A stretch of 64,000 nt of DNA, taken from positions 132,557 through 196,556 of the forward strand of contig JAQVVF010000002.1 of the NCBI GenBank assembly GCA_028699085.1, given 5' to 3'. Source of the DNA: Patescibacteria group bacterium (GTDB taxonomy: Bacteria > Patescibacteriota > JABMPQ01 > JAQVVF01). Position 1 is the first letter of the stretch. Each line of letters begins with the position of its first letter. Below, one piece after another: positions 1 through 64,000 of the stretch. The notes beneath the pieces are model-generated. The model was not told the origin of the DNA. It ran no database searches and saw only the letters and a program-made list of their open reading frames with translations. The translations under genes and the position numbers were made by a program.

Positions 1-209
1 CAAATTCTGGCTCCTTTACTTTTTCTTCAGTATTTACATTCTGAACAACTTTATTGTTCTCATTTTCAGTAGCTATATTTAGCAATTCTTGGTACTCATT
101 TGCTATTCCTTGTTCTTTTTGCTTAAAGAATGTTACCAAAAACAAATCCAAAGCTAATAAAATAGCTAGAATTAAGATAACGAATGTAATTTTTAACGCA
201 TTTCGCATA
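1..209 (-). CDS. hypothetical membrane protein, N-terminal part (CDS continues beyond window start)
   Basis: Reverse complement from ATG at 207-209 reads MRNALKITFVILILAILLALDLFLVTFFKQKEQGIANEYQELL... with no stop before the window edge; hydrophobic TM helix near the N-terminus; not in ORF track because it runs off the edge. Confidence 0.35.
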
Positions 210-289
210 AATTTAGCTTGACGAACTATTCTAATATCTTAATATGATTTTAACAAGACTTTTCTCGCACTCTCACAAAGGAGGAAGAA

Positions 290-982
290 GTGATCGAACA
301 ACCAACAATATTTGATTTAATTATTTTGGCTGGAGCTAGTGGATCAGGTAAAGGCGAAGTTGCAAAAAGAATCAAAGCAGAAATTGGAGACGAATATGTT
401 GGACATAACGAATTTGATATGCTTTATTTTGACCGAAGTGATATGCCCAAAGAAGAACGTGACAAACTTGATTTTGATGATCCTAATGATTCATTGGACT
501 GGTTCGAAGTCATTCATTTTGCAATGTGTTTAAAAGAAGGAAAAACAGCTATTCTACCAGTTTATGACTTCAATACCCATACGCGAATTGCAGAAAAATC
601 GACAACTGTCCAACCAAAAAGATTCAACTTGTTAGACAGCCACATGGGGCTCTGGCACCCAAGACTAAGAGCATTGGCTAGAAAAAAAATATTTGTCGAA
701 ACTGATCTTGATATTTGCGCTTTTCGTCGCCAAGCAAGAGACACGCTACCTATTGAAGAAGGTGGACGCGGCAGAACAAACGAATCAGTCAGAGAGCAAT
801 GGCCCAAAGTCAGAGAAGCCTACAAATTACATTTTGAACCAACAAAACGATGGGCTGACATAATCGTTCCTGGCGGAGGAGAAAACTTTCAAGGTATCGA
901 ATTTATTACGAACTGGATGAAATATCAATTGCTTATCGAAACCCAACAAAAGTCAAAAAGATCACACAAAAAGAAAAATTAG
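290..982 (+). CDS. udk: uridine kinase (P-loop kinase, Udk family)
   Basis: P-loop ILAGASGSGKGEVA; LPVYDF..HTR, DLDICAFRR, ADIIVPGGGEN align with E. coli Udk; GTG start preceded by strong SD AAAGGAGGAAG (277-287); sigma70-like TTGACG-16-TAATAT upstream. Confidence 0.8.
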   Translation: MIEQPTIFDLIILAGASGSGKGEVAKRIKAEIGDEYVGHNEFDMLYFDRSDMPKEERDKLDFDDPNDSLDWFEVIHFAMCLKEGKTAILPVYDFNTHTRIAEKSTTVQPKRFNLLDSHMGLWHPRLRALARKKIFVETDLDICAFRRQARDTLPIEEGGRGRTNESVREQWPKVREAYKLHFEPTKRWADIIVPGGGENFQGIEFITNWMKYQLLIETQQKSKRSHKKKN

Positions 983-996
983 CTCATTTATTCAAA

Positions 997-1024
997 AGTC
1001 CAAACATAGTCTGGACTTTTTTAT
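997..1024 (+). terminator. rho-independent terminator after udk
   Basis: Hairpin AGTCCA-aacatagtc-TGGACT followed by TTTTTT. Confidence 0.6.
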
Positions 1025-1065
1025 TTGAAAAACAAATTCAATAGATTAGAAAATTAATTAGAACG

Positions 1066-3483
1066 TTAAATCACAATATTTATCAATCTTCCTTTTACAA
1101 AAATTATCTTCTTTATCTTCTTGCCAGCAATAAATTTCATTATTTTTTCTCTTTTCTGAACTAATTCACTCGCTTTTTCTTCAGAAATATCATTATTCAC
1201 TTCCATAAAATCTCTGACTTTGCCATTAACTTGAATAATTAATTTAATTTTAGCTTCTTTGGTTTTATTTTCATCAAATTCTGGCCAAGTTACTTTAAAT
1301 ACACTCTCCTTATTTCCAAGCATCTCCCACATTTCTTCACAAAAATGAGGTGCTAAAGGTGACAAAATAATTATTAAAGTCTCTAAATCTTTTTTAGAAA
1401 TTTTTTCTTTTTGCTTGTCCAATAAATTCAAAAATTCCATCAACGAAGCAATAATCGTATTATAATCCAAGTTTTCAATATCATTCGTCGCCTTTTTAAT
1501 TAACTTATTTCTTTCAATTTCAAAATGTTTCTCATTGCCTAAAGAATTAAGTGTTTTCGAAACTAAAAAGAAAAGTCTGCCAAAGAAACGCTCAATTCCA
1601 ACCACTCCTTCATCTCGAAAATCGCCACCTTGCTTTAATGGTCCGATAAACATCAAATATGTCCTCAATACATCAGCGCCATATTTTTCAATATAATCAT
1701 CTGGATTTATCACGTTACCTTTTGACTTGGACATCTTTGCGCCATCTTTAATAATCAAACCATGCGCTCTAAATTTTTTGAAAGGCTCTTCAAAATCAAC
1801 CATTCCTAGATCATACAAAACCATCGTTACAAATCTAGTATAAAGCAAATGAAGCACTGCATGTTCATGTCCGCCAATATACATATCTACTGGCAACCAT
1901 TTTTTTGTGATTTCTTTATCAAAAGGCTGATCTTTTATATCAACGCTTGGATAACGTAAAAAATACCAAGATGAATCCAAAAAAGTATCTGACACGTCAG
2001 TTTCTCTTTTTGCATCGCCACCACATTTCGGACATTTTGTTTCCACAAATTTCTCATTTCGCGCAAGTGGCGATCGATCAGTCCCATCTGGCATGTAATC
2101 ATCAGTTTTTGGCAATAAAACAGGTAAATCTTTTTCAGGAACTGGCACGGTTCCACATTTTTCACAATAAGCAATTGGAATCGGCGGTCCCCAAAATCTC
2201 TGTCTAGAAATACACCAATCACGCAATTTATAATTAATCTTAAATTTTCCACCAACGAATTCAGTAATTGCTTTCTTAGCTTCAACGTTCTTCATGCCAT
2301 CAAATTTTCCAGAGTTAATCAAAATTCCATCACCCGTATAACATTTTTGTTCAGCAATTTTAACTTTTTTTTCAGGTTCTACAACCTCAACAATCTCCAA
2401 GTCATATTTTTGGGCAAATTCAAAGTCCCTTTCATCATGTGCAGGTACAGCCATAATTGCACCAGTTCCATATCCAGACAAAACATAATCAGCCACAAAA
2501 ATCGGAATTTCTTTCTTGTTTGCTCGATTCACTGCCTTAATTCCTTTCAATTCAACACCAGTTTTTTCATTTGTTCTTTCCTGATCAGTCTTTTCTTTTG
2601 CTTTCTTAATATATTCTTCAACTTCATTCCAGTTTTCAATTTTCTCTTTATTCTCTTCAATAAATTTATGCTCTGGAGATAAAACTAAATAAGTACAGCC
2701 AAATAATGTATCAGGTCTGGTCGTAAAAACAGTTAGATTTGTAATTTGAGATTTGGGATTTGATTGGTCGTTGGTCATTGGAACTTGAAAATTAATCTCA
2801 GCTCCTTCCGACTTTCCAATCCAATTCTTTTGCGCTACTTTTGTCTTTTCTGTCCAATCAATTTTATCAATATTCTTTAACAATTTTTCAGCATAATCAG
2901 TAATTTTGAAAAACCATTGGCTCATATCTTTTTTTACAACTTCTGTTTTACATCTTTCACAAAGACCTGCTTCAACTTGTTCATCAGACAAAACAGTCAT
3001 GCACGAAGGACACCAATTCACAGCTGCCTTTTTTTTGTAAGCCAATCCCTTTTTGTACATTTGCAAAAATAGCCATTGTGTCCATTTATAATAATCTGGA
3101 TCATAAGTTTCTAAGGTTTTTGACCAATCATAAGAATTACCAATCATATGCAATTGTTTGTAGAAATTATTTTGAGTCTTTTCTGCCATTTCTGCTGGAT
3201 GAATTTTATTCTTAATTGCAAAATTTTCTGAATGAATACCAAAACCATCCAATCCAATTGGTTCAAAAACATCATTACCTTTTAGTCTCTGATACCTTCC
3301 ATATATATCCGAACCAGTAAAAGCATACATATTGCCAACATGCAAACCTTCGGCAGATGGATATGGAAACATCATCAAATTATAAAAAGGCTTTGCAGAA
3401 TTTTTTACATCAACTTGATAAAGCTTTTCTTCTTCCCATTTTTTCTGCCATTTTGCTTCAATTTTCTTAAAATCATATTTCAT
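1066..3483 (-). CDS. leuS: leucyl-tRNA synthetase
   Basis: 805 aa; PYPSAEGLHVGNMYAF (HIGH region reads HVGN), KMSKSKGN, WCISRQRFWGPPIP; full-length alignment to bacterial LeuRS. Confidence 0.95.
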   Translation of the reverse strand: MKYDFKKIEAKWQKKWEEEKLYQVDVKNSAKPFYNLMMFPYPSAEGLHVGNMYAFTGSDIYGRYQRLKGNDVFEPIGLDGFGIHSENFAIKNKIHPAEMAEKTQNNFYKQLHMIGNSYDWSKTLETYDPDYYKWTQWLFLQMYKKGLAYKKKAAVNWCPSCMTVLSDEQVEAGLCERCKTEVVKKDMSQWFFKITDYAEKLLKNIDKIDWTEKTKVAQKNWIGKSEGAEINFQVPMTNDQSNPKSQITNLTVFTTRPDTLFGCTYLVLSPEHKFIEENKEKIENWNEVEEYIKKAKEKTDQERTNEKTGVELKGIKAVNRANKKEIPIFVADYVLSGYGTGAIMAVPAHDERDFEFAQKYDLEIVEVVEPEKKVKIAEQKCYTGDGILINSGKFDGMKNVEAKKAITEFVGGKFKINYKLRDWCISRQRFWGPPIPIAYCEKCGTVPVPEKDLPVLLPKTDDYMPDGTDRSPLARNEKFVETKCPKCGGDAKRETDVSDTFLDSSWYFLRYPSVDIKDQPFDKEITKKWLPVDMYIGGHEHAVLHLLYTRFVTMVLYDLGMVDFEEPFKKFRAHGLIIKDGAKMSKSKGNVINPDDYIEKYGADVLRTYLMFIGPLKQGGDFRDEGVVGIERFFGRLFFLVSKTLNSLGNEKHFEIERNKLIKKATNDIENLDYNTIIASLMEFLNLLDKQKEKISKKDLETLIIILSPLAPHFCEEMWEMLGNKESVFKVTWPEFDENKTKEAKIKLIIQVNGKVRDFMEVNNDISEEKASELVQKREKIMKFIAGKKIKKIIFVKGRLINIVI

Positions 3484-3529
3484 AGATATTCGAAAAATAA
3501 TTCGTTAAATTCGAAAATTAATTAAGATG

Positions 3530-3832
3530 TTAGTTCGGTTTTTCCGGTTTCTTAGGTTTTCTTTTATCTGGAATAATCCGCATTGATGGTGGCAGTTCTG
3601 GTTCTTTCTTTTTATTTGGAACAATTTCTAAACCCTCTTCAGGACCAATTTCTGGCCTTTCTAAATCTTCTTGATTATTATTTTCTTTGTCTCCATTTGA
3701 ATAATCAATAATCTGACCAATTTCCTCATCATCACCAAAAATATTTGTTTTTTCAACTGACATATTTTTATACAAATTAAATTTCAAATAATTTGATTGC
3801 ATTTTCGTTAGTTGCCTTTTCCACTTCTTCAA
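3530..3832 (-). CDS. hypothetical small protein with acidic N-terminus and Lys/Pro-rich C-terminal tail (true start probably Met at 3763)
   Basis: ORF overlaps tatD 3' end by 56 nt if started at 3832; internal Met (MSVEKTNIF...) at 3763 removes the overlap; C-terminus PDKRKPKKPEKPN. Confidence 0.35.
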   Translation of the reverse strand: MKKWKRQLTKMQSNYLKFNLYKNMSVEKTNIFGDDEEIGQIIDYSNGDKENNNQEDLERPEIGPEEGLEIVPNKKKEPELPPSMRIIPDKRKPKKPEKPN

Positions 3833-4544
3833 AACTCAAATTTCTAATCTCTGCAATTTTTTCAATTACATATTTCACATACATCGGCTCATTTCTCTGT
3901 CCTCGAAAAACTTGTGGAGTAAGATATGGACAATCAGTCTCAACCATCATTCTATCTAAAGGCATTTTCTTTATTACTTCTGATACTTCTTCTTTCTTTT
4001 TATATGTAATTGCGCCTGTAAAAGAAATATTGAATCCTAAATCTAAAAATTTTTGTGCCGTCTCCCAATTTTCAAGATAGCAATGAATTACTCCAGATCT
4101 TTCGGAAAAAGTAAAAGATTTTACAATCTCAAAGATATCTGAATAAGAATCACGACCATGAATAATAACTGGTAAATTTAATTTTTGCGCAATTTCTAAC
4201 TGGAATCTAAACAATTCTTTCTGATGCTCAAAAGTCTTTTCTTTTTTAAAAATAACATAATCTAAACCACATTCACCAATTGCCACAACTTTCTTCATTC
4301 TCGCCAAATCTTCAAATTTTTTCTTAAAATCATTATCAATTTTCTTTTGCTCTTCTGGAAAAATTCCAACGCTTGCAAAAATGTTTTTGTAAGAATTTGC
4401 TAAATCAATTGATTCATAAGATCCTTGCAAACTCGTTCCAATATTAATGATCTTTTCAACTCCATTATCAAATGATCTTTTAATCACGGCCTCTCTGTCA
4501 ATATTATAATGTGTTGATTCTAAATGAGCATGAGTATCTATCAT
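3777..4544 (-). CDS. tatD: TatD-family metal-dependent hydrolase
   Basis: MIDTHAHLE N-terminal HxH motif; characteristic TatD His/Glu/Asp pattern throughout; 255 aa. Confidence 0.85.
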   Translation of the reverse strand: MIDTHAHLESTHYNIDREAVIKRSFDNGVEKIINIGTSLQGSYESIDLANSYKNIFASVGIFPEEQKKIDNDFKKKFEDLARMKKVVAIGECGLDYVIFKKEKTFEHQKELFRFQLEIAQKLNLPVIIHGRDSYSDIFEIVKSFTFSERSGVIHCYLENWETAQKFLDLGFNISFTGAITYKKKEEVSEVIKKMPLDRMMVETDCPYLTPQVFRGQRNEPMYVKYVIEKIAEIRNLSFEEVEKATNENAIKLFEI

Positions 4545-4554
4545 TAAAATAAAT

Positions 4555-4875
4555 TTAATTCTTTAATCCTGTACATCGCCAATTAATTTCTGCTGTCTTT
4601 TTTTCTACATCTATCACACAAGCTGGACTGCAACCCTCTTTCTTAGTCTTCAAATCAATCCACCAAGTTCTTGTATTTTCATTACAAGAAATCTCCGCCG
4701 TCAATCCCTCTTTATTACAATCGCTTGCTTGAGCAATTTTCAAAGCATCACTTTGTTTCATTCCTGTTGAATCTTTATTCGTTCCACAACTAAAATTTGC
4801 GATGTCTGTTGATGAACAACCACTAATCATAAAGACTACAAACAACAAACTTCCTACAATAAAAATTTTTTTCAT
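4555..4875 (-). CDS. hypothetical lipoprotein
   Basis: Signal peptide MKKIFIVGSLLFVVFMISGC with lipobox; Cys-containing mature part. Confidence 0.5.
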   Translation of the reverse strand: MKKIFIVGSLLFVVFMISGCSSTDIANFSCGTNKDSTGMKQSDALKIAQASDCNKEGLTAEISCNENTRTWWIDLKTKKEGCSPACVIDVEKKTAEINWRCTGLKN

Positions 4876-4921
4876 TTTTTACTTATTACTTTTACCTTTT
4901 TATTTTTGACTTTTTATTTTT

Positions 4922-5266
4922 TTAACACGTAATATGGAAAAATCCTACTACATCTCTTCCTTCTTTTTCCAATCTATTGTATTCATCAACTGCTTTAGTC
5001 GTATCAGAAATCATAACTTCTAAATTTTTCTCTTTAAAAAATTCCTTTGTTGCATCTGGAACTTTCATTTCTCCTCCATCACCAGTACCAATTACTACAA
5101 ATTTATCTTCTTCGTCCAAATAGTCTTTTACATCGATGACTCTCAATTCATGACCCTCTTCTCGAAACCATTCCTTTGCTAAAATCTCACCAGGCTTAAT
5201 AACAATATCAGACTTATATTCTTTGCCATCAATTAACATTAAACCAAATTCATATCTTTCTATCAT
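4922..5266 (-). CDS. Mth938-like domain protein (DUF498 family)
   Basis: 114 aa; pattern ...VIGTGDGGEMKVP...GFFHITC typical of the Mth938-like fold. Confidence 0.45.
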   Translation of the reverse strand: MIERYEFGLMLIDGKEYKSDIVIKPGEILAKEWFREEGHELRVIDVKDYLDEEDKFVVIGTGDGGEMKVPDATKEFFKEKNLEVMISDTTKAVDEYNRLEKEGRDVVGFFHITC

Positions 5267-5286
5267 AATTTTTAAATTAAATTTTA

Positions 5287-6801
5287 TTATATTCTTGGAA
5301 ATAAAGCTTGAGCCTTTTTTACCTGCAAATCTAAGTCAAAACGTTTCCATTTTTTCAATTTTGCATATTCTAATTTACTTTCTTCATCCCACATTGAGAA
5401 TTGTGTCAAAATATTTTCTGCTGTCTCTGGTAAAAATGGATAAATCATCCAAGCGATATGCCTGATTATTTCGATTAAGTTACACAATACTAAAGCGCAT
5501 TTTTCATCATCTTTTCCAAACAATTCCCATGGTTTTTCAACTGATATATATTCATTAGCAAATTTTACTAAACTGAAAGTAGTTTTCAAACTCTGATCAA
5601 TTTTATTTTCTTCCATAAACTTTTCATAATTCTTCCAAGCATTAGTAACTAACCTAACCACTTCTTTATTCTCTAACACCTTTCCTTTGCATTTCTTCAA
5701 ATCCAATTTCAAATACATTGCCGTAACTCTGCTCACCAAATTTCCTAAACCATTTGCTAAATTAGCATTAAATTGTTCATCAAATTTCTCTGCCTTTACA
5801 TCGCCATCTTGTCCAAAAGGAAATTGAGAGATAATTAAAAATCTTGCTGCATCAGATCCATATTTTTTTACTAAATCATTTGGATCAATCACATTGCCAA
5901 TCGTCTTGCTCATTTTCTGGCCATTCACTGTAAAATAACCATTTGCAAAAATATGCTTTGGAACTGCCAGCTTTGCTGCTAACAACATTGCCGGCCAATA
6001 AATTGCATGAAATTTTATAATATCCTTGCCCATCAAATGTAAATCTGTTGGCCAATATTTTTTAAAATTTGCATCATTAGAGCTTCCATATCCCAAAGCA
6101 GTAATATAATTTGATAATGCATCTACCCAAACATAAATTACTTGGCTTTCGTCCCAAGGCACTTTTATTCCCCATGCTACTTTTTCTCGAGAAACTGAAA
6201 AATTTTCTAATTCCTGCTTAAATAACCCCAATACTTCGGATCTGATATTCTCTGGCTCAATTTTTATCTTATCTTTTTCAATTAACTCCTGTACTTTCTT
6301 GGCATACTTATCAAGTTTGAAAAAATAATTTTTTTCCGAAATTTTGTCAGGACAAATTTTATGATCAGGACATTTACCATCAACTAATTCTTTTTCAGTC
6401 AAAAACTTTTCACAACCAGTACAATATAATCCTTCATACGATCCTTCATAAATTGCATCTGCTTCTCTCAATTTTTCAATAAATTTCTTAGCTCCAATTT
6501 CGTGTCTTTGATCCGTTGTTCTTATAAAATCATTATTGGAAATATTCAATGCATCCCAAAGTGAAGTATATAAAGCAGAAATTTCATCACAAAATTGTTT
6601 TGGAGTTTTGCCTACTTTTTCAGCAGATTTTGCTACCTTTGCCCCATGTTCATCTGTTCCTGTTAAAAAAAATACTTCATCACCAATAAAACGATGATAT
6701 CTCGCTAAAATATCAGCTGCAATCGTTGTATAAGCATGACCAAGATGCGGCTTATCATTTACGTAATAAATTGGTGTTGTTATATAAAATTTCTTTATCA
6801 T
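5287..6801 (-). CDS. metG: methionyl-tRNA synthetase
   Basis: TTPIYYVNDKPHLGHAYTT (HLGH), KMSKTIGNVIDP, zinc knuckle CTGCEKF...CPDHKICP. Confidence 0.95.
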   Translation of the reverse strand: MIKKFYITTPIYYVNDKPHLGHAYTTIAADILARYHRFIGDEVFFLTGTDEHGAKVAKSAEKVGKTPKQFCDEISALYTSLWDALNISNNDFIRTTDQRHEIGAKKFIEKLREADAIYEGSYEGLYCTGCEKFLTEKELVDGKCPDHKICPDKISEKNYFFKLDKYAKKVQELIEKDKIKIEPENIRSEVLGLFKQELENFSVSREKVAWGIKVPWDESQVIYVWVDALSNYITALGYGSSNDANFKKYWPTDLHLMGKDIIKFHAIYWPAMLLAAKLAVPKHIFANGYFTVNGQKMSKTIGNVIDPNDLVKKYGSDAARFLIISQFPFGQDGDVKAEKFDEQFNANLANGLGNLVSRVTAMYLKLDLKKCKGKVLENKEVVRLVTNAWKNYEKFMEENKIDQSLKTTFSLVKFANEYISVEKPWELFGKDDEKCALVLCNLIEIIRHIAWMIYPFLPETAENILTQFSMWDEESKLEYAKLKKWKRFDLDLQVKKAQALFPRI

Positions 6802-6806
6802 AAATA

Positions 6807-7460
6807 TTAATTTTTTATTATCACTACAAACTCTCCTTTTTCTTTAACTTTTTCCATAATTTCAGAAACTTTTCCTCGATATACTTCTTCAAAAATTTTT
6901 GTTAATTCTCGAGCTACAAATACCTCTTTATCACCAAGTTTTTCTAAAATATCACTCAAAGTTTTCTTAATTCTAAATGGCGACTCATAAAATACTATCA
7001 ATTTTTTCTCTTCCTGTAAAGATTTGAACATTGTTTCTCTGCCTTTTTTCTTTGGCAAAAAACCCAAAAAAACAAATTCGTTAGTATTAAATCCTGAAAT
7101 TGAAATAGCGGAGATACAAGCTGAAACTCCAGGAATAATAATTACCTTAATATTATTTTTATATGCTTCGTTAACTAATACGTCTCCAGGATCAGAAATG
7201 GTCGGCGTTCCTGCATCAGAAACTAAGGCAATATTCTTGCCATTTTTTAATTCACTAATCAGCAAATCAATTTTCTGTAATTTGCTATATTGATGATAAG
7301 AAAGCAAAGATTTATTAATTTCATATCTCGCCAACAATTTTGCCGTCACTCTAGTATCTTCGCAAGCAATCAAATCAACGCTCTTCAATATTTCTAAAGC
7401 GCGCAAAGTAATATCTTTCAAATTTCCAATTGGAGTTCCAACCACATACAATATGCCCAT
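6807..7460 (-). CDS. rsmI: 16S rRNA (cytidine1402-2'-O)-methyltransferase RsmI
   Basis: MGILYVVGTPIGNLKDITLRALEIL...ACEDTR; tetrapyrrole-methylase fold typical of RsmI; 5 nt from metG start (operon). Confidence 0.85.
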   Translation of the reverse strand: MGILYVVGTPIGNLKDITLRALEILKSVDLIACEDTRVTAKLLARYEINKSLLSYHQYSKLQKIDLLISELKNGKNIALVSDAGTPTISDPGDVLVNEAYKNNIKVIIIPGVSACISAISISGFNTNEFVFLGFLPKKKGRETMFKSLQEEKKLIVFYESPFRIKKTLSDILEKLGDKEVFVARELTKIFEEVYRGKVSEIMEKVKEKGEFVVIIKN

Positions 7461-7483
7461 ACAACAAATTTAAAATTTATTAA

Positions 7484-8638
7484 TTATTCTATGTCTTTCT
7501 TTTCTGGAGGAATTTCTGTTGTTCTTTTCGTAATTTCTGTTTTTTCAACTTTCACTCCAGCTAATTTCGGTTCACAAATTTCTGTTTTCAATTTATCTTC
7601 ATCTTTTTTATCTCTTTCATCAAACATATCCTTCAAGAAAACAGAAATCAAAGTCGCAGCCGGAACAGCAACTATTGCACCAAGAACACCAGCCAATTTC
7701 ACAGCAACTAAGATTACCAAAATAATCACCAGCGGATTCAATCCAACAACCTTTTGCATTATTTTCGGAACTAAAAGATGATTTTCTAGTTGCTGAACTA
7801 AAAAATATAAAATTACTACTAACAAAGCCAGTAAAGGCGATTGCGCTGACGCAATTAATACTGCTGGAATGGCAGAAATTACCGGACCAATATATGGCAC
7901 AACTTCAAGGATACCTGCAACTAACGCTAATACCAATGCATATTTTACACCCATTAAAGATAAGCCAATATATATTACAACCCCAACTATTAATCCTAAT
8001 AATAATTGTCCTCTTAACCACTTACCAACTTGAAGCTGCATTCTGCCAACTAAATCTTCAACATATGGACGATGACGAAATGGCACGATTGACCGAATAA
8101 ATTTTTTGAAACTTCCTTCCTCAACAATAAAATAAAATGACAAAACAAAGATCATAACAATAGATAGAATTCCCCCAAATAGACTAGAAAAAAAATCGTA
8201 TACACTTGATGCCGCCCCTCCAATTTTATCTTCCAATGAAGTCAATATTTCTTTTGCTTTTTCTAAACTTTGTTCTTGAGAATAACCAGTAAATTCTGAA
8301 ACTTTTTCAAATACAGTTTGAAAATAACCCGGCAAAACTTCAACCAATTGCCGTGTCTGTTCAATTAATGGCGGAACTAAAAGATAAACAACCAATGCAA
8401 TTAGACCAAGTAAAATCAAGAAAAGGAAAAGGGAGCTAATACCACGAGGAATTCTCTTTTTTTGTAACCAATCTACTACCGGATCTAATCCTGAAGCAAT
8501 CACTAACGCCACAAAAATAAGCAACAAGATATCCTTGACTGCAAACAAAAACATCAACAACAAAACAATCAAAACTGCTCTCAAAAAAGTAGCATAGGAA
8601 ACATCAAAAACTACTTTTCGATCTAAAAATTTTTGCAT
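7484..8638 (-). CDS. AI-2E family transporter (PerM/YdiK-like) with charged C-terminal tail
   Basis: Eight predicted TM segments, LENHLLVPKIMQK motif region, Lys/Glu-rich C-terminus. Confidence 0.8.
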   Translation of the reverse strand: MQKFLDRKVVFDVSYATFLRAVLIVLLLMFLFAVKDILLLIFVALVIASGLDPVVDWLQKKRIPRGISSLFLFLILLGLIALVVYLLVPPLIEQTRQLVEVLPGYFQTVFEKVSEFTGYSQEQSLEKAKEILTSLEDKIGGAASSVYDFFSSLFGGILSIVMIFVLSFYFIVEEGSFKKFIRSIVPFRHRPYVEDLVGRMQLQVGKWLRGQLLLGLIVGVVIYIGLSLMGVKYALVLALVAGILEVVPYIGPVISAIPAVLIASAQSPLLALLVVILYFLVQQLENHLLVPKIMQKVVGLNPLVIILVILVAVKLAGVLGAIVAVPAATLISVFLKDMFDERDKKDEDKLKTEICEPKLAGVKVEKTEITKRTTEIPPEKKDIE

Positions 8639-8657
8639 ATAAATTTATATTAAAAAA

Positions 8658-9923
8658 TTACAAACTTAACAATTTCAAATACTTCTCTTTATCTTCAATC
8701 GGCCCGATCATTGATAAATTTAATTTTTCATTTACAAAAATTTCTTGGGCATTTTTTTGGACATCATCTGCTGTCACAGCATCAATCTTTTTAAACTTTT
8801 CTTCGATTGTCTCAATCTTGTTTTTCAAAACTTCTTGCATTGAAAAAAACATTGCTTTCTCATCTGAAGATTCTAAGCCAATCAAAGTCTTGCCCTTAAT
8901 AAATTCTTTGGCTTTATTTAATTCTTTTTCAGAAACTTTTATATCTCTGATCTTCTTAAATTCATCAATACAAACTTTTATTGCCTCATCTGCATTCTCA
9001 TTTCTAACTCCAGCTTGAACAGCTAAGTAACCAGAATCCGTATATTCCTCTTGTTCTGCTCGAACATAATAAGCTAGTCCTCTTTTTTCTCGAATTTCTG
9101 AAAATAATCTTGAACTCATTCCACCGCCCAAAATAACTGATAATAATAACAACGGATAACGTTTAGGAGAAAACATATCAAAAGCTCTTACTCCCAAACA
9201 CAAATGAGTTTGATCTGTTTTTTTATTAAAAACCAAAATTTCTGCTTTATCTTGCTTCTCAACAACTTTTTCTTTGTCTTTTCTTCCCCCATCAACGAAT
9301 TCATCTAAATATTTATCTGCTAAATCAATGCTCTTTTGTTCATCCATATTTCCAGCCATACAAACAACTGCGTTTTTTATTAAATAATGATTTTTAAAAT
9401 AATTAACAAAATCATCACGCTTAACTCCTAAAATAGATTCTCGATGACCAATAACTAATTCTCCTGCCGGCGCTTTTCCATATAATAATTTTTCAAATAA
9501 TTCTGGAACATATCTTGTCGGCATATCTTGATACATATTCATTTCTTCAATAATAACACCTCTCTCTTTTTCTATTTCTGCGCTATCAAATTTCGAATGA
9601 AGCAAAATATCAGAAACAAAATCAACTCCCCGTTCGATGTGTTTTGAGGCTACTTTAGCGTAATATCCAGTATATTCTTTAGATGTAAAAGCATTGTATT
9701 CTCCACCAACCTCGTCTAAATATTCAGAAATTGCCATTGCATCTGCTCTTTTTGTAGTACCTTTAAAAAACATGTGCTCTAGAAAATGAGACAATCCAGC
9801 TATTTTGTCAGTTTCATATTTTGAACCAACACAAAAAAGCACCAAAAAAGTTGTTGTATCAATATCTTTTACTGGTACATGAATAAATCTTAATCCAGAT
9901 TTTAAACTAGTTTTTTTATACAT
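8658..9923 (-). CDS. M16-family (insulinase/pitrilysin-like) zinc peptidase
   Basis: Inverted zinc motif GLSHFLEHMFFKGT (HxxEH), downstream NAFTS...T.Y; 421 aa. Confidence 0.8.
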   Translation of the reverse strand: MYKKTSLKSGLRFIHVPVKDIDTTTFLVLFCVGSKYETDKIAGLSHFLEHMFFKGTTKRADAMAISEYLDEVGGEYNAFTSKEYTGYYAKVASKHIERGVDFVSDILLHSKFDSAEIEKERGVIIEEMNMYQDMPTRYVPELFEKLLYGKAPAGELVIGHRESILGVKRDDFVNYFKNHYLIKNAVVCMAGNMDEQKSIDLADKYLDEFVDGGRKDKEKVVEKQDKAEILVFNKKTDQTHLCLGVRAFDMFSPKRYPLLLLSVILGGGMSSRLFSEIREKRGLAYYVRAEQEEYTDSGYLAVQAGVRNENADEAIKVCIDEFKKIRDIKVSEKELNKAKEFIKGKTLIGLESSDEKAMFFSMQEVLKNKIETIEEKFKKIDAVTADDVQKNAQEIFVNEKLNLSMIGPIEDKEKYLKLLSL

Positions 9924-9925
9924 AA

Positions 9926-10867
9926 TTATTTTTTATTTTCAGTTAAATTTTCAGCTAAATACAATTTATAATCAAGTGCCGCTTGTTCTTTCAATGTTTT
10001 TTCATAATCAGCAAGCAATTCTGGATATGCAGAATATCTATCTAACTTTCGCGCATTGTCTTCTCTCAAGTTCAACAAAAACCAATCTAATACTTTCTCT
10101 TTTTCTAGCATATCTTCGCTGTCTGTTCTGATACATCTATTTCTACCATTTCTCTTAGCAACATAAGCTGCAGCATCAGCATCCTTCCTAGCTTCAAGAT
10201 ATGATATTTTACTACCCTTACGAATTACTTTAACTCCCACGCTTGCAGTTAAATTTCCTAAACTTTCTGAAAGATTAACTGATCGAACATTTGCCATAAA
10301 ACGATCCAAGACCTTTTCAACATCTTTTTCTTTTACTCTAGTTAATGCAAAAACAGATTCATCTCCTTCGCCTGCTCTTCCACCAAAATCAGTTTTTCTT
10401 CTTGATGCCATAGACACTTTACCAAATTCTGCTAGGACCAAATCAGCACCTTCATGACCTAAGGTATCATTTATTCTTTTGAACTTATCCAAATCAACTG
10501 CCAAAAATATTAAAACTTCATCTGGACCATAATTATCCATGTGTTCAACCTCGATATCAAATAATCTTGCAAAGCTATTTTTTTTCCATAATCCAGTTAA
10601 TTCATCTTTTTCCCCTTTAATTCTTTCTTTTGCTATTTCCAATGCTTGTTCTTTTAAAGAAGCCATTTGCTTTTTGAATACATTATCTGGCACACCTTCA
10701 TGAGCAATAGCTGGACCAAATCTTCTATTAATCAAATCTTCATACACTCTTCTTGTTTCCCTTTCTTCAACTCCTAATTCAGCATCAACATCAGGAGTAG
10801 TAAATGTCCTTTTTTCTTCTTTTTGTTCTCCTTCTGGATCAAAAGAAGGCTCTTCACCTATTGGCAT
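9926..10867 (-). CDS. GGDEF-like (nucleotidyl cyclase palm) domain protein with degenerate signature (GEGDE) and ~120-aa charged N-terminal region
   Basis: LIFLAVDLDKFKRINDTLGHEGADLVL ... DFGGRAGEGDESVFAL aligns to the GGDEF consensus DxDxFKxxNDxxGHxxGDxxL...RxGGDEF, but the signature reads RAGEGDE. Confidence 0.55.
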   Translation of the reverse strand: MPIGEEPSFDPEGEQKEEKRTFTTPDVDAELGVEERETRRVYEDLINRRFGPAIAHEGVPDNVFKKQMASLKEQALEIAKERIKGEKDELTGLWKKNSFARLFDIEVEHMDNYGPDEVLIFLAVDLDKFKRINDTLGHEGADLVLAEFGKVSMASRRKTDFGGRAGEGDESVFALTRVKEKDVEKVLDRFMANVRSVNLSESLGNLTASVGVKVIRKGSKISYLEARKDADAAAYVAKRNGRNRCIRTDSEDMLEKEKVLDWFLLNLREDNARKLDRYSAYPELLADYEKTLKEQAALDYKLYLAENLTENKK

Positions 10868-10921
10868 ATATTTTAAAATTATATACTCAAATTATACTAA
10901 AAAATATCTGTAATGTCTAAC

Positions 10922-10949
10922 AAAAAAACCGCTCATAAATCAAGCGGTT
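10922..10949 (-). terminator. rho-independent terminator after glyS
   Basis: Minus-sense hairpin AACCGCTtgatttatgAGCGGTT followed by TTTTTTT. Confidence 0.6.
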
Positions 10950-10965
10950 TGTAAAAATATTATTA

Positions 10966-12276
10966 TTAACCTAATTTTTTTTCAAAATAATCTTTCAATC
11001 CATCAATTTCCACTCTTTCTTGTTCCATTGTATCTCTATCTCTGACAGTCACTTTCTTATCTTCCAAACTATCAAAATCAATTGTCACACAAAATGGCGT
11101 TCCAATCTCGTCTTGTCTTCGATAAAGTTTACCAATACTACCAGAATCATCATACATTGCCACAAATTTTGTTTTCAAATCATTAAAAATTTTTCTTGCA
11201 ACATCAGTAATTTCTTTCTTATTTTTCGCCAAAGGCAACACTGCAATTTTTATTGGCGCTAATTTTGGATGGAATTTTAATACAATCCTTGTATCATCTT
11301 TTACTTTTTCTTCATGGTAGGCATCGACCAAAAAAGCCAATGCTGCTCTGTCAGCACCAGCAGAAGTCTCGATAATATTCGGAACAAATTTTTTGTTCTC
11401 TTTGGTATCAAAGTATGACAAATCTTGTTTTGAAGCTTTAGCATGATTTGAAAGATCCCAATCTCCCCGATCATGGATGCCTTCAAGCTCTTTATTCTCG
11501 AAAGGAAAATCATATTCAATATCAAAAGCCGCTTTTGCATAATGAGCTAGATCTTCTTTAGCATGTTCATGAAATTTCAATTTTTCTTTATTAATTCCAA
11601 GATCAATATACCACTGCATTCTTATTTTTTTCCATTCTTCAAAATATTTTTTGTTTTCTCCTGGTTTAATAAAAAATTGTTGCTCCATTTGTTCAAACTC
11701 GCGCATTCGATAAGTAAAATTACCAGGAGTAATCTCGTTGCGGAAAGCTTTTCCAATTTGAGCAATACCAAATGGAATTTTTGGTCTCATTGAATCCAAT
11801 ACATTTTTGAAATTAACATAAATCCCTTGGCAAGTTTCAGCACGCAAATAAGTGACAGAAGCATCATTTTCTACTGGCCCAACAAAAGTCTTCATCATTA
11901 AATTAAATTTTCTTGCCTCGCTTAACTCACCACCACACTCTGGACATTTTGTTGCCGCTTGCTCTTTAATATGATCAGCGCGAAATCTTTTTTTACATTT
12001 TTTACATTCAACCAAAGGATCAGCAAATCCAGCTGTCAAATGACCAGATGCATACCAAATTTTTGGAGACATTAAAATTGAAGAATCTAAACCAACAATA
12101 TCCTCTCGATCATGGACCATTGTTTTCCACCACTCTTTCTTAATATTATTTTTTAATTCCACTCCAATCGGACCATAATCATAACATGAAGAAAATCCGC
12201 CATAAATTTCTGAAGACGGGAAAATAAATCCTCTTCTTTTTGCTAATGATACAATTTTATCCATCAAATTTTCCAT
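10966..12276 (-). CDS. glyS: glycyl-tRNA synthetase (class II, alpha2 archaeal/eukaryotic-like type)
   Basis: MENLMDKIVSLAKRRGFIFPSSEIYGGFSSCYDYGPIGVELKNN..., class II motifs, C-terminal anticodon-binding domain; 436 aa. Confidence 0.9.
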   Translation of the reverse strand: MENLMDKIVSLAKRRGFIFPSSEIYGGFSSCYDYGPIGVELKNNIKKEWWKTMVHDREDIVGLDSSILMSPKIWYASGHLTAGFADPLVECKKCKKRFRADHIKEQAATKCPECGGELSEARKFNLMMKTFVGPVENDASVTYLRAETCQGIYVNFKNVLDSMRPKIPFGIAQIGKAFRNEITPGNFTYRMREFEQMEQQFFIKPGENKKYFEEWKKIRMQWYIDLGINKEKLKFHEHAKEDLAHYAKAAFDIEYDFPFENKELEGIHDRGDWDLSNHAKASKQDLSYFDTKENKKFVPNIIETSAGADRAALAFLVDAYHEEKVKDDTRIVLKFHPKLAPIKIAVLPLAKNKKEITDVARKIFNDLKTKFVAMYDDSGSIGKLYRRQDEIGTPFCVTIDFDSLEDKKVTVRDRDTMEQERVEIDGLKDYFEKKLG

Positions 12277-12312
12277 ATAATTTTATTTAAAACTTTTCTA
12301 TTTCAGTCTATC

Positions 12313-12343
12313 AAAAAAAAACAAGACTATCAATACAGTCTTG
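12313..12343 (-). terminator. rho-independent terminator
   Basis: Minus-sense hairpin CAAGACTgtattgatAGTCTTG followed by TTTTTTTTT. Confidence 0.6.
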
Positions 12344-12345
12344 AA

Positions 12346-12549
12346 TCAATGTACAATTTTTCCATTACATTTTGGACATGCAATCTTACTATTGCCACCC
12401 AAACTCACATATCGCTCATTTCCACAATAATCACAATTTTCAACAGAAAATTGATTTTTGTTAAAATCAGCAAGTATACGATTAAGACCAAATCCTAAAA
12501 CACCAAGAATAAAGATCCAACCGACTACAAACACAAGATAACTTAACAT
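12346..12549 (-). CDS. small membrane-anchored zinc-ribbon protein (paralog 1)
   Basis: N-terminal TM helix LVFVVGWIFILGVLGFGL, then CDYCGNERYVSLGGNSKIACPKCNGK (CxxC...CPxC); paralogous to the 59-aa ORF at 13941-14120. Confidence 0.5.
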   Translation of the reverse strand: MLSYLVFVVGWIFILGVLGFGLNRILADFNKNQFSVENCDYCGNERYVSLGGNSKIACPKCNGKIVH

Positions 12550-12567
12550 AATCGTCTTCCCTCATTT

Positions 12568-13920
12568 TCAACCAAAGTTCTTCAAAATTCCTCTCGCTGC
12601 AATCACACCAGTCGCTGCTGCTCCAACAATATTTCCAGAAACACCAGCACCATCGCCGGCCATATAAAGTCCCAGCATATTTGTTGCCAAATCTGAAGTT
12701 GTTCTAATTCTTGAAGATCTGAATTTCAATTCCGGCGCATACAATAGCGTACCGCCATCATTAATCCCAGGCATTACTCTTGCCAACAATTCCAAGCCTT
12801 CAATCAAATCTGTCACAATTCTTCCAGACAAAGCCATCGCGATATCACCAGGCGTCACATCAATCAATGTCGGATTAACATTACTTCTCTTAATTCTCTC
12901 CCAAGTACTTCTACGACCTGCCTTCAAATCAGCCAATCTCTGCAAAACTGGTTTTCCACCACCCAAAGTCGCCGCAGTTCTCGCCATAGCTTCTGCATAG
13001 GCTGTTGTATTTTCTAACGGCGCATCCAATTGAACATCAACCAAAAACGCAAAATTAGAATTACCAGAATCATGTTTCGAATTCGAATGACCATTCACTC
13101 CCACAAAGCCATCATATTTTTCTGTCGCTACCTTGCCACCTGGACATGGACAAAAAGTCCTTACCAAATCATCATGAGTTGGTGTTTGCAACAAAAAGAT
13201 TGCTTCATACATTACTTCTGCAAAAGTTCTCATTATCACTTCTGGAAATTCCACTCTAACACCGATCAACACTCTTTCATAATCTTGTCCCAAATCAAAA
13301 TGTTTTGCCAATTTTTGCAACCAAGAAGCACCCGGCCTTCCCGGCGCCAACAAAACATAATCTCCCAAAATAGTTTCGCCATTCTCTAAAACGACACCAC
13401 GACATTTACGATCAACTTCATAGATCCTTTCAACAATGCATTTTGTTTCAAAAACTACTCCTTTTTCCATCAACAGATCTTGAAAACTCTTAATCACTCT
13501 TGGCAGATTATCAGAACCAACATGCCGAACCTTTCGCGGAACTAACTTGATCCCATGAACCAAAGCCTGATCAACCAACATTGCCACTTGCTTTTCATTC
13601 TTCGGGTAATAATCAGCAGGTGCACCATGCTCAGTGAACAATCCATCAACATAATCAACAACTGGCTGATATTCTGATACGGACATAAGACCCAACATTT
13701 TTTCATGGCTCAATACTGGTGACACATGAAGTTTGCCATCAGAGAAAGTTCCCGATCCACCAACTCCATACATCACATCCCCAGATGACCTCTCATGAAC
13801 CAACACTCCTCGATCAATTAAACAAATCTTCAAATTCGGTTTCGTTACAATCAACTCATATGCTGCAAACAAACCCGCAGGTCCAGCACCGACGATCACA
13901 ACATCGAACTTCTCTAACAT
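12568..13920 (-). CDS. FAD-dependent oxidoreductase (COG2509-like)
   Basis: Rossmann FDVVIVGAGPAGLFAA; GSGTFSDGKL motif; start refined to ATG at 13920 preceded by SD AAGGAGGAGAGA (the track's 13944 start is a TTG). Confidence 0.75.
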   Translation of the reverse strand: MLEKFDVVIVGAGPAGLFAAYELIVTKPNLKICLIDRGVLVHERSSGDVMYGVGGSGTFSDGKLHVSPVLSHEKMLGLMSVSEYQPVVDYVDGLFTEHGAPADYYPKNEKQVAMLVDQALVHGIKLVPRKVRHVGSDNLPRVIKSFQDLLMEKGVVFETKCIVERIYEVDRKCRGVVLENGETILGDYVLLAPGRPGASWLQKLAKHFDLGQDYERVLIGVRVEFPEVIMRTFAEVMYEAIFLLQTPTHDDLVRTFCPCPGGKVATEKYDGFVGVNGHSNSKHDSGNSNFAFLVDVQLDAPLENTTAYAEAMARTAATLGGGKPVLQRLADLKAGRRSTWERIKRSNVNPTLIDVTPGDIAMALSGRIVTDLIEGLELLARVMPGINDGGTLLYAPELKFRSSRIRTTSDLATNMLGLYMAGDGAGVSGNIVGAAATGVIAARGILKNFG

Positions 13921-13940
13921 TCTCTCCTCCTTTTTTGGAC

Positions 13941-14120
13941 TCAATCAAAAAATGGTCCGCGAGGATCCAAACATTTTGGACAAGGACACCCACCAACAAT
14001 GCCACTATTATTACAAAAATCACAATAAACATTTTTATTGGATTTTTTCCTAATTTTAGATACCATCCAAAATACCAAAAACAAAATCATCAAAATAGCA
14101 ATAACGATGTTTGCCTTCAT
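13941..14120 (-). CDS. small membrane-anchored zinc-ribbon protein (paralog 2; 59 aa, not in ORF track)
   Basis: Translated by hand: MKANIVIAILMILFLVFWMVSKIRKKSNKNVYCDFCNNSGIVGGCPCPKCLDPRGPFFD; ATG at 14120 preceded by SD GAAGGAGGAAGAA; TGA stop at 13941. Confidence 0.5.
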   Translation of the reverse strand: MKANIVIAILMILFLVFWMVSKIRKKSNKNVYCDFCNNSGIVGGCPCPKCLDPRGPFFD

Positions 14121-14132
14121 TTCTTCCTCCTT

Positions 14133-15853
<1,721 letters not shown>

Positions 15854-15858
15854 TGAGT

Positions 15859-16641
15859 TTAATAATTTAACAATTTAACATTAAGTGTTTCTACGTCACA
15901 TAATAATTTTTTCGCCTTACATTCTCGATCTAAAGTGAATCTAATAAATAGATCCAAAACTTTTTCCACTTCTAAACTCAATTTCTTTTCAATTTTCAGT
16001 CTTTCAATATTTTCAAAACTGTTATCTTCTAAAAAATTCAAGACCTTCAAACATTCAAAAGAAATTTTCAAACTCTCACGATCGATATCAAAACAATCTT
16101 TGCAAATCAAACCACCCACAAATGTGCTAAAATAATTTTCCCTATATCTTTTACCACATTTAACGCATTTTTTCAAATCCGGCAAAAATCCCAAAATTTT
16201 CAATAACTTAATCTTAAAACTGCTCAAAATTAAATTCATTTTTTTTTCAAACAGAACATCTCGATTAATTGCATCTAAAGTTAAAAGCAATAAATTATAT
16301 AATCTTGTATCTTTAAAACCTTCGTTTGTAAATCTATCAACCAATTCACATACATAATAAGCATGCGAAGTTCTATCTAAGTCAAAACATAAGTTTTTAA
16401 AATGCCAATTTTTTTCTACAGATGTCACGATATCAAAAGATTTTCCTTCAGCCAAAATTAAATCAACACTACAAAATAATTCCAAATGTCCGCCTAACTT
16501 TGAAGTTGTTTTTCTAACTCCTTTTGCCAAAGCTGCTATTTTACCCATATTCGCAGTAAAAATAGTCAGAATTTTATCTGCTTCTTTATAATTCACTCTT
16601 TTGATAATAACGCCTTTTGTTTTATATGTTGCCATAGACAA
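15859..16641 (-). CDS. recO: DNA repair protein RecO
   Basis: N-terminal OB fold (KTKGVIIKRVNYKEADKILTIFT), zinc motif CVKCGK...CKDC; 260 aa. Confidence 0.8.
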   Translation of the reverse strand: MSMATYKTKGVIIKRVNYKEADKILTIFTANMGKIAALAKGVRKTTSKLGGHLELFCSVDLILAEGKSFDIVTSVEKNWHFKNLCFDLDRTSHAYYVCELVDRFTNEGFKDTRLYNLLLLTLDAINRDVLFEKKMNLILSSFKIKLLKILGFLPDLKKCVKCGKRYRENYFSTFVGGLICKDCFDIDRESLKISFECLKVLNFLEDNSFENIERLKIEKKLSLEVEKVLDLFIRFTLDRECKAKKLLCDVETLNVKLLNY

Positions 16642-16672
16642 AAATATTATAGCACATAACTTTTAACTAAAA

Positions 16673-16702
16673 TAAAAAAACCAGCAAATTAAATTAGCTG
16701 GT
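16673..16702 (-). terminator. rho-independent terminator
   Basis: Minus-sense hairpin ACCAGCtaatttaattGCTGGT followed by TTTTTTT. Confidence 0.6.
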
Positions 16703-16707
16703 AAAGT

Positions 16708-17190
16708 TCAACCAAAACAAAATCCTTTCAAAGCTTTTTCAACAAAATCTGCAATTACCTTTTTCAAAAGAACACTATCAATTTTGGTATCCTTCGGACA
16801 CAAAGCACTGCTCAATTTCAACTGGAAAATTAATCGCAAAGCTCTATCGCCATTTTTTGGCCTTTCAAAAAACCACACCACATCTTTTGTGCCCCTGCAT
16901 GATTCACCCTGAACAATCACAACACTTTTATTGTAATATGGACAAACCACAATTGGAGAGTGAGTATTCAACACCAAATTGACAGAATATGGAAGGAGTC
17001 TGTCTGGATAAATCGAGCCCTGATCAACAATACCCAATTTTTCCAAAAGCTGTGGCAATTCAGAAACGACTTCGGGAAATTCAACAGAAAAATCACGTTT
17101 GAGACCCATTTGCTTCCTCCTGCCAAACCACGCATATAATAACAAAATAAAATAAAAAGTCAAGATCAAAAAAGATGGATCACTACCCAT
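16708..17190 (-). CDS. hypothetical protein with N-terminal TM helix
   Basis: 160 aa ORF; N-terminal hydrophobic segment FLILTFYFILLLYAWF; no recognisable motifs. Confidence 0.4.
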   Translation of the reverse strand: MGSDPSFLILTFYFILLLYAWFGRRKQMGLKRDFSVEFPEVVSELPQLLEKLGIVDQGSIYPDRLLPYSVNLVLNTHSPIVVCPYYNKSVVIVQGESCRGTKDVVWFFERPKNGDRALRLIFQLKLSSALCPKDTKIDSVLLKKVIADFVEKALKGFCFG

Positions 17191-17217
17191 CTTTTTCTGT
17201 CCAAATTATTTGTTCAG

Positions 17218-20200
17218 CTATTTCTTAACACCAATCCAACCTTCCTCTTTGCCTACCTTTGCTTCCTTGCCTAAATCAACTTCCTTTTTGCCTTCTTCTA
17301 ATTCAGTTGCTAAAGTCTCTTTCTTAATATAATCATCAAACTGGTGGCAAACTTTTTTACCCTTTTCACCCATTTCAAAACATACTTTAATCCTATCAGC
17401 AATCTGATAGTCAGCTTCCTTACGCATTGATTGAATTTGCCTTACAACTTCACGAGCCAGACCTTCTAATTCTAGCTCTTCAGTCAATTCAGTCTGCAAA
17501 GAAACTACAACATTACCATCGCCTTCAACTTCAAAGCCTTTTTCTTTAGAAATATATTTCTTCTTATTCTTTTTCTCTTTCACCTCAAAATCAATCTTCT
17601 CTACAAATTCAATATTTTTTACATTCAACTCATCTTTCAAGATATCTATCAAATCGTCCGAAATTTTTAATTTTTCATTTTGAATTTTTAATTTCGCCAA
17701 AGGTTGTCTTGCTTTCATTTGCGCTTTTGCCCTTGCAGCTAATCCTAATTTTGCAATTGTCCTTGTTAAATCCATTTCATTATTCAATTCTTCATCAATT
17801 AAATCAACGTCAGCCTTTGGATAATCACACAAGTGCACACTTCCGACTTCTGAAGGTCCGACGCTCTGACGCTCTAAATTCAAATAAATTTCCTCAGTCA
17901 CAAAAGGCACAATTGGCGCTAACAATTTTACAAAACTTATCAAAACAGTATATAGAGTTTGATAAGCCTGATTCTTGTCTTGATCATTCTCACTCTTCCA
18001 AAATCTTCTTCTTGATCTTCTTACATACCAATTAGCCAAATCATCCAAAAATTTCTCACATTTTTCCATTACACGCTGGGCATTAAATTTATCCATTTCT
18101 TTAGTGCATTCAACAATCAAAGCATTCAAAGCAGAGACAATCCACTGATCAAGTTTATTGTTCAGTTCTAATTTGCTATTTTTAGCTGGTTTAAAATTAT
18201 CAATGTTCGCATATAACACAAAGAAAGAATAAACATTCCACAACAAAATTAATTTACGCCTAATTGCTTCTGCAGGTCTATAACCAAATCTAAGATTATA
18301 AGCAGGATTCTGTACGCAATACATCCACCTCATTACATCAGCTCCCATTTTTTCAGCTGCTTCGTCAAACCAAATCGCATTACCAGAAGATTTATGCATT
18401 GGCTTACCTTTTTCATCTCTTACTTCTTCATAAGCTAGTACTTGCTTATATGGTATCTCATCTTCCAAGGTTACAGCCATGAATAATAATGAATAAAACC
18501 ATAATCTTACTTGAGCGCGCATTTCACATACAAATTCAGCTGGAAACCATTTTGCCCAATATTCTTTATCGCTAAAATATTTTAGCGTTGAGAAAGGCAC
18601 AATTCCAGCATCAAGCCAGCAATCTCCAACATCTTTAATTCTTGATACTTCTTTTTTACATTTTGGACAAACAATCGAAAGCTCATCAATCCAAGGACGA
18701 TGCAACTCTGGAACAATTTTTCCATTTTCTAAAATATTAATTTCATGAGCTTTTGCATTTTGCGCCATCACCTTCATGACATTTCTAATCTTACCTTTCT
18801 TTTCGATTACTTTTTCTAACCCAGCTAACACTCCATCATGAGTAACAATAACAACTGTTTGCCCATTATGTTTTTCTAATATTTCTCCATAAAAATCTTG
18901 GCATCTTAATAAAATATCTTTAGTGCTTTCACCAATTTCTCCAGCTTTTTTATCATTTACGCTATCGTAAACTTCTATTAACTCTTTTTTAAATAGTGAT
19001 ACTTTTTTATTAGCCCAATTACCAAAATCGTGCTCTCTTAAACGTTCATCTTCAACCAAATCTACACCGCACAATTTTGCTACCTTTTCTGCCGTTTTTT
19101 TACAACGAATATATGGAGAAGTATAAACAATATCAATGCCTCTCTCTTTCATCTGTTTCGCTAACAAAGTAGCTTCTTCTTCGCCTTTCCAATCCAAATC
19201 AGTACCAAGATCCTTACTATCAGTAATTCCCATCACATTGCCTTCGCTTCTACCATGTCTAGATAAAATTATATTAGTTGATTGCTGGTTTGATAATTCT
19301 AAAAGCTCTTTTCTTGATTGAATAGCTGTCACTTCACCACATTCACATTCATAAAAAGGCAATGGCAATCCCCAATAACGTTTACGAGAAATAACCCAAT
19401 CACCCATATTATCAAGCCAATCTTGCATTCTTTTGCCTACTGATTCAGGCAACCAACCAACCTTTTCTGCAGCTCTTTTCATCGGTTCTCTGATTTCCGA
19501 AACATCAATAAACCATTCGGAAACTGCTCTAAACACTAATTCCTCCTTGCATCTCCAACAAAATGGATAGCGATGTTTAATGTCAGCAATTTTCAAAAAA
19601 TTGCCTTTTTCTTTTAATGAAGAAAAAATTTCATTCTTAATTCCGTGAACATTTTTTTTGTTCAACCAATCAAAACCTTCTATGTAATTACCAAACTCAT
19701 CAATTGGCGCGATAATCTTCAAATCATTAGTTTTTGATAATTGATAATCTTCCTCACCACATCCAGGTGCAATATGTACAATGCCAGTACCTTCAGCATC
19801 AGAAACATCTTCCCAAGCAATAACTTTATGTTCAACGCCTGACTGAACAGGTAATTCATCAAATGGTCCTTCATAATGCAAACCTAATAAACTCTTGCCA
19901 TCAACTTCCTCCATAATTTCTGCTTCACCCAAAACTTTTGAAACCAAAGCTTTAGCCAAAATATACGTCTCACTGTCTTTCGTTGCTCTAACATATTTTA
20001 CCTTAGGATTTACAGCCAAGGCTACATTTGCTGGCAATGTCCAAGGAGTCGTTGTCCAAACCAAGAAATATTCATTAATTTCAGCTTCTTCACTTTTTCT
20101 TTTTAATTTAATATAAACTGCCTGATGAACTACTTCTTTCCAACCATCATCTGACAATTCATGCTGAGATAATGCTGTCCCACATCTTGTACACCAAGGC

Positions 20201-20736
20201 ATCACAGAATAACCTTTGTATAACCAGCCATTTCTTTTACATTTTTCTAAAAAAGTCCAGATTGCCTCAATATTATCATCAGTATATGTATAATAAGAAT
20301 TTCTCCAATCCATGAATTGACCCAATCTTTTTGATTGTTCAGTTTGAATTTCTGAATATTTCTCAATTCTTTCTTTGCATGCTTTAGAAAAATTATCCAA
20401 ACCAAATTTTTCAATTTCTTTTTTTGAATTAAAGCCTAAATCTTTTTCCACTTCAACTTCCACCCAAAGTCCCTGGCAATCAAAACCATTTTGCCATCTT
20501 TGATCAAATCCTTGCATCGCTTTATATCTCTGAAAAACATCTTTCAATGTTCTACCCCACGCATGGTGCACTCCCATTGGGTTATTAGCAGTAATTGGAC
20601 CATCAATAAAAGACCAAGGCTCTTTGCCATGATTTTTATTCTGCAATTTATAAAACATTCTATTCTCATTCCAAAAATCAAGAACATTATGCTCTAATTT
20701 CACGAAATCTTGTTTTGGGTCTACTTTTTTAAACAT
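17218..20736 (-). CDS. ileS: isoleucyl-tRNA synthetase (type 2) carrying an inserted histidine-phosphatase (PGAM-family) domain
   Basis: 1172 aa; IleRS hallmarks WVISRKRYWGLPLP, DCWLDAGIVPFS, tRNA-binding C-terminus. Between YECECGEVT and ELHRPWIDELSIVCPKCKK, aa ~472-688 encode LSRHGRSEGN...TSPYIRCKKTAE...VTHDGV (RHG catalytic motif of histidine phosphatases). HIGH region reads GVHHAW, KMSKS reads PMHKS. Confidence 0.9.
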   Translation of the reverse strand: MFKKVDPKQDFVKLEHNVLDFWNENRMFYKLQNKNHGKEPWSFIDGPITANNPMGVHHAWGRTLKDVFQRYKAMQGFDQRWQNGFDCQGLWVEVEVEKDLGFNSKKEIEKFGLDNFSKACKERIEKYSEIQTEQSKRLGQFMDWRNSYYTYTDDNIEAIWTFLEKCKRNGWLYKGYSVMPWCTRCGTALSQHELSDDGWKEVVHQAVYIKLKRKSEEAEINEYFLVWTTTPWTLPANVALAVNPKVKYVRATKDSETYILAKALVSKVLGEAEIMEEVDGKSLLGLHYEGPFDELPVQSGVEHKVIAWEDVSDAEGTGIVHIAPGCGEEDYQLSKTNDLKIIAPIDEFGNYIEGFDWLNKKNVHGIKNEIFSSLKEKGNFLKIADIKHRYPFCWRCKEELVFRAVSEWFIDVSEIREPMKRAAEKVGWLPESVGKRMQDWLDNMGDWVISRKRYWGLPLPFYECECGEVTAIQSRKELLELSNQQSTNIILSRHGRSEGNVMGITDSKDLGTDLDWKGEEEATLLAKQMKERGIDIVYTSPYIRCKKTAEKVAKLCGVDLVEDERLREHDFGNWANKKVSLFKKELIEVYDSVNDKKAGEIGESTKDILLRCQDFYGEILEKHNGQTVVIVTHDGVLAGLEKVIEKKGKIRNVMKVMAQNAKAHEINILENGKIVPELHRPWIDELSIVCPKCKKEVSRIKDVGDCWLDAGIVPFSTLKYFSDKEYWAKWFPAEFVCEMRAQVRLWFYSLLFMAVTLEDEIPYKQVLAYEEVRDEKGKPMHKSSGNAIWFDEAAEKMGADVMRWMYCVQNPAYNLRFGYRPAEAIRRKLILLWNVYSFFVLYANIDNFKPAKNSKLELNNKLDQWIVSALNALIVECTKEMDKFNAQRVMEKCEKFLDDLANWYVRRSRRRFWKSENDQDKNQAYQTLYTVLISFVKLLAPIVPFVTEEIYLNLERQSVGPSEVGSVHLCDYPKADVDLIDEELNNEMDLTRTIAKLGLAARAKAQMKARQPLAKLKIQNEKLKISDDLIDILKDELNVKNIEFVEKIDFEVKEKKNKKKYISKEKGFEVEGDGNVVVSLQTELTEELELEGLAREVVRQIQSMRKEADYQIADRIKVCFEMGEKGKKVCHQFDDYIKKETLATELEEGKKEVDLGKEAKVGKEEGWIGVKK

Positions 20737-20801
20737 ATTGACAAAAATTAATTAATATGATAAAATTTATATAGTTCTTTCAAGAGAAAAGGAGACAAGA
20801 A

Positions 20802-21056
20802 ATGAAAAAATCACTCAAAAAAATTTTTTGGATAGTAATAACAACATTTCTTTTGATAGCCTCTTTAACACATTTCTCAATTGTACTATATGCAATAATC
20901 ATGATTTTTTTACCTTCTACTAATATTCTTGCCATAGAGATTATAACAATCTTTTGCTTAATCAACGGTTTATTCTGTTTATACTTTTCCAAACTTTTTG
21001 CTTCTCATTTCCAGATCATTCCTCAAAAAAGAATAACGCACTTACTTTACCACTAA
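20802..21056 (+). CDS. hypothetical small membrane protein
   Basis: 84 aa, two hydrophobic helices; own sigma70-like promoter TTGACA-17-TAAAAT (20738-20766), SD AAAAGGAGA and a downstream terminator; lies between ileS and the PGAM gene on the opposite strand. Confidence 0.45.
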   Translation: MKKSLKKIFWIVITTFLLIASLTHFSIVLYAIIMIFLPSTNILAIEIITIFCLINGLFCLYFSKLFASHFQIIPQKRITHLLYH

Positions 21057-21066
21057 CGTGGTTTTT
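21043..21066 (+). terminator. rho-independent terminator (plus strand)
   Basis: Hairpin ACCACtaacGTGGT followed by TTTTTTT. Confidence 0.5.
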
Positions 21067-21642
21067 TTATTTAATTATAAAAGTCTGCACATCATTATAA
21101 TCAATGTCTTCCTGTCTAAAATACTCTTCGATACTGCAATCATTCAAAACCTTATAAATCGCTGCATTAATTCCACCATGACTAACAATCAAAATATTTT
21201 TATCAGAATATTCGTTCTTAATTTTTTCAACAAATTTCCTTACTCTTTCTACGATTTCTTTTCTTGACTCTCCAGTTCTTCCTAATTTAAAATTATATCT
21301 TTCTTCTCCAGGTTGCATTCGTCTATACCTACGATAATCTTCATCATTTTCTAGCAACTCTTTTTTTGTTCTATCATTCCATTCTCCATAATCATATTCC
21401 GAAACTAAAGGATCTATTACAATTTTTACATTAAACTTTTTATTCAAAATATCAGCAGTCTCACGCGCTCTCAAAACCGGCGAAGTAATAATTAAATCAA
21501 TTCTGTCTTTTATTTTCTTGGTCAATTCATTAACTTCCCTTCTTCCTTTCTCAGTTAACGGGAATTTATCTAGACTACAAGATTTAACATCTAAAGTATT
21601 CTTCTCGCTTTCTCCATGTCTAACAAAAATTAGTTTAATCAT
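21067..21642 (-). CDS. histidine phosphatase (phosphoglycerate-mutase family) protein
   Basis: MIKLIFVRHGESEKN (RHGE), TSPVLRARETA, EYDYGEWN, IVSHGG; start refined to ATG at 21642 (the track's 21654 start is a TTG); first gene downstream of the T-box leader. Confidence 0.8.
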   Translation of the reverse strand: MIKLIFVRHGESEKNTLDVKSCSLDKFPLTEKGRREVNELTKKIKDRIDLIITSPVLRARETADILNKKFNVKIVIDPLVSEYDYGEWNDRTKKELLENDEDYRRYRRMQPGEERYNFKLGRTGESRKEIVERVRKFVEKIKNEYSDKNILIVSHGGINAAIYKVLNDCSIEEYFRQEDIDYNDVQTFIIK

Positions 21643-21652
21643 AACTATTTCC

Positions 21653-21880
21653 AAAAATAAAAACCCTCATACAGAGGGCGATTAAATTCGCGGTACCACC
21701 TCAATTCAATATTAAATATTAAATATTCAATATTCTTATTTAAAAGCTATTACGGGCTTACCCGTACAGATCTAATTGCTAAAAACTTTAGCTTTCTTCT
21801 GTCAACTAATCTGGCGATAACCAGACTCAAACGTTTTTTAATTTACAGCTTTATTCTACCAGAAATACAAATTTTGTCAA
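21653..21880 (-). promoter_or_regulatory. T-box riboswitch leader (promoter, compact Stem I, Stem III, T-box antiterminator, terminator) upstream of PGAM gene / ileS
   Basis: Minus-sense 5'-TTGAGGTGGTACCGCGAATTTAATCGCCCTCTGTATGAGGGTTTTTATTTTT-3' (rc of 21653-21704). Antiterminator helices GAGG/CCTC and GCGA/TCGC with the 7-nt bulge TGGTACC. Terminator GCCCTC-tgtat-GAGGGT plus U-run. Promoter TTGACA (rc 21875-21880), 16-nt spacer, TAGAAT (rc 21853-21858). Hairpin TCTGG-uuAUCg-CCAGA (rc 21810-21825) carries AUC in its loop. Stem III ACGGGtaagCCCGT (21749-21766). Confidence 0.72.
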
Positions 21881-21912
21881 AAATTTGTTATTATTAATTT
21901 ATAATTTAATTT

Positions 21913-24162
21913 ATGATCAAAAAAATCACTCTCAACATTTTTGGCATGCATTGCGCCTCTTGCGCAGCCAACATTGAAAATGCCTTAAAAAAAGAGCCAG
22001 GCATTATTAGCATTAATATAAATTATGCTAATGAAAAAGCTCTTCTTGAAATTGACGACAGCAAAATTAATGTGCAAAAAATTCAAGAAAAAATCATCGA
22101 ACTTGGCTACAAATCTGAACAAGAAAAAATGGAACATCAAGGTCACGGCTATCATTCCCATGCTGATGTTGAAAAAAAATCAGAAATTAACAAACTAAAA
22201 AATCAATTCATCTTTTCTTTAATTCTAGGCTTGCCTCTTATTTATATCGCAATGGGCGATCTTCTTGGTCTTCCAATCCCAACATTTTTTGAAAATTATT
22301 TAATTTATATCGAATTTATTTTAGCAACTGCAGTTATTATTGTTTGTTTCAAAATTTGGATTCAAGGCTTTAAAGCATTATTCAGATTTCAGCCTGACAT
22401 GGACTCGTTAGTCTTTATCGGTACAGCAACTGCCTATTTTTATAGTTTGATAGTTTCTATTATCTCTTTAACAAACAAAAACTTTCAAATGTCTGAGCTT
22501 TATTATGAAAGTTCTGTTTTTATATTAATCTTTATTACTTTAGGAGACTATTTAGAAACAATTACAAAAGGCAAAACAAGCGATGCAATAAAAAAATTAA
22601 TCGGCTTAAGTCCAAAAGAAACAACAATTATTAAAAATAATCAAGAAATAAAAATCAAAACGCAAGATGTTGAAGTTAATGATATTATTTTAATCAGGCC
22701 TGGCGAAAAAATTCCAGTCGACGGCATTATTACCAAAGGCTTTTCAACAATTGATGAAAAAGCAATCACTGGAGAAAGCATTCCTGTTGAGAAAAAACAA
22801 GGCGACAAAATTATCGCTGGAACAATTAACAAAGCTGGCAGTTTTCAATTTCAAGCTACAAAAGTTGGTAATGATACAATGCTTTCTCAAATTATTCGAA
22901 TCGTTGAACAAGCTATGGGTTCAAAAGCACCAATCCAAGAGCTTGCTGACAAAGTTTCCTTCTATTTCGTACCAGTTGTTATTATAGTCGCAATTATTGC
23001 ATTAATTATTTGGCTAATTGCCGGACACACTTTAGCTTTTTCTATAACCATTTTTGTTGCTGTATTAATTGTTGCCTGTCCTTGCGCATTAGGCTTAGCA
23101 ACTCCAGTTGCAGTTATGATGGGAACAGGCCTTGCAGCTTCCAATGGAATTTTAATTAGATCTGGAAAAGCATTAGAGATTGCCAACAAAATAAATATGA
23201 TCGTTTTCGATAAAACTGGGACTCTAACTTTAGGAAAATTAAAAGTTCAAAATATTATCCAAAATCCAAAGCATGATTTTTCAATAGAACAAATTACAAA
23301 AATTGCTAGTTCAATTGCTCAGTTTTCCAACCATCCAATTTCCAAAGCAATTATTGATTACGCAAGATCAAAGCAAATTAAGTTAGATGAATTTAATAAT
23401 TTTAAAGAAATTCAAGGCAAAGGTGTTATTGCCTTTTGTCCAACTCATGACCTGCCAGCTCTAGTTGGCAATACAAAAATGCTCGCTGATCAAGGTCTGG
23501 ATACAACATGGGCAGATTCAATTAATAAAAAATATGCTCACAAAGGAATTGTTGTCTTTGTCGGTCACCATGATAAAGAAGTAATGGGTGCAATAATAAT
23601 TGCCGATGAAATTCGAAAAGAAACTCCTGACGTAATTTCAAAATTTAAAAAAATGGGAATTAAAATCGCCATGATCACTGGCGATAATAAAGAAACGGCA
23701 AATAATATTGCCCAACAAATTGGTATTGATGAAATTTCTGCGGAAATTTTGCCACAAGACAAATTGCAAGAAATCAAAAATTTGCAACAACAAGGAAATG
23801 TTGTTGCTATGGTTGGAGATGGTATTAATGATGCCCCAGCCTTAGCTCAAGCTAATCTAGGAATTGCTTTGGGCTCTGGCACAGATGTTGCAATTGAAAC
23901 TGGCGAAATTATTTTAATTAAAAATGATTTAAGAGACGTATTAAAAGCAATTGATCTAAGTAGTTATACCCTAAAAAAAATAAAACAAGGATTATTTTGG
24001 GCCTTTATCTATAATATCATTGGCATTCCGATCGCAGCCGGAATTTTATACCCATTTACAGGTTGGCTTTTGAGTCCAATGATTGCAGCAGCTGCCATGG
24101 CTTTTTCATCTGTCAGTGTTGTCTTAAATGCCTTATTAATGAAAGGTTATAAAAATAAATAG
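21913..24162 (+). CDS. copA: heavy-metal (Cu+) translocating P1B-type ATPase
   Basis: N-terminal HMA domain GMHCASCAANIE; CPC motif in TM6 (ACPCALGLATP); DKTGTLT; GDGINDAP; 749 aa; no SD, with TATAAT about 8 nt upstream of the ATG (possibly leaderless). Confidence 0.9.
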   Translation: MIKKITLNIFGMHCASCAANIENALKKEPGIISININYANEKALLEIDDSKINVQKIQEKIIELGYKSEQEKMEHQGHGYHSHADVEKKSEINKLKNQFIFSLILGLPLIYIAMGDLLGLPIPTFFENYLIYIEFILATAVIIVCFKIWIQGFKALFRFQPDMDSLVFIGTATAYFYSLIVSIISLTNKNFQMSELYYESSVFILIFITLGDYLETITKGKTSDAIKKLIGLSPKETTIIKNNQEIKIKTQDVEVNDIILIRPGEKIPVDGIITKGFSTIDEKAITGESIPVEKKQGDKIIAGTINKAGSFQFQATKVGNDTMLSQIIRIVEQAMGSKAPIQELADKVSFYFVPVVIIVAIIALIIWLIAGHTLAFSITIFVAVLIVACPCALGLATPVAVMMGTGLAASNGILIRSGKALEIANKINMIVFDKTGTLTLGKLKVQNIIQNPKHDFSIEQITKIASSIAQFSNHPISKAIIDYARSKQIKLDEFNNFKEIQGKGVIAFCPTHDLPALVGNTKMLADQGLDTTWADSINKKYAHKGIVVFVGHHDKEVMGAIIIADEIRKETPDVISKFKKMGIKIAMITGDNKETANNIAQQIGIDEISAEILPQDKLQEIKNLQQQGNVVAMVGDGINDAPALAQANLGIALGSGTDVAIETGEIILIKNDLRDVLKAIDLSSYTLKKIKQGLFWAFIYNIIGIPIAAGILYPFTGWLLSPMIAAAAMAFSSVSVVLNALLMKGYKNK

Positions 24163-24168
24163 ATCATT

Positions 24169-24684
24169 ATGCAAAAAACATTAGATATCGAAATTGAAAA
24201 AGCAATTCGTTTGATTTCAAAATATTTTCCAATATCAAACGAAAACACCAGAAAACCAGTTTTATTTCATGACATCAGAGTTGGAACATACTTATATGAA
24301 AAAAATTATTCTCGCGAAATTATCCTAGCTGGATTTTTACACGACACAATCGAATTCTCTAATATTGATGAACAAATGTTAACAAAAGAATTCGGAGAAA
24401 ATGTAACAAAAATTGTTTTAGCCAGCACTAAAAACAAAGCCTTAAAAAAAGACCAGATAAATGAAGAATTAATAAAACGTTGCGCCGAAAATGGCAAAGA
24501 TGCACTTATTATAAAAACAGCCGATACTATTGATAGTTTTAAATATTATTCAAAAATAAATAATACTGATCAACTTCAAAATCATTGCCTTGTAACTGCA
24601 AATTTGATTTTTAAGTATTTACCGAATAATATTGAAGACCCAATTTTTGACGAACTAAAAAAATGGCAAGAAAAAAATAAATAA
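24169..24684 (+). CDS. HD-domain protein, RelA/SpoT-type (p)ppGpp hydrolase-like (small alarmone hydrolase-like)
   Basis: FHDIRVGTYL...ILAGFLHDTIEFSNID...FGENVTKIVLASTKN matches the Rel/SpoT HD hydrolase pattern (H...HD...ED/E...); 171 aa; 6 nt after copA. Confidence 0.55.
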   Translation: MQKTLDIEIEKAIRLISKYFPISNENTRKPVLFHDIRVGTYLYEKNYSREIILAGFLHDTIEFSNIDEQMLTKEFGENVTKIVLASTKNKALKKDQINEELIKRCAENGKDALIIKTADTIDSFKYYSKINNTDQLQNHCLVTANLIFKYLPNNIEDPIFDELKKWQEKNK

Positions 24685-24716
24685 AAAACGCTACCAAGTA
24701 GCGCAAAGAAATAGTT

Positions 24717-25115
24717 TTATTTATTTTTATCTATTTCCTCAAAGGACACTTCTCCATTGTCATCAATGTGAGCAAGAAAAAACCAACTAGTCAGCCCCTC
24801 AATCTTCCTGATATCATCAATAATTCTTCTTATCTCTCCAATCTGAAATTCCCTATCAGCATCTTCAGAACAACCACACATAATCCTTCCTCCATATGCG
24901 AGACAATCAGTATGCTGAACAAATATTGCACGACTAATTCCCAAACGGCTAACAGCAAATTCAAGATCAGTTAAAACACGAAAGTTATCTTTTGTTCCAC
25001 CAATCAATGTAAATGAATAATGATTAGGTGGCACATCAAAAGATCTCAAAAAATTTTCCAAAGGTTCATTCAATCGGCCATCAACGCAACGAAATACTGC
25101 CCACTTTCCTGCCAT
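24717..25115 (-). CDS. minimal beta-carbonic-anhydrase-like protein
   Basis: Start refined to MAGKW (ATG 25115, SD GGAGGA 8 nt upstream). CVDGR (CxDxR) and HTDC (HxxC) lie ~60 aa apart as in beta-CA zinc sites, but the Gly after Cys is replaced; only 133 aa. Confidence 0.35.
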   Translation of the reverse strand: MAGKWAVFRCVDGRLNEPLENFLRSFDVPPNHYSFTLIGGTKDNFRVLTDLEFAVSRLGISRAIFVQHTDCLAYGGRIMCGCSEDADREFQIGEIRRIIDDIRKIEGLTSWFFLAHIDDNGEVSFEEIDKNK

Positions 25116-25176
25116 TTCCGCCATCCTCCCTCTATCACGACAAGATAAAAAATAACATATTAACAATAACTGTCAA

Positions 25177-25205
25177 TAAAAAAACCGTTAAACATTTTCA
25201 CGGTT
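25177..25205 (-). terminator. rho-independent terminator after PD40 gene
   Basis: Minus-sense hairpin AACCGTgaaaatgtttaACGGTT followed by TTTTTTT. Confidence 0.6.
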
Positions 25206-25243
25206 TTTATTTCGAAATTTTTATAACAACTAAATTAACATCT

Positions 25244-27871
25244 CTACTTTGCTAGATATGCAATCCATAACTCTCCATCTTTGATATAAACCAACCTTTC
25301 ATTATCAACTGACAATTTTAAATAACTATATTTTCCAGACTTTTCAATTAATCTTTTATTCTCACTTCCATCGTTGTTAACAACAGAAATACCCATATCA
25401 TCAGCAAAAAAAATTCTACTAGAATCAGCACTCCAATCAAAAGTAGTTATACTTTTTTCTGCTAAAGTTTTTTTATCCGATCCATCTGGCTTTATAATAG
25501 ACAAATTATTATCTTGTCTAAAAGCAATATATAAACTATTTGGAGACCATTTGTAATCGTAAGATACAGGCTTAACTCCAAATTTTGTTGAAAAACATGG
25601 CAACAATCCTTCAGCTATCAGTCCACTCTCAACGTCTAAAACATTACCAGAATCTTGAACAACCATTTTTGTACTATCAGGCGACCATAAAACAAAACTT
25701 TCTGGATCAAAACCGCCATCTCTACCAAAAACATTATTTCCTCCTAACCTTTTATTTTCAACTACTTTTTCATTTTCTATTCTCAATAACCAAACATCTT
25801 TATCTCCTTTTAATAAAGCAATATATTTTTTATCCGGCGACCATCTGATCCAATTCGTTGAACTCTTTATATCTCCCTCATAAATTATCTTCGGATCAAC
25901 TTCGCCTTTTTTATATAAATATATTCTATTATTCGAATCCAATGCAACAACTTCTTTTCCATCATTAGAGATATCCCAACCAAACCAGTTTTTATTCCAA
26001 TTACTAATTTCTTTTTTATCAACCAAATTTCCATCTTTATCCATCCAAATAATATCTAAATTATTATTCATCAGATTATCATAGACTACAGTTCCATCAT
26101 CAAACCACCTTGTTTTATAACTGCTGCTCAAAGAATAAATTTCATCACCAATCTTTTTAGATTCCTTATTTTCAAGGTTAGTCAAACTATAATAAATCGA
26201 GGGCGAAGTAACGCCCTCATTATTTTTACTAAATACTTCTGATAATATACTTTTACCATTTGGTGAAAAAGTCTGGCCTTTTAGATATTCTTCTTCAGCC
26301 GTAGTCGTAATTTGATCTTCAGATTTAACAGAGATATCTTCATTGCTACTAACTTGAGCTTCTTCTTTTTTCGGCTTATCTGTAAAATTTATCAACCAAA
26401 CTTCATTTCCTGATATATAAGACAATTTTTGGCCATCTGTTGACCATGTAACATTAGAATAGTCTTTATCTTCTTTAGAAACCTGTCGCAAAGAAGTTCC
26501 ATCGGATCCAACCATCCATAATTTTCGATCATTAACATAAATAATTTTTTCTCCATCCGGAGACCAAGTACCAAAAATATTTAATAATCCGCCATCATTA
26601 ACATCTCCTTCTCTATGCAACAACTCAATCCTTTTTGATCCATCTAAATTCATTACATACAAATCAAAAATTGCATGATTTGGATCAGAGTTTATATTAT
26701 CTTTATAATATTCATAAACTAAAACTTTATCTGAAGTTGGAGATAAAACACTTTTCATGCGCGTAAAAGAATCTTCGTCATTAGAAATCAAAGTTTTTTC
26801 TGGATCAATTGAATAAACATTGCTAGAAACATTATCCAGTAGAAATTTATCATTTGCAGACCATATCATATCAACAGAAACATTCGAATTTTCAGGAATA
26901 TAAGTCACTCCCAATCTTTTAAAATCAGCTAAATTCTCTACCTTAGAATCAATTACTCCAACTTCAAAATTATCAAATTTTTGATATACATCTTTATTTT
27001 CTAATCTTTTCAAAAAAGCAATATGATTACCATCATGAGACCATCGCGGATTCAAAAAAACAATTTTATCATTATTCTTTTCTTTTCCTAGACTTCTCGA
27101 CTGTCCTGTTTGCAAATCCTTGATAACGACCTCCCCGCTATTTTTTATTAAAACTATTTTTCTTCCATCAGAAGCAAGATCATAACTAACAGCTTTATCC
27201 AGATCAATACTCGTTAGATTATCGCCACTAAAATTTGTTTTTATTATTTTTCTTTCATTATTAAAAATATCAATTGCAGTTTTACCAATAATTTTCAAAT
27301 CATTTGCCGATGCATGATAAAAAAAATTAGCTAAATCTTTTCTTTCCTTATTTTCCAAAATAAACAATTTTCCTTTCCAAGGATAATTAACATCATTTTC
27401 TTTAGACAAACTCTTATCTTCATCCAAGAAAACTAATCTTGAAGAATCAGCAGACCATGATGAACTCAACAAATTCTTTTTTTCATCATCAGTATCAGAA
27501 ATTTTTTCTTCAGACGAAATTATAAAATTATCCCAATCTAATCGCGCAGCACCAATTGGAATATCCTTTTTAATAACCACTTTATCTTCCAAAACATTAT
27601 AACTCTTTGAAAATGGCCAGAAAGTATACAATTTAGCAACCACAAAATATCCTGCTAACATAACTAAAATAATAACTGGCAATACTAACCAAATTCTTCC
27701 GCCTTTCTTTTGTTTTTTAATTTTCTTAATCTTTTTTGGCTTGATTCTAATTGGTTTAGCTGGTTTTGTCTGTTTCTTTACTTTCTTTTTTAAACTCAAA
27801 ATTGGCTTTTTCTTTAAAGTCTTTTTAGTAATTGTTTTTTTGGATATTTTTTTTACCTTTTTTAACGCCAT
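25244..27871 (-). CDS. membrane-anchored TolB-like PD40 beta-propeller repeat protein
   Basis: Lys-rich N-terminus plus TM (WLVLPVIILVMLAGYFVVA); multiple PD40-type repeats (WSPDGEKIIYV, WSTDGQKLSYI, WSPDKKYIALL, WSPDSTKMVV, WSPNSLYIAF, WSADSSRIFF); 875 aa. Confidence 0.7.
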   Translation of the reverse strand: MALKKVKKISKKTITKKTLKKKPILSLKKKVKKQTKPAKPIRIKPKKIKKIKKQKKGGRIWLVLPVIILVMLAGYFVVAKLYTFWPFSKSYNVLEDKVVIKKDIPIGAARLDWDNFIISSEEKISDTDDEKKNLLSSSWSADSSRLVFLDEDKSLSKENDVNYPWKGKLFILENKERKDLANFFYHASANDLKIIGKTAIDIFNNERKIIKTNFSGDNLTSIDLDKAVSYDLASDGRKIVLIKNSGEVVIKDLQTGQSRSLGKEKNNDKIVFLNPRWSHDGNHIAFLKRLENKDVYQKFDNFEVGVIDSKVENLADFKRLGVTYIPENSNVSVDMIWSANDKFLLDNVSSNVYSIDPEKTLISNDEDSFTRMKSVLSPTSDKVLVYEYYKDNINSDPNHAIFDLYVMNLDGSKRIELLHREGDVNDGGLLNIFGTWSPDGEKIIYVNDRKLWMVGSDGTSLRQVSKEDKDYSNVTWSTDGQKLSYISGNEVWLINFTDKPKKEEAQVSSNEDISVKSEDQITTTAEEEYLKGQTFSPNGKSILSEVFSKNNEGVTSPSIYYSLTNLENKESKKIGDEIYSLSSSYKTRWFDDGTVVYDNLMNNNLDIIWMDKDGNLVDKKEISNWNKNWFGWDISNDGKEVVALDSNNRIYLYKKGEVDPKIIYEGDIKSSTNWIRWSPDKKYIALLKGDKDVWLLRIENEKVVENKRLGGNNVFGRDGGFDPESFVLWSPDSTKMVVQDSGNVLDVESGLIAEGLLPCFSTKFGVKPVSYDYKWSPNSLYIAFRQDNNLSIIKPDGSDKKTLAEKSITTFDWSADSSRIFFADDMGISVVNNDGSENKRLIEKSGKYSYLKLSVDNERLVYIKDGELWIAYLAK

Positions 27872-27935
27872 AATATTTGAAAATTTACAAATTATATGTT
27901 ATTTTTGATGCAACATAACAGCCAAGGAGAACAGA

Positions 27936-28268
27936 ATGGACTTGCAAACAGAATTTGATAAATTAGTTAAAGACTGGAAAGTTCATTGCGAAAAAAATTG
28001 TTTTAGTTCTATTATGAGTATTTTTTATGATTGCGAAGCAGTCAGAAAAATTATTGCGCTTGGATATTCAGCACTGCCTCTCATCCAAGAAGAACTTTCT
28101 GTAAAACACACAATCCCTTACGGCTTTCTCTGGCGACATGTAGTCTACAGCATTGTTCCTGAACTAGAAATCCCAGAAGAAATGCGAGGAAAAGTCAACG
28201 AAATTGAAGCCTTTACATTGCAATGGCTAAACAATAATATCCATCGATTTGCACACCCCACTCCTTAA
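27936..28268 (+). CDS. hypothetical protein
   Basis: 110 aa ORF with SD AAGGAGAACAGA before the ATG; no recognisable domain; terminator follows. Confidence 0.4.
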   Translation: MDLQTEFDKLVKDWKVHCEKNCFSSIMSIFYDCEAVRKIIALGYSALPLIQEELSVKHTIPYGFLWRHVVYSIVPELEIPEEMRGKVNEIEAFTLQWLNNNIHRFAHPTP

Positions 28269-28282
28269 AAAGGAGTTTTTTA
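28260..28282 (+). terminator. rho-independent terminator (bidirectional context)
   Basis: ACTCCTTaaaAAGGAGT followed by TTTTTT; overlaps the stop codon of 27936-28268. Confidence 0.6.
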
Positions 28283-28666
28283 TTTAATTTTTATGACATT
28301 TCCATTCATATCCATCTCCACAAAATGATGTGTTTTACCGGAAATAAAACTCTTACATTGATTTTCTGGTTGATTATCAAGAGCAACTCTTGGATTATGA
28401 ACAATGTCAACTGACCAATCAGCAATTATTTCTTCTGCTAAACAAGGACCAGACGATAAATCAATTTCCTGATTTGCTTTTTGAGCAAATAATTCTTTGG
28501 CCTTTAATTCTGCAATATCTTTCTGTAATTTTTGTTCCGTATTCAAAACCTCAACTCCCAAAGATTGATTAACAGTATTTTGAATATCGTTCTTACAACC
28601 AGCACCTAAAAAAACAAACATTCCAAAAAATAATATCAAAAACTTTTTCATAGTTTTCTCCGTCAT
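28280..28666 (-). CDS. hypothetical lipoprotein
   Basis: MKKFLILFFGMFVFLGAGC lipobox (LGAGC); small secreted protein. Confidence 0.45.
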   Translation of the reverse strand: MTEKTMKKFLILFFGMFVFLGAGCKNDIQNTVNQSLGVEVLNTEQKLQKDIAELKAKELFAQKANQEIDLSSGPCLAEEIIADWSVDIVHNPRVALDNQPENQCKSFISGKTHHFVEMDMNGNVIKIK

Positions 28667-28747
28667 CCTGAACCGCTATGAATGATCCCATAATTATTGC
28701 TAAATTTCGAGATTCTTCGCGTAGCTACAGAATGACAATAAGTAATG

Positions 28748-29893
28748 TTATTTTCCTACAATTTCTTCATAAACTCCTAATGTTTCTCTCGCACATTTCT
28801 CCCATGAAAATTTCTTTACATTTTCATAGCCTTTTTTAATCAAACTATTTCTCAATTCCTGATCTGTCAAAGCCTTTCGCATTGCTTTTGATAATGCATC
28901 AGTATCATAAGGATCAACTAATATCGCTCCATCATCTGCAACTTCTGGCATTGATGTAATATTTGAAGTAATTACTGGTGTTCCAACTTTTTGGGCTTCC
29001 AAAATAGATAATCCAAAACCTTCATAGAAAGATGGAAAAACAAAAAGTGAAGCATTCCTCATTAACAAAGCCTTATCGCTTGATATAATGTATCCTGTAA
29101 AAATAACTTTTTTTGTTAAACCAAATTGTCTGATTGCTCTAAACACATCATCATTATCCCATCCCTTTTTGCCAGAAATAACTAATTGAAAATCATCATA
29201 AGCACTTGTTCCTCGCAAACGATCAAAAGCCTGAATCACTCCCATTACATTTTTCCTTGGCTGAATCGTCCCAACAAATAAAACATATTTTTTTTCTATT
29301 CCAAATTTATTTTTCAAATAGTCTTTTCTTGATTCCGCTGATTGACGTTCATCAATTTTGATATCAACTCCATTATATACAACTGTAACTCTCTCTTCCG
29401 GAATCTGCATAAATTTCACTAAATCCTGTTTTGTATAATTTGAAACGGAAATCACTCTTTTTGCTTTTTTAACACTTTGTGGAACTACAATTCTAGTTGA
29501 AAAAATTTGACCAGGAAACCAAGATTTGTTTTGATAAATCGCCATATCATGAATTGTTACAACCGAATTTTTTGAATAAGCTAATGGAACTGTGCAGGCT
29601 GGAGAATGAAAAACATCAAGCTTTTCACGAGTAACATAGGCAGCTACCAAAAAATGAGAATATGCAATTGGCAAAAAGGTTTTATACTCTATAAAAGGAA
29701 AAAATTTTATTTCCGAATTTCTTTTTTTAAAATGACCAGCATCTCCTACTCTGCGATCAAAAAACAATACATATTTATTTTTTGTATCAATTCTTAATAA
29801 ATTCTCAATCAAATTATAAGTATAATGGCCAACGCCAGCTGCTTCACCTCGTTCTGGATCTAAAATTGTACGACAATCAATTCCAATTTTCAT
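28748..29893 (-). CDS. glycosyltransferase family 4 (GT-B fold)
   Basis: MKIGIDCRTI N-terminus, EGFGLSILEA and GTPVITSN motifs typical of GT4; 381 aa. Confidence 0.8.
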   Translation of the reverse strand: MKIGIDCRTILDPERGEAAGVGHYTYNLIENLLRIDTKNKYVLFFDRRVGDAGHFKKRNSEIKFFPFIEYKTFLPIAYSHFLVAAYVTREKLDVFHSPACTVPLAYSKNSVVTIHDMAIYQNKSWFPGQIFSTRIVVPQSVKKAKRVISVSNYTKQDLVKFMQIPEERVTVVYNGVDIKIDERQSAESRKDYLKNKFGIEKKYVLFVGTIQPRKNVMGVIQAFDRLRGTSAYDDFQLVISGKKGWDNDDVFRAIRQFGLTKKVIFTGYIISSDKALLMRNASLFVFPSFYEGFGLSILEAQKVGTPVITSNITSMPEVADDGAILVDPYDTDALSKAMRKALTDQELRNSLIKKGYENVKKFSWEKCARETLGVYEEIVGK

Positions 29894-29987
29894 AAATGAA
29901 AAATTTAAATCTCAAAATGCAAAATGACAATTTAAAATATAAAATTTTTTATTTTACATTGTCATTTTCAATTTTGATTTTTGCATT

Positions 29988-30713
29988 TTAAACTATCACG
30001 TAAGTCTTATAAAACTCATCGTCTTTCTTAACAAATTGCACTTCAAAATCCAAATCCATCTTTTTTACATCAGCCATAATTTTCTTAAATTCCTGATCAC
30101 TAATTTCGTATTTATTCTTGAACAATTCTGCCCTTCCAGTTGCTTTAAACTGAAAAACTCTCCATTTATAAATATATTTTGGTAAAATATTAGCTAATTT
30201 TATTATACAATCTTTGTTCAATTGTGTCACGACTGTCGAAATCACAATCTTTAATTTTCGGTATTCCTCCAACCATTCTAAAATCTCCAAAACTTTTTCA
30301 AACACACCTCGTTTACGAATTATCATATTAGTATCCTCATCACATCCATCAATTGGTAAATTAATCTGATCCAAAAATTTTGCCAACATTTCCAGCTTTT
30401 CCTTTGTTAATAATAATCCGTTAGTATGCAAAATTGTATAAAATCCTTGCTTTTTAGCATATTGAATCAAATCTATAATATCTTTTCTTGTCAAAGGCTC
30501 TCCTCCAGTAAAAACGATTTTTTCCACTCCTTGCATTTTGAATTGATCAATCATTTTCCTAGCTTGATTAGTATTCAAATCATCGACTCTCTGTTCTGGA
30601 CCAAAACAAAATTCACATTTTAAATTGCATTTGCTTGTCACATTCCAAACAATAATTTTTTTGTCTATTTTTTTCATTTGCTTAAAATTAGCATTAAAAT
30701 AATCAAATTTCAA
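29988..30713 (-). CDS. small radical SAM enzyme (QueE / NrdG / PflA-activase-like)
   Basis: CNLKCEFC (CxxxCxxC), FTGGEPL, LHTNG; 241 aa with no auxiliary domains; exact subfamily not assignable from sequence alone. Confidence 0.7.
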   Translation of the reverse strand: MKFDYFNANFKQMKKIDKKIIVWNVTSKCNLKCEFCFGPEQRVDDLNTNQARKMIDQFKMQGVEKIVFTGGEPLTRKDIIDLIQYAKKQGFYTILHTNGLLLTKEKLEMLAKFLDQINLPIDGCDEDTNMIIRKRGVFEKVLEILEWLEEYRKLKIVISTVVTQLNKDCIIKLANILPKYIYKWRVFQFKATGRAELFKNKYEISDQEFKKIMADVKKMDLDFEVQFVKKDDEFYKTYVIV

Positions 30714-30775
30714 GCCTCTACAAATAAAAACAGACCTTCTGTCAAGTCTGCTTTTTATATAAATTTTATTGAATA

Positions 30776-32383
30776 TTACATCTTCGTCTTCTTTTCAATT
30801 CCCATCAAATTCATTGTCTCTCCCAAAACAGTTCTCGTTGCTTCAACCAATCCTATTCTTACTTTCGTTAATTCCTCATCTTCAGTCAAAACTCTGCACT
30901 TTTCATAAAAATTGTGGAATTTATCTGCAATCGCAATTGCAAAAAAAGGTAATCTTTGCACTTCATAGCTCTTTGCAACTTCAAAAACCACTTCTGGAAA
31001 TTTTAATAACATCTTAACCAACTCAAATTCTGCCTTTCTTTCTTCGTCTGCCGAAGTTTCAGAGAAAACGGATATTTTTTCAGTTTTCACTTCTGTTTTT
31101 TCTAAAATACTTGAAAGTCTAGCATAAGCATATTGAACATAATAAACGGGATTTTTCTTTGATTGTTCTTTTGCCAAATCCAAATTAAAATCCATATGTG
31201 TTTCAACTGCCTTCATCAAAAAGAAAAATCTTGTCGCATCTAATCCAACTTCAGAAACAAGCCAGTCTAAATTTACCACTGTTCCCGCTCTCTTTGACAT
31301 TTTTACTTCTTTCCCGCCAGATATTAATCTAACGAGTTGCGTAATCACAATTTTCAAATCTCCACCTCGATCCATGGCCTTAATTGCTGCCTGCATTCTA
31401 CCCATATAGCCATGATGATCTGCTCCCCAAACATCAACTAATTTATCAAAACCTCGATCAAATTTGTTCCAATGATAAATAATATCTGAGAAAAAATAAG
31501 TTTGCTCGCCAGTATTTCGAATTAATACTCTATCTTTATCATCGCCAAATTTCGTTGTCTTCATCCAAAGAGCATCATCTTTTTTATAAGTTAAGCCCAT
31601 TGTTTCTAACCACTTGATCAATTTCTCTCGAGCTCCCAATGTATATAAACCTTGCTCTGACATCCAGACATCATAATGAATTCCTAAATCTTTTTCAATA
31701 AATTTACGATTAGCTAATTGAATTTTTTCCGCTAATTGAAAACCAGCATCACCCAATTGAGTTGTTTTCCAATATTCTGCTGATCCACTTAATTCTTCAA
31801 TCAATTTCTTTACAAAATCAGTTTTGTATGGATTTTCTTTTCCATGCAAAATTTCACCTAAAGTTTTGATTTGTTTAGAATCTTTAGCATCATTAATATA
31901 AAATTCTCGAGTCACATCAAATCCAGCTTTTTTTAAAACATTAGACAGAACATCTCCATAAAAAGCGCCTCTACCATGACCAACATGTAATTTACCAGTT
32001 GGATTAGCTGAAATAAATTCTACATTTATTTTATTTCTCTTTTCAATTCTTCCTTGTCCATATTTTTCTTTTACTTCCAAAATAGTATTTAACTCATTAA
32101 TTAAATATTTTTCCGATAATTTAAAATTAATAAATCCAGGCTTTACAAAAGTTATTTCTTTATAATCTTCGCTTAATTTTTTAATATCTAATTTTTTTAC
32201 AATTTCTTCTGCAACAATCATTGGATTTTTCTTCTCAATCTTTGCTAAAACCATTGCCACACTACTTGAATAATCACCAAACTCTTCATTTTGTGGCTGT
32301 AAAATAACAATTTCTTTTGGCAAAGAAAAACCAGCCTCTTTGATAGCCGCTTCTAAATTTTTTCTAATCTTATCCTTAATCAT
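30776..32383 (-). CDS. argS: arginyl-tRNA synthetase
   Basis: ISANPTGKLHVGHGRGA (HVGH), C-terminal DALR anticodon-binding region YYVQYAYARLSSIL; 535 aa. Confidence 0.95.
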   Translation of the reverse strand: MIKDKIRKNLEAAIKEAGFSLPKEIVILQPQNEEFGDYSSSVAMVLAKIEKKNPMIVAEEIVKKLDIKKLSEDYKEITFVKPGFINFKLSEKYLINELNTILEVKEKYGQGRIEKRNKINVEFISANPTGKLHVGHGRGAFYGDVLSNVLKKAGFDVTREFYINDAKDSKQIKTLGEILHGKENPYKTDFVKKLIEELSGSAEYWKTTQLGDAGFQLAEKIQLANRKFIEKDLGIHYDVWMSEQGLYTLGAREKLIKWLETMGLTYKKDDALWMKTTKFGDDKDRVLIRNTGEQTYFFSDIIYHWNKFDRGFDKLVDVWGADHHGYMGRMQAAIKAMDRGGDLKIVITQLVRLISGGKEVKMSKRAGTVVNLDWLVSEVGLDATRFFFLMKAVETHMDFNLDLAKEQSKKNPVYYVQYAYARLSSILEKTEVKTEKISVFSETSADEERKAEFELVKMLLKFPEVVFEVAKSYEVQRLPFFAIAIADKFHNFYEKCRVLTEDEELTKVRIGLVEATRTVLGETMNLMGIEKKTKM

Positions 32384-32400
32384 AATATTCTATTAGCAAT

Positions 32401-32847
32401 TTAAATTATCATCTCTGCCCTCTCAATCATTTCAATTTCATTTTCCATCCAATCTAATCTGTTTTTCAAAACCATCTTCTTCGCTTCATTAATTTCTACC
32501 CACAAAACTTCATCGTGTTCTTTGATAAAATCATTTTGCTCTCCATTAATCACAGTAAATAAAAAATAGTTAGTTACTTTTTTTATTGTCGTATCATTTC
32601 TTTCAAATTCCGAATTCAAAAAACCTAAATAACTTTCTAATTTAATTCTGTAACCTGTTTCTTCAATTACTTCTCTTACTGCCGTCTGTTCTAAAGTCTC
32701 ACCATTTTCCACTGTTCCTTTCGGTAGATGATAAGTATCAGTATTATTTCTATGAAGTAAGATGATCTCAATTTTATTATCTAATTTCCTATAAACAATT
32801 CCTCCGCTAGAAACATGAAAAGGAATCTCTCTTGAACCCTTCAACAT
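32401..32847 (-). CDS. NUDIX hydrolase
   Basis: Nudix box GTVENGETLEQTAVREVIEETG. Confidence 0.8.
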   Translation of the reverse strand: MLKGSREIPFHVSSGGIVYRKLDNKIEIILLHRNNTDTYHLPKGTVENGETLEQTAVREVIEETGYRIKLESYLGFLNSEFERNDTTIKKVTNYFLFTVINGEQNDFIKEHDEVLWVEINEAKKMVLKNRLDWMENEIEMIERAEMII

Positions 32848-32993
32848 AACTAAAAACCTAATAAATAAATAACTAGTTTATTAAATTATAGCAAGATTTT
32901 TCAAAAATGAAAGCCAAAAAACAAAAACCTTGACCAATTAACATTTTTATGTAATACTATAAAATCTGTAGCTCCCCAAAGAAGGAGGAAGAG

Positions 32994-33830
32994 TTGATAG
33001 ACGAAAAACACGTTCTTTCACAAGTTCAAACACTTTTTAATGGCAAAGTGAAATATCTTCATCTTGGCTGTCCAAATGATTTTCATCCCAAAAGCAATGG
33101 ATTCAAAGATAGAATGAATCAAGTGCTTGCAATTCTTGGACATCACGAAAATACACTGATTGCTCCAAGAGTTCAATTCACCAATATTATTGCAACCCAG
33201 CAACCCGGTGCCTTTGTTTTCGAAGAAGACAATGGACTCTGGCGAACTTCTGCAGGAGCCGATGGAGTACTTATTCATAATACTGCTCCTGTTGCCATCT
33301 TTAATGCCGATTGTCACGTTGGAATTCTCTATCATCACAAAACCCATCGTTTTGCTTTGATTCATCTTGGCCTAAAATGCTTTTACCGCGAAGATGGATC
33401 ACCGAACATCATCACTCAAGCGATCACTTCTCTTGACGTTTCTGCTCGTGAACTCGAATTCTGGGCTGGAGCAGGAATCGGTCCATGCTGTAATGGCTAT
33501 GACCACTCAGATCCTAAAAACGCTGAATTGGGCAAAAAGCTGAATCAAAAATTTGGTTATGAGGATTTGCCTGTCGTTGGTTACAGATATAAAGATAAAT
33601 ATTGTCATATAACTGGATTTGTCACCAATGGACCAAGAATCGGTCAAATTTCTTATGACAACGGAAGCATGATCTCTAGAATTGGAATTAATCATCCTGG
33701 CATGATGGTAGAACTTGATCCAGGCTGTACTAGCTGTCAAGGACGTGAACAATTTCCTGATCGTCCACAATTTTGGTCAAATGTCCGCGGACACAAAGAA
33801 AGAAACCTCTTCCTTTGCTGGCTCGCCTGA
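32994..33830 (+). CDS. YfiH/PgeF (DUF152, LACC1-like purine nucleoside enzyme) family protein
   Basis: NADCHV (ADC motif), IHLGLK, GIGPCCNGYD (GPxIxxCCYEV-like) align with DUF152 conserved Cys/His; TTG start with strong SD GAAGGAGGAAGAG; apparently higher GC than neighbours. Confidence 0.5.
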   Translation: MIDEKHVLSQVQTLFNGKVKYLHLGCPNDFHPKSNGFKDRMNQVLAILGHHENTLIAPRVQFTNIIATQQPGAFVFEEDNGLWRTSAGADGVLIHNTAPVAIFNADCHVGILYHHKTHRFALIHLGLKCFYREDGSPNIITQAITSLDVSARELEFWAGAGIGPCCNGYDHSDPKNAELGKKLNQKFGYEDLPVVGYRYKDKYCHITGFVTNGPRIGQISYDNGSMISRIGINHPGMMVELDPGCTSCQGREQFPDRPQFWSNVRGHKERNLFLCWLA

Positions 33831-33840
33831 TCTTTCAATA

Positions 33841-33865
33841 CGCTAGTTATCTAGCGTTTTTTATT
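33841..33865 (+). terminator. rho-independent terminator
   Basis: ACGCTAGttatCTAGCGT followed by TTTTTTA. Confidence 0.65.
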
Positions 33866-34010
33866 TGGATTTACATTTTATACCCAATAGGTCCGACCTT
33901 TTACTTTAAAACACAATCATTTCTTTCTAATTAAGATTTTATTAATCCAAATTACAACAACTTTTTAAAAGGTCAAACCTCCTCAGATATTTCATTTGGA
34001 TTTACATTTT
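33864..34010 (+). repeat. 17-nt direct repeat ATTTGGATTTACATTTT (33864-33880 and 33994-34010) with a partial inverted copy between them (TAATCCAAAT ~33946)
   Basis: Exact 17-nt copies 130 bp apart in the smpB upstream region. Confidence 0.5.
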
Positions 34011-34091
34011 TTAACATATATAATATAGTTAGTAATAATTTTAATTTTGAATTGTAATTTTTCATTTTGATTTTTGCATTTTAAATTTACT

Positions 34092-34556
34092 ATGATTTTA
34101 GCCACTAATAAAAAAGCCTATCATGACTATAATATTCTTGAAAAATTAGAGGCTGGCTTAAAATTAGAAGGACAAGAAGTAAAATCTGCCAAACAAAAAA
34201 ATATTAGCTTAAAAGGCGCTTATGTTACAATTAACTATTCCAGTAGAAATCATAGCCCAGAAGCTTGGCTTTTAAATGCCCATATTTCACCTTATAAATA
34301 TGCTGGCAAACTAAAATCTTACGAGCCAACTAGATCTAGAAAGTTGCTTCTAAATAAAAATGAAATATTAAGACTTATTGGCTTAAAAAAGCAAAAGGGC
34401 TTGACATTTATCCCTATTTCAGTTTATACTAAAAAGGGATTAGTGAAACTTTTACTTGGCATTTGCCGCGGCAAGAAATTATACGACAAACGACAAGATA
34501 TCAAAAAAAGAGAAAGTCAAAGAGAAACCCAACGTCTTTTCCGTTCGAAATCGTAG
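34092..34556 (+). CDS. smpB: SsrA-binding protein SmpB
   Basis: ILATNKKAYHDYNILEKLEAGLKLEGQEVKS...RKLLLNKNEILRL...KGLTFIPISVYTKKGLVKLLLGICRGKKLYDKRQDIKKRESQRE; start refined to ATG 34092 (the track's 34074 start is a TTG). Confidence 0.9.
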   Translation: MILATNKKAYHDYNILEKLEAGLKLEGQEVKSAKQKNISLKGAYVTINYSSRNHSPEAWLLNAHISPYKYAGKLKSYEPTRSRKLLLNKNEILRLIGLKKQKGLTFIPISVYTKKGLVKLLLGICRGKKLYDKRQDIKKRESQRETQRLFRSKS

Positions 34557-34595
34557 ACGCATAGGTTTGGAAATTGGAATTTGTATTTTGTTTGG

Positions 34596-35142
34596 TTATT
34601 GATTATTGGTTATTTCTTTCCACGGGGGGTGTCAAGCTTCGCTAAAGAGCGTAGTTTAAAAAATTCATGTAGAGTCGCAAGATACTCTCTAAACTTCTTG
34701 CATATTATAAGTGCAAACTTATTATCAAAGGTTTCTGAAAAAGTAAAAGCTTTTGCTCAATCTTTTTCATTTCAACCTTCAACTGTAATCGCTTAATACC
34801 CGATTACCATCCATCCCGCTAGATTCGTGTGTGGGAATTGGGTGTCATTTTACGAACGTAGATTATCTCTCGCCTTAGAGATAATTGAAAATTATAATGG
34901 CTTTGAGTAATAAATATTTTTTTGGTTTAAAGTTTATTATTCGAGACAACCAAAACCAGATAAACTTGTAAAAGTTTTTTAAGCAAACTTTTTACACATG
35001 GGTGCAATTCCCATCACCTCCACCATCTGAACAAAATAATCAATAATCAATTTCCAAATAATATTCAATAATCAATAACCAAATTTCAAACTTTTTAATT
35101 ATTGATAATTGGTTATTTACTGATTATTGATTATTGGTTATT
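34596..35142 (+). repeat. exact 19-nt direct repeat TTATTGATTATTGGTTATT flanking ssrA (34596-34614 and 35124-35142) plus inverted partial copies (35035-35050, 35067-35084, 35097-35118)
   Basis: Read directly from the sequence; family of TTATTGATTATTGG-like units on both strands around the tmRNA gene. Confidence 0.55.
34625..35025 (+). ncRNA. ssrA: tmRNA (ssrA), one-piece
   Basis: 5' acceptor strand GGGGGTG pairs with 3' CACCTCC (G3:U70) followed by encoded ACCA; T-arm ATGGGTGCAATTCCCAT resembles GGTTCGAnTCC; lies directly downstream of smpB. Candidate tag frame GCT(34749) TTT GCT CAA TCT TTT TCA TTT CAA CCT TCA ACT GTA ATC GCT TAA (34794-34796) gives (A)FAQSFSFQPSTVIA, preceded by an A-rich stretch as in E. 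coli. Confidence 0.8.
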
Positions 35143-35168
35143 AGCCAATATTAGAAGAAATTTTATTA

Positions 35169-35729
35169 ATTAAACCCAAACGTATAAAATATAGATCACA
35201 TTACAAAAGATTCAATCCAAGAAAATTTAAAAGAACTTGGGTTAATGAAGAAATTAGATTACCGCAAGTTGCAGTAATTGATGAAACTGGCAAAAGTCTA
35301 GGAATTCTACCAACTTACAAAGCTATTTCACTAGCAAGAGAAAGAGGCTTTGATCTTGTAGAAGTAGCGCCAGATGTTCATCCTCCAGTCTGTAAATTTT
35401 TAGATTTTGGTAAATATAAATACCAGAAAGAAAAGCAAGAACAGCAACAAAAGAAAAAAGCTAAAAAAGTTGAAATCAAAGGTGTTCGAATCTCACCAAG
35501 AATTTCTGATAATGATCTAGAATTTAAAGCTAAACAAGCTGATAAATTTCTAAGTGATGGCGACAAAGTCAGAATCGAAATAGTCATCAAGGGACGCGAA
35601 AATGCTCACATGGACTTAGTTAATGCAACACTACACCGATTTGTTGATACCATGAAAACTAAGATTAAAGTTGAGCAACAGCCAAAGAGACAAAGACTAG
35701 GTATGGCTATGGTTGTTGCAAAAGCTTAA
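35169..35729 (+). CDS. infC: translation initiation factor IF-3 with non-AUG start (AUU 35169; alternative in-frame AUA 35148 / AUU 35160)
   Basis: Hand translation: (M)KPKRIKYRSHYKRFNPRKFKRTWVNEEIRLPQVAVIDETGKSLGILPTYKAISLARERGFDLVEVAPDVHPPVCKFLDFGKYKYQKEK...RENAHMDLVNATLHRFVDTMKTKIKVEQQPKRQRLGMAMVVAKA aligns with E. coli IF3; the frame opens after TAG at 35142 with no in-frame ATG near the N-terminus; followed by rpmI-rplT. Confidence 0.8.
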   Translation: MKPKRIKYRSHYKRFNPRKFKRTWVNEEIRLPQVAVIDETGKSLGILPTYKAISLARERGFDLVEVAPDVHPPVCKFLDFGKYKYQKEKQEQQQKKKAKKVEIKGVRISPRISDNDLEFKAKQADKFLSDGDKVRIEIVIKGRENAHMDLVNATLHRFVDTMKTKIKVEQQPKRQRLGMAMVVAKA

Positions 35730-35814
35730 AAACCTTGCCAAAAAGCAAGCATTGTGATAACCTACGAAAGACAAGGTGTTTTATTTTTATTATTTTAGAA
35801 TATTATTCAAACAG

Positions 35815-36012
35815 ATGCCTAAACTAAAAACTCATAAATCTACATCAAAAAGATTTTGGAAAACTGGAACAAACAAATTCGCTCAAAGAACTCCAAATCA
35901 AGATCACTTTAATGCAAGAGAAAAAGGTACTGATTCTCGTGCTAAAAAATCTGATAAACTAGTTTTTGCTGGCAATATCAGCCACATCAAAAAATCATTA
36001 CCTTACGTATAA
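35815..36012 (+). CDS. rpmI: 50S ribosomal protein L35
   Basis: MPKLKTHKSTSKRFWKTGTNKFAQRT...; the track ORF carries a spurious N-terminal extension from 35776. Confidence 0.9.
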   Translation: MPKLKTHKSTSKRFWKTGTNKFAQRTPNQDHFNAREKGTDSRAKKSDKLVFAGNISHIKKSLPYV

Positions 36013-36049
36013 ATAAATTTTTAATTTTTAATTTTTTATATTTTAAACA

Positions 36050-36394
36050 ATGCCAAGAGTTAAAAGAGGAACAATAGCTAACAAAAGACGCAAAAAGATT
36101 CTAAAACGCACTAAAGGATATATTACTGGCCGATCAAAAAAATATCGAGCTGCTAAAGAAGCTTATCTTCATGCACAACGATATGCTTTTCGTGACCGCA
36201 AAAAAAAGAAAGCTGATTTTAGACAAGTTTGGATTATCAGACTTAATGCAGCTTTAAAACAATATGATCTATCTTACAGTAAATTTATCTTTGCTTTAAA
36301 GAAACACAAAATTGAATTAGACCGCAAAGTCCTAGCTGATTTAGCTGTTAATCATACTGAAACATTCAAAAAAATTGTTGAAACTGTAAAATAA
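36050..36394 (+). CDS. rplT: 50S ribosomal protein L20
   Basis: MPRVKRGTIANKRRKKILKRTKGYITGRSKKYRAAKEAYLHAQRYAFRDRKKKK... Confidence 0.95.
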   Translation: MPRVKRGTIANKRRKKILKRTKGYITGRSKKYRAAKEAYLHAQRYAFRDRKKKKADFRQVWIIRLNAALKQYDLSYSKFIFALKKHKIELDRKVLADLAVNHTETFKKIVETVK

Positions 36395-36412
36395 TAGACT
36401 TATTAAAAAATT

Positions 36413-36513
36413 AAAGGGGTAAAAAAATATTTTTTATGAATGATGCATGTCCAAAGTTCCGCTTTAGTGGAACAAGTTACAGAATGAATAAAAAATAATT
36501 TTTTACCCCTTTT
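36413..36513 (+). repeat. long-range inverted repeat (AAAGGGGTAAAAAA / TTTTTTACCCCTTT) enclosing a 20-codon mini-ORF and an inner hairpin
   Basis: Arms 36413-36426 and 36500-36513; inner ATG 36436...TAA 36498 encodes MNDACPKFRFSGTSYRMNKK; inner hairpin GTTCCgctttagtGGAAC (36456-36473). Confidence 0.4.
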
Positions 36514-36528
36514 AAAATAAGCAAAATT

Positions 36529-37476
36529 ATGACAATTGAACAAATTTACAAATTATCAATCGAGCTTGGTATAAAAGCAGATCTTCGAAACAAAGAAGAT
36601 ATTAAACGAGTTTTATCCGATGCCAAAAAAGAATATCAGGATTTACCAAAATCTGAAAAAGAATATTTTGATAAAGACAAATTTTTTAATCCATATTCGG
36701 ATACTAGAATTCAAATTGACAAACCAAATAAAAAAATTAAGAAAATTTTAACAGGAATTGATATAGATAGCGCTGAAATATTGTTAGCAGATAAACTAAA
36801 GGTAGATTTAATCATCGCTCATCATCCTGTTGGCAAATCACTTGCTGATGGACTAGAAGATGTCATGAAAATGCAAGCTGATATTTTAGCCGACTATGGT
36901 GTTCCAATCAATATTGCTGAAAAACTAATTGAAAAAAGAATTACTGAAGTATCTCAAAAAGTTAAACCAGCTAATCATTATCAATCAGTTGATACTGCTA
37001 AACTTCTAAATATTGGTCTTATGAACACCCATACAGTTTGCGATAATTTGGCAGCAAAATTCTTAAAAGAATTCTTCGAAAAAGAAAAACCTTATAATGT
37101 CGAAGAAGCTTTGCATTGTTTATTGAAAATTCCTGAATATAAACAAGCCAAAAAAATGGGCTTTGGACCATTTGTCATTGTCGGCAGTCCAAAACATCGC
37201 TTAGGAAAAATTGCAATTACAGAAATAACTGGCGGTACTGAAGGATCTAAGCAAATTTATGAAAAGATGGCCCAAGTTGGCATAGGTACAACTATAGCCA
37301 TGCATTTATCCGAAGAACATCGACAAGAAGCTGAAAAAGCAAATATAAATGTCATTGTTGCTGGACATATCTCATCAGATTCGCTAGGTATGAATTTATT
37401 CTTAGACAAACTAGAACAAAAAGGCATTGAAATAATTCCTTGTTCTGGCCTAATCAGAGTCAAAAGAAAAAAATAA
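36529..37476 (+). CDS. Nif3-like dinuclear metal-centre protein (GTP cyclohydrolase I type 2 homolog family)
   Basis: LIIAHHPVG and C-terminal VIVAGHISSDSLG His-rich metal-site motifs typical of the NIF3/YqfO family; 315 aa. Confidence 0.5.
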   Translation: MTIEQIYKLSIELGIKADLRNKEDIKRVLSDAKKEYQDLPKSEKEYFDKDKFFNPYSDTRIQIDKPNKKIKKILTGIDIDSAEILLADKLKVDLIIAHHPVGKSLADGLEDVMKMQADILADYGVPINIAEKLIEKRITEVSQKVKPANHYQSVDTAKLLNIGLMNTHTVCDNLAAKFLKEFFEKEKPYNVEEALHCLLKIPEYKQAKKMGFGPFVIVGSPKHRLGKIAITEITGGTEGSKQIYEKMAQVGIGTTIAMHLSEEHRQEAEKANINVIVAGHISSDSLGMNLFLDKLEQKGIEIIPCSGLIRVKRKK

Positions 37477-37502
37477 TTTATTGCTTACAATTGTCACCTA
37501 AA

Positions 37503-37576
37503 TAAAAAAGACGGAATAATTCGTCTTTTTTTTGTTATTTAGTTATTTACCTGCCTGCCAAAAGGCAGGTAATTTT
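37503..37576. terminator. bidirectional terminator region (two hairpins)
   Basis: GACGGAATaaTTCGTC followed by TTTTTTTT (plus strand; A-run upstream serves the minus strand), and TTACCTGCCtgccaaaaGGCAGGTAA followed by TTTT; lies between convergent genes 36529-37476 and 37583-39070. Confidence 0.55.
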
Positions 37577-37582
37577 GTTATT

Positions 37583-39070
37583 CTAGATATGCGCCTTGCA
37601 CCATGTTACCTTTTTCGCCCATTTCTTTTTCAATGATTTATAATACTTATATTTCTTAGAACCTTCATTATATTTATTCATTAATTTCTTATATTTTGCC
37701 ACATTATCTTTATATACCTGCAGAGATGCTTTTGAACAAAATTTATAGCTCAAGGCTTTGCCTGCATTCAAACGGCCATTTCCATATTCAAATTTACTAT
37801 AATTAGTCATTCCTTTATATGCTGTTCTCTTAATTGCTTTTTTAACCTGAGAAAATGATTTTCCTTTTGAAAATAATAAAGCTGCTACTCCGGCTACATG
37901 CGGAGTTGCCATTGATGTTCCTTGATATAATTGCAGAGAAAACTTTTTATAACTCGTAGTTGGATCAGTATAAGTTTGTTGCAAAATACCATCAAGATAG
38001 CCATCACTATTAAGATCAGCATAAGTATCTCCTCCGGGTGCCATAATATCTAGATGATCGCCATAATTTGAATAATAAGTTCTGATATCAGCGTAATCAG
38101 TTGCACCAACAGAAAAAGATTCCTTATAAGCAGCTGGATAAGCTAACGATGAATCGCCTGTTGTATCAATCCCATCGCCATACGGCCAAGGCCTTTTTCC
38201 ATTGCCAGCAGCAACTGTTACTAATATTCCTTGATCAGTTGCTGTTTGAATTGCTTCTTCAACAACTGCAACAGGGTATTGAAATTCTAAACTCATTGTT
38301 ATTACATTCGCACCGTGATTAATCGCCCAATAAATTCCATCTGCAACATTAGAAGATAATGTACTGCCGTTTGAATAAAAAACATCAACTGGAATTATTG
38401 AAATATTTGGCGCAACTCCAGCAACACCTTTTGAATTATTAGTGCTTTGCGCAATTGTTCCAGCAACATGTGTTCCATGCCCATAATCATCATTGGCATG
38501 ATAACTAACAGTACCATAATAATCAATTGCATTATTATATGGATAAACAAATTTAGTATCCGCTAAATCAGGAGCTTTTGCATACTGACCATATTTTTCA
38601 TATGCTACGCCAGTATCAATAATCGCTACCTTTACGCCGCTTTTTCCTTTTGTTTTTCCCCAAACTTTTTCCATATTTAAATGGTTGTCATCAAAATTCC
38701 ATTGTACTGGATAATAAGGATCATTTGGCGTCCAAGATAATTTTCCTTCGTAATTTGGATGCGCATATTTTACGTTAGAATCATTTCTAAGCAAGACCAA
38801 AAGTTCTTCAACTGATCTATTAGCTGGAACCTGCAAAACAGTATAACCATTGCCTTTCTTTTTAACAATAATTCCATAATTAGCACTCAAGCTTTCTGTA
38901 ACATTTTTAAAAGAATTTTTTTTAAATTTAACCACAACCTCGTCAGGTTTATAACCTAAAACACTTTCTTGACTTTTCACTGGCTTTGAATCATAAAGAC
39001 CGACCAAAAAAGTAATCAAAATAACGATGCACAAAGTTCCTAAGACGCCTGTCCTTTTCAAAATATTCAT
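37583..39070 (-). CDS. secreted S8 subtilisin-like serine protease with Lys-rich C-terminal tail
   Basis: Catalytic triad regions VAIIDTGV (Asp), HGTHVAGTIA (His), GTSMATPHVAGVAALL (Ser); N-terminal signal/TM; C-terminus YKKLMNKYNEGSKKYKYYKSLKKKWAKK. Confidence 0.85.
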   Translation of the reverse strand: MNILKRTGVLGTLCIVILITFLVGLYDSKPVKSQESVLGYKPDEVVVKFKKNSFKNVTESLSANYGIIVKKKGNGYTVLQVPANRSVEELLVLLRNDSNVKYAHPNYEGKLSWTPNDPYYPVQWNFDDNHLNMEKVWGKTKGKSGVKVAIIDTGVAYEKYGQYAKAPDLADTKFVYPYNNAIDYYGTVSYHANDDYGHGTHVAGTIAQSTNNSKGVAGVAPNISIIPVDVFYSNGSTLSSNVADGIYWAINHGANVITMSLEFQYPVAVVEEAIQTATDQGILVTVAAGNGKRPWPYGDGIDTTGDSSLAYPAAYKESFSVGATDYADIRTYYSNYGDHLDIMAPGGDTYADLNSDGYLDGILQQTYTDPTTSYKKFSLQLYQGTSMATPHVAGVAALLFSKGKSFSQVKKAIKRTAYKGMTNYSKFEYGNGRLNAGKALSYKFCSKASLQVYKDNVAKYKKLMNKYNEGSKKYKYYKSLKKKWAKKVTWCKAHI

Positions 39071-39107
39071 ATTGTTTTTTTATTTTTAAAAAATTTAATA
39101 TTTTTAT

Positions 39108-41885
39108 TTAGAATCTTCCAACAACAAATTCTTTGCTATCCAGCGTAAAATTATTACTAATAACAGGTACAGAACTTTGTCCTTTATAACTCCAAGCCTT
39201 AATCGCTGAACTTCCAGACGAAGCAGTAACAATTTCATCATATCCATCATTGTTAATATCTCCGATAGCTAACCTTATATTACTATTATAATTGCCGTAC
39301 GGTAAAAAACCAGAGCTTTTATATTTTTTTTTGCCTTTTTTTGTGAATATCTTTATCTCTTTGTTTGCAGAGCTTGGAATAGCTACAATTTCATCCTTGC
39401 CATCAAAATCTAAATCTCCGCTATCTAATCTAACTCCATTTTTGCTCGAATAAGCTTTCCAGCCTTTGGTCTTAAAAGTTTTTACAAAATCATTTCCTGA
39501 TAATTTATAAGTATAAACTTTAGCTGTATCTTTTTCTTGGCCAACAATAATTTCATCATAATTATCTCCATCTAAATCGCCAACAGCCACAGAAACGCCA
39601 ACTGCCTTTTTAAATGGCTTGAATCCTTTTTTCTTGAATTTAGATTTCCCAGCTTTGTTAAAAACTTTGACTCTCGATTTGCATGGAGATCCTTGACTTG
39701 CAATTATTTCATCATTTCCATCCATATTTAAATCTCCTGAAGCAACATTAATTCCACAATTAGAATTAGAACTTCCAAAAGGATAAAATTCTTTATATAA
39801 TTTAATACCATTTTTATCAGTCACATAAATTACCGACCTTTGTCCTTTTTTTGCACCAACAATTATTTCATCTAATCCATCTTTGTTTACATCTCCAGTT
39901 GTTGCATAATTATTAGATTTAACGCTCACTAAAGAATTATTTTTTGGTACAATCACAACGGGTACGCCAGATGAATAATTGCCTGCGGTATCATAAGTAT
40001 ATATTTTATAATAATATTTTTTATTTTGATTTAAGTTATCATCAGTAAAGCTAGTTTTCTTTTTTTTCATTACTTTCTTGCCATTGGAATAGCTCGTTGG
40101 AAAAGACTTCTTTTTTCTCATTATCTTCACTTTTTTAAAATCCCATGCAGTTGGATTTTTCCATTTAAAATAAATACTTCCATTTTTTACTATCTGTCTT
40201 AAATTAGAAATATTATCAGGAGCAGAATCAATTACTGTAAAAGCATTTGTTGCTGAAGTTGTCTTACCATTTGAAGTCACAGAAATATCATAAGTCCCAG
40301 CTGAAATATGCTTTGGAACTGTTGCTGTTATTGTTGTACCATTTACAACATTTACATTAGTCATTGCTGTTGAACCAATAGCCATCGTCGCGCCAGCAAC
40401 AAAATTAGTTCCAGTTATTGTTATATTTTCATTGCTAGAATTATCCGCTGAAGATACTGATAAAGATTTAACTGTTGGAAATGTGAATGCATTAGCAGCA
40501 TTCAAAAGTCCATGGCCATATTCTGTATCATATCCGGAAGTGCCTAAATCAGTAGCAGAATTATCAACTATTGATCTTATATTATTTGCTGGAACATTAT
40601 TTGCCATCAATAATGCCGCTGTTCCCGCAACATGCGGTGTTGCTTGCGATGTCCCATTAATTGGCCAAGTTGTAAAAGATCCATAACCTGTATAATAATC
40701 AGGCTCAAAAAATGATGCAAAACTTTGCTGAACAACTCCATCTCCAGAGCATAATCTTGTATCTGCAACTCCATAAGCCAACCAAACTGCAGTCACACAA
40801 TCTGATAAAGTAGCATAATTGCTCAATCCCCATCCATAAAAACCATTATAATAGCCTTCATCAGTCTGACCTCCAGGAGCAACTAAATCCAAACCAGTAC
40901 CATAATTTGAAAAAGTAGATCGCAAATTGTTATGATATCTTGTTGAACCAACTGAAATTACTTGAGACAATCTTGCAGGATAATCCAATTCCGGATCTCC
41001 AATACCATCTCCCCCGCCATTGCCTGCAGCAGCAACCATTATTACTCCAGAATTGGAAGCATCAGTTACAGCATCCGCAATAGTTTGAGAATAGCTTGTT
41101 CCTCCTAAACTCATATTAATTATTTTCGCTCCATTATTTTTTGCGTATGTAATTCCAGATGCAATCCAATCATTTTGTCCACTGCCCTCGCTATTCAAAA
41201 CTTTTACTGGCATTATTGTTGAATTAAAAGCAACCCCTGATCCAGCAACACTATTATCAGTACTTTCTGCAATCGTACTCGCAACATGAGTTCCATGACC
41301 TTGATCATCATTTGGATGCGCATCATTATTCACAAAATCATAGCCAGTTGCAAATGCCGGATAACTGCCAGTGAAATCAGTTGCCTTAGAATAAATATCC
41401 CAATTTTCATATGCAACTCCAGTATCAACAACTGCAACAATAATTGAGGGATCTCCTCCATACAACGGCGTCGTTGTATCATAATCCCAAGCACTGCTCA
41501 ATCCAATCGTTGCAAAATGCCATTGATTAGTATAAAGCGGATCATTTGGAGTAAATGACGCATGATAAATATAATTCGGCTCTGCATATTCTACTTCTGG
41601 TCTTAATTTTTTATTATTATAATATTCAACTGCCTGATCAACAGTCGCAGTTGTCGGCAATTCCAAAACTGTAAAATTGGCAGATTCATCAGTTCGAACA
41701 ACAGTTGAATTAAAACCATTTGCTATTTTTCCAATAGTTTCCGCAGTTGTCGCCACATTTTGTTTTAACTTTACAATAATTTGATTAGGCACATATTCAT
41801 CTGTTGCCAAAGAAAAATTAGAAGCAAAAAAAACACCAGATATTATCAATACAGAAGATAATAATAATTTCATTGTTTTTTTCAT
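39108..41885 (-). CDS. secreted S8 subtilisin-like protease fused to IPT/TIG-like and FG-GAP (integrin-alpha-like) repeat domains
   Basis: VAVVDTGVAYEN, HGTHVASTIA, GTSQATPHVAGTAALL; TIG-like ITITGTNFVAGATM...; repeated DxDGxDEI(I/V) FG-GAP motifs (DGLDEIIVG, NMDGNDEIIAS, DLDGDNYDEIIVG, DFDGKDEIVAI, NNDGYDEIVTA); 925 aa. Confidence 0.85.
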   Translation of the reverse strand: MKKTMKLLLSSVLIISGVFFASNFSLATDEYVPNQIIVKLKQNVATTAETIGKIANGFNSTVVRTDESANFTVLELPTTATVDQAVEYYNNKKLRPEVEYAEPNYIYHASFTPNDPLYTNQWHFATIGLSSAWDYDTTTPLYGGDPSIIVAVVDTGVAYENWDIYSKATDFTGSYPAFATGYDFVNNDAHPNDDQGHGTHVASTIAESTDNSVAGSGVAFNSTIMPVKVLNSEGSGQNDWIASGITYAKNNGAKIINMSLGGTSYSQTIADAVTDASNSGVIMVAAAGNGGGDGIGDPELDYPARLSQVISVGSTRYHNNLRSTFSNYGTGLDLVAPGGQTDEGYYNGFYGWGLSNYATLSDCVTAVWLAYGVADTRLCSGDGVVQQSFASFFEPDYYTGYGSFTTWPINGTSQATPHVAGTAALLMANNVPANNIRSIVDNSATDLGTSGYDTEYGHGLLNAANAFTFPTVKSLSVSSADNSSNENITITGTNFVAGATMAIGSTAMTNVNVVNGTTITATVPKHISAGTYDISVTSNGKTTSATNAFTVIDSAPDNISNLRQIVKNGSIYFKWKNPTAWDFKKVKIMRKKKSFPTSYSNGKKVMKKKKTSFTDDNLNQNKKYYYKIYTYDTAGNYSSGVPVVIVPKNNSLVSVKSNNYATTGDVNKDGLDEIIVGAKKGQRSVIYVTDKNGIKLYKEFYPFGSSNSNCGINVASGDLNMDGNDEIIASQGSPCKSRVKVFNKAGKSKFKKKGFKPFKKAVGVSVAVGDLDGDNYDEIIVGQEKDTAKVYTYKLSGNDFVKTFKTKGWKAYSSKNGVRLDSGDLDFDGKDEIVAIPSSANKEIKIFTKKGKKKYKSSGFLPYGNYNSNIRLAIGDINNDGYDEIVTASSGSSAIKAWSYKGQSSVPVISNNFTLDSKEFVVGRF

Positions 41886-41968
41886 ATATTTTAAATAATT
41901 AGCAATTTAACAATAAAATATAACTAATCTAACTTATCTAACCAATCTAACTTATTAACTCGTTTTTA

Positions 41969-42442
41969 TTAATATAATCCAGCTTCATGCAAAGTTGAAA
42001 TATAAGTTTCCAAATATCCTTTTAAAGTCACAACACCATTATTTTTCTTTACAACCTGAAAAACAACTGCCTGCGGATAGACACTACAAGTCGGGACCTT
42101 TCTAGCAATAATCACGCCTCTTTTTTTTGCCTTAACAGTAGTAAAATAGCTATTCCATTGATCTTCTGTCAAAATCTTTTTCTGTAATACTAAATAATCA
42201 GTTTGCTTAATTTCTGTTTTCAAAATACTTTTTGGATAATAATGACCTTCTGACATAAAAGTACCAATCAAATATCCAGTTGATCTTGAATTTGCATAAT
42301 TATCAACTAATCTGCTATAGCGAGCTTGATTCAAATAATCGCCAATTCCGTTCAGATGATTTTTGAAAGTCCTTGCATCAGCATAATTTGTTGTAACAAA
42401 AAACAAACAAAACATAATGCTTGAGAAAACAATTTTTTTCAT
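41969..42442 (-). CDS. hypothetical secreted protein
   Basis: Signal peptide MKKIVFSSIMFCLFFVTTNYADA; no recognisable domain. Confidence 0.4.
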   Translation of the reverse strand: MKKIVFSSIMFCLFFVTTNYADARTFKNHLNGIGDYLNQARYSRLVDNYANSRSTGYLIGTFMSEGHYYPKSILKTEIKQTDYLVLQKKILTEDQWNSYFTTVKAKKRGVIIARKVPTCSVYPQAVVFQVVKKNNGVVTLKGYLETYISTLHEAGLY

Positions 42443-42544
42443 TTTTTTAATTTATTTTTTATACCCTTTTATCTTTTATTTATTATAACATTAATAAGAT
42501 AAAAGTTATCAACAAAAATATTAACCTTATAAAGAATATTTCAT

Positions 42545-45500
42545 CTACAATTGAAACGCATCCTTATCCGCAATCACAAATTTTGCTTTAGAAAGCGAAG
42601 TAAAATGATAGATTGGCGCAAAGTTTTGATTGCTACCTTTCTTGGTTTTAGCAATCGATGTTGGTCTTAGATAATAGTTTCTGATTTTGAATTTTAGGAT
42701 ATTCTTTTCTTTGTTTTGGTAAATAGTGAAAGGTCCGCGCCATTTGTTATCTCTATCTTTGATAAAAAGACGGAGATTCTTTTCTTTAAGTTTGTTTTTC
42801 TTTAGCTTTTTTGTTTTGTAGTGGAAAGTGATTTTGAAAGTAGTTTTACGGATATTCTTGATGTTTGATTTTAGAATAAGGTAAGAAGGATAAAGTTTTT
42901 TCTTGATAAAATGACGGGAAGAATATTTTTTGTTTTTGCGAATTAATGTTAGATAAAGACCAGTAGAATTAGATGGCTTTTCATAGAAATAGACTTTGAT
43001 GTCTTGTCCTAGATCTTGATATGTTCTCAACAAATTAGTTTGCTCTAAATTTAATGTTTGATTAAAATCAGTTGCCATAGAATTCAAGGCTGTAAAAGTT
43101 GTTGCTTCAGGTTGGCTGATCATTGTATTGCCAGCTAGATCTTTCGCATTTCTGACTGATATGTATCCAGAAGTGTTAGTATAGGAGCTATCCAAAACAA
43201 TATTTCCAGTCCATGTCTTTCCTGAATATGATGTTTGGACTACTCCATAGTTTTCAGTTCTCAATCCTGTAATTTCAACAACTGGCAATGCTGTTGTTAA
43301 CATGTTTTCTGAAAATACAATTGTTACTGTGACTAAACCAGCTTGAGCTGGATTTGGAGTATACGAAATTGAAGAAATAGTCGGTAGAATGCTTTCAACT
43401 TGAAATGTCGAAGCAGTCAGATCAGGCAACATTGTATTTCCAGCAATATCTTTAGCGCCTGTTACAGAAATCGTTGCTGTTGCATCTTCATTGTCAGGAT
43501 TTAAAGTAAAAGTGCCGTACCAAATAGCAGAGCCATAAATATTCTGGCTGACTGTGTAAGAATTGGTTAAGCCATTTATCGTTACTGTCGGTGTGACAGT
43601 TGTATCCATGGCTTGCGAAAAGTAAAGAATGACTCCTACTGTTCCAGGAATAGCTGGATTAGGATTAACAATGATTGAAGTAAGATATGGCGCAATAGTG
43701 TTGACTTCAAAAGTGCCAGCTGACAAATCAGCTAACATTGTATTGCCAGCTAGATCTTTTGCATCTGCAACCGAAATTACTGCAGTCTCAATTTCATCAT
43801 CATCAAGCAAAGCAAAAGTGCCAGTCCACAAATTACCATAGCTAGTTTGAGCTACAAGATATGGACTGCTAACCAAGCCTGTGATATTGACTGTTGGTGA
43901 GACAGTTGTATCCATTGTTTCCGAGAATACCAAGCTAACTGTTACATTTCCAGGCTTGGCTGGATTTGGAACAGCTATCGCTGATGTGACTGTTGGTTTT
44001 GTTTCATCAAGAATGATTGTACTGGAAATGCCAGTGCTTTCTGAAAGCAACTTGTCTCTGTATTTGACATAGACTGTCTTTGTCCCATCTCCTGACGATA
44101 ATGTAAAGTTCTTTGATGTAGCATAAGTTTCCCAACTAGCGCCAACAAAAGTCGCGCTTTCTGAAACCATCATCTGATATGCATCAGACGATGCTGATAA
44201 ATTCAAAGTAACAGCTGTTGTATTTGTATAACTTGCTCCAGAATTAATTGCAATTGACGTGGAAGTCGGGGCGGAGCCGAAGATGTGATAAACTACACTA
44301 GAATAAAATGGCGGGATAGAAGTACTACTATAGCCAACCATATGAACATTATCATCATTATCTAAAGCTAAGCTGGGATATTGACCAAAATAACTTATCT
44401 CATTTACTGCCTGCACAACCCATGAATTTTCTTTATAGGCAAAATTTAAAAAATTAGTTGCACTGTTATAGTAGGAGATATTTGGAATGTTTGAACTATT
44501 TAATTTTAAGGTAATGTAACTGCCATAGCTAGCATTAGCATCAACAAATTCTGTATGCCAGCCATCAATATTTTTGTAAGCATATTTCACTTTAAAATTA
44601 GTAGCATCATAATACGCAATATGCGGATAATTGGAACTGTCTAAATCAAGAGAGTTATATTCACCAACACTGCCACTAGAATCAGCAATTTCTGTATGCC
44701 AACCAGTGCCATCTTTGTAAGCATACATTAAATTAGTATTAGTATAATCATAATAGCTGACACAAGGATAATTATTAGAATTGATCTTAATTGAAGATTG
44801 CATGTTATAACCATAATAACCGCCAATACTACCAATAGTTTCTGTATGCCAGCCAGCCCCATCTTTATAAGCATGTTTGACTTGACCTGAAGTACTATAA
44901 TAATAACTGATGTGCGGATAGTTATTCTGATCTATTGCAATCGAGCTAAAATACCCAGTATCATTTACTGAATCAACTGTTTCTAAATGCCAGCCTGAAG
45001 CATCTTGATAAGCATATTTAAGATCATTAACACCTGTATAATGATAACTAATATGCGCGTAATTATTCTGATCTATTGCAATATCTGTCCCGTATGGAGT
45101 ACTAGAAGTATTATCCAACAAAGTTGTATTCCATCGATCATCATCCATATATCCATAACCAACAAAACTCATTCCAGAAGAACTAATACGCACCTCGTCG
45201 TTATTATCAATAATAACTTTGTTAGCATAGTTAAAATATTTAAGCTGATTGCTATTCCAAGCTCCGTTATAGTATGCGCGATAGATATTTGAGCTATATG
45301 TATACCCTATTTGCGGTAAATCAGTGGAAGTCAAATCAATTGACGTCCTACTCGAATTGCAATTAGTATTTACAATCGTTGGATTCCAAGCCCCACTATC
45401 TTTATACGTGTACTTTAAATCTGCATTAGTATTATCATAATAGCTAATATGCGGTCGATTACTATTGTCAGTCACAATAGAAGTATATTGACCAATATTA

Positions 45501-46366
45501 GCGCTACTAGAATCAACTGTTTCTGTTGCCCAAACCCCGCTATCTTTTAAAGCATATTTAAGATCATAATTTGTGCCATCATAATAGCTAATATGAGGTC
45601 GATTTAATAAATCAATTGCAATTGAGCTAAGTGTCCCAACAGAGCCCACAGAATCAACAGTCTCTTTGTGCCAACCATTGATATCTTGATAGGCATATTC
45701 AAGATCATAATTTGTATTATCATAATAGCTAATATGAGCATAGTTAAGATTATCTAGAACTATAGAAGGATGATAGGCGTTAACCGTATTATCAAGAGTC
45801 TGAGTATGCCAGCCATTAATATCTTTATAGGCATACATTAAATAGTATTGATAAGAAAGAGGTATATAATATTTAGTATAAGCAATATGCGGATAACCAT
45901 TGCTGTCAATAGCAATCGAATTATACCTAACATTAGCATTATCAAGATCAACAATCTCACTATGCCAGCCAGATATATCTTGATATGCATAATGAAGATA
46001 ATAGCTCGTTGTATCTATATAGCTGATGTGCGGATAACCATTGCTATCAAGATCCAAAGAATGGCCATAAGTATCACTAATAACATCATAGCTTGCATCA
46101 GGATCAATTGTTTCAAAATATAGCTGGCCATTAACATCTAAAGTTCCATACTTTATTTTTTTTAAATAATAATCATAGCAAGCAATGCTATAACGATCAT
46201 TGCTTTTATTAATCTTCAAAACCGGATTATAACAAACATTACTTGTCCCATCAACCTTCTCCATCGTCAACGCCATCGCCTTATTACAATCCAAACCAAA
46301 AAAGACAGCAAATAGGCTTATGCTGATAAGACAAAAAAATGAAAAAATTATGATTTTTTTAATCAT
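42545..46366 (-). CDS. giant repeat-rich cell-surface protein (N-terminal anchor, >=12 tandem ~45-aa repeats, four ~95-aa Ig-like repeats, Lys-rich tail)
   Basis: Repeats of form S(I)AID.NNYPHISYYD.TNYDLKYAYKD..GWHTETVDS; central SESATFVGASWETY...GDGTKTVYVKYRD; four repeats each ending AKDLAGNTM; basic C-terminus. Confidence 0.7.
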   Translation of the reverse strand: MIKKIIIFSFFCLISISLFAVFFGLDCNKAMALTMEKVDGTSNVCYNPVLKINKSNDRYSIACYDYYLKKIKYGTLDVNGQLYFETIDPDASYDVISDTYGHSLDLDSNGYPHISYIDTTSYYLHYAYQDISGWHSEIVDLDNANVRYNSIAIDSNGYPHIAYTKYYIPLSYQYYLMYAYKDINGWHTQTLDNTVNAYHPSIVLDNLNYAHISYYDNTNYDLEYAYQDINGWHKETVDSVGSVGTLSSIAIDLLNRPHISYYDGTNYDLKYALKDSGVWATETVDSSSANIGQYTSIVTDNSNRPHISYYDNTNADLKYTYKDSGAWNPTIVNTNCNSSRTSIDLTSTDLPQIGYTYSSNIYRAYYNGAWNSNQLKYFNYANKVIIDNNDEVRISSSGMSFVGYGYMDDDRWNTTLLDNTSSTPYGTDIAIDQNNYAHISYHYTGVNDLKYAYQDASGWHLETVDSVNDTGYFSSIAIDQNNYPHISYYYSTSGQVKHAYKDGAGWHTETIGSIGGYYGYNMQSSIKINSNNYPCVSYYDYTNTNLMYAYKDGTGWHTEIADSSGSVGEYNSLDLDSSNYPHIAYYDATNFKVKYAYKNIDGWHTEFVDANASYGSYITLKLNSSNIPNISYYNSATNFLNFAYKENSWVVQAVNEISYFGQYPSLALDNDDNVHMVGYSSTSIPPFYSSVVYHIFGSAPTSTSIAINSGASYTNTTAVTLNLSASSDAYQMMVSESATFVGASWETYATSKNFTLSSGDGTKTVYVKYRDKLLSESTGISSTIILDETKPTVTSAIAVPNPAKPGNVTVSLVFSETMDTTVSPTVNITGLVSSPYLVAQTSYGNLWTGTFALLDDDEIETAVISVADAKDLAGNTMLADLSAGTFEVNTIAPYLTSIIVNPNPAIPGTVGVILYFSQAMDTTVTPTVTINGLTNSYTVSQNIYGSAIWYGTFTLNPDNEDATATISVTGAKDIAGNTMLPDLTASTFQVESILPTISSISYTPNPAQAGLVTVTIVFSENMLTTALPVVEITGLRTENYGVVQTSYSGKTWTGNIVLDSSYTNTSGYISVRNAKDLAGNTMISQPEATTFTALNSMATDFNQTLNLEQTNLLRTYQDLGQDIKVYFYEKPSNSTGLYLTLIRKNKKYSSRHFIKKKLYPSYLILKSNIKNIRKTTFKITFHYKTKKLKKNKLKEKNLRLFIKDRDNKWRGPFTIYQNKEKNILKFKIRNYYLRPTSIAKTKKGSNQNFAPIYHFTSLSKAKFVIADKDAFQL

Positions 46367-46520
46367 CTTGCTTTTTGTTTTTTTATTCGTCCAAAATATT
46401 ACAAATCATGCCTACAAAAACATAGAGGTTGACTTGTTCCCTATTTGTTTTATTATACCATTTTTTTAACAAAAGATATCAACAAAAAAAGCTAACATTA
46501 TTTGTTAGCTCTATAAACTA

Positions 46521-46616
46521 GGAGGCTCAGCCTTTTACTTAAACGATATAGTCATTTTCTTAAATTAGTCACAATTTAAAACATTGCGCTTTCTTTTTAA
46601 TAAAAGGCTGAGCCTC
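46521..46616 (+). repeat. 16-nt perfect inverted repeat GAGGCTCAGCCTTTTA / TAAAAGGCTGAGCCTC separated by 63 nt
   Basis: Arms 46522-46537 and 46601-46616; lies in the intergenic region between the M23 peptidase gene end and the giant surface protein gene start. Confidence 0.5.
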
Positions 46617-46726
46617 TTGTTGAGCTTTCTTGCTTAAAAGTTATTATCAACATAATAAAAAAGACTAACCTATAAAGATTAGCCATAAAGTGCATTCGTT
46701 TTTTTACTTTTTAATTTTTTATTTTT

Positions 46727-48523
46727 TTATGGTTGCCAAACATAACATTCAATTCCTTCATTTCGATAACCTAAATTAGAAATTGCATTATCTCTTTCAT
46801 CACGACTTATCGTATACAAATGGTCAGTAGTCGCATTATTATATAGTCTAAACAAAGGCTTAGATCCAGATATTTCTTGTCTTGCGCAAAAACCAATATC
46901 GCCTTTTTGTTCATAATTATTAGCAGAATCTCTTTCATCTGTTGAAATTGTATAAAAATGATCTCTCGGATTTTCTCTTTTTAATTTCCACAATTTGACT
47001 AATCTGCCATCAACTCGCTCTCGATAGGTTTTAAATTGTTCACCTTCAAATCTATAGCCATCAACTCCATCATTTTCTAGTCTTAATAAATGCGCTATAT
47101 CTCCATTACTATTATAGTAATATCTAAAAACTTGTTGCTTGCAATGCGCTCCGTCATCAATTAATCCATTGCAATCATTATCTTTTAGATCACAATTTTC
47201 AAGACTTCGACCACTTGGAACACAATCAGTCAAACTCGCCCAAAGACATGTTGGTCCGCAAGTCCTCGTTGCTCTGCCAACTCTGCACTCTCCTATATTA
47301 TATTGGCATTCAAATTCTTCAACTTGGTTTGGCGCGCACACTCCTTGCTCCTCACAAACATTCCAACTCTGCCAAAGACAATTTATCCCACATTCCCGCC
47401 TCATTCTGCCACAATGCCCGCATGGCTCAACTTGGAATTGTAATGACTCACATTCAAGTCCAACTAACAATCCGCATTGACTCCATTCAGTCCAGCGCAA
47501 TCTATCGTTGCAATGCCTGATCTGTTCACCGCAAAAATCGCATAGCTTTTTTTCAATCTGTCCAAGCTGGCATTCTGCAATATTTCTGACAATAATTCTA
47601 AAATGCATTTCTGCCCAATCATTCAAAAATCCAGCAGACTTATGCCAAATTCTAAAATACACTTTATATTCATGATTTAATTCAACATTATTTCTTGCTT
47701 TTACTTTGAATCTAAACCAAGCAATTTCATTAGAAGCAACTCTAGCAGTTGTCTGGCTAGTTACTCGTTCACAATTATTTCCCAGCCAAGAGTTATGACA
47801 CAACAGACTTTCTGTTATATCGCCATCGCGATTTACAGATCTTAATTCAACATAATTATTATTTTCTCTATCATTGCTCCAAAAATTTGATCCAGTATTT
47901 TTAAAAGCAACAATAAATTCTTTTTCCTCACCTTGATCAAATTCAATCAAGCCATCAGGACTTTGCCGATAATATTCGCAAGAATATCTAGGCTGACCAA
48001 AATTTCCAGAAGTTAAAATAATGCCATTAAAAATATTATGCCCTTCAATTGGCGATGGTTCGACTGACACGCCATTTTGAAATAAACAAAAATGCAAATG
48101 CGATCCAGTAGAAAAAGGCATGCCTGGAGTATTATCACATTTTCCAATTACATCGCCATGCAGAACTCTTTGACCAAAAGCAACAGCAGGCTGTTCCAAT
48201 AAATGCGCATACAAAGTTTGGGTATTGTTGGCATGATTAATTTTTACCATCCAACCATAGCCGTCATTAAAAAATGCTTGAGATACAACTCCATCAGCAA
48301 CTGCCAGAATATCTTGCCCCATATCATCAAAATCGATTGCATTTGCATCAACACAAAAATGGCTCAACCCGACATGATAACCCTCGCCATAATAATTACC
48401 ACTGCCACCAATTTGCCAACGCTGTCCTGCTCTCCACGGCGCATATAATTCAATAGGAGCAGCAAAAGAATTAAAACTAAACAATGAAGCAACAAAACAA
48501 AAAAGCAAATTCTTAATGTTCAT
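46727..48523 (-). CDS. secreted M23 (LytM-type) metallopeptidase with Cys-rich middle region and C-terminal YTIS..ERD repeats
   Basis: HVGLSHFCVDANAID and TGSHLHF (M23 HxxxD / HxH); >30 Cys in the middle region; C-terminal duplicated DHFYTISTDERD / DHLYTISRDERD; start refined to MNIKNLLF (48523); apparently higher GC than surroundings. Confidence 0.7.
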   Translation of the reverse strand: MNIKNLLFCFVASLFSFNSFAAPIELYAPWRAGQRWQIGGSGNYYGEGYHVGLSHFCVDANAIDFDDMGQDILAVADGVVSQAFFNDGYGWMVKINHANNTQTLYAHLLEQPAVAFGQRVLHGDVIGKCDNTPGMPFSTGSHLHFCLFQNGVSVEPSPIEGHNIFNGIILTSGNFGQPRYSCEYYRQSPDGLIEFDQGEEKEFIVAFKNTGSNFWSNDRENNNYVELRSVNRDGDITESLLCHNSWLGNNCERVTSQTTARVASNEIAWFRFKVKARNNVELNHEYKVYFRIWHKSAGFLNDWAEMHFRIIVRNIAECQLGQIEKKLCDFCGEQIRHCNDRLRWTEWSQCGLLVGLECESLQFQVEPCGHCGRMRRECGINCLWQSWNVCEEQGVCAPNQVEEFECQYNIGECRVGRATRTCGPTCLWASLTDCVPSGRSLENCDLKDNDCNGLIDDGAHCKQQVFRYYYNSNGDIAHLLRLENDGVDGYRFEGEQFKTYRERVDGRLVKLWKLKRENPRDHFYTISTDERDSANNYEQKGDIGFCARQEISGSKPLFRLYNNATTDHLYTISRDERDNAISNLGYRNEGIECYVWQP

Positions 48524-49175
48524 TTTCTTCCTCCTGAAATTCAAAGCTCTCCATCATCTCTTCAAACTCTGATAAAAATACTGTATCTCTTTCTAATACA
48601 GTTGCAGAAAAAAAATAAATCTTATCATTCCTTGCAAAATAATAATCCTCAATATATCCAGACATCCATTCGCCTTGATAATCTTCAGGAATTTCTCTGC
48701 AATCAAATAATATTCTCAAACTCTCATTGCTTATTTCATAATCTAACAGTACTCCTCTAAAATTAGGTCGCTTCGAAATTGCAAAATTCCACAAATCAAG
48801 ATTATCAGAATTATCATAATTTAAACCTTCCACTAAAATCTCATTTTCTTTTGGATGGTACAATTCATCAAAATCAAAATTGCCCATCATCAAAACAAGT
48901 CCAGAATCTATTTCACCTGTTTCCAAAAAATTCCAAGTATTTGGATATAACATTCTAAAACCCAATTCATAATTTTGATAATCAATCTTGCGTGAATCTC
49001 TAGGCTTTTTTTCATCAAAGTTATCATCATTAGAATTTGACTCTTCTTCTTTTACCTCGCTTGTATCATTGCTTCTTAATTCAATCTCTGGAATCATTCC
49101 GATATTATCATTGCTATCTACACAACCAAAAAACAAAAAACTTAGCCAAATAAAAAACCCTCCCTTTATTTTCAT
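48513..49175 (-). CDS. hypothetical acidic lipoprotein
   Basis: MKIKGGFFIWLSFLFFGC lipobox; Asp/Glu-rich mature protein. Confidence 0.4.
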   Translation of the reverse strand: MKIKGGFFIWLSFLFFGCVDSNDNIGMIPEIELRSNDTSEVKEEESNSNDDNFDEKKPRDSRKIDYQNYELGFRMLYPNTWNFLETGEIDSGLVLMMGNFDFDELYHPKENEILVEGLNYDNSDNLDLWNFAISKRPNFRGVLLDYEISNESLRILFDCREIPEDYQGEWMSGYIEDYYFARNDKIYFFSATVLERDTVFLSEFEEMMESFEFQEEENEH

Positions 49176-49285
49176 TCTTGCCTCCTTTGTTCGCCAAAGC
49201 TAAAGCTTTGGCAAACTATTGTGAAAAGATCAAGAATTTTCCCTCCAAACATATTATAATACATTTGAATAAATATTTAATATTT

Positions 49286-49909
49286 ATGATCAAAATTTCA
49301 AAACATTTTTTTATAATTCTAGTTTTAATTTTATCAACTTATCTTTTGATAAATACGCCAACTATAATTAATCAAACAGATTTAAATTTTAAAAAACAAA
49401 AAAAGATTAAACAAGCAACAAAGATTCTTAATCATAAGTCATACAATAACAACACCTTAATCATTCCAAATTTAGGAATTTCTGCGCCAATAAAATTTAT
49501 TAAAAAACCTGCCCGCAATGCTACGCATAGCGTTGCAGGCGGGCAAAATGAAGAAATAATTTTGGAAAATTTGAAAAAGGGGATTGTCCATTTTCCCTTA
49601 ACCTCCAAACCAAACAAAATCGGCAATTCAGTTTATATCGGTCATTCTTCAAATTCTTTATGGAACAGGGGAGATTATGATTCAGTTTTTTTAAATCTAA
49701 ACCAAATAAAAAAAGACAATCTCATCTTTATTGCCTATAATAATAAATTATATAAATATAAAACTTTCCAAAAATTCTACATCAGCCCTTCTGATCTTTC
49801 AATCTTCAATCAAACAAATAATAAAATCATTACTCTTTTAACTTGCTGGCCACCTAACACTACATTCTCTCGTCTCGCAGTCCAGGCAAAACAAATAAAA
49901 TATAAGTAA
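49286..49909 (+). CDS. sortase-family transpeptidase (N-terminal TM anchor)
   Basis: Catalytic His in YIGHSS, Cys in TLLTCWPP (TLxTC), Arg in SRLAV; start refined to MIKISKHFFIILVLIL at 49286 (the track's extension from 49178 covers a TATAAT promoter-like region). Confidence 0.7.
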   Translation: MIKISKHFFIILVLILSTYLLINTPTIINQTDLNFKKQKKIKQATKILNHKSYNNNTLIIPNLGISAPIKFIKKPARNATHSVAGGQNEEIILENLKKGIVHFPLTSKPNKIGNSVYIGHSSNSLWNRGDYDSVFLNLNQIKKDNLIFIAYNNKLYKYKTFQKFYISPSDLSIFNQTNNKIITLLTCWPPNTTFSRLAVQAKQIKYK

Positions 49910-50009
49910 TTTAACAAAAAAAACAAAAAGTGATATTATTAACTATCCCATCTAGTTAGATCTTTTTAAAAAAACAGCCCCCCAAAACCTCAAACAAGGA
50001 GGAGAAAAA

Positions 50010-50300
50010 ATGGCAACAAAAAAGATTTTGTCCAAATTGTTTATTAGCATGATTGCTCTCTTCATTCTGTTTCCATCAATTTCTTTTGCCAAAGGCAGTG
50101 TTTCAGCAACTTTGACTGTCACTGCAACTGTTGTAAAACCAACAACCTTGCAAATTTCCAAAGTTACTACCAAAGGAGTAGTATCAGACAAAACCTCAAC
50201 AGTGACTTATAACGCCGTTTCTGATGTAGAACCAATTATTGAAGTCAAAAAAGAAATCATCAAAGGGCAATTTGTCGAAATTGTGACTATAACTTTCTAG
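50010..50300 (+). CDS. small secreted beta-rich protein, paralog 1 of 3
   Basis: SD AAGGAGGAGAAAAA; signal peptide cleavage ~SFA/KG; mature ~68 aa; C-terminus KKEIIKGQFVEIVTITF. Confidence 0.6.
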   Translation: MATKKILSKLFISMIALFILFPSISFAKGSVSATLTVTATVVKPTTLQISKVTTKGVVSDKTSTVTYNAVSDVEPIIEVKKEIIKGQFVEIVTITF

Positions 50301-50330
50301 AAATTCCGCAGAAAAAAGGAGAATAAAATA

Positions 50331-50618
50331 ATGACAAAAAAAAGATTGCTTGAATTGCTCATCGCAACATTTGCCTTCCTCATTTTCTTGCCAACAGCTT
50401 CTTTTGCCCAAGGCAGTGGTTCAGGAACAATGATTGTCACTGCAACTCCCGTAAAACCAACAACTTTGCATCTCTCCAAAGCTACTGTCAAAAGAATCGT
50501 CTCCGACAAAACTGTATCAATTAGTTACAATGCCATTTCTGATCTATCGCCAGTAATTGAAGTAAAAAAAGAAATCATCAAAGGACAGTTTGTCGAAATT
50601 GTGACTGTAACTTTCTAG
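50331..50618 (+). CDS. small secreted beta-rich protein, paralog 2 of 3
   Basis: SD AAAAGGAGAATAAAATA; ~65% identity to paralog 1 with identical C-terminal block VIEVKKEIIKGQFVEIVTVTF. Confidence 0.6.
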   Translation: MTKKRLLELLIATFAFLIFLPTASFAQGSGSGTMIVTATPVKPTTLHLSKATVKRIVSDKTVSISYNAISDLSPVIEVKKEIIKGQFVEIVTVTF

Positions 50619-50646
50619 AAATTCCATAGAAAAAAGGAGAAAAAAA

Positions 50647-50940
50647 ATGGCAACAAAAAAAATATTGTCAGGATTATTCTTTGCAATTATCGCCTTCCTC
50701 ATCTTTTTGCCAGCAACTTCTTTTGCCAAAGGCAGTGCTTCAGGAACAATGATCGTCAGTGTCACTGGCGCAGCAAAACCAAAAACATTACAAATCTCCA
50801 AAGCTACTGTCAAAAACATGGCTTCTGATGAAACAATAGAAATCAGATATAATCCAGTATCAGATATAAAACCGCTAATCGAAATCACAAAAAAAATCAT
50901 CAGAGATCAATTTGTTGAAACCATTACTATAATTTTCTGA
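50647..50940 (+). CDS. small secreted beta-rich protein, paralog 3 of 3
   Basis: SD AAAAAGGAGAAAAAAA; most divergent paralog (LIEITKKIIRDQFVETITIIF); followed by a terminator. Confidence 0.6.
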   Translation: MATKKILSGLFFAIIAFLIFLPATSFAKGSASGTMIVSVTGAAKPKTLQISKATVKNMASDETIEIRYNPVSDIKPLIEITKKIIRDQFVETITIIF

Positions 50941-50961
50941 AATTCCTGCTTTTTAAAAATC

Positions 50962-50990
50962 AAAAACCCCACTTTAATGGGGCTTTTTTT
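50962..50990. terminator. bidirectional rho-independent terminator
   Basis: AAAAA-CCCCActttaaTGGGG-CTTTTTTT. Confidence 0.65.
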
Positions 50991-52359
50991 ATTTCTCTAT
51001 TTTTTTAACTTCAGCTCTCGCTTTTTTACCTGCATCAATTATATTTTTTGTTTTTTCTTTTTTATTTGAAACTTTGGCACTATTTTCATTAAATTTTTTC
51101 TTCATCACTTCCTTATAATCTTTTGTTTCTTTCCATAATTTAAAAGGAATAGTATAGCTTACTGCTTTTCCATATTTCAAAGAATAAGCAATTTGTTTTG
51201 TATTATATCCGCCATAAATATAAGCATTTTTCAAATTAATCCATTTCCAAGTATATGCTTTTGGCAAATATTTTGCTCGATCTTTTTTGGTCTTAAAATA
51301 ATTTTTCTTTAAGTTTTTTGTTAATTCAGCAACTAAAACTTTTTGTTCTGCTTTAGTAATCTTTTTCTTCCCGTATGGTCCAATTTTAATATTAGTATAC
51401 CAACCCCAAGCTGGTTTTGGTTGCATATCTTTTTTCAGCAAACCAAAATGATCTTCATATAATCCACGATAATCGTAGTTTCTAATATTATAAAGTAAAA
51501 TTGTTTCTACGTATTTGCGTCTTAATATTTCTGGAATTGCATTTTCAAAATATTCTTTTTGCATTTGATCTGTAATTCCTGTACCGCCAGTTGAAGCGCC
51601 CATTTCTGTGATCCAGATCTTATGATTTTTTTTATACTTTTTCATTATCAAGCTTGCTCGATCTAAATCAGATAACAATGCATTCAAGCTTCTGCCTTCT
51701 AAAAAATATTGATTAGCATAATACAAATGGATGCCTAATCCATCAAAATAGTTTCCATATTTTTGATACATTTGTTCGATAAAATGTGGATTTGGCCAAG
51801 ATAATCCGCCTGTAATTACTATCGCATCTGGATCAACCATTTTTATAACAGTATAAGCAGGTTTCAAAATCATTCCATAAGCTTTTGGATTATTAGGAGT
51901 CAAATAAGTAGGTGAGTCAGGTTCATTCCAAACTTCCCAAACATCCACATAATCTTTATAACGATCCGCAACTAGCGCCACAAATTCACGCCAGATTACT
52001 TCATTTGGTACACGAAAATCATCATGATCTTTATTATATGCCAACATACCGACTACTTTGATGTTTTGTTTTTTATAATCCTCCATTATCAAATCATAAC
52101 GATTTAGCCATGCATCAATATCATTGCCCCATAAAGATTCCATCTGAAAATGCTCTCGAACAATCTTAGTTTTGCTATCTTTTAATCTAATATCATAATC
52201 ATCATCCAAGCCATCATTATCTCCGCCTAAAACCCAATGCACATTCAAACCTACCTTGTCTTTATAAGGAATAGGATTTACCTTAGCTAAGCCAAAACCT
52301 GGCAAAAACACGCTTGCTAGAAATAGCACTAAAGTTGTCAAAATAAGGCTCTTTTTCAT
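50989..52359 (-). CDS. secreted clan GH-A glycoside hydrolase (GH5/GH39-like) with Lys-rich C-terminal tail
   Basis: Signal peptide; WEVWNEPD (acid/base NEP) and IWITEMG (nucleophile TE); C-terminal ~70 aa Lys-rich. Confidence 0.7.
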   Translation of the reverse strand: MKKSLILTTLVLFLASVFLPGFGLAKVNPIPYKDKVGLNVHWVLGGDNDGLDDDYDIRLKDSKTKIVREHFQMESLWGNDIDAWLNRYDLIMEDYKKQNIKVVGMLAYNKDHDDFRVPNEVIWREFVALVADRYKDYVDVWEVWNEPDSPTYLTPNNPKAYGMILKPAYTVIKMVDPDAIVITGGLSWPNPHFIEQMYQKYGNYFDGLGIHLYYANQYFLEGRSLNALLSDLDRASLIMKKYKKNHKIWITEMGASTGGTGITDQMQKEYFENAIPEILRRKYVETILLYNIRNYDYRGLYEDHFGLLKKDMQPKPAWGWYTNIKIGPYGKKKITKAEQKVLVAELTKNLKKNYFKTKKDRAKYLPKAYTWKWINLKNAYIYGGYNTKQIAYSLKYGKAVSYTIPFKLWKETKDYKEVMKKKFNENSAKVSNKKEKTKNIIDAGKKARAEVKKIEK

Positions 52360-52460
52360 AATGTCTAAGTATATAACATAATAATGATTTTGTCAAATTC
52401 TGATACTAAAAAAAATACTTAAAATTGACATCTTTTTTTCTTTAAAATACGCTAAATTAT

Positions 52461-52811
52461 TCACTTCAAATCATTATCACAAATACTCGACAATAAGATT
52501 GCTTGATCATGAAAAGCCTGCAGAGCCACTTGATATGCTTTTTTGCCTTTTTTAGTTAATGAATAAACTTTCTTTTTCTTTTTACCAATCGCTACTTCAT
52601 TCTTTTCAACATACTTGCCTCTTAATAATAGATTTAAAGTTGGATATATTGTCCCAAAAGATGGGGAACAATAACCAAAAGAATTGCGAAAAACTAAAGA
52701 AGCAAGTTCATATCCATAACATTCTTTATCATACAGTGCTGACAAAATAAAAAATTTCGTAATTGATTTTTTAATTAAATCGTCCCAATATTTTTTTGTT
52801 TCCAGTTTCAT
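52461..52811 (-). CDS. PadR-family transcriptional regulator
   Basis: CYGYELASLV...GTIYPTLNLLLRGKYVEKNE winged-helix signature. Confidence 0.75.
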   Translation of the reverse strand: MKLETKKYWDDLIKKSITKFFILSALYDKECYGYELASLVFRNSFGYCSPSFGTIYPTLNLLLRGKYVEKNEVAIGKKKKKVYSLTKKGKKAYQVALQAFHDQAILLSSICDNDLK

Positions 52812-53290
52812 ATTTTATATAGTTATCCAATATATTGTCTATCGATATATATTATATAATAATTAAATTAATTTATTAAATAATTATCCACAAAAATAAA
52901 ATGGGGAATAGGATTTTTTTTAAAAACCAACTCAAATATCAATTATTATTTATAATAATCAATAAAAAATATTAATATTATTCTCTTTTCTCGCTTCTGA
53001 CTTCTCTATAGATAAAACTGCTACTTTGATTTTCTCATAAATATAAAATCACTAAAATCATAAAATTTTTGAATTTTGAAATTAGATATTAATAAATTGA
53101 ATGGAAATTAAGAATTAGAAATTAAAAATTAACGTTTTATTTAACAAAAAACTTTTTTATTCAAAAAATAAATAAAAATTGCAATGGGGAAGTGCAGGGG
53201 ATTTGTTTTTTTCGCTCTACTCTTCTCTATTCCCTATTTTTAATACTTTATTTTAATTTTTTTATACAAAATGCTATACTATATCTAACA

Positions 53291-54127
53291 ATGAAAAAAT
53301 ATCTAATTATTTTTGGCTTGATAATTGTCTTTGCAACAGTTATGTATACCTCCTACTCCCAAAAAAAGCCAAACAAAACAAATTCACAAAAAGCAAGCGG
53401 TGCCTTAATTAAACATCTAAAAATTGATCCGGAAATTATTGATCGTGAAACAAGAGTGCCAATTATTCTCTATCATTATGTTAGAGACATCGCTCCTCAA
53501 CCAGACAATTTAGGCTGGGGTCTTTCTGTCCCTCCATCTACCTTCCAACAACAAATGGATTATTTAGTCAAAGAAAATTATACAACCATTACTCCAAATA
53601 ATCTTTATCAATATCTAAAGTATGGAACACCATTGCCACCAAAACCAATTATGCTCACTTTTGATGATGGCTATTTAGATTTTTTTGAAGAAGTCTTTCC
53701 TGTCCTTCGCGATAATCATTTGACTGCCACCAACTTTATTATTTCCAATTTTCTTGGACGAGAACAATATCTTGATTGGTATCACTTAAAATATATGGTA
53801 GCATCTGGCAGAGTTTTTGTTGGAGGACATACCTTGAATCACATGAAATTAACCGAAGTTAATTCAGAACAGCTAGATCAAGAAATTGCAATTAACAAAG
53901 CATCTTTAGAAGAAGGATTAGATACAAAAATTGACTATTTCGCCTATCCTTATGGTAGCTATGATGATAATGTTTTAAATGCGCTCAAAAAAAATAAATA
54001 CAAAGCTGCTTTTACAACTGAAAATGGCAATATCCATAAAACCAGCCAATTATTAAAATTGCCAAGAATCAAAGTCGGAGGCGGAGATACTGTCCAAACC
54101 TTTGCTGAAAAAATTAAAACTGAATAA
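53291..54127 (+). CDS. polysaccharide deacetylase (NodB-homology, CE4)
   Basis: MLTFDDGYLDF (TFDDG), GGHTLNHMKL, FAYPYGSYD; N-terminal TM; start refined to MKKYLIIF (53291). Confidence 0.8.
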   Translation: MKKYLIIFGLIIVFATVMYTSYSQKKPNKTNSQKASGALIKHLKIDPEIIDRETRVPIILYHYVRDIAPQPDNLGWGLSVPPSTFQQQMDYLVKENYTTITPNNLYQYLKYGTPLPPKPIMLTFDDGYLDFFEEVFPVLRDNHLTATNFIISNFLGREQYLDWYHLKYMVASGRVFVGGHTLNHMKLTEVNSEQLDQEIAINKASLEEGLDTKIDYFAYPYGSYDDNVLNALKKNKYKAAFTTENGNIHKTSQLLKLPRIKVGGGDTVQTFAEKIKTE

Positions 54128-54182
54128 TTAGCCAAATTAAAAATACCGAATTAAATCGGTATTTTTTAATCCAAATTTTATC

Positions 54183-54557
54183 TTATTTTTTCATATAATC
54201 TTGTATTGCTTGATGCAACACAGATGCCGCAAAATTAGAACATAATAATTTTTGTGCTGGCATTCCTCCCAATGCTTTGACAACATCAATATCAGTTATC
54301 TTTAAAGCTTCGTCAACCGTTTTATTCATTGCCAAACTAGTTAACATCGAACTTGCAGCCATACTCGCCACGCAACCTAAAGTTTGAAATTTAATATCTT
54401 TAATAATATTATTTTCGATTCTAAGAGTTAATTTGATTGTATCGCCACAAAGCGATTTTTTATTTGCTGACATGGCAAAAGCATTATAGCCTTTCACTTC
54501 ACCAACATTTCTAGGATGTTCAAAATGATCCAAAACTAATTTCGTATATTTTTCCAT
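54183..54557 (-). CDS. Fe-S cluster assembly scaffold, NifU-N/IscU/SufU-like
   Basis: HPRNVGEVKGY...CGDTIKL...GCVASMAASSML...LCSNFAASVLHQAI: three conserved Cys in IscU-like context. Confidence 0.75.
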   Translation of the reverse strand: MEKYTKLVLDHFEHPRNVGEVKGYNAFAMSANKKSLCGDTIKLTLRIENNIIKDIKFQTLGCVASMAASSMLTSLAMNKTVDEALKITDIDVVKALGGMPAQKLLCSNFAASVLHQAIQDYMKK

Positions 54558-54575
54558 AACACAAATTATTTACAC

Positions 54576-54603
54576 GAAGGCGAGAAATCGATTTCTCGCC
54601 TTC
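54576..54603. other. 28-nt perfect palindrome GAAGGCGAGAAATCGATTTCTCGCCTTC
   Basis: 12-bp stem / 4-nt loop hairpin between the ABC-F gene and the IscU-like gene; no adjacent U-run. Confidence 0.5.
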
Positions 54604-54614
54604 GCTTTAAAAAC

Positions 54615-56339
54615 TCATAATTTAAAATTTCTCGCTTTTTTCGCTGCATCTTCCCTAGCCTTTTCCGCATAAGCAAAAGGACTTTCTTTAACTTCAGCAA
54701 TTGAAGTCAAACCTTTCTGCTTTGTCAAAACTAAATTCCTTGGTTTTACAGTTGAACCAACTTTTTTTCCAACATCCAATGACAAAGCTTTCATTAAATC
54801 AACATCATGAGTTGAAATAACTAAAGCTCCAGGAAAATTCTGCATTGCTTTAGTAATTCTTGCTTGTAATTGTCGATCCATGTGATTTGTCGGCTCATCT
54901 AAAACTAGAACATCAACATTTTCAACAGAGCTTACAGCCAAAAACCAAAGCAATCTTTGTTCTCCGCCAGAGAATGTACTTAACTTTCTTTTTAACCACG
55001 AAGCCTCAAATTTCTTTCCGCCACCGAAACTTAAATCTCTCGCTTCTTGCGAAAATCTTCCAGGTTGAACATTGCTATGAGGATCAACACTTTCTTTTAC
55101 CCAAGAAAAAAAGTCATCTAATGTTCCAGATGCAATCTCTTCTGGCCAAAACTGCGGCATATATGCAAAATTTATACCCTTTAACTTGTCAAAGCTTTGC
55201 AGATTCTTACCACGTCCTTCAACCAAAGCTTCCATTAATTTTGTTTTTCCTGTCCCATTTTCGCCAGATAAAAATACTACTTCGCCAGCTTGAACAGAAG
55301 GAAATTTAACTTTTTTTAAAGGAGAATTAGGAACAGTCAACCATTCTGGAGCACTGATTACTGATTCGCCATGTGTCCATTTCTTTTTCCTCCATTCTAT
55401 ATCTCCAGAAATAACAGAAAAATTTTTCCTTGATCGATCTTTCAAATATTTTTCATAAGTTGTTGTCGATTGTCTGACTTCTCTTCCTTTTTCATCAGCT
55501 GCTGCTTCAATCACACCATCAGATCCTGCACCTCGAAGAAACCAATCAACATGACTAATACTAGCAATTGATGTGCCTGCTTTTTTATAAACATCAAACA
55601 ATGCAGTCAATTTTGCAATACTTACCATATCTAAATGGTTTGTTGGCTCATCCAATAGCAAAACATCTGGCTCTGATGCTAGAACAGTCAGCAAAACAAC
55701 TTTTGTTCTTTCTCCGCCAGATAGTTGATTAACTTTGCGATCTAAAAATTCCTCCATATTAAATAAGGAAGCAACCTTTGAAATCAATTCTTCAATTCTT
55801 CGATGTGCTTCTTCATTTGCTGTATTTTGTTCAAAAAGATCAACGTCTTCCCAATTAATCGGTAATTGCTTTTTAAAATATTCTGCCGACTGAGCTAAAA
55901 CATCTCTAGCTTTCATATCGCCAATTTGTCCCAATATTTCTTCCTGATTCAACCTCGCAATTCTTAATTTTTCTCTAGAACGTTCAGATTTTCCATAGAT
56001 CATTCCTCCTGCGCCACCTTTTGTTTCAAAATCAGCATTTCTAATTTCCATTAAAGCATCAAAGATAGTTGTTTTACCAGAACCATTCGGACCAATAACA
56101 ACAACACTCTTGCCTGCTTCTAAAGCAAGTCGATCTACTTTCATTGCTGGATCACAACGATTTATTTCAGAATTAACTGCTCCAACCATAGCACCCAAAC
56201 TCCTCGTTTTTTCAACATTTCCTTTGCCACCTGGCTCTTTATCAACGATATGCAAATCCAAAGCTCTTTTTAATTCTGGATTTATTTCACCCTCCAAATA
56301 TTGTTCCATTCCTTCCATTTCTCTTGATGCTAATACCAT
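54615..56339 (-). CDS. ABC-F family ATPase (tandem ABC domains, no TM domain; EttA/Uup-like)
   Basis: Walker A GPNGSGKTT and GENGTGKTK; signatures LSGGERTKV and FSGGEQRLL; D-loops LLLDEPTNHLD and LVLDEPTNHMD; ~75-aa N-terminal extension. Confidence 0.85.
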   Translation of the reverse strand: MVLASREMEGMEQYLEGEINPELKRALDLHIVDKEPGGKGNVEKTRSLGAMVGAVNSEINRCDPAMKVDRLALEAGKSVVVIGPNGSGKTTIFDALMEIRNADFETKGGAGGMIYGKSERSREKLRIARLNQEEILGQIGDMKARDVLAQSAEYFKKQLPINWEDVDLFEQNTANEEAHRRIEELISKVASLFNMEEFLDRKVNQLSGGERTKVVLLTVLASEPDVLLLDEPTNHLDMVSIAKLTALFDVYKKAGTSIASISHVDWFLRGAGSDGVIEAAADEKGREVRQSTTTYEKYLKDRSRKNFSVISGDIEWRKKKWTHGESVISAPEWLTVPNSPLKKVKFPSVQAGEVVFLSGENGTGKTKLMEALVEGRGKNLQSFDKLKGINFAYMPQFWPEEIASGTLDDFFSWVKESVDPHSNVQPGRFSQEARDLSFGGGKKFEASWLKRKLSTFSGGEQRLLWFLAVSSVENVDVLVLDEPTNHMDRQLQARITKAMQNFPGALVISTHDVDLMKALSLDVGKKVGSTVKPRNLVLTKQKGLTSIAEVKESPFAYAEKAREDAAKKARNFKL

Positions 56340-56356
56340 AAAATTATTCTTAATAA

Positions 56357-58264
56357 TTATTTTAATCTTGTAATAATTAATGAATGAGCTGCTTCATCAG
56401 GCCCCAGCTCATCATCATTATACGATCCAAGATTTTCATCTTCTTCATCTTGCTCAATTAAATCATAGCTAGTAGAATAATTACGTTTTCCTTTTCTAAA
56501 TTCATATTCTATCAAACCCTCTGCACGCAAAGACTTCAAAGCTTCAGTCAATCCATTTGAGTCGAATCCTTGATTTTGTCCACCAAAATAAATATATTGG
56601 TTTACAGGTCCAAGGATATATTTTCCTCCAACTGTCAAAAAATTTATTGCCTTTGTAATATCTTTACTAAAACCATTACGGTCCATTCTATTCCATCCGT
56701 GCATAGTTACTGAAGTCAAAGCTAAAATACGATCCTGTGGATCCAACCCAGACATATCATAGGGGAAAAAACCATGTACCGGAACTGCTTTCTGAGTATG
56801 CTGGACAAAAAAACGATCTCTAACCATTGCTTCCTCAAAAGAACGTAAATATGCAAACAAGCTCTTTTCATTCAAAGGTATCTTATCTTCTTGTATTTTA
56901 TCATATAAAGATTTTAATTTTGGCCAAAATTCCTTCCCATAAATCAACATATTTTCTGTCTGCCTCATTATCGTTTCTAAAAACTTTCTAGTTCGCAAGT
57001 TAACTGGGTAGCCAGGAACGAATACTCCAAAAGCGCCATCCGACATTAATCCTGTTGACCTTGCTTCAGCAATATCTGAATCATATAAAGGATCTTGAAA
57101 ATTATTTGGATCAACAAAGGCAATCATATCATAATAAAAGTTCTCTAAATAATTCATTCCATTTGTAACTAATTGCGCAGATTTACCTCTTGGCAATTCC
57201 TCAAGCCAATATTCAACTTGTTCTATCATTCTATCCAAATCTGGAACCTTATCTTTTAAACGTTCTCTTGGAAAATTAGACAAGTATTTCTTCCAACGTA
57301 TTATGAAATCATCCCATTTTTCTGGCTGATCCTTGTAACTCATAATTTCTTGTTTACACTGAAAAAAATCTCTCAATCCTTTTTTCCCTTCATCATAATC
57401 AAAATCATTTTCAAAATCATCAATCGCCCAAGTACCATTTATCAATTTTTTAATTTTTGCCCTCAGTTCCCACACTCTAACTTCAAAAGATTTTTCCTCA
57501 GCTGCTTCTAAAGTCCTCTGAAATTCCAAAGAAGCAACAATATCTCCCATCAATTCTATTCCTTTATTAACCATCAAACAATATGGACTACCGTATTCTG
57601 GCGTTGCCATACCATGCATTCTTTTAAGCGCCGAAAAATCTTCATCGTATAGCGATGAAAGCCAATTCTTTGTAATGTCTTTTTTATCATTGCCTGTATT
57701 TTTTTCTATCGCCAACCTCAATATCGGAGGCATAATCTCATCAGCATATTCATATTCAATTATAGTTACACCTTCTTTGTCACAAGCTTGATATGGATCA
57801 CCAATTACCGCAATCTTTGCACCTTTTGGCCAAACTTCGCTTTTTGGTAAATCAAACAACTCTGGGTACATCCAAGCAGGTCGAGATTTTACTTTCTTTG
57901 CTGATTCACTTGCATCTTGCAACCATTCTTCTTCATATCTAGATGGAATACGTAATGAAGTTAGTTCTTTATTATTGCCAGAAAAACGATAAACGCCTTT
58001 CTCATCTTCCAGATTTAATACTAAATAATATCTTTTATCACTATCTTCTGATTCATTTTCGCAATCCAGTTCTTTAGCATATATCAAACCATTATAATCT
58101 CTCAAATCTGCCTCTTTTGTCCCTACGTACTTATATCCCCATTTTCTAAAATCACTTGAATTGTTTTGAACTATTCTTTCGATATCAACCTCATCTAAAA
58201 AATCATTGCGCTTAAAATCTCCAGTTAACTGAGCTGGTAATTCTTCTTCAAAATTTTCTCGCAT
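56357..58264 (-). CDS. large cytoplasmic protein of unknown function (635 aa)
   Basis: Uninterrupted ORF, no signal peptide or TM, no recognised motifs; acidic C-terminus; 11 nt after znuB-like and 17 nt before the ABC-F gene; apparently elevated GC. Confidence 0.5.
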   Translation of the reverse strand: MRENFEEELPAQLTGDFKRNDFLDEVDIERIVQNNSSDFRKWGYKYVGTKEADLRDYNGLIYAKELDCENESEDSDKRYYLVLNLEDEKGVYRFSGNNKELTSLRIPSRYEEEWLQDASESAKKVKSRPAWMYPELFDLPKSEVWPKGAKIAVIGDPYQACDKEGVTIIEYEYADEIMPPILRLAIEKNTGNDKKDITKNWLSSLYDEDFSALKRMHGMATPEYGSPYCLMVNKGIELMGDIVASLEFQRTLEAAEEKSFEVRVWELRAKIKKLINGTWAIDDFENDFDYDEGKKGLRDFFQCKQEIMSYKDQPEKWDDFIIRWKKYLSNFPRERLKDKVPDLDRMIEQVEYWLEELPRGKSAQLVTNGMNYLENFYYDMIAFVDPNNFQDPLYDSDIAEARSTGLMSDGAFGVFVPGYPVNLRTRKFLETIMRQTENMLIYGKEFWPKLKSLYDKIQEDKIPLNEKSLFAYLRSFEEAMVRDRFFVQHTQKAVPVHGFFPYDMSGLDPQDRILALTSVTMHGWNRMDRNGFSKDITKAINFLTVGGKYILGPVNQYIYFGGQNQGFDSNGLTEALKSLRAEGLIEYEFRKGKRNYSTSYDLIEQDEEDENLGSYNDDELGPDEAAHSLIITRLK

Positions 58265-58275
58265 AATTTCTTAAT

Positions 58276-59097
58276 TTATTTATTATATCCCTTCAAAATA
58301 AACACTCTATAAAAAGATACTACCAAAATAAAAATTACTGTCCCACACAAAACAATCACTGCTCCACTTGGCAAATCAAAAACATAAGATAAAATCAAAC
58401 CAGACAAAACAGTAATTTCTCCAATTATAATACTTAAAATAATTAACGATTTAAATGACTTAGAAACAATTTTTGCTGTTGAAGCTGGAATTATCAATAA
58501 AGCAGAAACTAATATGATTCCTAAAATTTTTACTCCCAAAACAATTGCGATTGCCAAAAAAACATTAAATAATATTTCAAACAACGAGACATTAATTCCT
58601 GCTAAATAAGCGCCTTCTTTATCAAAAGCAACTAAAGATAATTTTTTATAAAATATAGCTAAAAATATTATTACCACAACAGAAATACTCGCCATCAAAA
58701 TCAAATCATTTATACTAACTGCTAAAATATTACCAAACATAAAACTAATCAAATCAGGCTGATAACCTGATTTAAAGCTCATTAATACAACGCCCAAAGC
58801 TAGACTCGCAGTAAACAAAATTCCAATTATTGCATCAACTGACAGCTTAGTCTTTTTTTCTAAAACATAAATTAATAAAGCAATAATTACACTATAAAAT
58901 ATTGCAATGACCAATGGGTTTAAAGATGCTAAAAGACCAATTGCAATTCCAGCTAATGATGCATGTGCAATTCCATCACCTAAGAAAGACATTCTTTTTA
59001 AGACTGCAAAAACTCCCAAAAATGCCAAAAGCACTGCTAGAATGATTCCAGCAATCAACGCCCTTTGCATAAATGGAAATTGTAGAATTTCGATCAT
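58276..59097 (-). CDS. znuB: metal (Zn/Mn) ABC transporter permease, ABC-3 family
   Basis: 8 TM segments, ZnuB/MntB-like conserved loop; adjacent to the ZnuC-like and ZnuA-like genes. Confidence 0.8.
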   Translation of the reverse strand: MIEILQFPFMQRALIAGIILAVLLAFLGVFAVLKRMSFLGDGIAHASLAGIAIGLLASLNPLVIAIFYSVIIALLIYVLEKKTKLSVDAIIGILFTASLALGVVLMSFKSGYQPDLISFMFGNILAVSINDLILMASISVVVIIFLAIFYKKLSLVAFDKEGAYLAGINVSLFEILFNVFLAIAIVLGVKILGIILVSALLIIPASTAKIVSKSFKSLIILSIIIGEITVLSGLILSYVFDLPSGAVIVLCGTVIFILVVSFYRVFILKGYNK

Positions 59098-59150
59098 TTT
59101 TAATTTTTACTTGCAACTTTTACCTTTTTACTTTTGACTTTTTACTTTTT

Positions 59151-59879
59151 TTAATGTTGATGTATCGCCACGTCTTCTCCATATAATCTCTTTACCATCT
59201 CCGCATCCAAAATAGTTTTCGGATCTCCATAACAAACCAATTTTCTATCCAAACAAATTACGCGATGCGCGTATTTTGCAACTACGTCTAATTCATGCGA
59301 GATCATGACTATTGTTATTTTATACTTTTCATTCAAATAATCTAACAAATCATAAAAACTTTTTTCACCGCCAATATCAATACCAGAAGCTGGCTCATCT
59401 AAAAATAAAATTTGTGGATCATTCAAAATTGCTCGAGCAATCAACACTCTTTGCAATTGTCCACCAGATAAATGACCTAATAATTTCTTCTTTTTATCAA
59501 CCATATCAACTTCTTTCAATTTTTCATCAATTTTGGAAACTGGAGTTCCCTTTCTTAAAGAAAATTTCAAAAATTCATCAATTGTAATTGGAAAAGTTTT
59601 ATCAAAAATAAATCTCTGTGGCACATAGCCAAGAGTTTTTTTCTGATCCCAAATACTTTTGCCAAAAATTTCTATTTTTCCAATTGAAGGATTAGCCAAA
59701 CCAAGCATTGATCTTAGCAAAGTTGTTTTTCCACTACCGTTAGGTCCAATTATTGACACAAAACAACCTTTGCTAATCTCTAAATTAATTCCGGAAAGTG
59801 CAACAAAAGAATCATACCTTACAGTAAGATCAGAAACCTTAATTGCAATAATTTCGCTATGCGGACAAGTTCTTGTCAT
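59151..59879 (-). CDS. znuC: metal ABC transporter ATP-binding protein
   Basis: GPNGSGKTTLL, LSGGQLQRVLIARAI, LFLDEPASGID. Confidence 0.85.
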   Translation of the reverse strand: MTRTCPHSEIIAIKVSDLTVRYDSFVALSGINLEISKGCFVSIIGPNGSGKTTLLRSMLGLANPSIGKIEIFGKSIWDQKKTLGYVPQRFIFDKTFPITIDEFLKFSLRKGTPVSKIDEKLKEVDMVDKKKKLLGHLSGGQLQRVLIARAILNDPQILFLDEPASGIDIGGEKSFYDLLDYLNEKYKITIVMISHELDVVAKYAHRVICLDRKLVCYGDPKTILDAEMVKRLYGEDVAIHQH

Positions 59880-59881
59880 TT

Positions 59882-60292
59882 TTATTTTTTACAATTTTCA
59901 CACCAACTCTCTTCCCAAGCATATGGAAGCAAATCTTTAAGTTTTAAAACTTTTTCATTCTTAACTATGATTTCAGTTTCTATATTATCTTTATGAACTT
60001 GATGAATCAATTCTCTGCATCGTCCGCAAGGATACATGATAGTATCATGACCATAAGCCACCAGTTTTTTGATTCTATATTCTCCATTTGTAATCATATT
60101 AGCGATTGCTGCTGATTCAGCACAAAAACCCAATCCACAAACAAGATCAATGCAAACTCCAACATAAACGTTACCTTTATCAGTAACTAAGGCACATCCA
60201 ACATCTCCAGCAATCATATCGTTAGCAACTTTTTTTGTGTTTATAACTGATTTTGCTTTTTCAATCAATTCTTTATTAGAAATTTCTTGCAT
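59882..60292 (-). CDS. cdd: cytidine deaminase (zinc-dependent CDA fold)
   Basis: CAESAAI (C/H-A-E) and PCGRCRE (PCxxC) zinc-binding motifs; 136 aa. Confidence 0.85.
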   Translation of the reverse strand: MQEISNKELIEKAKSVINTKKVANDMIAGDVGCALVTDKGNVYVGVCIDLVCGLGFCAESAAIANMITNGEYRIKKLVAYGHDTIMYPCGRCRELIHQVHKDNIETEIIVKNEKVLKLKDLLPYAWEESWCENCKK

Positions 60293-60324
60293 AAGATATT
60301 TTTTACTTTATAACTTTAAAAACT

Positions 60325-61212
60325 TTATGAACTCAACGCTTCTCTCATTATTTTAGCATTTCCTTCCATATTTTCAATATAACTATTTCCATAATAATTT
60401 CCTTCTGCATCAAGAATATATAATTGCAAACCAACATCATTCACAAAAGGCTTGATTGTTTCATTCGAAAATTCTGGCTCTGAAAAAATTGCTTTAACAT
60501 TTTCTTTCTTTACGGTATTGCTTAAATCCTGCAAATATTTCGGAGTTGGTTCGGATCCTGGAAATGGCTCAAATGTTGCCACAATATCTAAATCAAATTC
60601 ATCAGCAAAATATTCCCATGCATCATGGAAAGTCACTAATTTCCTAAAATTTATGTTTTTAAGATCACTATCGATATTTTTTTTTGCTTCATCAAGCTTT
60701 GCTAGATATTGATCCAAATTATCTTTATAATATTGAGAATTTACTGGATCAATTTTTTCTAATTCTTGCTCTATTGTTTTAGAAATTTCTTTAGCATTAT
60801 CAATTGATAACCAATAGTGAGGATCCTTGTTTCCATATTCAGGCAATCCTTCATCACCTTCAGCTGTTCTCAAATCAATGTTTTTATCAACAGTTACAAC
60901 ATTCACATTACCAACTGTTTTTTTAACAGAACTTGCCCAATTATCAATTCCGTAGCCTATCATAAAAATATCAGAAACATTTTGTAATTCTTTAGTTTTA
61001 GCAGTCGTTAATTCAAAAGTATGTGGACTAGCTCCAACTGATAGAATTTGGATAACGTCAATTTTGTCTCCAGCAATATTTTTTGTAATATCAAAAAGCG
61101 GAAAAATTGTTACTGCCACTCTTAGTTTTCCATTGCTTTCTTTTTTACATCCAGCACCAATCAAAACAAAAAAACAAATTAAAAGAATACAGACTAGATA
61201 TACTTTTTTCAT
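60325..61212 (-). CDS. znuA: metal ABC transporter substrate-binding lipoprotein (ZnuA/TroA family)
   Basis: Lipobox LIGAGC; cluster 9 SBP pattern; first gene of the cluster on the minus strand. Confidence 0.8.
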   Translation of the reverse strand: MKKVYLVCILLICFFVLIGAGCKKESNGKLRVAVTIFPLFDITKNIAGDKIDVIQILSVGASPHTFELTTAKTKELQNVSDIFMIGYGIDNWASSVKKTVGNVNVVTVDKNIDLRTAEGDEGLPEYGNKDPHYWLSIDNAKEISKTIEQELEKIDPVNSQYYKDNLDQYLAKLDEAKKNIDSDLKNINFRKLVTFHDAWEYFADEFDLDIVATFEPFPGSEPTPKYLQDLSNTVKKENVKAIFSEPEFSNETIKPFVNDVGLQLYILDAEGNYYGNSYIENMEGNAKIMREALSS

Positions 61213-61355
61213 ACTTTTTTAGAAATTATCATATAAATTATAACATAAAATTACTACAAAGGACTTATCAACATAAATTTAGGAATAAATAAAGAAGCAT
61301 GCTATACTAAAAAATAATATATTAAATTAATATATTTAATAAATAAGAAAAAACT

Positions 61356-62519
61356 ATGAAAAAAATGCTTGTCATGGGCATGTTCGTCATTGGAGCGACT
61401 TTTTTATTTCTTGCGCCACCCCCAAACGCTTATGCCTTTGATATTACAACGGATAGCATTACTTCAAATGATAGCTCAAATCCAGGAACAGTCGTTGATA
61501 CCCCAACATACACCCAAACAGGCGTAACTGCTGATTCATTAAGTGTTACTTATAACCAGCCAGGTGCTACTTATACTGGCGTTTTTACATTATCTGGCAC
61601 TACAGACGATCTAACAAATGCACCAGTTTTAGTTATCAGCGGAGGAAAAATTCAAAGCTATGCTTGGGATTCCACAACTCACAAAGCAACAGTAGTTTGG
61701 ATTGGCGATGAATATGAAGTAACAACTCAACGCCAAAAAGTTACAGCTTCAGCAATTGTTTTTGTCAGACCAGCTTTAACTAATCCGACCAAAACAAATT
61801 TCAAATCAGTTGAACCACCTACTGCAATGGCTGGCGGATATATTTCAACAGGCATCAAAAATTGGACTATCAACACACCAAGTGCAGTTGGAAATTTTGG
61901 ATTTGGTTTATCAATGACCGGGATCTCTGGAAGCAAAAGCTATTTCAAAATGTATGTTCCAAAAAACATGCTAAGCCTTTTCACCTCAATGGGAAAATTG
62001 ACTGTTTTAAGAAAACATTTAGCAATCTTTATGAATGATTATCAATCATTCATAAAAAAGACTAAAACAGCTGATGGCGGAGCAATTTTCAACTTAGAAA
62101 CAACTTTCTCGGCTGGAAATACAGAAGCAACAGCTCTAACTACCACTTTAGCAAAAGTTACAAAATCAGCACCAGTAATTTCCAAGCCACAAAAAAATAT
62201 TTCTACAGTCACAAAAACAATCACAGTCCAAAAAAAGAAAAAGTTAAGCACTGCTTTCAAAAAAGGAAATTTAAATCTTGGTCAGACTGCAAAAATATAT
62301 GGCTGGTTAAGAAGCATGGAAAAAGGCAAAACAATCAAAATCTATTATAAGAAAAAAGGAACAACGACATATAAATATCTAACAGCAGTAAAGACAGTAA
62401 ATCTAAAAGGCTATTATTCATATGAATTCACCACAACAAAAACTGGAACTTACAATTACAAGGTTAAAAATGCAAAAGGCACGATCATCAGCAAAAAAGC
62501 AGTTCTGATTACACAATAG
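61356..62519 (+). CDS. hypothetical secreted Thr-rich protein with Lys-rich C-terminal region
   Basis: Signal peptide MKKMLVMGMFVIGATFLFLAPPPNAYA; Thr/Ser-rich beta-rich body; last ~100 aa Lys-rich. Confidence 0.5.
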   Translation: MKKMLVMGMFVIGATFLFLAPPPNAYAFDITTDSITSNDSSNPGTVVDTPTYTQTGVTADSLSVTYNQPGATYTGVFTLSGTTDDLTNAPVLVISGGKIQSYAWDSTTHKATVVWIGDEYEVTTQRQKVTASAIVFVRPALTNPTKTNFKSVEPPTAMAGGYISTGIKNWTINTPSAVGNFGFGLSMTGISGSKSYFKMYVPKNMLSLFTSMGKLTVLRKHLAIFMNDYQSFIKKTKTADGGAIFNLETTFSAGNTEATALTTTLAKVTKSAPVISKPQKNISTVTKTITVQKKKKLSTAFKKGNLNLGQTAKIYGWLRSMEKGKTIKIYYKKKGTTTYKYLTAVKTVNLKGYYSYEFTTTKTGTYNYKVKNAKGTIISKKAVLITQ

Positions 62520-62530
62520 ACTGATCAATA

Positions 62531-62562
62531 AATCACCTCTTTAAAACAGAGGTGATTTTTTA
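62531..62562. terminator. bidirectional rho-independent terminator
   Basis: AATCACCTCTttaaaacAGAGGTGATT followed by TTTTT. Confidence 0.65.
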
Positions 62563-63507
62563 TTTCATCAGAAAATTAAACAAATATCCAATTATAATTA
62601 TTCCTAAAGCAACAATTCCAAAGAAAATCAACAATAATTTCATTTTTAATACTCTCTTAATAATCAAGGCTTCTGGTAAAGAAAGTCCTGCTACAGACAT
62701 CATAAAAGCCAAAGCTGTCCCTAAAGGAACGCCATTCAATGTTACTGCATAGATAATCGGCACAACTGTTGAACACCCAGCATAAATCGGAACACCAATC
62801 AAAACTGCAATTGGCACTGCAAAAAATCCTAATCCATTCAACATTTTTTCAAAAAAATCAGCCGGAACATAACCGTGAATTGTTGCGCCTGCAACCATAC
62901 CTAAAACAACATACCAAAACATTTTTTTAAAAGTTTTCAATCCTTCTTTCCAAGAATATTCCAATTTTCCTTTCATCGTCTTTGGAAGATACTCTTCTTC
63001 CCTCTTGCCATTATTATTATTAATAATTATTTGATCATCTAGCTTTAATTTTCCTAATATTAAACCAGCAACAACACCCAGCAACATTCCAGTTACTACA
63101 TAAATAATCGCAATTTTCCATCCAAACGTTCCACCCATCAAAACAAAAACAACCTCATTCACTAATGGCGATGTAATTAAAAAAGAAAAAGCTACACCAG
63201 TTGGAATCCCTGCTTTCAAAAAACCAATAAAAAGTGGTATTGATGAACAAGAGCAAAAAGGAGTTACAGCGCCAAACATTGATGCCACTAAATTTGCAAT
63301 TCCAAATTTTCCTTTCGATAATGTAGTTCTTATTTTTCTTTCAGAAAAATATGTTTTTATAAAAGAGATAACAAAAACCACAACGATAATTAAAAACAAA
63401 ATCTTAATAGTGTCATAAATAAAAAAATTTAGACTTTCGGAAAGCTTGCTTCCCTCTTCCAAGCGTAGAATATTATTTGTAATTAAGTCCGCTAAATACT
63501 TAAACAT
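62560..63507 (-). CDS. ArsP/DUF318-family permease (TPFCSCS motif)
   Basis: Multi-TM protein with VTPFCSCSSIPLF (ArsP-type paired-Cys motif) and a second AGCS site. Confidence 0.6.
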   Translation of the reverse strand: MFKYLADLITNNILRLEEGSKLSESLNFFIYDTIKILFLIIVVVFVISFIKTYFSERKIRTTLSKGKFGIANLVASMFGAVTPFCSCSSIPLFIGFLKAGIPTGVAFSFLITSPLVNEVVFVLMGGTFGWKIAIIYVVTGMLLGVVAGLILGKLKLDDQIIINNNNGKREEEYLPKTMKGKLEYSWKEGLKTFKKMFWYVVLGMVAGATIHGYVPADFFEKMLNGLGFFAVPIAVLIGVPIYAGCSTVVPIIYAVTLNGVPLGTALAFMMSVAGLSLPEALIIKRVLKMKLLLIFFGIVALGIIIIGYLFNFLMK

Positions 63508-63518
63508 TTATTTTAAAA

Positions 63519-63704
63519 TTATTTTTTTTGACAAGAACAAGAACATCCACAATCATCACTCTTAAACAGATTTTTTAATGAAAACTTCTCTTTTGTATTT
63601 TCAGATCCGCATTTTGAGCACTTAAATTTCTTTGTTTCTTTATCTTTAATGCTTGCCTTAACTTCAAATATATTTCCACAAGAATTACATTTATAATTTG
63701 CCAT
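63519..63704 (-). CDS. small Cys-rich zinc-ribbon protein (FmdB-like N-terminus, CGCSCSC tail)
   Basis: YKCNSCGNIFE...CSKCGS (two CxxC) plus C-terminal DDCGCSCSCQKK; lies between arsR-like and ArsP-like genes. Confidence 0.5.
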   Translation of the reverse strand: MANYKCNSCGNIFEVKASIKDKETKKFKCSKCGSENTKEKFSLKNLFKSDDCGCSCSCQKK

Positions 63705-63713
63705 AATATTATT

Positions 63714-64000
63714 TTATTTATTTAATGATTCTAATAATTTATTCAGATCATCAATTGTTTTTTTATTTAATTTATAATAAACATTTTTTCCTATTTTTCT
63801 AAAAGTTACTAAGCCATTATCGCTCAATACTTTCAAATGATGTGAAACTAGATTTTGCGCTAAATTCAATTTTTCATAAATTTTACAAACGCAAAGTTCT
63901 TTATTGCTCAACAATTGCAAAATCTTCAATCTATTCTGATCACTAATTGCAAAAAGACGCCCATGACAACATGAACAATTTTTCTTCTTATTTTCACAAT
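63714..64000 (-). CDS. arsR: ArsR/SmtB-family metalloregulator (CDS continues beyond the window end)
   Basis: ELCVCKI metal-binding CVC in the HTH helix. The reading frame continues upstream without a stop to the window edge (...CENKKKNCSCCHGRLFAISDQNRLKILQLLSNKELCVC...), so the track's 71-aa TTG-start ORF is a truncation. Confidence 0.7.
   Translation of the reverse strand, partial: CENKKKNCSCCHGRLFAISDQNRLKILQLLSNKELCVCKIYEKLNLAQNLVSHHLKVLSDNGLVTFRKIGKNVYYKLNKKTIDDLNKLLESLNK

Follow-up and report, generated by a model that had tools for sequence, protein, structure and literature searches.

Aminoacyl-tRNA synthetases are known to acquire extra domains, and isoleucyl-tRNA synthetase (IleRS) is the target of mupirocin, to which resistance has evolved repeatedly. 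To our knowledge, no bacterial synthetase has been described whose catalytic domain harbours a catalytically intact phosphatase. The literature that we searched held no paper on an IleRS-histidine-phosphatase fusion, in agreement with the first-pass annotation of this DNA, whose author knew of no described fusion of such a phosphatase to an aminoacyl-tRNA synthetase. Several described systems nevertheless share parts of the arrangement reported here. Type-2 IleRS enzymes with a G/A-X-H-H signature are catalytically competent variants that confer mupirocin hyper-resistance (Brkic et al. 2023, PMC10485003). The NCBI exception model NF040702, 'isoleucine--tRNA ligase, N-acetyltransferase domain-containing', on which no paper was found in the literature searched, likewise joins an extra enzymatic domain to IleRS and is a precedent for catalytic-domain accretion in this enzyme. 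The histidine phosphatases PspA, PhoE/YhfR, CobC, GpgP and HFP are free-standing metabolic enzymes, while the actinobacterial RNase H/acid phosphatase (NF005567; Rv2228c type) carries a CobC/PhoE-like phosphatase fused to a nucleic-acid enzyme. For regulation, actinobacterial ileS T-box leaders with a short Stem I have been described (Sherwood 2015, reviewed in PMC7583486).

The window, by which we mean the whole 64,000-nucleotide stretch of DNA analysed, comes from an ultra-small Patescibacteria (CPR) bacterium. The synthetase gene and the elements within it are located as follows:

17218..20736, minus strand: ileS, encoding a 1172-aa type-2 isoleucyl-tRNA synthetase with a nested phosphatase (ORF, TIGR00392, Pfam, AF2)
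20563..20574, minus strand: HIGH position, reading G55-V-H-H58, a G-x-H-H variant (alignment)
19336..19347, minus strand: zinc knuckle, first half (C464-E-C466-G), immediately preceding the inserted domain (C464 invariant and C466 nearly so in alignments A1 and A2)
18727..19272, minus strand: nested branch-1 histidine phosphatase, aa 489-670 (PF00300)
18658..18669, minus strand: second half of the zinc knuckle, C690-P-K-C693, beyond the insert and ELHRPWID (C690 and C693 conserved)
18388..18402, minus strand: KMSKS position, reading P779-M-H-K-S783 (alignment A1)

The assignment of the host enzyme was supported by sequence models and structure prediction. The product passes the TIGR00392 ileS equivalog at 756.2 bits (cut-off 621.4), the match being divided into two stretches by the insert. 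Pfam finds tRNA-synt_1 broken in two (aa 18-488 and aa 707-812) and, in the C-terminal part, Anticodon_1 and DUF5915, which are the type-2 tRNA-binding domains. The translation contains the CP1 editing domain, with the Thr-rich peptide WTTTPWTLP and the GTGxVHxAPxxGxxD motif GTGIVHIAPGCGEEDY, the latter invariant across alignment A1, and the homologous CxxC of the first half of the knuckle aligns in other fused IleRS. The AF2 model of the full 1172-aa protein (pLDDT 92.5, pTM 0.88) is closest to P. megaterium IleRS2 (8c9d/8c8v; target-normalised TM 0.85). No second ileS is present in the 64-kb window, the gene order ileS-recO-TPM-tgt is conserved in relatives, and the ileS-recO synteny together with the Ile T-box described below suggests that the fused gene is the main ileS copy of its genome. 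The 1172-aa protein most likely serves this bacterium as its working isoleucyl-tRNA synthetase. The genes for LeuRS (1066-3483) and MetRS (5287-6801), also in the window, are without a comparable insert. The protein is identical to MDD3887506.1, which NCBI lists as 'class I tRNA ligase family protein [Patescibacteria group bacterium]'; since fused proteins are named there either in this way or as 'hypothetical protein', automated metabolic reconstructions may miss ileS in such genomes.

The insert lies in the zinc-knuckle loop of the IleRS catalytic domain, in a hairpin that we take, from the domain names in the literature, to be the CP3 connective peptide. The first-pass annotation had recognised, in this loop of a type-2 IleRS at 18673-19323 (aa 472-688), an entire histidine-phosphatase fold with its catalytic motifs. 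That interval does bracket the Pfam domain, which was recovered with PF00300 (His_Phos_1; E 1.1e-32, 113.7 bits against a cut-off of 21.7). The insertion is large, as had been stated, though smaller than the proposed ~215 aa: in alignment A1, CGE and ELHRPWID are 208 residues apart here and 24 apart in insert-less relatives, giving a net insertion of ~185 aa. The quoted motifs are all present, namely R493-H494-G495...N500, the second-Arg motif TSPYIRCKKTAE containing R544, and VTHDG containing H633; the catalytic residues are R493, H494, R544, E568 and H633, with N500 also in the RHG motif region. Modelled alone, the insert folds confidently (pLDDT 88, pTM 0.87), and its top Foldseek matches are PspA (4ij5/4ij6; TM 0.86-0.87, rmsd 2.1-2.6 Å), followed by the riboflavin-pathway phosphatase HFP (9mmh), GpgP, PhoE and CobC. 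The N- and C-terminal strands of the fold are adjacent, so that the phosphatase plugs into the loop and leaves its host undisturbed.

The description of the insert as PGAM-like held for the histidine phosphatase superfamily and failed for phosphoglycerate mutase itself. The insert stays below the equivalog cut-offs of dPGM_arch (61.9 against 225 bits), CobC TIGR03162 (78.4 against 162.9), PspA (78.8 against 350) and GpmB (49.9 against 261), and its match to SixA reaches only 2.8e-05. Judged by these profiles, it is a superfamily member that matches no named enzyme (dPGM, CobC, PspA or GpmB), and from its motifs the nested phosphatase is apparently complete and active. At the protein level, the insert evolves about tenfold faster than the core (dN of 0.186 and 0.018, respectively), with dN/dS of 0.17-0.20 compared to 0.035-0.085 for the IleRS core.

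The signature motifs of the synthetase had been read as GVHH and PMHKS, and both readings stand. The doubt about catalysis that the first-pass annotation tied to them finds little support: both variants are clade-wide in relatives without the insert, and GxHH enzymes are active. Among the 116 nearest insert-less relatives, which come from many phyla, G-x-H-H was found in 114 and x-MHKS in 98. PMHKS replaces the first Lys and the first Ser of KMSKS and keeps M-x-K-S, and M780, H781, K782 and S783 are invariant in alignment A1. Being common to 98 of these 116 enzymes, x-MHKS is compatible with an ordinary ileS; no biochemistry on this variant was found in the literature searched. Insert-bearing IleRS with readable N-termini (n = 50) have HxGH in 27 cases and GxHH in 23. 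On these alignments, GVHH and xMHKS appear to be clade-wide traits that are independent of the insert.

The nested architecture is not particular to this genome. It was found in independent assemblies (Logan SRR27710297, SRR27710321 and SRR27710318, ENA ERZ24794679, JGI 3300037810 and NCBI MDD3887506.1), which excludes the assembly chimerism that had been raised as a possibility; GC content and skew show no break over the insert either. An insert-only query of a 5.8-billion-protein collection gave 0 matches, not even the 92% relative, which we read as a limit of the word index, and a scan of GTDB genomes with the full protein returned none closer than ~63% and none bearing the insert. The family was recovered by exhaustive search of representative proteins. 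About 100 of the best 150 clusters at 50% identity are IleRS genes with the domain, confirming that related IleRS carry the same insert. Among 159 classified proteins (149 of the best 150 representative hits, plus cluster members and earlier hits), IleRS sequence flanks the domain in 109, and each of the eight that were scored with the ileS equivalog exceeded its cut-off. A metagenome search with a profile built from the free-standing family gave 80 loci, and in 75 of these an IleRS-like ORF encloses the domain; in two of the five free-standing hits (L103 and L120), a class-I synthetase ORF with an IleRS-like N-terminus starts 400-700 nt downstream. The suspected link between this phosphatase family and IleRS is thus borne out at the level of the family. 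No host protein other than IleRS was seen among the matches, which span more than 100 divergent clusters. Two long matches (L066 and L074) were considered as other big inserts and rejected, each being an ordinary 1117-aa ileS with a neighbouring ORF.

Most embedded domains occupy the zinc-knuckle loop (site A), while some IleRS use a second loop, located where the catalytic core is joined to the anticodon-binding domain (site B), and two proteins (P0133 and P0138) have inserts at both. Some IleRS contain two or three complete copies in tandem, and one partial protein has a fourth, truncated copy; the full catalytic set is retained in each complete tandem copy. Over 116 embedded copies, the Arg of the RHG motif was conserved in 114/114, the nucleophile His in 114/114, the second Arg in 115/116, the Glu/Asp in 116/116 and the second His in 116/116. 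A neighbour-joining (NJ) tree of the domains is star-like at about 30% identity and compatible with one origin or with several. Uncultured lineages with the nested design number well above a hundred, many of them Patescibacteria, and an older database example is KKP39778.1, encoded in a Peregrinibacteria MAG (GW2011 in the sample name). The IleRS-phosphatase fusion is a large family that has stood un-noted in public databases for years.

A few family members are detached genes, mostly adjoining ileS, and the window contains one of them. Its order is an Ile T-box leader, the detached phosphatase and ileS, with these features upstream of the synthetase gene:

21853..21880, minus strand: promoter-like site for the T-box leader, TTGACA-16-TAGAAT with TG (11/12 matches)
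21671..21840, minus strand: T-box leader whose Stem I is very short and presents AUC (Ile) at its apical loop; the conserved AAUUGAGGUGGUACCGCG box is present (RF00230)
21663..21679, minus strand: T-box terminator hairpin GCCCUC-UGUAU-GAGGGU and U run (terminator scan)
21067..21642, minus strand: free-standing 191-aa histidine phosphatase (PF00300, 1.3e-38, 133 bits)
20802..21056, plus strand: small 84-aa hydrophobic ORF between the free phosphatase and ileS (ORF list)

The free-standing paralog had been noticed earlier, with ~30% identity estimated by eye and a position under a T-box leader, and both observations were upheld. The copy is identical to P0276, a 'histidine phosphatase family protein [Patescibacteria group bacterium]', and has 32% identity to the resident insert over 173 aa, compared to 44-53% to domains embedded in other IleRS. 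These identities contradict the local duplication proposed at first; by sequence relationship, the free-standing gene is a detached member of the IleRS-embedded family. Detached copies retain the catalytic residues of the embedded ones. They adjoin fused ileS genes in the window, in L089 and in a third locus (P0281) where the His_Phos gene, a 229-aa ORF and ileS are 6 nt apart on the same strand and the free phosphatase is 55% identical to that of the window. Among 80 loci of insert-less IleRS from other phyla, none had such a phosphatase gene within 6 kb of ileS. Detached homologs of greater divergence (44-52% identity) do not adjoin ileS, and no T-box was found with them; the tRNA genes adjoining them are for Gln and Arg, a tRNA-Ile lies 7 kb off in L093, and in L091 the homolog is ~5 kb from riboflavin genes.

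The leader scores 56.2 bits (E 3.7e-11) with RF00230, short of Rfam's gathering threshold (93); the deficit arises in Stem I, where 7 nt stand in for 75 consensus positions. The Stem I hairpin folds as AGUCUGGU-UAUC-GCCAGAUU (z = -3.8), and the Ile specifier (AUC) was assigned by eye. The same leader stands directly upstream of fused ileS in L002-L004 and upstream of the free phosphatase in L089; since it directly precedes ileS in a 92%-identical relative, that of the window is an ileS-type leader. General T-box control of fused ileS was considered and rejected, as the core motif was found upstream of only 3 of 61 other fused ileS, limiting such control to a few lineages. The 84-aa ORF on the opposite strand has a near-consensus promoter (20738-20766), a terminator (21049-21062) and AAGGAG 8 nt before its ATG, and gave no Pfam hit; it is probably outside the system and mere context. 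In L089, the corresponding place is taken by a 193-aa thioredoxin-like ORF, which was considered as a counterpart of the 84-aa ORF and found to be unrelated.

For the function of the nested domain, our best explanation, to which we give about even chances, is an IleRS-coupled small-molecule phosphomonoesterase within a two-enzyme protein. The IleRS part would charge tRNA-Ile normally, with GVHH as an active signature variant that resists mupirocin-type inhibitors. The phosphatase part would be catalytically competent, with His494 as nucleophile alongside R493, R544, E568 and H633, and would have the capped ~190-aa architecture of the small-molecule phosphomonoesterases PspA, PhoE, CobC and GpgP, unlike the mutases. 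Its substrate would be a small, probably nucleotide-like phosphomonoester whose hydrolysis sustains charging of tRNA-Ile. In the favoured version, the embedded enzyme may detoxify a phosphorylated antimetabolite directed at its own target, IleRS; in a second version, it may clear a nucleotide that arises at the enzyme as product or by-product. In the lineage of the window, the T-box would induce the detached copy exactly when uncharged tRNA-Ile accumulates.

Several findings count towards this explanation. First, a small-molecule substrate is favoured by analogy with the nearest sequences and folds, which are PspA, PhoE, CobC, GpgP and the riboflavin-pathway HFP. Second, the near-invariant catalytic residues and the dN/dS of the insert point to selection for catalysis. 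Third, we count the GxHH signature in 23 of 50 fused IleRS, the fast evolution of the insert and its tandem expansion as support for inhibitor pressure on IleRS, although we know of no natural phosphorylated IleRS inhibitor. Lastly, coupling to IleRS is supported by the near-confinement of the family to this enzyme, by the use of both insertion sites, by the ileS-adjacent detached copies, by the Ile T-box and by the lack of such neighbours at the 80 insert-less loci. The variable position and copy number suggest that the domain need not be placed precisely with respect to the synthetic site, and fit mere tethering or co-expression as well as coupling. Counting against the explanation are the rarity of the T-box on fused ileS, the detached homologs distant from ileS, and, in the window, the small gene of opposite orientation, with its own promoter and terminator, that separates the detached copy from ileS.

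The alternative that survives best, which we consider possible if somewhat unlikely, is that a housekeeping phosphatase inserted once into a permissive ileS loop early in the CPR and was kept for a need of the cell's own. Tandem, site-B and detached copies would then stem from intragenic duplication and local fission, and T-box control would be accidental. A family confined almost wholly to IleRS, with detached copies beside ileS, is expected without any coupling if one ancient insertion was inherited vertically, duplicated within the gene and in places split off locally. A rough NJ tree groups most embedded domains together, apart from free-standing and two-domain proteins, and places the site-B domains of P0064 and P0216 among site-A domains; proteins with both sites exist, so a path from site A through A and B to B only is available. 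Both loops are permissive, with site B of P0002 holding an in-frame palindromic repeat element, and the ileS-distant homologs without a T-box, the scarcity of the T-box motif, and closest folds that are ordinary metabolic phosphatases (with the homolog near riboflavin genes in L091) agree with this alternative. Against it, no other host protein among the hits carries the domain despite the divergence of the family, the genome of the window keeps both an embedded and a detached copy beside ileS, the detached copy follows an Ile-specific leader in two lineages, and a relative has the tight His_Phos-X-ileS operon of the P0281 locus. In addition, the domain of P0176 shares 54-55% identity with the domains of IleRS that fall, by their cores, in a different sub-clade, suggesting that the module moved between ileS genes and did not follow vertical descent alone.

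A third proposal is that the domain dephosphorylates a macromolecule, either IleRS itself or a phosphate or pyrophosphate on the tRNA 3' end, as built-in repair or immunity. HipA/HipT-type kinase toxins inhibit GltX or TrpS by phosphorylating them, and toxSAS enzymes add a 3'-phosphate or pyrophosphate to tRNA. Induction by a T-box upon charging failure would make sense for such an activity, as would the fast evolution and expanded copy number of the domain. A fusion precedent with a nucleic-acid enzyme exists in NF005567, the bifunctional RNase H/acid phosphatase that is the best phosphatase-family match of P0130; an RNase H gene overlaps the start of the fused ileS in L087, and the window has a gene for a SpoT-like HD_4 small hydrolase (24169-24684). 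We nevertheless consider this proposal improbable: capped small-molecule phosphatases, and not the cap-less SixA, come nearest in sequence and fold, no kinase or toxSAS gene adjoins the loci examined, and no toxin of this kind is known to be specific for IleRS or tRNA-Ile. Moreover, a T-box would be expected to read a 3'-blocked tRNA as 'charged'. A composite defence or repair reading, in which the embedded phosphatase either destroys a phosphorylated IleRS inhibitor or dephosphorylates IleRS or the tRNA-Ile 3' end, with a T-box-induced detached copy when charging collapses in some lineages, is in our view doubtful, at perhaps one chance in a handful or slightly better.

Very unlikely is a non-catalytic module, a structural or tRNA-binding appendage for which phosphatase chemistry is irrelevant. 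Class Ia synthetases often carry lineage-specific insertions at such a loop, and the surface of the domain evolves fast; the catalytic quartet is nonetheless kept almost without exception in the 116 embedded copies, including all complete tandem ones, and the same residues are kept in the detached copies. Scarcely credible is a recent local duplication into an ileS with degenerate HIGH/KMSKS and impaired, altered or paralogous function, or an assembly chimera: two phosphatase sequences do lie close together and the signature motifs are unusual, yet the neighbour is closer to the inserts of other IleRS than to the resident one, the motif variants are widespread in ordinary-looking ileS of many phyla, and the architecture recurs across assemblies with conserved ileS-recO-TPM-tgt synteny.

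Taken as a whole, the domains are classed here as a diverse phosphatase family found almost only inside IleRS, in many uncultured Patescibacteria, and under purifying selection. This implies that some phosphate-ester chemistry goes with the charging of isoleucine or, at the least, with the ileS gene. With IleRS the target of mupirocin and resistance a recurrent outcome, an enzyme built into the target could be a lead to natural inhibitors or toxins not yet described. If the defence or repair reading is true, the domain would represent a previously unrecognised protection of an aminoacyl-tRNA synthetase and would signal a new class of phosphorylated inhibitors, or of phosphorylating toxins, acting against IleRS in CPR habitats.

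Compared with the described systems, the synthetase is nearest to the G/A-X-H-H type-2 IleRS of Brkic et al. (PMC10485003; 8c8u-8c9d), with which it shares the fold (TM 0.85, 29% identity), the GVHH-type motif and the type-2 C-terminal domains (DUF5915). Those enzymes are without a nested phosphatase, and the x-MHKS that replaces KMSKS in the clade of the window is not mentioned in PMC10485003. In NF040702, the extra domain is a GNAT that falls, judging by the HMM coordinates, at HMM positions 284-464, corresponding to about aa 266-278 here and thus to another site, and the window protein scores 303 bits against its cut-off of 1999. The leader shares with the actinobacterial ileS T-boxes reviewed in PMC7583486 the very short Stem I, the apical-loop AUC, the Stem II region and the T-box sequence. 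In the window it precedes the phosphatase gene and not ileS, and its terminator-like hairpin and U run make it look transcriptional, unlike the translational actinobacterial leaders. The insert has the fold, size and catalytic residues of PspA (4ij5), PhoE/YhfR (1ebb, 1h2e), CobC (6nru), GpgP (4pz9) and HFP (9mmh), at TM 0.79-0.87 and 19-26% identity, and differs from these enzymes in being nested; since it reaches no equivalog cut-off, no substrate can be transferred from them. Lastly, matches to the phosphatase half of NF005567 reach 70-102 bits and miss the cut-off of 326, and that protein is an end-to-end fusion with another partner enzyme, whereas the IleRS case is a nested insertion.

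The ileS gene of the window is one uninterrupted reading frame that encodes a type-2 IleRS with a histidine phosphatase domain nested in its zinc-knuckle loop:

17218-20736, minus strand: ileS with the nested phosphatase, a single long ORF of 1172 aa
18727-19272, minus strand: His_Phos_1 domain (PF00300) at aa 489-670 of the ileS product, E 1.1e-32, profile positions 1-183 of 194

Pfam matches the catalytic domain of class I synthetases as two separate pieces (aa 18-488 and aa 707-812), with Anticodon_1 and DUF5915 C-terminal to the second piece. In NCBIfam searches, the whole protein (NCBI MDD3887506.1, from a Patescibacteria MAG, 200.5-kb contig) exceeded the cut-off of the ileS equivalog TIGR00392 (756 bits vs 621), and the insert fell far under every cut-off of the dPGM, CobC, PspA, GpmB and SixA equivalogs. 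Alignment showed that the spacing from C-x-C-G-E to E-L-H-R-P-W-I-D is 24 residues in insert-less relatives and 208 here, a net insertion of ~185 aa flanked by the zinc-knuckle halves C464/C466 and C690/C693. The insert holds the complete set of superfamily catalytic residues (R493, H494, N500, R544, E568, H633), and the editing motifs of the IleRS (WTTTPWTLP, GTGIVHIAPGCGEEDY) are unbroken. ORF, Pfam and spacing alignment thus agree with the insert coordinates and motifs of the first-pass annotation, and the Pfam search recovered a full-length domain. An assembly chimera, which that annotation had raised, is excluded by the absence of a break in base composition over the insert and by the same nested architecture in independent Logan, ENA, JGI and NCBI assemblies. 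The LeuRS (1066-3483, minus strand) and MetRS (5287-6801, minus strand) of the window both lack a phosphatase insert. NCBI's name for the window protein and for P0378, which shares its 90%-identity cluster, is 'class I tRNA ligase family protein', and the Peregrinibacteria protein P0064 is entered as 'hypothetical protein', although all three pass the ileS equivalog model; with such generic names, automated reconstructions may call ileS missing in these genomes.

Structure prediction agreed with the domain assignment. The full-protein model, built from an 84-sequence alignment, had a mean pLDDT of 92.5 and a pTM of 0.88, contained the insert as a confidently predicted alpha/beta domain, and matched Priestia megaterium IleRS2 structures best among solved structures (target-normalised TM 0.85). 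Modelled alone (pLDDT 88, pTM 0.87), the insert was predicted to form a histidine-phosphatase-type fold that superposes on Hydrogenobacter PspA (TM 0.86-0.87, rmsd 2.1-2.6 A), followed by the riboflavin-pathway histidine-family phosphatase 9mmh and then mycobacterial GpgP, PhoE and CobC; sequence searches of the PDB yielded the same set. The comparison shows the predicted phosphatase fold to be of the small-molecule type, and both enzymes, IleRS and phosphatase, look intact in sequence and model.

To survey the fusion, we searched 1.84 billion cluster representatives exhaustively with HMMER, using aa 455-705 (the insert and short flanks) as the query, and obtained 9984 matches at E <= 0.001. 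We classified 149 of the best 150 of these, together with cluster members and earlier matches (159 proteins), and found IleRS sequence on one or both flanks of the domain in 109. All eight full-length proteins scanned passed the NCBIfam ileS equivalog, and no host protein other than IleRS was found among the proteins classified. Most fused proteins carry the domain at the window's site; others vary in copy number or use a second site, located after the catalytic core and before the anticodon-binding domain:

P0123, P0131: two complete tandem copies
P0121 (partial protein): one complete copy, a truncated copy and a short extra fragment
P0142 (partial protein): three complete copies and a truncated fourth
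P0133, P0138: one copy at the window's site and one at the second site
P0064 (Peregrinibacteria MAG), P0216: second site only

The catalytic columns are almost invariant over 116 embedded copies, and all complete tandem copies are intact. As judged from these sequences, the fusion is a large family rather than a singular event, and the classified set shows a putative phosphatase family essentially specific to IleRS. The architecture has been in GenBank for years, as the fused protein KKP39778.1 belongs to a Peregrinibacteria MAG whose sample carries a GW2011 name. Full-text literature searches for IleRS with histidine phosphatase, or for synthetase-phosphatase fusions, found no paper, in keeping with the first-pass remark that no such fusion is known to be described. 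What we find is an undescribed but widespread predicted IleRS2 variant with a nested, active-looking histidine phosphatase, which makes the fusion more general and more interesting than first supposed.

The insert's nearer relatives also include ~16 clusters of free-standing 405-450-aa proteins consisting of two tandem histidine phosphatase domains, with catalytic residues intact in both (P0135, P0139, P0170, P0183, P0197, P0204, P0205, P0208, P0214, P0220, P0221, P0224, P0237, P0240, P0263, P0269). A GC-rich palindromic repeat, gcctgcctgtcggcagacagg..., lies in the intergenic stretch upstream of ileS at locus L001 (7770-7850). Within the product of that ileS, P0002, PCLSAGRSCLSCLTGRQAAGRQ follows ...ARIDKWEFKNSKLQIT exactly at the second insertion site and, read by eye, looks like an in-frame copy of this repeat, which suggests that the loop tolerates insertions.

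The insert evolves differently from its host. Against three relatives, dN/dS was 0.035-0.085 in the IleRS core, compared with 0.17-0.20 in the insert, and protein identity to L002, a 92% relative, was 96.5% for the core and 72.9% for the insert, indicating that the insert is under purifying selection and evolves ~10x faster than its host. Against the same relative, dS was 1.09 for the insert (18727-19272) and 0.50-0.55 for the flanking IleRS core, a ~2x elevation that may reflect recombination or a swap of the module. The fused IleRS P0176 is consistent with this: its core is of the window's G-V-H-H/x-MHKS clade and its domain is 54-55% identical to those of P0254 and P0185, the latter with the GIHH signature of another sub-clade at its N-terminus.

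The first-pass annotation had asked, from the unusual HIGH and KMSKS motifs, for a check of catalytic competence or specificity, a concern that is explained away by the insert-less nearest relatives, which span Chloroflexota, Armatimonadota, Eisenbacteria, Woesearchaeota and others: 114 of 116 carry G-x-H-H and 98 of 116 x-MHKS. G/A-X-H-H is a natural swap of HIGH positions 1 and 3 in IleRS2 that keeps catalytic efficiency and raises the mupirocin Ki up to 1000-fold (Brkic et al. 2023, PMC10485003); the x-MHKS variant is not discussed in that paper. Insert-bearing IleRS of other sub-clades have either HxGH (27) or GxHH (23), with canonical KMSKS in nearly all. The variants thus do not go with the insert and need not mean a crippled enzyme; by sequence comparison, they are a clade trait, which is already explained for GxHH, and x-MHKS, which retains M-x-K-S, is compatible with an ordinary ileS.

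Upstream of ileS, the window contains a second phosphatase gene and a T-box leader:

20802-21056, plus strand: 84-aa hydrophobic ORF between the free-standing phosphatase and ileS
21067-21642, minus strand: free-standing histidine phosphatase, 191 aa
21671-21840, minus strand: T-box leader, Rfam 56 bits, E 3.7e-11, under the gathering score

The free-standing copy is only 32% identical to the resident insert (~30% had been estimated by eye) and is thus no recent local duplicate; the local duplication proposed at first is not supported. Its closest relatives are free-standing proteins (81%, 67% and 44-55% identity), and it shares 48%, 47% and 44% identity with domains embedded in the IleRS proteins P0181, P0136 and P0153. 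When a profile of the free-standing family was scanned against JGI metagenome contigs, 75 of 80 loci had the match within ORFs that resemble IleRS and are about 1140-1365 aa long (best identities 49-53%), indicating that the window's neighbour belongs, as a detached copy, to the IleRS-embedded family. Two of the five free-standing matches (L103, L120) are followed, 400-700 nt downstream, by the start of a class-I synthetase ORF whose N-terminal sequence is IleRS-like. The detached copy adjoins fused ileS at three places: the window, the related locus L089 (81% identical phosphatase) and one further relative (55% identical), where His_Phos, a 229-aa ORF and ileS lie 6 nt apart on one strand. 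Detached homologs at 44-52% identity sit elsewhere in their genomes, away from ileS, and no detached-type gene lay within 6 kb in any of 80 insert-less IleRS loci of other phyla.

Two detached homologs have suggestive surroundings. P0299 (44% identical; L093 6197-8519) directly follows an APH-family kinase gene and adjoins a HIT-family gene; nearby are an MFS transporter, Ham1 and an HD protein, a neighbourhood that suggests nucleotide or antibiotic metabolism. P0292 lies ~5 kb from flavokinase, riboflavin synthase and lumazine synthase genes (L091 255-1652, 7001-7612); this and the riboflavin-biosynthesis fold 9mmh may be a coincidence.

The T-box leader noted in the first reading is backed by the Rfam match, the T-box sequence AAUUGAGGUGGUACCGCG and an AUC (Ile codon), assigned as specifier by eye, in the apical loop of a short Stem I hairpin. 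Its score is low because 7 nt stand in place of 75 long Stem I consensus positions. A near-consensus promoter lies 5' of the leader, and 3' of it a hairpin resembling a terminator is followed by a U run. In a 92%-identical relative without the free phosphatase, the same leader lies 27 nt upstream of the fused ileS, marking it as a leader of ileS type; in L089 it precedes the free phosphatase, and in the window the order is leader, detached phosphatase, small opposite-strand ORF, ileS. In this lineage, the second copy is thus physically and regulatorily close to ileS and its Ile-sensing leader. T-box control is limited to few lineages: of 61 other fused ileS genes, only 3 have the core motif upstream.

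The 84-aa ORF has a near-consensus promoter (20738-20766), AAGGAG 8 nt before its ATG, a terminator (21049-21062) and no Pfam match; L089 has a 193-aa thioredoxin-like ORF in the equivalent place, which was rejected as a counterpart because the two are unrelated. Two genes from the T-box, after a heavy-metal P-type ATPase, a 171-aa HD_4 protein of SpoT/RelA-type hydrolase fold (24169-24684, plus strand; PF13328, 9.7e-09) is possibly a small alarmone hydrolase. Rfam detects a full-length tmRNA (34625-35025, plus strand, 104.7 bits), although ARAGORN reports no tRNA or tmRNA gene in the whole 64-kb window.

These data show the predicted bifunctional polypeptide to be real and its catalytic apparatus to be conserved. 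We infer that the phosphatase chemistry would serve isoleucine charging, with a small, probably nucleotide-like, phosphomonoester as the favoured substrate. In the most attractive version, the embedded domain would detoxify a phosphorylated antimetabolite directed at IleRS, right at the target, given the documented inhibitor pressure on IleRS (GxHH arose repeatedly), the fast evolution and tandem amplification of the domain, and a T-box that would switch on the extra phosphatase copy just as charging fails. The chief alternative is a neutral hitch-hiker, inserted once in ancient times into a permissive loop and then subject to intragenic duplication, relocation and local fission. It explains the phylogenetic pattern equally well, the saturated domain tree being compatible with one origin or several, and fits the variable position and copy number of the domain, the detached homologs unlinked to ileS and a second site so permissive that in P0002 it accommodates an apparent repeat element in frame. 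The substrate could also be macromolecular (phospho-IleRS or 3'-phosphorylated tRNA), which the comparison of predicted folds makes less likely. A purely structural role is unlikely, as the catalytic residues are conserved.

Short Stem I is typical of actinobacterial ileS T-boxes (PMC7583486), as in the window leader. At the P0129 locus, an RNase H gene (L087 5607-6014, 135 aa) overlaps the start of the phosphatase-bearing ileS (6001-9495) by 14 nt; in a known actinobacterial architecture (NF005567), RNase H is fused to this phosphatase type.

What the first reader, a model, noticed from the sequence alone, without database searches (positions are those of the whole stretch)
21653..21880. Canonical T-box riboswitch with ultrashort Stem I upstream of a histidine-phosphatase gene and ileS
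The minus-sense leader contains the T-box antiterminator GAGG-[UGGUACC]-GCGA-auuuaa-UCGC-CCUC. Its 3' half overlaps a terminator hairpin (GCCCUC-uguau-GAGGGU) followed by a U-run. Upstream lie a TTGACA-16-TAGAAT promoter and a Stem III hairpin. The only plausible Stem I is a short hairpin, UCUGG-uuAUCg-CCAGA, that places an Ile codon AUC plus purine in its loop; such ultrashort Stem I architecture has been described for actinobacterial ileS T-boxes. The UGGU bulge predicts pairing with an A73 discriminator, which tRNA-Ile has. The first gene after the leader is not an aaRS but a free-standing PGAM-family histidine phosphatase. ileS follows 330 nt further on, with an opposite-strand small gene in between. 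If this organism is a Patescibacterium, T-box regulation there would be noteworthy in itself.
Basis: partly seen in the sequence, partly recalled or inferred. Interest (0 to 1): 0.85.

Follow-up and report, generated by a model that had tools for sequence, protein, structure and literature searches.

The report
Terminator-type ileS T-box with hairpin-only Stem I
This is a real tRNA-sensing "T-box" RNA switch for isoleucine in an ultrasmall (Patescibacteria) bacterium; it matters because it pairs a minimal tRNA-reading hairpin, so far described only for translation-blocking switches of Actinobacteria, with a transcription terminator, and because here it first switches on a phosphatase gene that sits ahead of the isoleucyl-tRNA synthetase gene.

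Summary
On the minus strand, 21880-21653 contains:
- a TTGACA-16-TAGAAT promoter;
- a 6-bp hairpin with AUC in a 6-nt apical loop;
- Stem II with an S-turn;
- a Stem IIA/B pseudoknot;
- Stem III;
- the T-box antiterminator GAGG[UGGUACC]GCGA...UCGCCCUC;
- an overlapping terminator followed by a U-run.

Rfam's T-box model matches end to end (56.2 bits, E 1.5e-9 for the whole window). It stays below the gathering score of 93 because 75 Stem I positions are replaced by 7 nt.

I collected 15 distinct leaders of this architecture (a tentative 16th is L038, candidate division WWE3). They come from the window's clade, Saccharibacteria, Dojkabacteria and unnamed metagenome contigs.
- All keep NNAUCN in the loop.
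- All lie upstream of ileS.
- All carry a terminator hairpin plus a U-rich tail.
- 15 of 22 tested base pairs covary.

The phosphatase gene is a variable accessory. Close relatives have T-box-ileS, T-box-phosphatase-ileS, or a deleted phosphatase remnant, and the T-box is intact in every case.

The IleRS of this clade itself carries a histidine-phosphatase domain inserted in its catalytic core.

Verdict: a genuine tRNA-Ile-sensing transcription attenuator, and a new variant of a known kind. The papers I could search link ultrashort Stem I only to translational control, and none describes T-boxes in Patescibacteria.

The parts
21853..21880 (-). Sigma-70-type promoter TTGACA-16-TAGAAT (TG-extended -10). 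The inferred transcription start is near 21846.
   Evidence: 11 of 12 matches. The promoter is identical in relatives L001 and L002 and conserved in L087, L089 and L090.
21809..21826 (-). Ultrashort Stem I: GUCUGG-UUAUCG-CCAGAU. The specifier AUC (Ile) is at 21818-21816, followed by the purine G at 21815, in a 6-nt apical loop.
   Evidence: 75 Stem I model positions are replaced by 7 nt; the loop is NNAUCN in 15 distinct leaders; the four inner stem pairs are 100% paired, each through two to four different standard pair types.
21766..21802 (-). Stem II with an S-turn. Base helix ACAGA/UCUGU, S-turn halves (A)GAA and UUAGA, distal helix GCUAAA/UUUAGC.
   Evidence: the base helix is GUGAA/UUCAC in L087, so four pairs change on both sides. 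[quoted passage not shown] The window has U where the bulged G usually sits.
21744..21765 (-). Stem IIA (CGG-GUAAGC-CCG inside ACGGGUAAGCCCGU) and the proposed IIB pseudoknot AAGC/GCUU (3' half at 21747-21744).
   Evidence: for the hairpin; all 13 leaders have a loop-to-downstream complement. The automatic search returned several registers. My hand reading places a complement 5-7 nt after Stem IIA in every one, with sequences that differ between subgroups but stay complementary. In the window it is only 4 bp and not significant on its own.
21708..21734 (-). Stem III hairpin (AT-rich, 12 bp in the minimum-energy fold).
   Evidence: In relatives it is replaced by unrelated but still hairpin-forming sequence.
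21674..21706 (-). T-box sequence and antiterminator: AAUU-GAGG[UGGUACC]GCGA-AUUUAA-UCGC-CCUC. The UGGU of the bulge would pair with the tRNA 3' end ACCA.
   Evidence: GGUGGUACC is invariant in 15 leaders. The outer helix covaries, with AU, GC and GU pairs. The antiterminator alone scores -7.5 kcal/mol.
21653..21679 (-). Intrinsic terminator GCCCUC-UGUAU-GAGGGU plus UUUUAUUUUU. Its 5' arm is the 3' strand of the antiterminator.
   Evidence: terminator scan; -10.1 kcal/mol; -9.5 kcal/mol. Relatives have an equivalent hairpin of different sequence (L087 and L089: CGCCCU...AGGGCG; other lineages: about 50-nt hairpins of -24 to -31 kcal/mol).
21067..21642 (-). First gene of the leader: a free-standing 191-aa histidine phosphatase (His_Phos_1, PGAM-like) with the catalytic RHG, R, E and H residues present.
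   Evidence: PF00300, E 1.2e-38; no NCBIfam equivalog cut-off is reached; the nearest solved relatives are PspA and CobC. NCBI accession MDD3887508.1.
20738..21062 (+). Opposite-strand cassette: promoter TTGACA-17-TAAAAT (20738-20766, overlapping the ileS start codon), an AAGGAG ribosome-binding site, an 84-aa hydrophobic ORF (20802-21056) and a terminator (21049-21062).
   Evidence: It is conserved at 88% identity in L089, where the two 3-nt indels in the aligned stretch keep the reading frame and one 1-nt indel does not. There is no Pfam or NCBIfam hit.
17218..20736 (-). ileS: a 1172-aa type-2 IleRS with a His_Phos_1 domain inserted at about aa 481-676 (window 18709-19296). It is the constant downstream gene of this leader in all relatives.
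   Evidence: TIGR00392 at 756 bits, above its cut-off; the insert replaces residues 477-486 of P. megaterium IleRS2 (8C8W). for the relatives.

Best explanation
The element is a functional T-box riboswitch that senses tRNA-Ile and works by transcription attenuation.

Proposed mechanism:
1. Transcription starts near 21846 from the TTGACA/TAGAAT promoter.
2. [quoted passage not shown]
3. The anticodon GAU of tRNA-Ile pairs with AUC.
4. If the tRNA is uncharged, its 3' ACCA pairs with UGGU in the 7-nt bulge. This holds the antiterminator (21702-21674) together, and RNA polymerase reads on.
5. If the tRNA is charged, the more stable terminator (21679-21663 plus the U-run) forms and transcription stops before 21642.

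In this genome, read-through first produces a free-standing histidine phosphatase. By inference it then continues across a convergently transcribed small membrane-protein gene into ileS, because no minus-strand terminator or good promoter lies in between.

What is shown: the anatomy, its conservation and covariation, the invariant Ile codon, and the link to ileS.
What is inferred: tRNA binding, termination and read-through in vivo, and transcript continuity to ileS.

The phosphatase gene is an accessory member of the operon. Relatives have lost or never had it while keeping the T-box. Its presence next to an IleRS that carries a paralogous phosphatase domain suggests, but does not show, a shared function connected with tRNA-Ile charging.
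For: - Rfam T-box model matched over positions 1-219: 56.2 bits, E 1e-11 and E 1.5e-9 for the whole window. It is the only T-box in the window.
- The fold has z = -3.6.
- Terminator -10.1 kcal/mol against antiterminator -7.5 kcal/mol, sharing the segment GCCCUC. The terminator scan flags it.
- Close relatives keep the leader at 95% identity directly in front of ileS (L001-L003).
- More distant clade members keep Stem I, the S-turn, Stem IIA and the T-box. They replace distal Stem II, Stem III and the terminator with different sequence that still pairs.
- 15 distinct ultrashort leaders:
  - 90% of pair cells are standard pairs;
  - 15 of 22 pairs change on both sides;
  - the covariation score is 0.633 against 0.26 in shuffles (0 of 500 reach it) and at most 0.133 in slid controls.
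- The loop is always NNAUCN, and an IleRS ORF follows in all of them.
- All 15, plus the tentative L038 (16 scored), have a hairpin starting in the antiterminator 3' strand followed by a U-rich tail, at -8 to -31 kcal/mol.
[quoted passage not shown] The window has one extra nucleotide.
- Between the phosphatase stop and the ileS start there is no minus-strand terminator. The best minus-strand promoter scores only 9 of 12.
- In L089 the phosphatase gene is deleted down to its last ~45 nt, yet the T-box is intact. This argues that the leader still serves ileS.
Against: - No experiment, transcript map or tRNA-binding data exist.
- The Rfam score is below the gathering threshold.
- The window's terminator stem is short: 6 pairs including one G-U.
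- The 3' half of the expected K-turn is degenerate in this clade (UUAG or CAAG instead of UGAG or GGAG).
- The bulged G of the S-turn is U in the window.
- A strong opposite-strand promoter (11 of 12) fires against any read-through to ileS.
- Published work holds that co-transcriptional T-boxes need the tRNA-elbow contact of a long Stem I for fast binding (PMC7583486).
- No tRNA-Ile gene was available to check the anticodon or A73.
- Two more distant IleRS relatives with the same phosphatase insert lack the T-box (L004, L005).
Confidence: 0.8

Rival explanations
1. The T-box is functional but in this genome controls only the phosphatase gene. On this view ileS has been uncoupled by the inserted convergent gene and is transcribed from its own weak promoter.
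For: A strong plus-strand promoter (TTGACA-17-TAAAAT, 11 of 12) and a terminator flank the 84-aa ORF between the phosphatase gene and ileS. A 9-of-12 minus-strand promoter-like site lies at 20783-20754. Convergent transcription would hinder read-through.
Against: There is no minus-strand terminator between 21067 and 20736. In L001-L003 the same leader directly precedes ileS. In L090 and L091 the phosphatase gene and ileS are 37 nt apart. In L089 the phosphatase gene is deleted but the T-box is kept intact upstream of the same antisense cassette and ileS. That is hard to explain if the leader no longer served ileS. The 9-of-12 site is within the number expected by chance (8 sites found, 7.1 expected).
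Confidence: 0.2
2. The switch acts on translation, as in Actinobacteria. The hairpin after the T-box would be a sequestrator of the ribosome-binding site rather than a terminator.
For: All ultrashort Stem I T-boxes described in the papers I could read are translational.
Against: The hairpin GCCCUC/GAGGGU is followed by UUUUAUUUUU. It ends 20 nt before the ATG and contains no Shine-Dalgarno sequence next to the start codon. In the other lineages the hairpin is a 50-nt stem of -24 to -31 kcal/mol with a U-rich tail, well upstream of the start codon.
Confidence: 0.05
3. The element is a decaying relic, or a chance resemblance to the T-box consensus, and has no function.
For: The Rfam score is below the gathering threshold. 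Stem I is almost entirely missing. Some related IleRS loci have no T-box (L004, L005).
Against: E is 1.5e-9 for the whole window. Paired positions are kept through compensatory changes, while loops and distal helices are replaced. The AUC and UGGUACC motifs are invariant in 15 leaders from several lineages. The promoter is conserved.
Confidence: 0.03
4. The specifier is not Ile. The overlapping triplet UCN (Ser) or UAU (Tyr) in the loop is read instead.
For: In the loops NNAUCN, the triplet UCN is always a serine codon (UCG, UCA, UCU).
Against: The third position of UCN varies, whereas AUC is invariant. The base after UCN is the first stem base and is a pyrimidine, while AUC is followed by A or G in 14 of 15 leaders. 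UAU is absent from L069, whose loop is CAAUCU. The downstream gene is IleRS in every case. The bulge UGGU calls for an A73 discriminator, which from general knowledge fits tRNA-Ile and not tRNA-Ser (G73). [quoted passage not shown]
Confidence: 0.02

Closest known systems
Actinobacterial ileS T-boxes with short or 'ultrashort' Stem I (Mycobacterium tuberculosis, M. smegmatis, Nocardia farcinica; Sherwood et al. 2015; TBDB 'class II')
   Same: - The regulated gene (ileS) and the specifier (AUC) are the same.
- The codon is mounted in the apical loop of a hairpin-only Stem I, with no tRNA-elbow platform.
[quoted passage not shown]
- The discriminator is the same (Stem III plus the UGGN bulge).
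- The codon-to-S-turn spacing is the same in the CPR relative L077.
   Different: - The expression platform differs. Here, and in all 15 relatives, it is an intrinsic terminator with a U-run, not a helix that sequesters the Shine-Dalgarno sequence.
- The host is Patescibacteria, not Actinobacteria.
- The bulged G of the S-turn is U in the window.
- The first downstream gene here is a phosphatase.
Canonical transcriptional T-boxes (Rfam RF00230; Bacillus subtilis tyrS type; the Chloroflexota ileS leaders seen here)
   Same: - The T-box sequence is the same.
- There is a 7-nt bulge antiterminator competing with a terminator plus U-run.
- Stems II, IIA/B and III are present.
- The logic is the same: uncharged tRNA gives read-through.
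   Different: - The distal two thirds of Stem I are missing: the specifier internal loop, the AG bulge and the distal loop that dock the tRNA elbow. That is 75 of 219 model positions.
- The score therefore falls to 36-56 bits against a gathering score of 93.
- The Chloroflexota ileS leaders fetched in the same scan keep the long Stem I with the AGAGA and GGUGNRA motifs.
Aminoacyl-tRNA synthetases with extra inserted or appended domains (for example NCBIfam NF040702, 'isoleucine--tRNA ligase, N-acetyltransferase domain-containing')
   Same: An otherwise complete IleRS carries an additional enzymatic domain.
   Different: - Here the extra domain is a branch-1 histidine phosphatase.
- It is inserted inside the catalytic core, between the two CxxC halves of a zinc knuckle.
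- No NCBIfam model or searched paper covers this architecture.

Membership tests
T-box leader (Rfam RF00230) | The conserved T-box sequence forms the 5' side of an antiterminator with a 7-nt bulge UGGNACC. | tested here: met
   AAUUGAGGUGGUACCGCGA at 21706-21688. Model positions 190-219 are aligned with high posterior probability. GGUGGUACC is invariant in 15 relatives.
T-box leader (Rfam RF00230) | A mutually exclusive terminator (or sequestrator) shares the 3' strand of the antiterminator. | tested here: met
   The terminator at 21679-21663 uses GCCCUC of the antiterminator. It scores -10.1 against -7.5 kcal/mol and is flagged by the scan. An equivalent hairpin is present in all 16 leaders scored (the 15 plus the tentative L038).
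T-box leader (Rfam RF00230) | A specifier codon in Stem I matches the amino acid of the regulated gene and is followed by a purine. | tested here: met
   AUC followed by G, at 21818-21815. AUC is invariant. The next base is A or G in 14 of 15 leaders. An IleRS gene is downstream in all.
T-box leader (Rfam RF00230) | Score at or above the curated gathering threshold (93 bits). | tested here: not met
   56.2 bits. Relatives score 36-54 bits. The shortfall comes from the deleted Stem I.
T-box leader (Rfam RF00230) | A long Stem I with a specifier internal loop and a distal platform (AG bulge plus distal loop, the interdigitated T-loops) that docks the tRNA elbow. | tested here: not met
   75 model positions are replaced by 7 nt. 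Only 18 nt lie between the flanking K-turn-like loop halves.
T-box leader (Rfam RF00230) | A K-turn (GA motif) at the base of Stem I. | tested here: inconclusive
   The 5' half, UGA, is present. The 3' half is UUAG in the window, against UGAG or GGAG in other lineages. Only the AG is conserved.
T-box leader (Rfam RF00230) | Binding of cognate uncharged tRNA stabilises the antiterminator. | not testable with these tools
   This needs in-vitro transcription or binding assays. Even the tRNA-Ile gene is absent from the window and from the fetched loci.
Short-Stem-I ileS T-boxes of Actinobacteria (translational, 'class II') | Hairpin-only Stem I with the specifier in the apical loop. | tested here: met
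   A 6-bp stem and the 6-nt loop UUAUCG. The inner four pairs are 100% paired, with compensatory changes. The feature is as described in PMC7583486.
Short-Stem-I ileS T-boxes of Actinobacteria (translational, 'class II') | Stem II S-turn (5' GAA, 3' GUAGA) and Stem IIA/B pseudoknot supporting the codon-anticodon helix. | tested here: met
   GAA at 21796-21794 (the GAA of GAAGAAAG) and UUAGA are present, with the bulged G replaced by U. The review reports only a 2.4-fold defect for G67U. Stem II pairs covary. Pseudoknot complements were found in 13 of 13 leaders, with differing sequences. The window's own pseudoknot is only 4 bp.
Short-Stem-I ileS T-boxes of Actinobacteria (translational, 'class II') | The expression platform sequesters the Shine-Dalgarno sequence (translational control). 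| tested here: not met
   The alternative hairpin is followed by a U-run and ends 20 nt before the ATG, with no Shine-Dalgarno sequence inside it.
Histidine phosphatase superfamily, branch 1 (PF00300) | Domain match, plus the catalytic RHG histidine, two arginines, the glutamate and the second histidine. | tested here: met
   Free-standing protein: E 1.2e-38, with motifs VRHGES, SPVLRARETA, EYDYGEW and SHGG. IleRS insert: E 1.1e-32, with motifs SRHGRS, SPYIRCKKTA, EHDFGNW and THDG. No specific subfamily cut-off is reached.

The most novel reading that the evidence does not exclude
There are two linked readings.

(a) Patescibacteria carry a widespread, so far undescribed class of T-boxes that decide co-transcriptionally without any tRNA-elbow contact. 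This would break the accepted link between a long Stem I and transcriptional control.

(b) In this clade the switch also induces a free-standing histidine phosphatase that works with an IleRS carrying a paralogous phosphatase domain in its catalytic core. That would add a new accessory activity to the response to uncharged tRNA-Ile. One possibility is removal of a blocking phosphate from the tRNA 3' end, from IleRS itself, or from an adenylate-like inhibitor.

The probability below is for (a) and (b) both being true. Reading (a) alone I put at about 0.6.
Probability: 0.15. Interest if true: 0.85.

Novelty: new variant of a known kind. Interest (0 to 1): 0.62.

Why it matters
1. Current reviews explain the long Stem I of transcriptional T-boxes by the need for fast tRNA capture before the polymerase reaches the terminator. 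They treat the ultrashort Stem I as an adaptation to slower, reversible translational control. A natural family of ultrashort leaders wired to terminators gives a direct test of that idea. It also provides compact (about 170 nt) transcriptional tRNA sensors for engineering.

2. Regulation in Patescibacteria is almost uncharted. These organisms cannot make amino acids, so a sensor of tRNA-Ile charging is one of the few identifiable nutrient-sensing devices they have.

3. Every member found scores 36-56 bits against a gathering score of 93. Standard Rfam-based annotation will therefore miss the class, and a dedicated model is needed.

4. An unexplained enzyme combination is attached to an essential synthetase: a T-box-controlled phosphatase next to an IleRS with an inserted phosphatase domain. 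This architecture occurs in at least nine clusters at 50% identity.

Tried and rejected
- **Rfam at gathering threshold.** It reports only the tmRNA and no T-box. The permissive scan was needed.
- **The 330-nt gap between the phosphatase gene and ileS.** I scanned 20650-21150 for a second leader and found only chance-level hits.
- **More distant IleRS relatives with the same insert.** L004 (71% identity) and L005/L006 (Peregrinibacteria, 57%) have no T-box.
- **GTDB genome scan with IleRS.** It returned no close relative of this genome; the best segments were 60-63% identical. Close relatives came only from exact-protein look-ups.
- **A possible conserved ~220-aa partner gene.** Such a gene sits next to phosphatase homologs in several loci. 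The proteins are unrelated to each other, so I dropped the lead.
- **Phosphatase homologs not next to ileS.** They have no T-box.
- **A class-specific covariance model.** I used regular expressions, MAFFT and pair counting instead.
- **MAFFT register for Stem IIA/B.** MAFFT could not put it in register across subgroups, so the pseudoknot was scored by script. Individual pseudoknots are not significant against shuffles.
- **tRNA-Ile genes.** None was found in the window or in ten loci.
- **The GC-rich motif of the Stem II inserts.** It is not enriched in the window.
- **Papers not held.** Sherwood 2015 and 2018, Battaglia 2019 and Vitreschak 2008 were unavailable. What I say about them rests on reviews that cite them.
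- **The first two terminator-scoring scripts.** One picked internal stems and one crashed. Only one search is used.
Full report
**1. The observation**

Read on the minus strand, 21880-21640 holds the following, in order.

| Element | Coordinates | Sequence / note |
|---|---|---|
| Promoter | 21880-21853 | TTGACA, 16 nt, TAGAAT; 11 of 12, TG-extended |
| Stem I | 21826-21809 | GUCUGG-UUAUCG-CCAGAU |
| Stem II | 21802-21766 | long hairpin |
| Stem IIA | 21765-21752 | ACGGGUAAGCCCGU |
| Stem III | 21734-21708 | AT-rich hairpin |
| Antiterminator | 21702-21674 | GAGG-UGGUACC-GCGA-AUUUAA-UCGC-CCUC |
| Terminator | 21679-21663 | GCCCUC-UGUAU-GAGGGU |
| U-run | 21662-21653 | UUUUAUUUUU |
| Start of first gene | 21642 | ATG |

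- Rfam's default scan of the window finds only a tmRNA.
- With permissive thresholds the T-box model RF00230 matches from its first to its last position at 21840-21671. The score is 56.2 bits, with E = 1e-11 on 451 nt and 1.5e-9 on the whole window against all 4227 families.
- The score is under the gathering value of 93 for one reason: 75 model positions of Stem I are replaced by 7 nt.
- The leader folds better than all 200 shuffles (-51.3 against -37.5 +/- 3.8 kcal/mol). The minimum-energy fold contains the same hairpins.
- The terminator (-10.1 kcal/mol) is more stable than the antiterminator alone (-7.5) and uses its 3' strand. That is the usual T-box logic.

**2. The surroundings**

- The first ORF after the leader (21642-21067) is a 191-aa branch-1 histidine phosphatase (PF00300, E 1.2e-38).
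- It reaches no specific NCBIfam cut-off. Its nearest solved relatives are phosphoserine phosphatase PspA and CobC.
- The plus strand carries a complete small-gene cassette:
  - promoter TTGACA-17-TAAAAT at 20738-20766, whose -35 overlaps the ileS start codon;
  - an AAGGAG ribosome-binding site;
  - an 84-aa hydrophobic ORF at 20802-21056;
  - a terminator at 21049-21062.
- ileS (20736-17218) follows. It is a type-2 IleRS (TIGR00392 at 756 bits, above its cut-off).
- Unexpectedly, the IleRS contains a second His_Phos_1 domain at residues 489-670 (E 1.1e-32).
- Alignment to P. megaterium IleRS2 (8C8W) shows that about 196 residues replace residues 477-486. This is between the CxxC halves of a zinc knuckle in the catalytic core.
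- The free and the inserted phosphatase are 32% identical. Both keep the catalytic motifs.
- On the minus strand between 21067 and 20736 there is no terminator. The best promoter-like site scores 9 of 12, which is within the chance expectation.
- NCBI lists the contig's proteins under 'Patescibacteria group bacterium'.

**3. Close relatives**

Exact-protein look-ups gave contigs whose IleRS falls in the same 90% cluster. The leader is present and intact in all of them. What follows it differs.

| Locus | Arrangement after the T-box |
|---|---|
| L001-L003 | ileS directly; leader 95% identical including the promoter; ATG 28 nt after the model match |
| L090, L091 | phosphatase, 37 nt, ileS |
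| L087, L088 | phosphatase, two opposite-strand ORFs, ileS |
| L089 | last ~45 nt of the phosphatase gene, the same opposite-strand cassette (88% identity), ileS |

- The phosphatase gene is therefore a variable passenger, and ileS is the constant target.
- The space between them accepts insertions.
- Keeping an intact T-box in L089, where the phosphatase is gone, argues that read-through still serves ileS.
- Within the clade the conserved blocks are Stem I, both S-turn halves, Stem IIA and the T-box.
- Distal Stem II, Stem III and the terminator are replaced by other sequence that still pairs. Examples are the Stem II base ACAGA/UCUGU becoming GUGAA/UUCAC, and the terminator GCCCUC/GAGGGU becoming CGCCCU/AGGGCG.

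**4. Wider relatives**

- A GTDB scan with IleRS gave 80 loci. A motif search found T-box cores upstream of ileS in several of them.
- In Chloroflexota these leaders have the canonical long Stem I.
- In Saccharibacteria (L077) and Dojkabacteria (L060, L069), Rfam again deletes 74-76 Stem I positions and scores 36-50 bits.
- A WWE3 locus (L038) has a similar leader by eye. It gave no Rfam hit, so I treat it as tentative.
- One metagenome scan used a pattern joining the S-turn and the T-box. It returned further ultrashort leaders, along with canonical ones and chance matches.
- In total there are 15 distinct ultrashort leaders. Each has:
  - a 4-6 bp hairpin with a 6-nt loop NNAUCN;
  - an IleRS ORF (type 1 or type 2) as the next gene, or the phosphatase followed by IleRS;
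  - a hairpin starting in the antiterminator's 3' strand followed by a U-rich tail, at -8 to -31 kcal/mol (which also scored the tentative L038).
- Pair counting on their alignment used 22 pairs of Stem I, Stem II and the antiterminator:
  - 90% of cells are standard pairs;
  - 15 pairs change on both sides;
  - the covariation score is 0.633 against 0.26 in shuffles (0 of 500 reach it);
  - slid controls reach at most 0.133.
- The Stem IIA loop has a downstream complement in 13 of 13 leaders. The automatic search returned several registers. By hand I read a complement 5-7 nt after Stem IIA in each. The sequences differ: AAGC/GCUU, AGUAA/UUACU, GGUAA/UUACC, AGACUU/AAGUCU, AUUGAU/AUCAAU, GGUCU/AGACC and GAUCU/AGAUC. 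Each is too short to be significant alone.

**5. Mechanism**

The anatomy is that of the short-Stem-I decoding module described for actinobacterial ileS T-boxes:
- the codon sits in an apical loop;
- the S-turn purines brace the codon-anticodon helix;
- the IIA/B pseudoknot is present (PMC7583486).

The spacing from the codon's C to the S-turn GAA in L077 equals the N. farcinica numbering quoted there. The window has one extra nucleotide, and a U at the bulged-G position, where that review reports a mild 2.4-fold defect for G67U.

This module is joined to a standard discriminator, and then to an intrinsic terminator rather than a Shine-Dalgarno sequestrator.

- The best explanation is transcription attenuation governed by the charging state of tRNA-Ile(GAU), with UGGU pairing to ACCA.
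- I hold this at about 0.8.
- Read-through reaching ileS in this particular genome is an inference, at about 0.6-0.7. The rival is that the convergent cassette uncouples ileS.
- A Ser (UCN) reading of the loop, translational control, and a decayed relic are each unlikely, for the reasons given under the rivals.

**6. Comparison with what is known**

[quoted passage not shown] They state that intermediate or ultrashort Stem I's belong to translational T-boxes, mostly of Actinobacteria, and they build kinetic arguments on this.
- TBDB searched its short-Stem-I model only in Actinobacteria, plus class I hits with a truncated Stem I.
- No searched paper combines T-box with Saccharibacteria. The few papers that mention both riboswitches and Patescibacteria do not describe T-boxes.
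- The element fails two membership criteria of the canonical family (gathering score, long Stem I) and one of the actinobacterial class (Shine-Dalgarno sequestration), while working like both.
- I therefore file it as a new variant of a known kind.
- Caveat: Sherwood 2015 and Vitreschak 2008 could not be read. An earlier mention of terminator-linked short leaders cannot be excluded.

**7. The phosphatase**

- The free-standing phosphatase has about 25 relatives of 45-81% identity, all from metagenomes or Patescibacteria.
- One relative (55% identity) again lies two genes upstream of a 1215-aa IleRS with the phosphatase insert.
- Others are not near ileS and have no T-box.
- A full HMMER search with the inserted domain finds many 1150-1240-aa proteins with the domain at residues ~495-720. 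All eight tested are IleRS2-type enzymes.
- No searched paper mentions isoleucyl-tRNA synthetase together with histidine phosphatase.
- The function is unknown. A role tied to tRNA-Ile charging is suggested only by repeated gene linkage and co-regulation.

**8. Verdict**

- Observation: confirmed.
- The element is a genuine, conserved tRNA-Ile T-box attenuator of unusual architecture.
- Interest: 0.62.
  - For: it is a clear, testable exception to a textbook structure-function rule; it is the first regulatory RNA of this kind that I can document in Patescibacteria; and it carries an unexplained enzyme association.
  - Against: all evidence is computational, and the family itself is well known.

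Noticed in passing
window 18709-19296 (-), inside ileS 17218-20736: The IleRS carries a complete His_Phos_1 domain (about 196 aa, catalytic motifs intact). It is inserted between the two CxxC halves of a zinc knuckle in the catalytic core. The architecture recurs in at least nine 50%-identity clusters of IleRS2-type enzymes. It is covered by no NCBIfam model and by no paper I could find.
   Followed up: partly
window 20738-21062 (+): An opposite-strand cassette lies between the phosphatase gene and ileS. It has a strong promoter whose -35 overlaps the ileS start codon, an AAGGAG ribosome-binding site, an 84-aa hydrophobic ORF with no family match, and its own terminator. It is conserved in L089 (the two 3-nt indels keep the frame; one 1-nt indel does not) and would transcribe head-on against T-box read-through.
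   Followed up: partly
L089 4556-4610 compared with window 21067-21110: In relative GCA_964574655.1 the phosphatase gene is deleted down to its last ~45 nt, directly after an intact T-box terminator. In L001-L003 the whole phosphatase-plus-antisense cassette is absent.
   Followed up: yes
L004 about 5961-5978 and 5780-5850: A 71%-identical IleRS locus has no T-box. It keeps a hairpin GUCUGG-CAUUCG-CCAGG 40 nt before ileS whose arms match the window's Stem I, followed by GGAGG and a 2-codon mini-ORF. GC-rich tandem hairpins (GCCUGCCUGUCGGCAGACAG, twice) lie upstream. Whether this is a remnant or a different device is unknown.
   Followed up: no
L087 3085-3170; L089 4335-4420: GC-rich hairpin inserts of about 90 nt (CUGCCUUCG...GGCAGGCAGG, CCUCCGCC-AUGG-GCGGAG) sit in the distal part of Stem II of the T-box in two relatives, within otherwise 30-35% GC genomes. 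The motif is not enriched in the window.
   Followed up: partly
window 34625-35025 (+): Rfam finds a full-length tmRNA (104.7 bits, E 7.5e-40). ARAGORN reports no tRNA or tmRNA anywhere in the 64-kb window.
   Followed up: no
window 36407-36514 (-): There is a sub-threshold Rfam match to Plastid-psbA-2 3'UTR RNA (40.4 bits against a gathering score of 55.8, E 2e-4). It is probably a structured hairpin or terminator and was not examined.
   Followed up: no
L077 3760-3917; L069 3757-3922; L060 1393-1558; L097, L112, L124, L128, L153, L190, L194: All ultrashort ileS T-boxes found score 36-56 bits against Rfam's gathering score of 93, so default annotation misses the whole class. In Saccharibacteria- and Dojkabacteria-type leaders the terminator is an unusually long hairpin of about 50 nt (-24 to -31 kcal/mol).
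   Followed up: partly
window 21913-24162 (+): A copper-type P1B ATPase (HMA + E1-E2 ATPase + hydrolase domains) is transcribed divergently. It starts 33 nt beyond the T-box promoter's -35, and this neighbourhood is conserved in most clade relatives.
   Followed up: no

What the first reader, a model, noticed from the sequence alone, without database searches (positions are those of the whole stretch)
34596..35142. Unannotated tmRNA (ssrA) with a non-standard tag candidate, flanked by exact 19-nt direct repeats
ssrA is not in the ORF track; the 71-aa ORF 34581-34796 is actually the tag reading frame. The acceptor stem has G3:U70 (AlaRS identity) and the CCA is genome-encoded. The best tag candidate (A)FAQSFSFQPSTVIA ends in VIA rather than the common LAA. 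The gene is bracketed by exact direct repeats TTATTGATTATTGGTTATT (34596-34614, 35124-35142), with further inverted copies of the same unit downstream. This could reflect a regulatory array, terminator structures, or the scar of a mobile element, since tmRNA genes are classic integration targets; no integrase is present.
Basis: partly seen in the sequence, partly recalled or inferred. Interest (0 to 1): 0.55.

Follow-up and report, generated by a model that had tools for sequence, protein, structure and literature searches.

The report
tmRNA gene flanked by heptamer repeats
This is a genuine but ordinary ribosome-rescue RNA gene (tmRNA) of an uncultured Patescibacteria bacterium, with a 27-residue tag, and the repeats around it belong to fast-changing 7-base repeat arrays that fill many gene spacers in this lineage, so they are not a mobile-element scar.

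Summary
The tmRNA is real. Rfam RF00023 scores 104.7 bits (threshold 47) at 34625-35025 (+), directly after smpB and before infC-rpmI-rplT. Default ARAGORN misses it and all six close relatives tested, which explains the missing annotation.

The tag starts at GCA 34713 and is 27 aa: ANLLSKVSEKVKAFAQSFSFQPSTVIA.

The exact 19-mers are real: 34596-34614 and 35124-35142, six related copies in all, none elsewhere in 64 kb. They are not att sites and are not conserved. The closest relative (96% SmpB) has an identical trailer but a different leader array. Other relatives carry different heptamers at the same positions (TTGGTAA, TTAACTG, CCAACAA, AATTTCT).

Period-7 arrays are a genome-wide trait: 11 in the window against 0 in shuffles. 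They fill transcribed spacers such as the smpB 5'UTR.

The inverted arrays after ssrA form a long AU-rich hairpin, and some hairpin at this position recurs in relatives. Leader-trailer pairing is strong here (-40 kcal/mol) but not conserved.

Verdict: new member of known kinds, low to moderate interest.

The parts
34001..34029 (+). smpB promoter-like element, TTTACA-N17-TATAGT
   Evidence: Consensus scan. Relatives keep TTTACA-N17-TATAAT at the same place.
34037..34088 (+). Period-7 array (AATTTTG-like) that makes up the whole predicted smpB 5'UTR
   Evidence: TRF finds 7.7 copies. Every relative has a heptamer array at this position with a different unit, such as ATTCGTA or ATTCGCA.
34092..34556 (+). 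smpB, the SsrA-binding protein and partner of tmRNA
   Evidence: Pfam SmpB 170 bits. Homologues are 96-71% identical in Patescibacteria metagenomes.
34401..34430 (+). TTGACA-N18-TATACT inside smpB, a candidate internal ssrA promoter
   Evidence: 11 of 12 consensus matches. Both hexamers are unchanged in six lineages (the window and five relatives), and the surrounding 54-nt segment differs at only 0-4 positions; L089 has TTGACT with the same TATACT. Function is inferred.
34592..34614 (+). Leader heptamer array A (TTGGTTA/TTGATTA units), containing the upstream exact 19-mer 34596-34614
   Evidence: TRF period 7 and exact match. Absent in the closest relative L081, which has TTGGTCA/TTGGTAA units here.
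34625..35025 (+). ssrA (tmRNA), 401 nt, with encoded CCA
   Evidence: RF00023 104.7 bits. ARAGORN -ps gives the same coordinates.
34713..34796 (+). Tag reading frame: resume codon GCA 34713-34715, 27 codons (ANLLSKVSEKVKAFAQSFSFQPSTVIA), stop TAA 34794-34796
   Evidence: ARAGORN -ps. A 27-codon frame is conserved in 7 lineages with 8 synonymous and 8 conservative changes.
35035..35083 (-). Trailer array B, with heptamer units in inverted orientation (AATAATC on the + strand). It is G-free and forms the left arm of the trailer hairpin.
   Evidence: TRF and the repeat finder. It pairs with array C or with leader A.
35094..35142 (+). Trailer array C, with direct heptamer units, containing the downstream exact 19-mer 35124-35142. 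It forms the right arm of the trailer hairpin.
   Evidence: The B:C hairpin is -28.3 kcal/mol, z = -5.7.
35184..35723 (+). infC (IF3) without a canonical start codon. The probable start is ATA 35184; ATT 35169 is an alternative.
   Evidence: Pfam IF3_N and IF3_C. The frame opens at 35145 with no ATG/GTG/TTG. Conservation of the N-terminus across relatives.
36413..36515 (+). Long hairpin ending in a U-run after rplT, the probable terminator of the smpB-ssrA-infC-rpmI-rplT unit
   Evidence: -35.7 kcal/mol, z = -6.2. Conserved in L084 with a different apical hairpin, z = -8.1.

Best explanation
The locus is a standard one-piece tmRNA gene in a conserved smpB-ssrA-infC-rpmI-rplT cluster of an AT-rich, Shine-Dalgarno-poor Patescibacteria (CPR) bacterium.

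How the tmRNA works (inferred from established tmRNA biology):
- It is charged with alanine through its G3:U acceptor stem.
- It enters stalled ribosomes together with SmpB.
- Translation resumes at GCA 34713 and adds a 27-residue degradation tag.

What the 19-nt 'bracketing' repeats are:
- They are pieces of heptanucleotide (TTATTGR) simple-sequence arrays.
- Arrays of this kind fill many transcribed intergenic spacers and 5'UTRs in this genome and its relatives.
- Their units turn over quickly, most likely by replication slippage, ectopic conversion and recombination between strains.
- They are not specific to ssrA and are not integration scars.

Likely local role (inferred):
- Downstream of ssrA, two arrays in opposite orientation form a roughly 108-nt AU-rich hairpin (35035-35142), starting 9 nt after the CCA.
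- This hairpin most likely acts on the RNA as a boundary or processing element between the stable tmRNA and the infC message. No canonical terminator lies between ssrA and infC; the first one follows rplT.
- The upstream copy is a strain-specific variant of the leader array. Its 29-bp pairing with the trailer is a by-product.
For: tmRNA identity:
- CM score and full-length alignment.
- Adjacent SmpB.
- Synteny in all close relatives.
- The tag is conserved as coding sequence.

Arrays are a general, fast-evolving class:
- TRF finds 11 period-7 arrays scoring at least 40 in the window, against a mean of 0.0 (maximum 1) in 20 dinucleotide shuffles. Period 7 is the dominant period.
- The lag-7 autocorrelation peak in intergenic DNA persists with the ssrA region removed, z = 3.8.
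- Orthologous spacers in relatives hold heptamer arrays with different units.
- L081 (96% SmpB) differs from the window at only 2 positions in 34620-37040 but has a different leader array.

Arrays are transcribed:
- The smpB array lies exactly between a conserved -35/-10 promoter and the ATG.

Trailer hairpin:
- Window -28.3 kcal/mol, z = -5.7.
- L086 -27.5, z = -4.95; L087, with an unrelated sequence, -18.6, z = -4.4; L088 z = -4.7; L084 z = -1.8.

Terminators:
- No terminator-like site lies between ssrA and infC.
- A strong hairpin ending in a U-run follows rplT.

Precedent:
- Heptanucleotide repeats are the most abundant long simple-sequence repeat class in many bacteria, attributed to polymerase slippage.
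- TAACTGA arrays sit just upstream of start codons in Beggiatoaceae, Cyanobacteria and Bacteroidetes that lack Shine-Dalgarno sites (PMC4679880; also PMC4692102).
Against: - No transcript data exist. The transcription unit, processing sites and any role of the hairpin are inferred.
- The trailer hairpin has no G+C-rich stem or U-tract. In L084 it is weak (z = -1.8).
- Between the window and L086 I found only one compensatory pair change, alongside two disruptions.
- The upstream 19-mer copy is seen only in this window and could not be confirmed in an independent assembly. The best SmpB match in the database is 96% identical.
- Slippage alone does not explain why arrays persist at the same positions while their units change. 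Some selection on the arrays is possible.
Confidence: 0.75

Rival explanations
1. The leader array (34588-34620) and trailer array (35029-35061) pair to form a processing stalk. This would extend the acceptor stem in the way rRNA leader-trailer helices do, so that RNase III excises pre-tmRNA from a polycistronic smpB-ssrA-infC transcript.
For: The minimum-free-energy fold of 34557-35150 contains 29 leader-trailer pairs: 18 U-A, 4 A-U, 5 G-C/C-G and 2 G-U. It gains 21 kcal/mol over the separately folded parts. The duplex is -40.2 kcal/mol, z = -7.0. L081, with a different leader, still places 41 leader-trailer pairs in its fold and gains 15 kcal/mol.
Against: The pairing is not conserved. Cognate duplexes in L084, L086, L087, L088, L089 and L001 are no better than shuffles (z = 0 to +1.3). 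Non-cognate leader and trailer combinations are often as strong or stronger, for example L089 with L087 at -33.9 and L081 with L089 at -29.1. This points to generic GU-rich versus CA-rich array complementarity rather than co-evolution. L086 shares the trailer palindrome but has no complementary leader.
Confidence: 0.12
2. The 19-mers are DNA-level regulatory sites, either shared promoter or operator elements upstream of ssrA and infC or binding sites for a repeat-recognising protein. The array copy number would tune expression, as in SSR-dependent phase variation.
For: Both exact copies lie just upstream of a gene: 10 nt before ssrA and about 40 nt before the infC start. Heptanucleotide repeats in a promoter or 5'UTR control hmw1A expression in Haemophilus influenzae (PMC8262952, PMC12721329). 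Many units contain TTG, which resembles a -35 element.
Against: The promoter scan finds no acceptable -35/-10 pair on the + strand in either spacer. The unit sequence is not conserved even at 96% SmpB identity, which a specific binding protein would not tolerate. In L084 the smpB-ssrA spacer is only 43 nt.
Confidence: 0.1
3. The direct repeats are att-type scars of an integrative element or MITE that targeted ssrA.
For: tmRNA genes are classic integration targets (general knowledge). The repeats are exact and direct. A more distant relative (L094) does carry a GIY-YIG ORF between ssrA and infC.
Against: The repeats do not include any ssrA 3' sequence. Only ssrA itself lies between them. There is no integrase among the neighbours. 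Gene order and spacing are the same in relatives lacking the bracket. No other copy exists in 64 kb.
Confidence: 0.03

Closest known systems
One-piece bacterial tmRNA (Rfam RF00023), in particular the long-tag tmRNAs of Patescibacteria/CPR
   Same: It aligns to the full model and has a G3:U acceptor stem, a T-arm, a resume codon in a UAAGU|GCAAAC context, and a stop codon in the following hairpin. smpB is adjacent. The tag shares the K-x-AFA...hydrophobic-A pattern with relatives: ANNVLAKVKAAFSLPAFAPVVA, ANSLVSRIKNAFAFSPALAIA, AKTLVRKMKTAFANAFAPQLATALA.
   Different: The tag is longer: 27 aa against 19-25 in the other CPR loci seen here, and 10-11 in E. coli-type tags (the E. coli figure is from my own knowledge). 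The RNA is AT-rich (34% G+C) and scores lower, 104 bits against 109-169. It falls below ARAGORN's default threshold, as does its whole clade. CCA is encoded here and in L081 but not in the next five lineages.
Heptanucleotide long simple-sequence repeats: TAACTGA arrays of Beggiatoaceae, Cyanobacteria and Bacteroidetes (PMC4679880); cyanobacterial STRR heptamers (from memory, not tested)
   Same: They are tandem 7-nt units in intergenic DNA, often running up to start codons of genes without Shine-Dalgarno sites. They occur in ribosomal-protein and translation-factor operons and are strongly over-represented relative to chance.
   Different: Many different units are used in one genome rather than one dominant heptamer, and the units are replaced between close strains. 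Arrays are often paired in inverted orientation, giving long AU-rich hairpins. The host is a Patescibacteria lineage, for which I found no report. The L084/L088 unit TTAACTG differs from TAACTGA.
rRNA-type leader-trailer processing stalks (RNase III substrates)
   Same: In this strain a 29-bp helix can form between sequences directly flanking a stable RNA, next to its terminal stem.
   Different: There is no conservation or covariation across relatives. Cleavage is untested.
Integrative elements with att sites in ssrA
   Same: Direct repeats near a tmRNA gene.
   Different: The repeats are outside the gene. There is no integrase, no cargo and no empty-site versus filled-site difference.

Membership tests
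tmRNA (RF00023) | Covariance-model score at or above the curated gathering threshold over the full model | tested here: met
   104.7 bits against 47, model positions 1-374 of 374.
tmRNA (RF00023) | tRNA-like domain: 7-bp acceptor stem with G3:U, T-arm, discriminator and CCA | tested here: met
   GGGGGUG pairs with CACCUCC, followed by A and CCA. ARAGORN -ps draws the tRNA domain.
tmRNA (RF00023) | Resume codon followed by a short in-frame tag ORF that evolves as coding sequence | tested here: met
   GCA at 34713, with 27 codons in 7 lineages. There are 8 synonymous and 8 conservative changes, including synonymous changes at codons 7 and 12.
   Default settings give 0 genes for the window and 0 of 6 for close relatives. 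With -ps (95% thresholds) the window and 5 of 6 relatives are called. This is a sensitivity limit rather than evidence of absence.
tmRNA (RF00023) | SmpB partner present | tested here: met
   smpB ends 68 nt upstream; Pfam 170 bits.
tmRNA (RF00023) | Alanylation and trans-translation tagging activity | not testable with these tools
   Needs biochemistry or proteomics.
Integrative element att sites at ssrA | The direct repeat duplicates the 3' part of ssrA | tested here: not met
   The repeats lie at 34596-34614 and 35124-35142, both outside 34625-35025.
Integrative element att sites at ssrA | Integrase or cargo between or beside the repeats; an empty site in relatives | tested here: not met
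   The neighbours are housekeeping genes. Relatives lacking the bracket have the same gene order.
Heptanucleotide simple-sequence repeat arrays (LSSR; TAACTGA- or STRR-like) | Tandem 7-nt period, in excess over chance genome-wide | tested here: met
   11 period-7 arrays with TRF score at least 40, against 0.0 in shuffles. Lag-7 autocorrelation z = 3.8 outside the ssrA region.
Heptanucleotide simple-sequence repeat arrays (LSSR; TAACTGA- or STRR-like) | Polymorphic between close relatives | tested here: met
   The leader array differs at 96% SmpB identity. Units differ in every lineage.
Heptanucleotide simple-sequence repeat arrays (LSSR; TAACTGA- or STRR-like) | Unit identical to the described TAACTGA family | tested here: not met
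   The units here are TTATTGR, AATTTTG and TTTTTAC, among others. L084 and L088 have TTAACTG. It is the same kind of feature but not the same family.
Leader-trailer processing stalk (RNase III type) | Leader-trailer complementarity | tested here: met
   29 bp, duplex -40.2 kcal/mol, z = -7.
Leader-trailer processing stalk (RNase III type) | Conservation or covariation of the helix in relatives | tested here: not met
   Six other lineages show z >= 0. Non-cognate pairs are as strong as cognate ones.
Intrinsic terminator | G+C-rich stem followed by a U-run directly after ssrA | tested here: not met
   No + strand site lies between 35026 and 35184. The hairpin is AU-rich and is followed by AGCCAAU.

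The most novel reading that the evidence does not exclude
In this Patescibacteria clade, heptanucleotide arrays may form a functional RNA-level punctuation system rather than neutral slippage products. They would replace Shine-Dalgarno leaders and classical terminators in short spacers. Single arrays would serve as unstructured ribosome- or S1-loading leaders. Inverted array pairs would serve as hairpins that separate stable RNAs such as tmRNA (and tRNAs in L001) from neighbouring messages in polycistronic transcripts. Selection would act on period and strand composition rather than on unit sequence. In this strain, that arrangement would include an RNase III-type leader-trailer stalk around pre-tmRNA.
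Probability: 0.15. Interest if true: 0.6.

Novelty: new member of a known kind. Interest (0 to 1): 0.27.

Why it matters
Practical value:
- A whole clade of Patescibacteria tmRNAs is invisible to ARAGORN at default settings. Genome annotations of these organisms will therefore wrongly lack ssrA. Covariance-model searches recover them.
- The corrected 27-residue tag extends the set of long CPR tags. It gives a concrete peptide to look for in metaproteomes.

The flanking repeats:
- They are a reminder that exact repeats next to a tmRNA gene are not necessarily integration scars.
- Here they expose a lineage-wide habit of building spacers and 5'UTRs from rapidly changing 7-nt arrays in a genome with few Shine-Dalgarno sites.
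- This is a known class of feature that appears not to have been described in this phylum. It could bear on how these reduced genomes start translation and process transcripts.

Tried and rejected
- Default ARAGORN: no call. I treated this as a sensitivity failure because the covariance model, synteny and tag conservation all agree.
- Leader-trailer processing stalk: attractive from the fold, but it failed the cognate versus non-cognate and shuffle tests in relatives.
- att site or MITE: rejected on anatomy and synteny.
- Canonical promoter or terminator in the two spacers: none found on the + strand.
- GTDB representative genomes by SmpB: the closest is only 58% identical, which is too distant for comparing flanks.
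- Metagenome scan with a clade-specific tmRNA 3' pattern: it returned only a contig I already held.
- Covariation in the trailer hairpin: only two distinct homologous sequences were available, giving one compensatory change and two disruptions, which is uninformative.
- Literature searches for heptamer arrays or tmRNA flanks in Patescibacteria: nothing specific found.
- Sub-threshold Rfam search of 33800-36700: only a chance-level AU-hairpin match (RF04343) at the rplT terminator.

Full report
**Observation**

Rfam's tmRNA model (RF00023) matches window 34625-35025 on the + strand over its entire length. The score is 104.7 bits against a gathering score of 47. It is the only RNA family found in the 64 kb.

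The sequence shows a 7-bp acceptor stem, GGGGGUG pairing with CACCUCC, with G3:U. It is followed by discriminator A and an encoded CCA at 35023-35025.

The 71-aa ORF 34581-34796 from the mechanical ORF list ends in the tag frame.

The 19-mer TTATTGATTATTGGTTATT occurs exactly at 34596-34614 and 35124-35142. Four more copies with 1-3 mismatches lie between 35035 and 35135, two of them inverted. There are none elsewhere in the window. That is 6 matches against 0.33 expected by chance.

**ARAGORN**

At default thresholds ARAGORN reports nothing for the window or for six close relatives. With thresholds lowered to 95% (-ps) it calls a tmRNA at exactly 34625-35025.

I treat it as a sensitivity failure for three reasons: the covariance model is decisive, smpB lies 68 nt upstream (Pfam 170 bits), and the gene is syntenic in all relatives. 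This behaviour also explains why the gene was not annotated.

**The tag**

Relaxed ARAGORN and the Rfam alignment both place the resume codon at GCA 34713, in the context UAUAAGU|GCAAAC. The tag is ANLLSKVSEKVKAFAQSFSFQPSTVIA, 27 residues, with stop TAA at 34794.

I retrieved loci encoding SmpB proteins 96, 90, 84, 84, 78 and 73% identical to the window's. All carry a tmRNA scoring 85-104 bits.
- All seven lineages have a 27-codon frame starting at the same GCA AAC.
- Five of the relatives, compared with the window, show 8 synonymous and 8 conservative differences.
- The synonymous differences include codon 7 (GUU/GUC/GUG) and codon 12 (AAA/AAG).

The ending VIA is not exceptional for this group. 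Relatives end in VVA, VAV, VAA, AIA, AYA or ALA. More distant Patescibacteria tags share a K-x-AFA core and are 19-25 residues long.

**Context**

The cluster is argS(-), NUDIX(-), a Cu-oxidase_4 domain gene, smpB, ssrA, infC, rpmI, rplT and NIF3. It is conserved in the relatives. There is no integrase.

Source names for homologues say 'Patescibacteria group bacterium'. The closest GTDB representative has only 58% SmpB identity.

**The repeats**

The 19-mer is built from a 7-nt unit, TTATTGR. There are three blocks:
- A: 34592-34614, direct orientation, in the smpB-ssrA spacer.
- B: 35035-35083, inverted orientation, starting 9 nt after the CCA.
- C: 35094-35142, direct orientation, ending just before infC.

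Comparison with relatives is decisive.
- L081-L083 are three independent assemblies with 96% SmpB identity. They have a trailer identical to the window's but a different leader array (TTGGTCA/TTGGTAA units), so the exact bracket is absent.
- L084 and L088 have (TTAACTG)5-6 after ssrA.
- L089 has (CCAACAA)n.
- L087 has inverted AATTTCT arrays.
- L086 has a diverged homologue of the B:C palindrome, and its leader has unrelated ATTAGCA-type units.

The window and L081 differ at 2 positions between 34620 and 37040 but at about 430 positions between 31654 and 34620. The leader array therefore sits at a recombination boundary.

**The repeats are a genome-wide class**

TRF finds 11 period-7 arrays scoring at least 40 in the window. 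In 20 dinucleotide-preserving shuffles the mean is 0.0 and the maximum is 1. No other period comes close.

Intergenic DNA shows a lag-7 autocorrelation peak even with the ssrA region removed, z = 3.8.

Upstream of smpB, a conserved TTTACA-N17-TATA(A/G)T promoter is followed by a 5'UTR made entirely of a heptamer array reaching the ATG. Its unit is different in every relative. The rpmI-rplT spacer is another array.

Shine-Dalgarno-like motifs precede only 5 of 51 ORFs.

This matches a described class:
- Heptanucleotides are the most abundant long simple-sequence repeats in many bacteria and are attributed to polymerase slippage.
- TAACTGA arrays sit directly upstream of start codons lacking Shine-Dalgarno sites in Beggiatoaceae, Cyanobacteria and Bacteroidetes, including in ribosomal-protein operons (PMC4679880; see also PMC4692102).
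- Heptanucleotide repeats in a 5'UTR or promoter modulate hmw1A expression in Haemophilus (PMC8262952, PMC12721329).

The units here differ from those families. I found no report of the phenomenon in Patescibacteria.

**RNA structure hypotheses**

The trailer alone folds into a long AU-rich hairpin, B paired with C, at -28.3 kcal/mol and z = -5.7.

Hairpin potential at this position recurs in relatives despite unrelated sequences:
- L086: -27.5 kcal/mol, z = -4.95.
- L087: z = -4.4.
- L088: z = -4.7.
- L084: weaker, z = -1.8.

No canonical terminator separates ssrA from infC. The first strong hairpin ending in a U-run follows rplT at 36413-36515 and is conserved in L084.

I therefore infer that smpB, ssrA and infC-rpmI-rplT can be co-transcribed. 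I also infer that the trailer hairpin acts as a processing or stability boundary. This is inference only; no transcript data are available.

Folding the whole precursor instead pairs leader A with trailer B: 29 pairs next to the acceptor stem, a 21 kcal/mol gain, and a duplex of -40.2 kcal/mol at z = -7. That would resemble an rRNA-type RNase III stalk. However:
- Cognate leader-trailer duplexes in six other lineages are no better than shuffles.
- Non-cognate combinations are often as strong as cognate ones.

The complementarity therefore reflects generic pairing between GU-rich and CA-rich arrays, not co-evolution. I keep the stalk as a minority rival.

**Rejected readings**

The repeats are not att scars. 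They do not overlap ssrA, they enclose nothing but ssrA, no integrase is nearby, and relatives without the bracket have the same layout.

They are not recognisable sigma-70 promoters or intrinsic terminators.

An assembly artefact is unlikely for the trailer, which was reproduced in three samples. The upstream copy exists only in this window and could not be confirmed independently.

**Verdict**

This is a bona fide, previously unannotated tmRNA with a corrected 27-aa tag. It is a new member of a known family.

The flanking 19-mers are strain-specific pieces of heptanucleotide simple-sequence arrays that pervade spacers in this lineage. They are a new member of a known kind of repeat.

Interest is low to moderate. 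The practical point is ARAGORN's blindness to this clade. The open question is whether the arrays have an RNA-level function.

Noticed in passing
window 35145-35723: infC (Pfam IF3_N and IF3_C) has no ATG/GTG/TTG start in its open frame. The conserved N-terminus begins at ATA 35184 (ATC in L087); ATT 35169 is an alternative. Gene callers skipped the gene in L081/L082 and mis-started it in L084 and L086.
   Followed up: partly
window 34401-34430: A TTGACA-N18-TATACT promoter-like element lies inside the smpB coding sequence. Both hexamers are unchanged in six lineages (the window and five relatives), and the surrounding 54-nt segment differs at only 0-4 positions; L089 has TTGACT with the same TATACT. 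It is a candidate internal promoter for ssrA.
   Followed up: partly
window 31654-37040 compared with L081: Divergence is mosaic: 2 differences downstream of 34620 against about 430 upstream, concentrated in patches (33800-34100, 32100-32500, 33100-33500). This suggests strain recombination with a breakpoint at the ssrA 5' flank.
   Followed up: partly
window 36413-36515: A long hairpin, AAAGGGGUAAAAAA...UUUUUUACCCCUUUU, lies between rplT and the NIF3 gene (-35.7 kcal/mol, z = -6.2). It is conserved in L084 with a different apical hairpin (z = -8.1) and is probably the operon terminator. It gives only a sub-threshold Rfam match (RF04343, 40 bits against 55.8).
   Followed up: partly
window 4869-4922, 14687-14737, 59097-59150: Three similar TTTTTAC arrays with a 21-nt super-period. 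Two fill spacers directly upstream of minus-strand start codons. One lies inside an ORF, where one frame reads as a Lys-rich stretch.
   Followed up: partly
window 50073-50815: A 318-nt tandem repeat, 2.3 copies at 80% identity (TRF score 914), in a region of short ORFs.
   Followed up: no
window, all ORF starts: Shine-Dalgarno-like motifs (GGAG/GAGG/AGGA/AAGG at -20 to -4) precede only 5 of 51 ORFs of at least 100 aa. Upstream regions are A/T-rich and often have a 7-nt period.
   Followed up: partly
L094 2427-3040; L096 1676-1870: In relatives with 63-64% SmpB identity, the ssrA 3' flank carries CGTAAAAT(C/T)(A/G)C...G(T/C)(G/A)ATTTTACG inverted repeats. In L094 a GIY-YIG ORF lies between ssrA and infC. 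This may be a small mobile or homing element next to ssrA.
   Followed up: no
L084, L086, L087, L088, L089 tmRNA 3' ends: CCA is not encoded in these lineages (ATTT, ATTA, ACTC, ATAA, ATTA follow CACCTCC). The window and L081 encode ACCA, so the requirement for 3' maturation differs between close relatives.
   Followed up: partly
L001 3937-4130: In the 58%-identity relative, heptamer arrays (AGACGAC x3 and TAATTGA-type) also fill the spacers between ssrA and two tRNA genes. A 9-mer inverted array forms a hairpin just upstream of ssrA (z = -4.4).
   Followed up: partly
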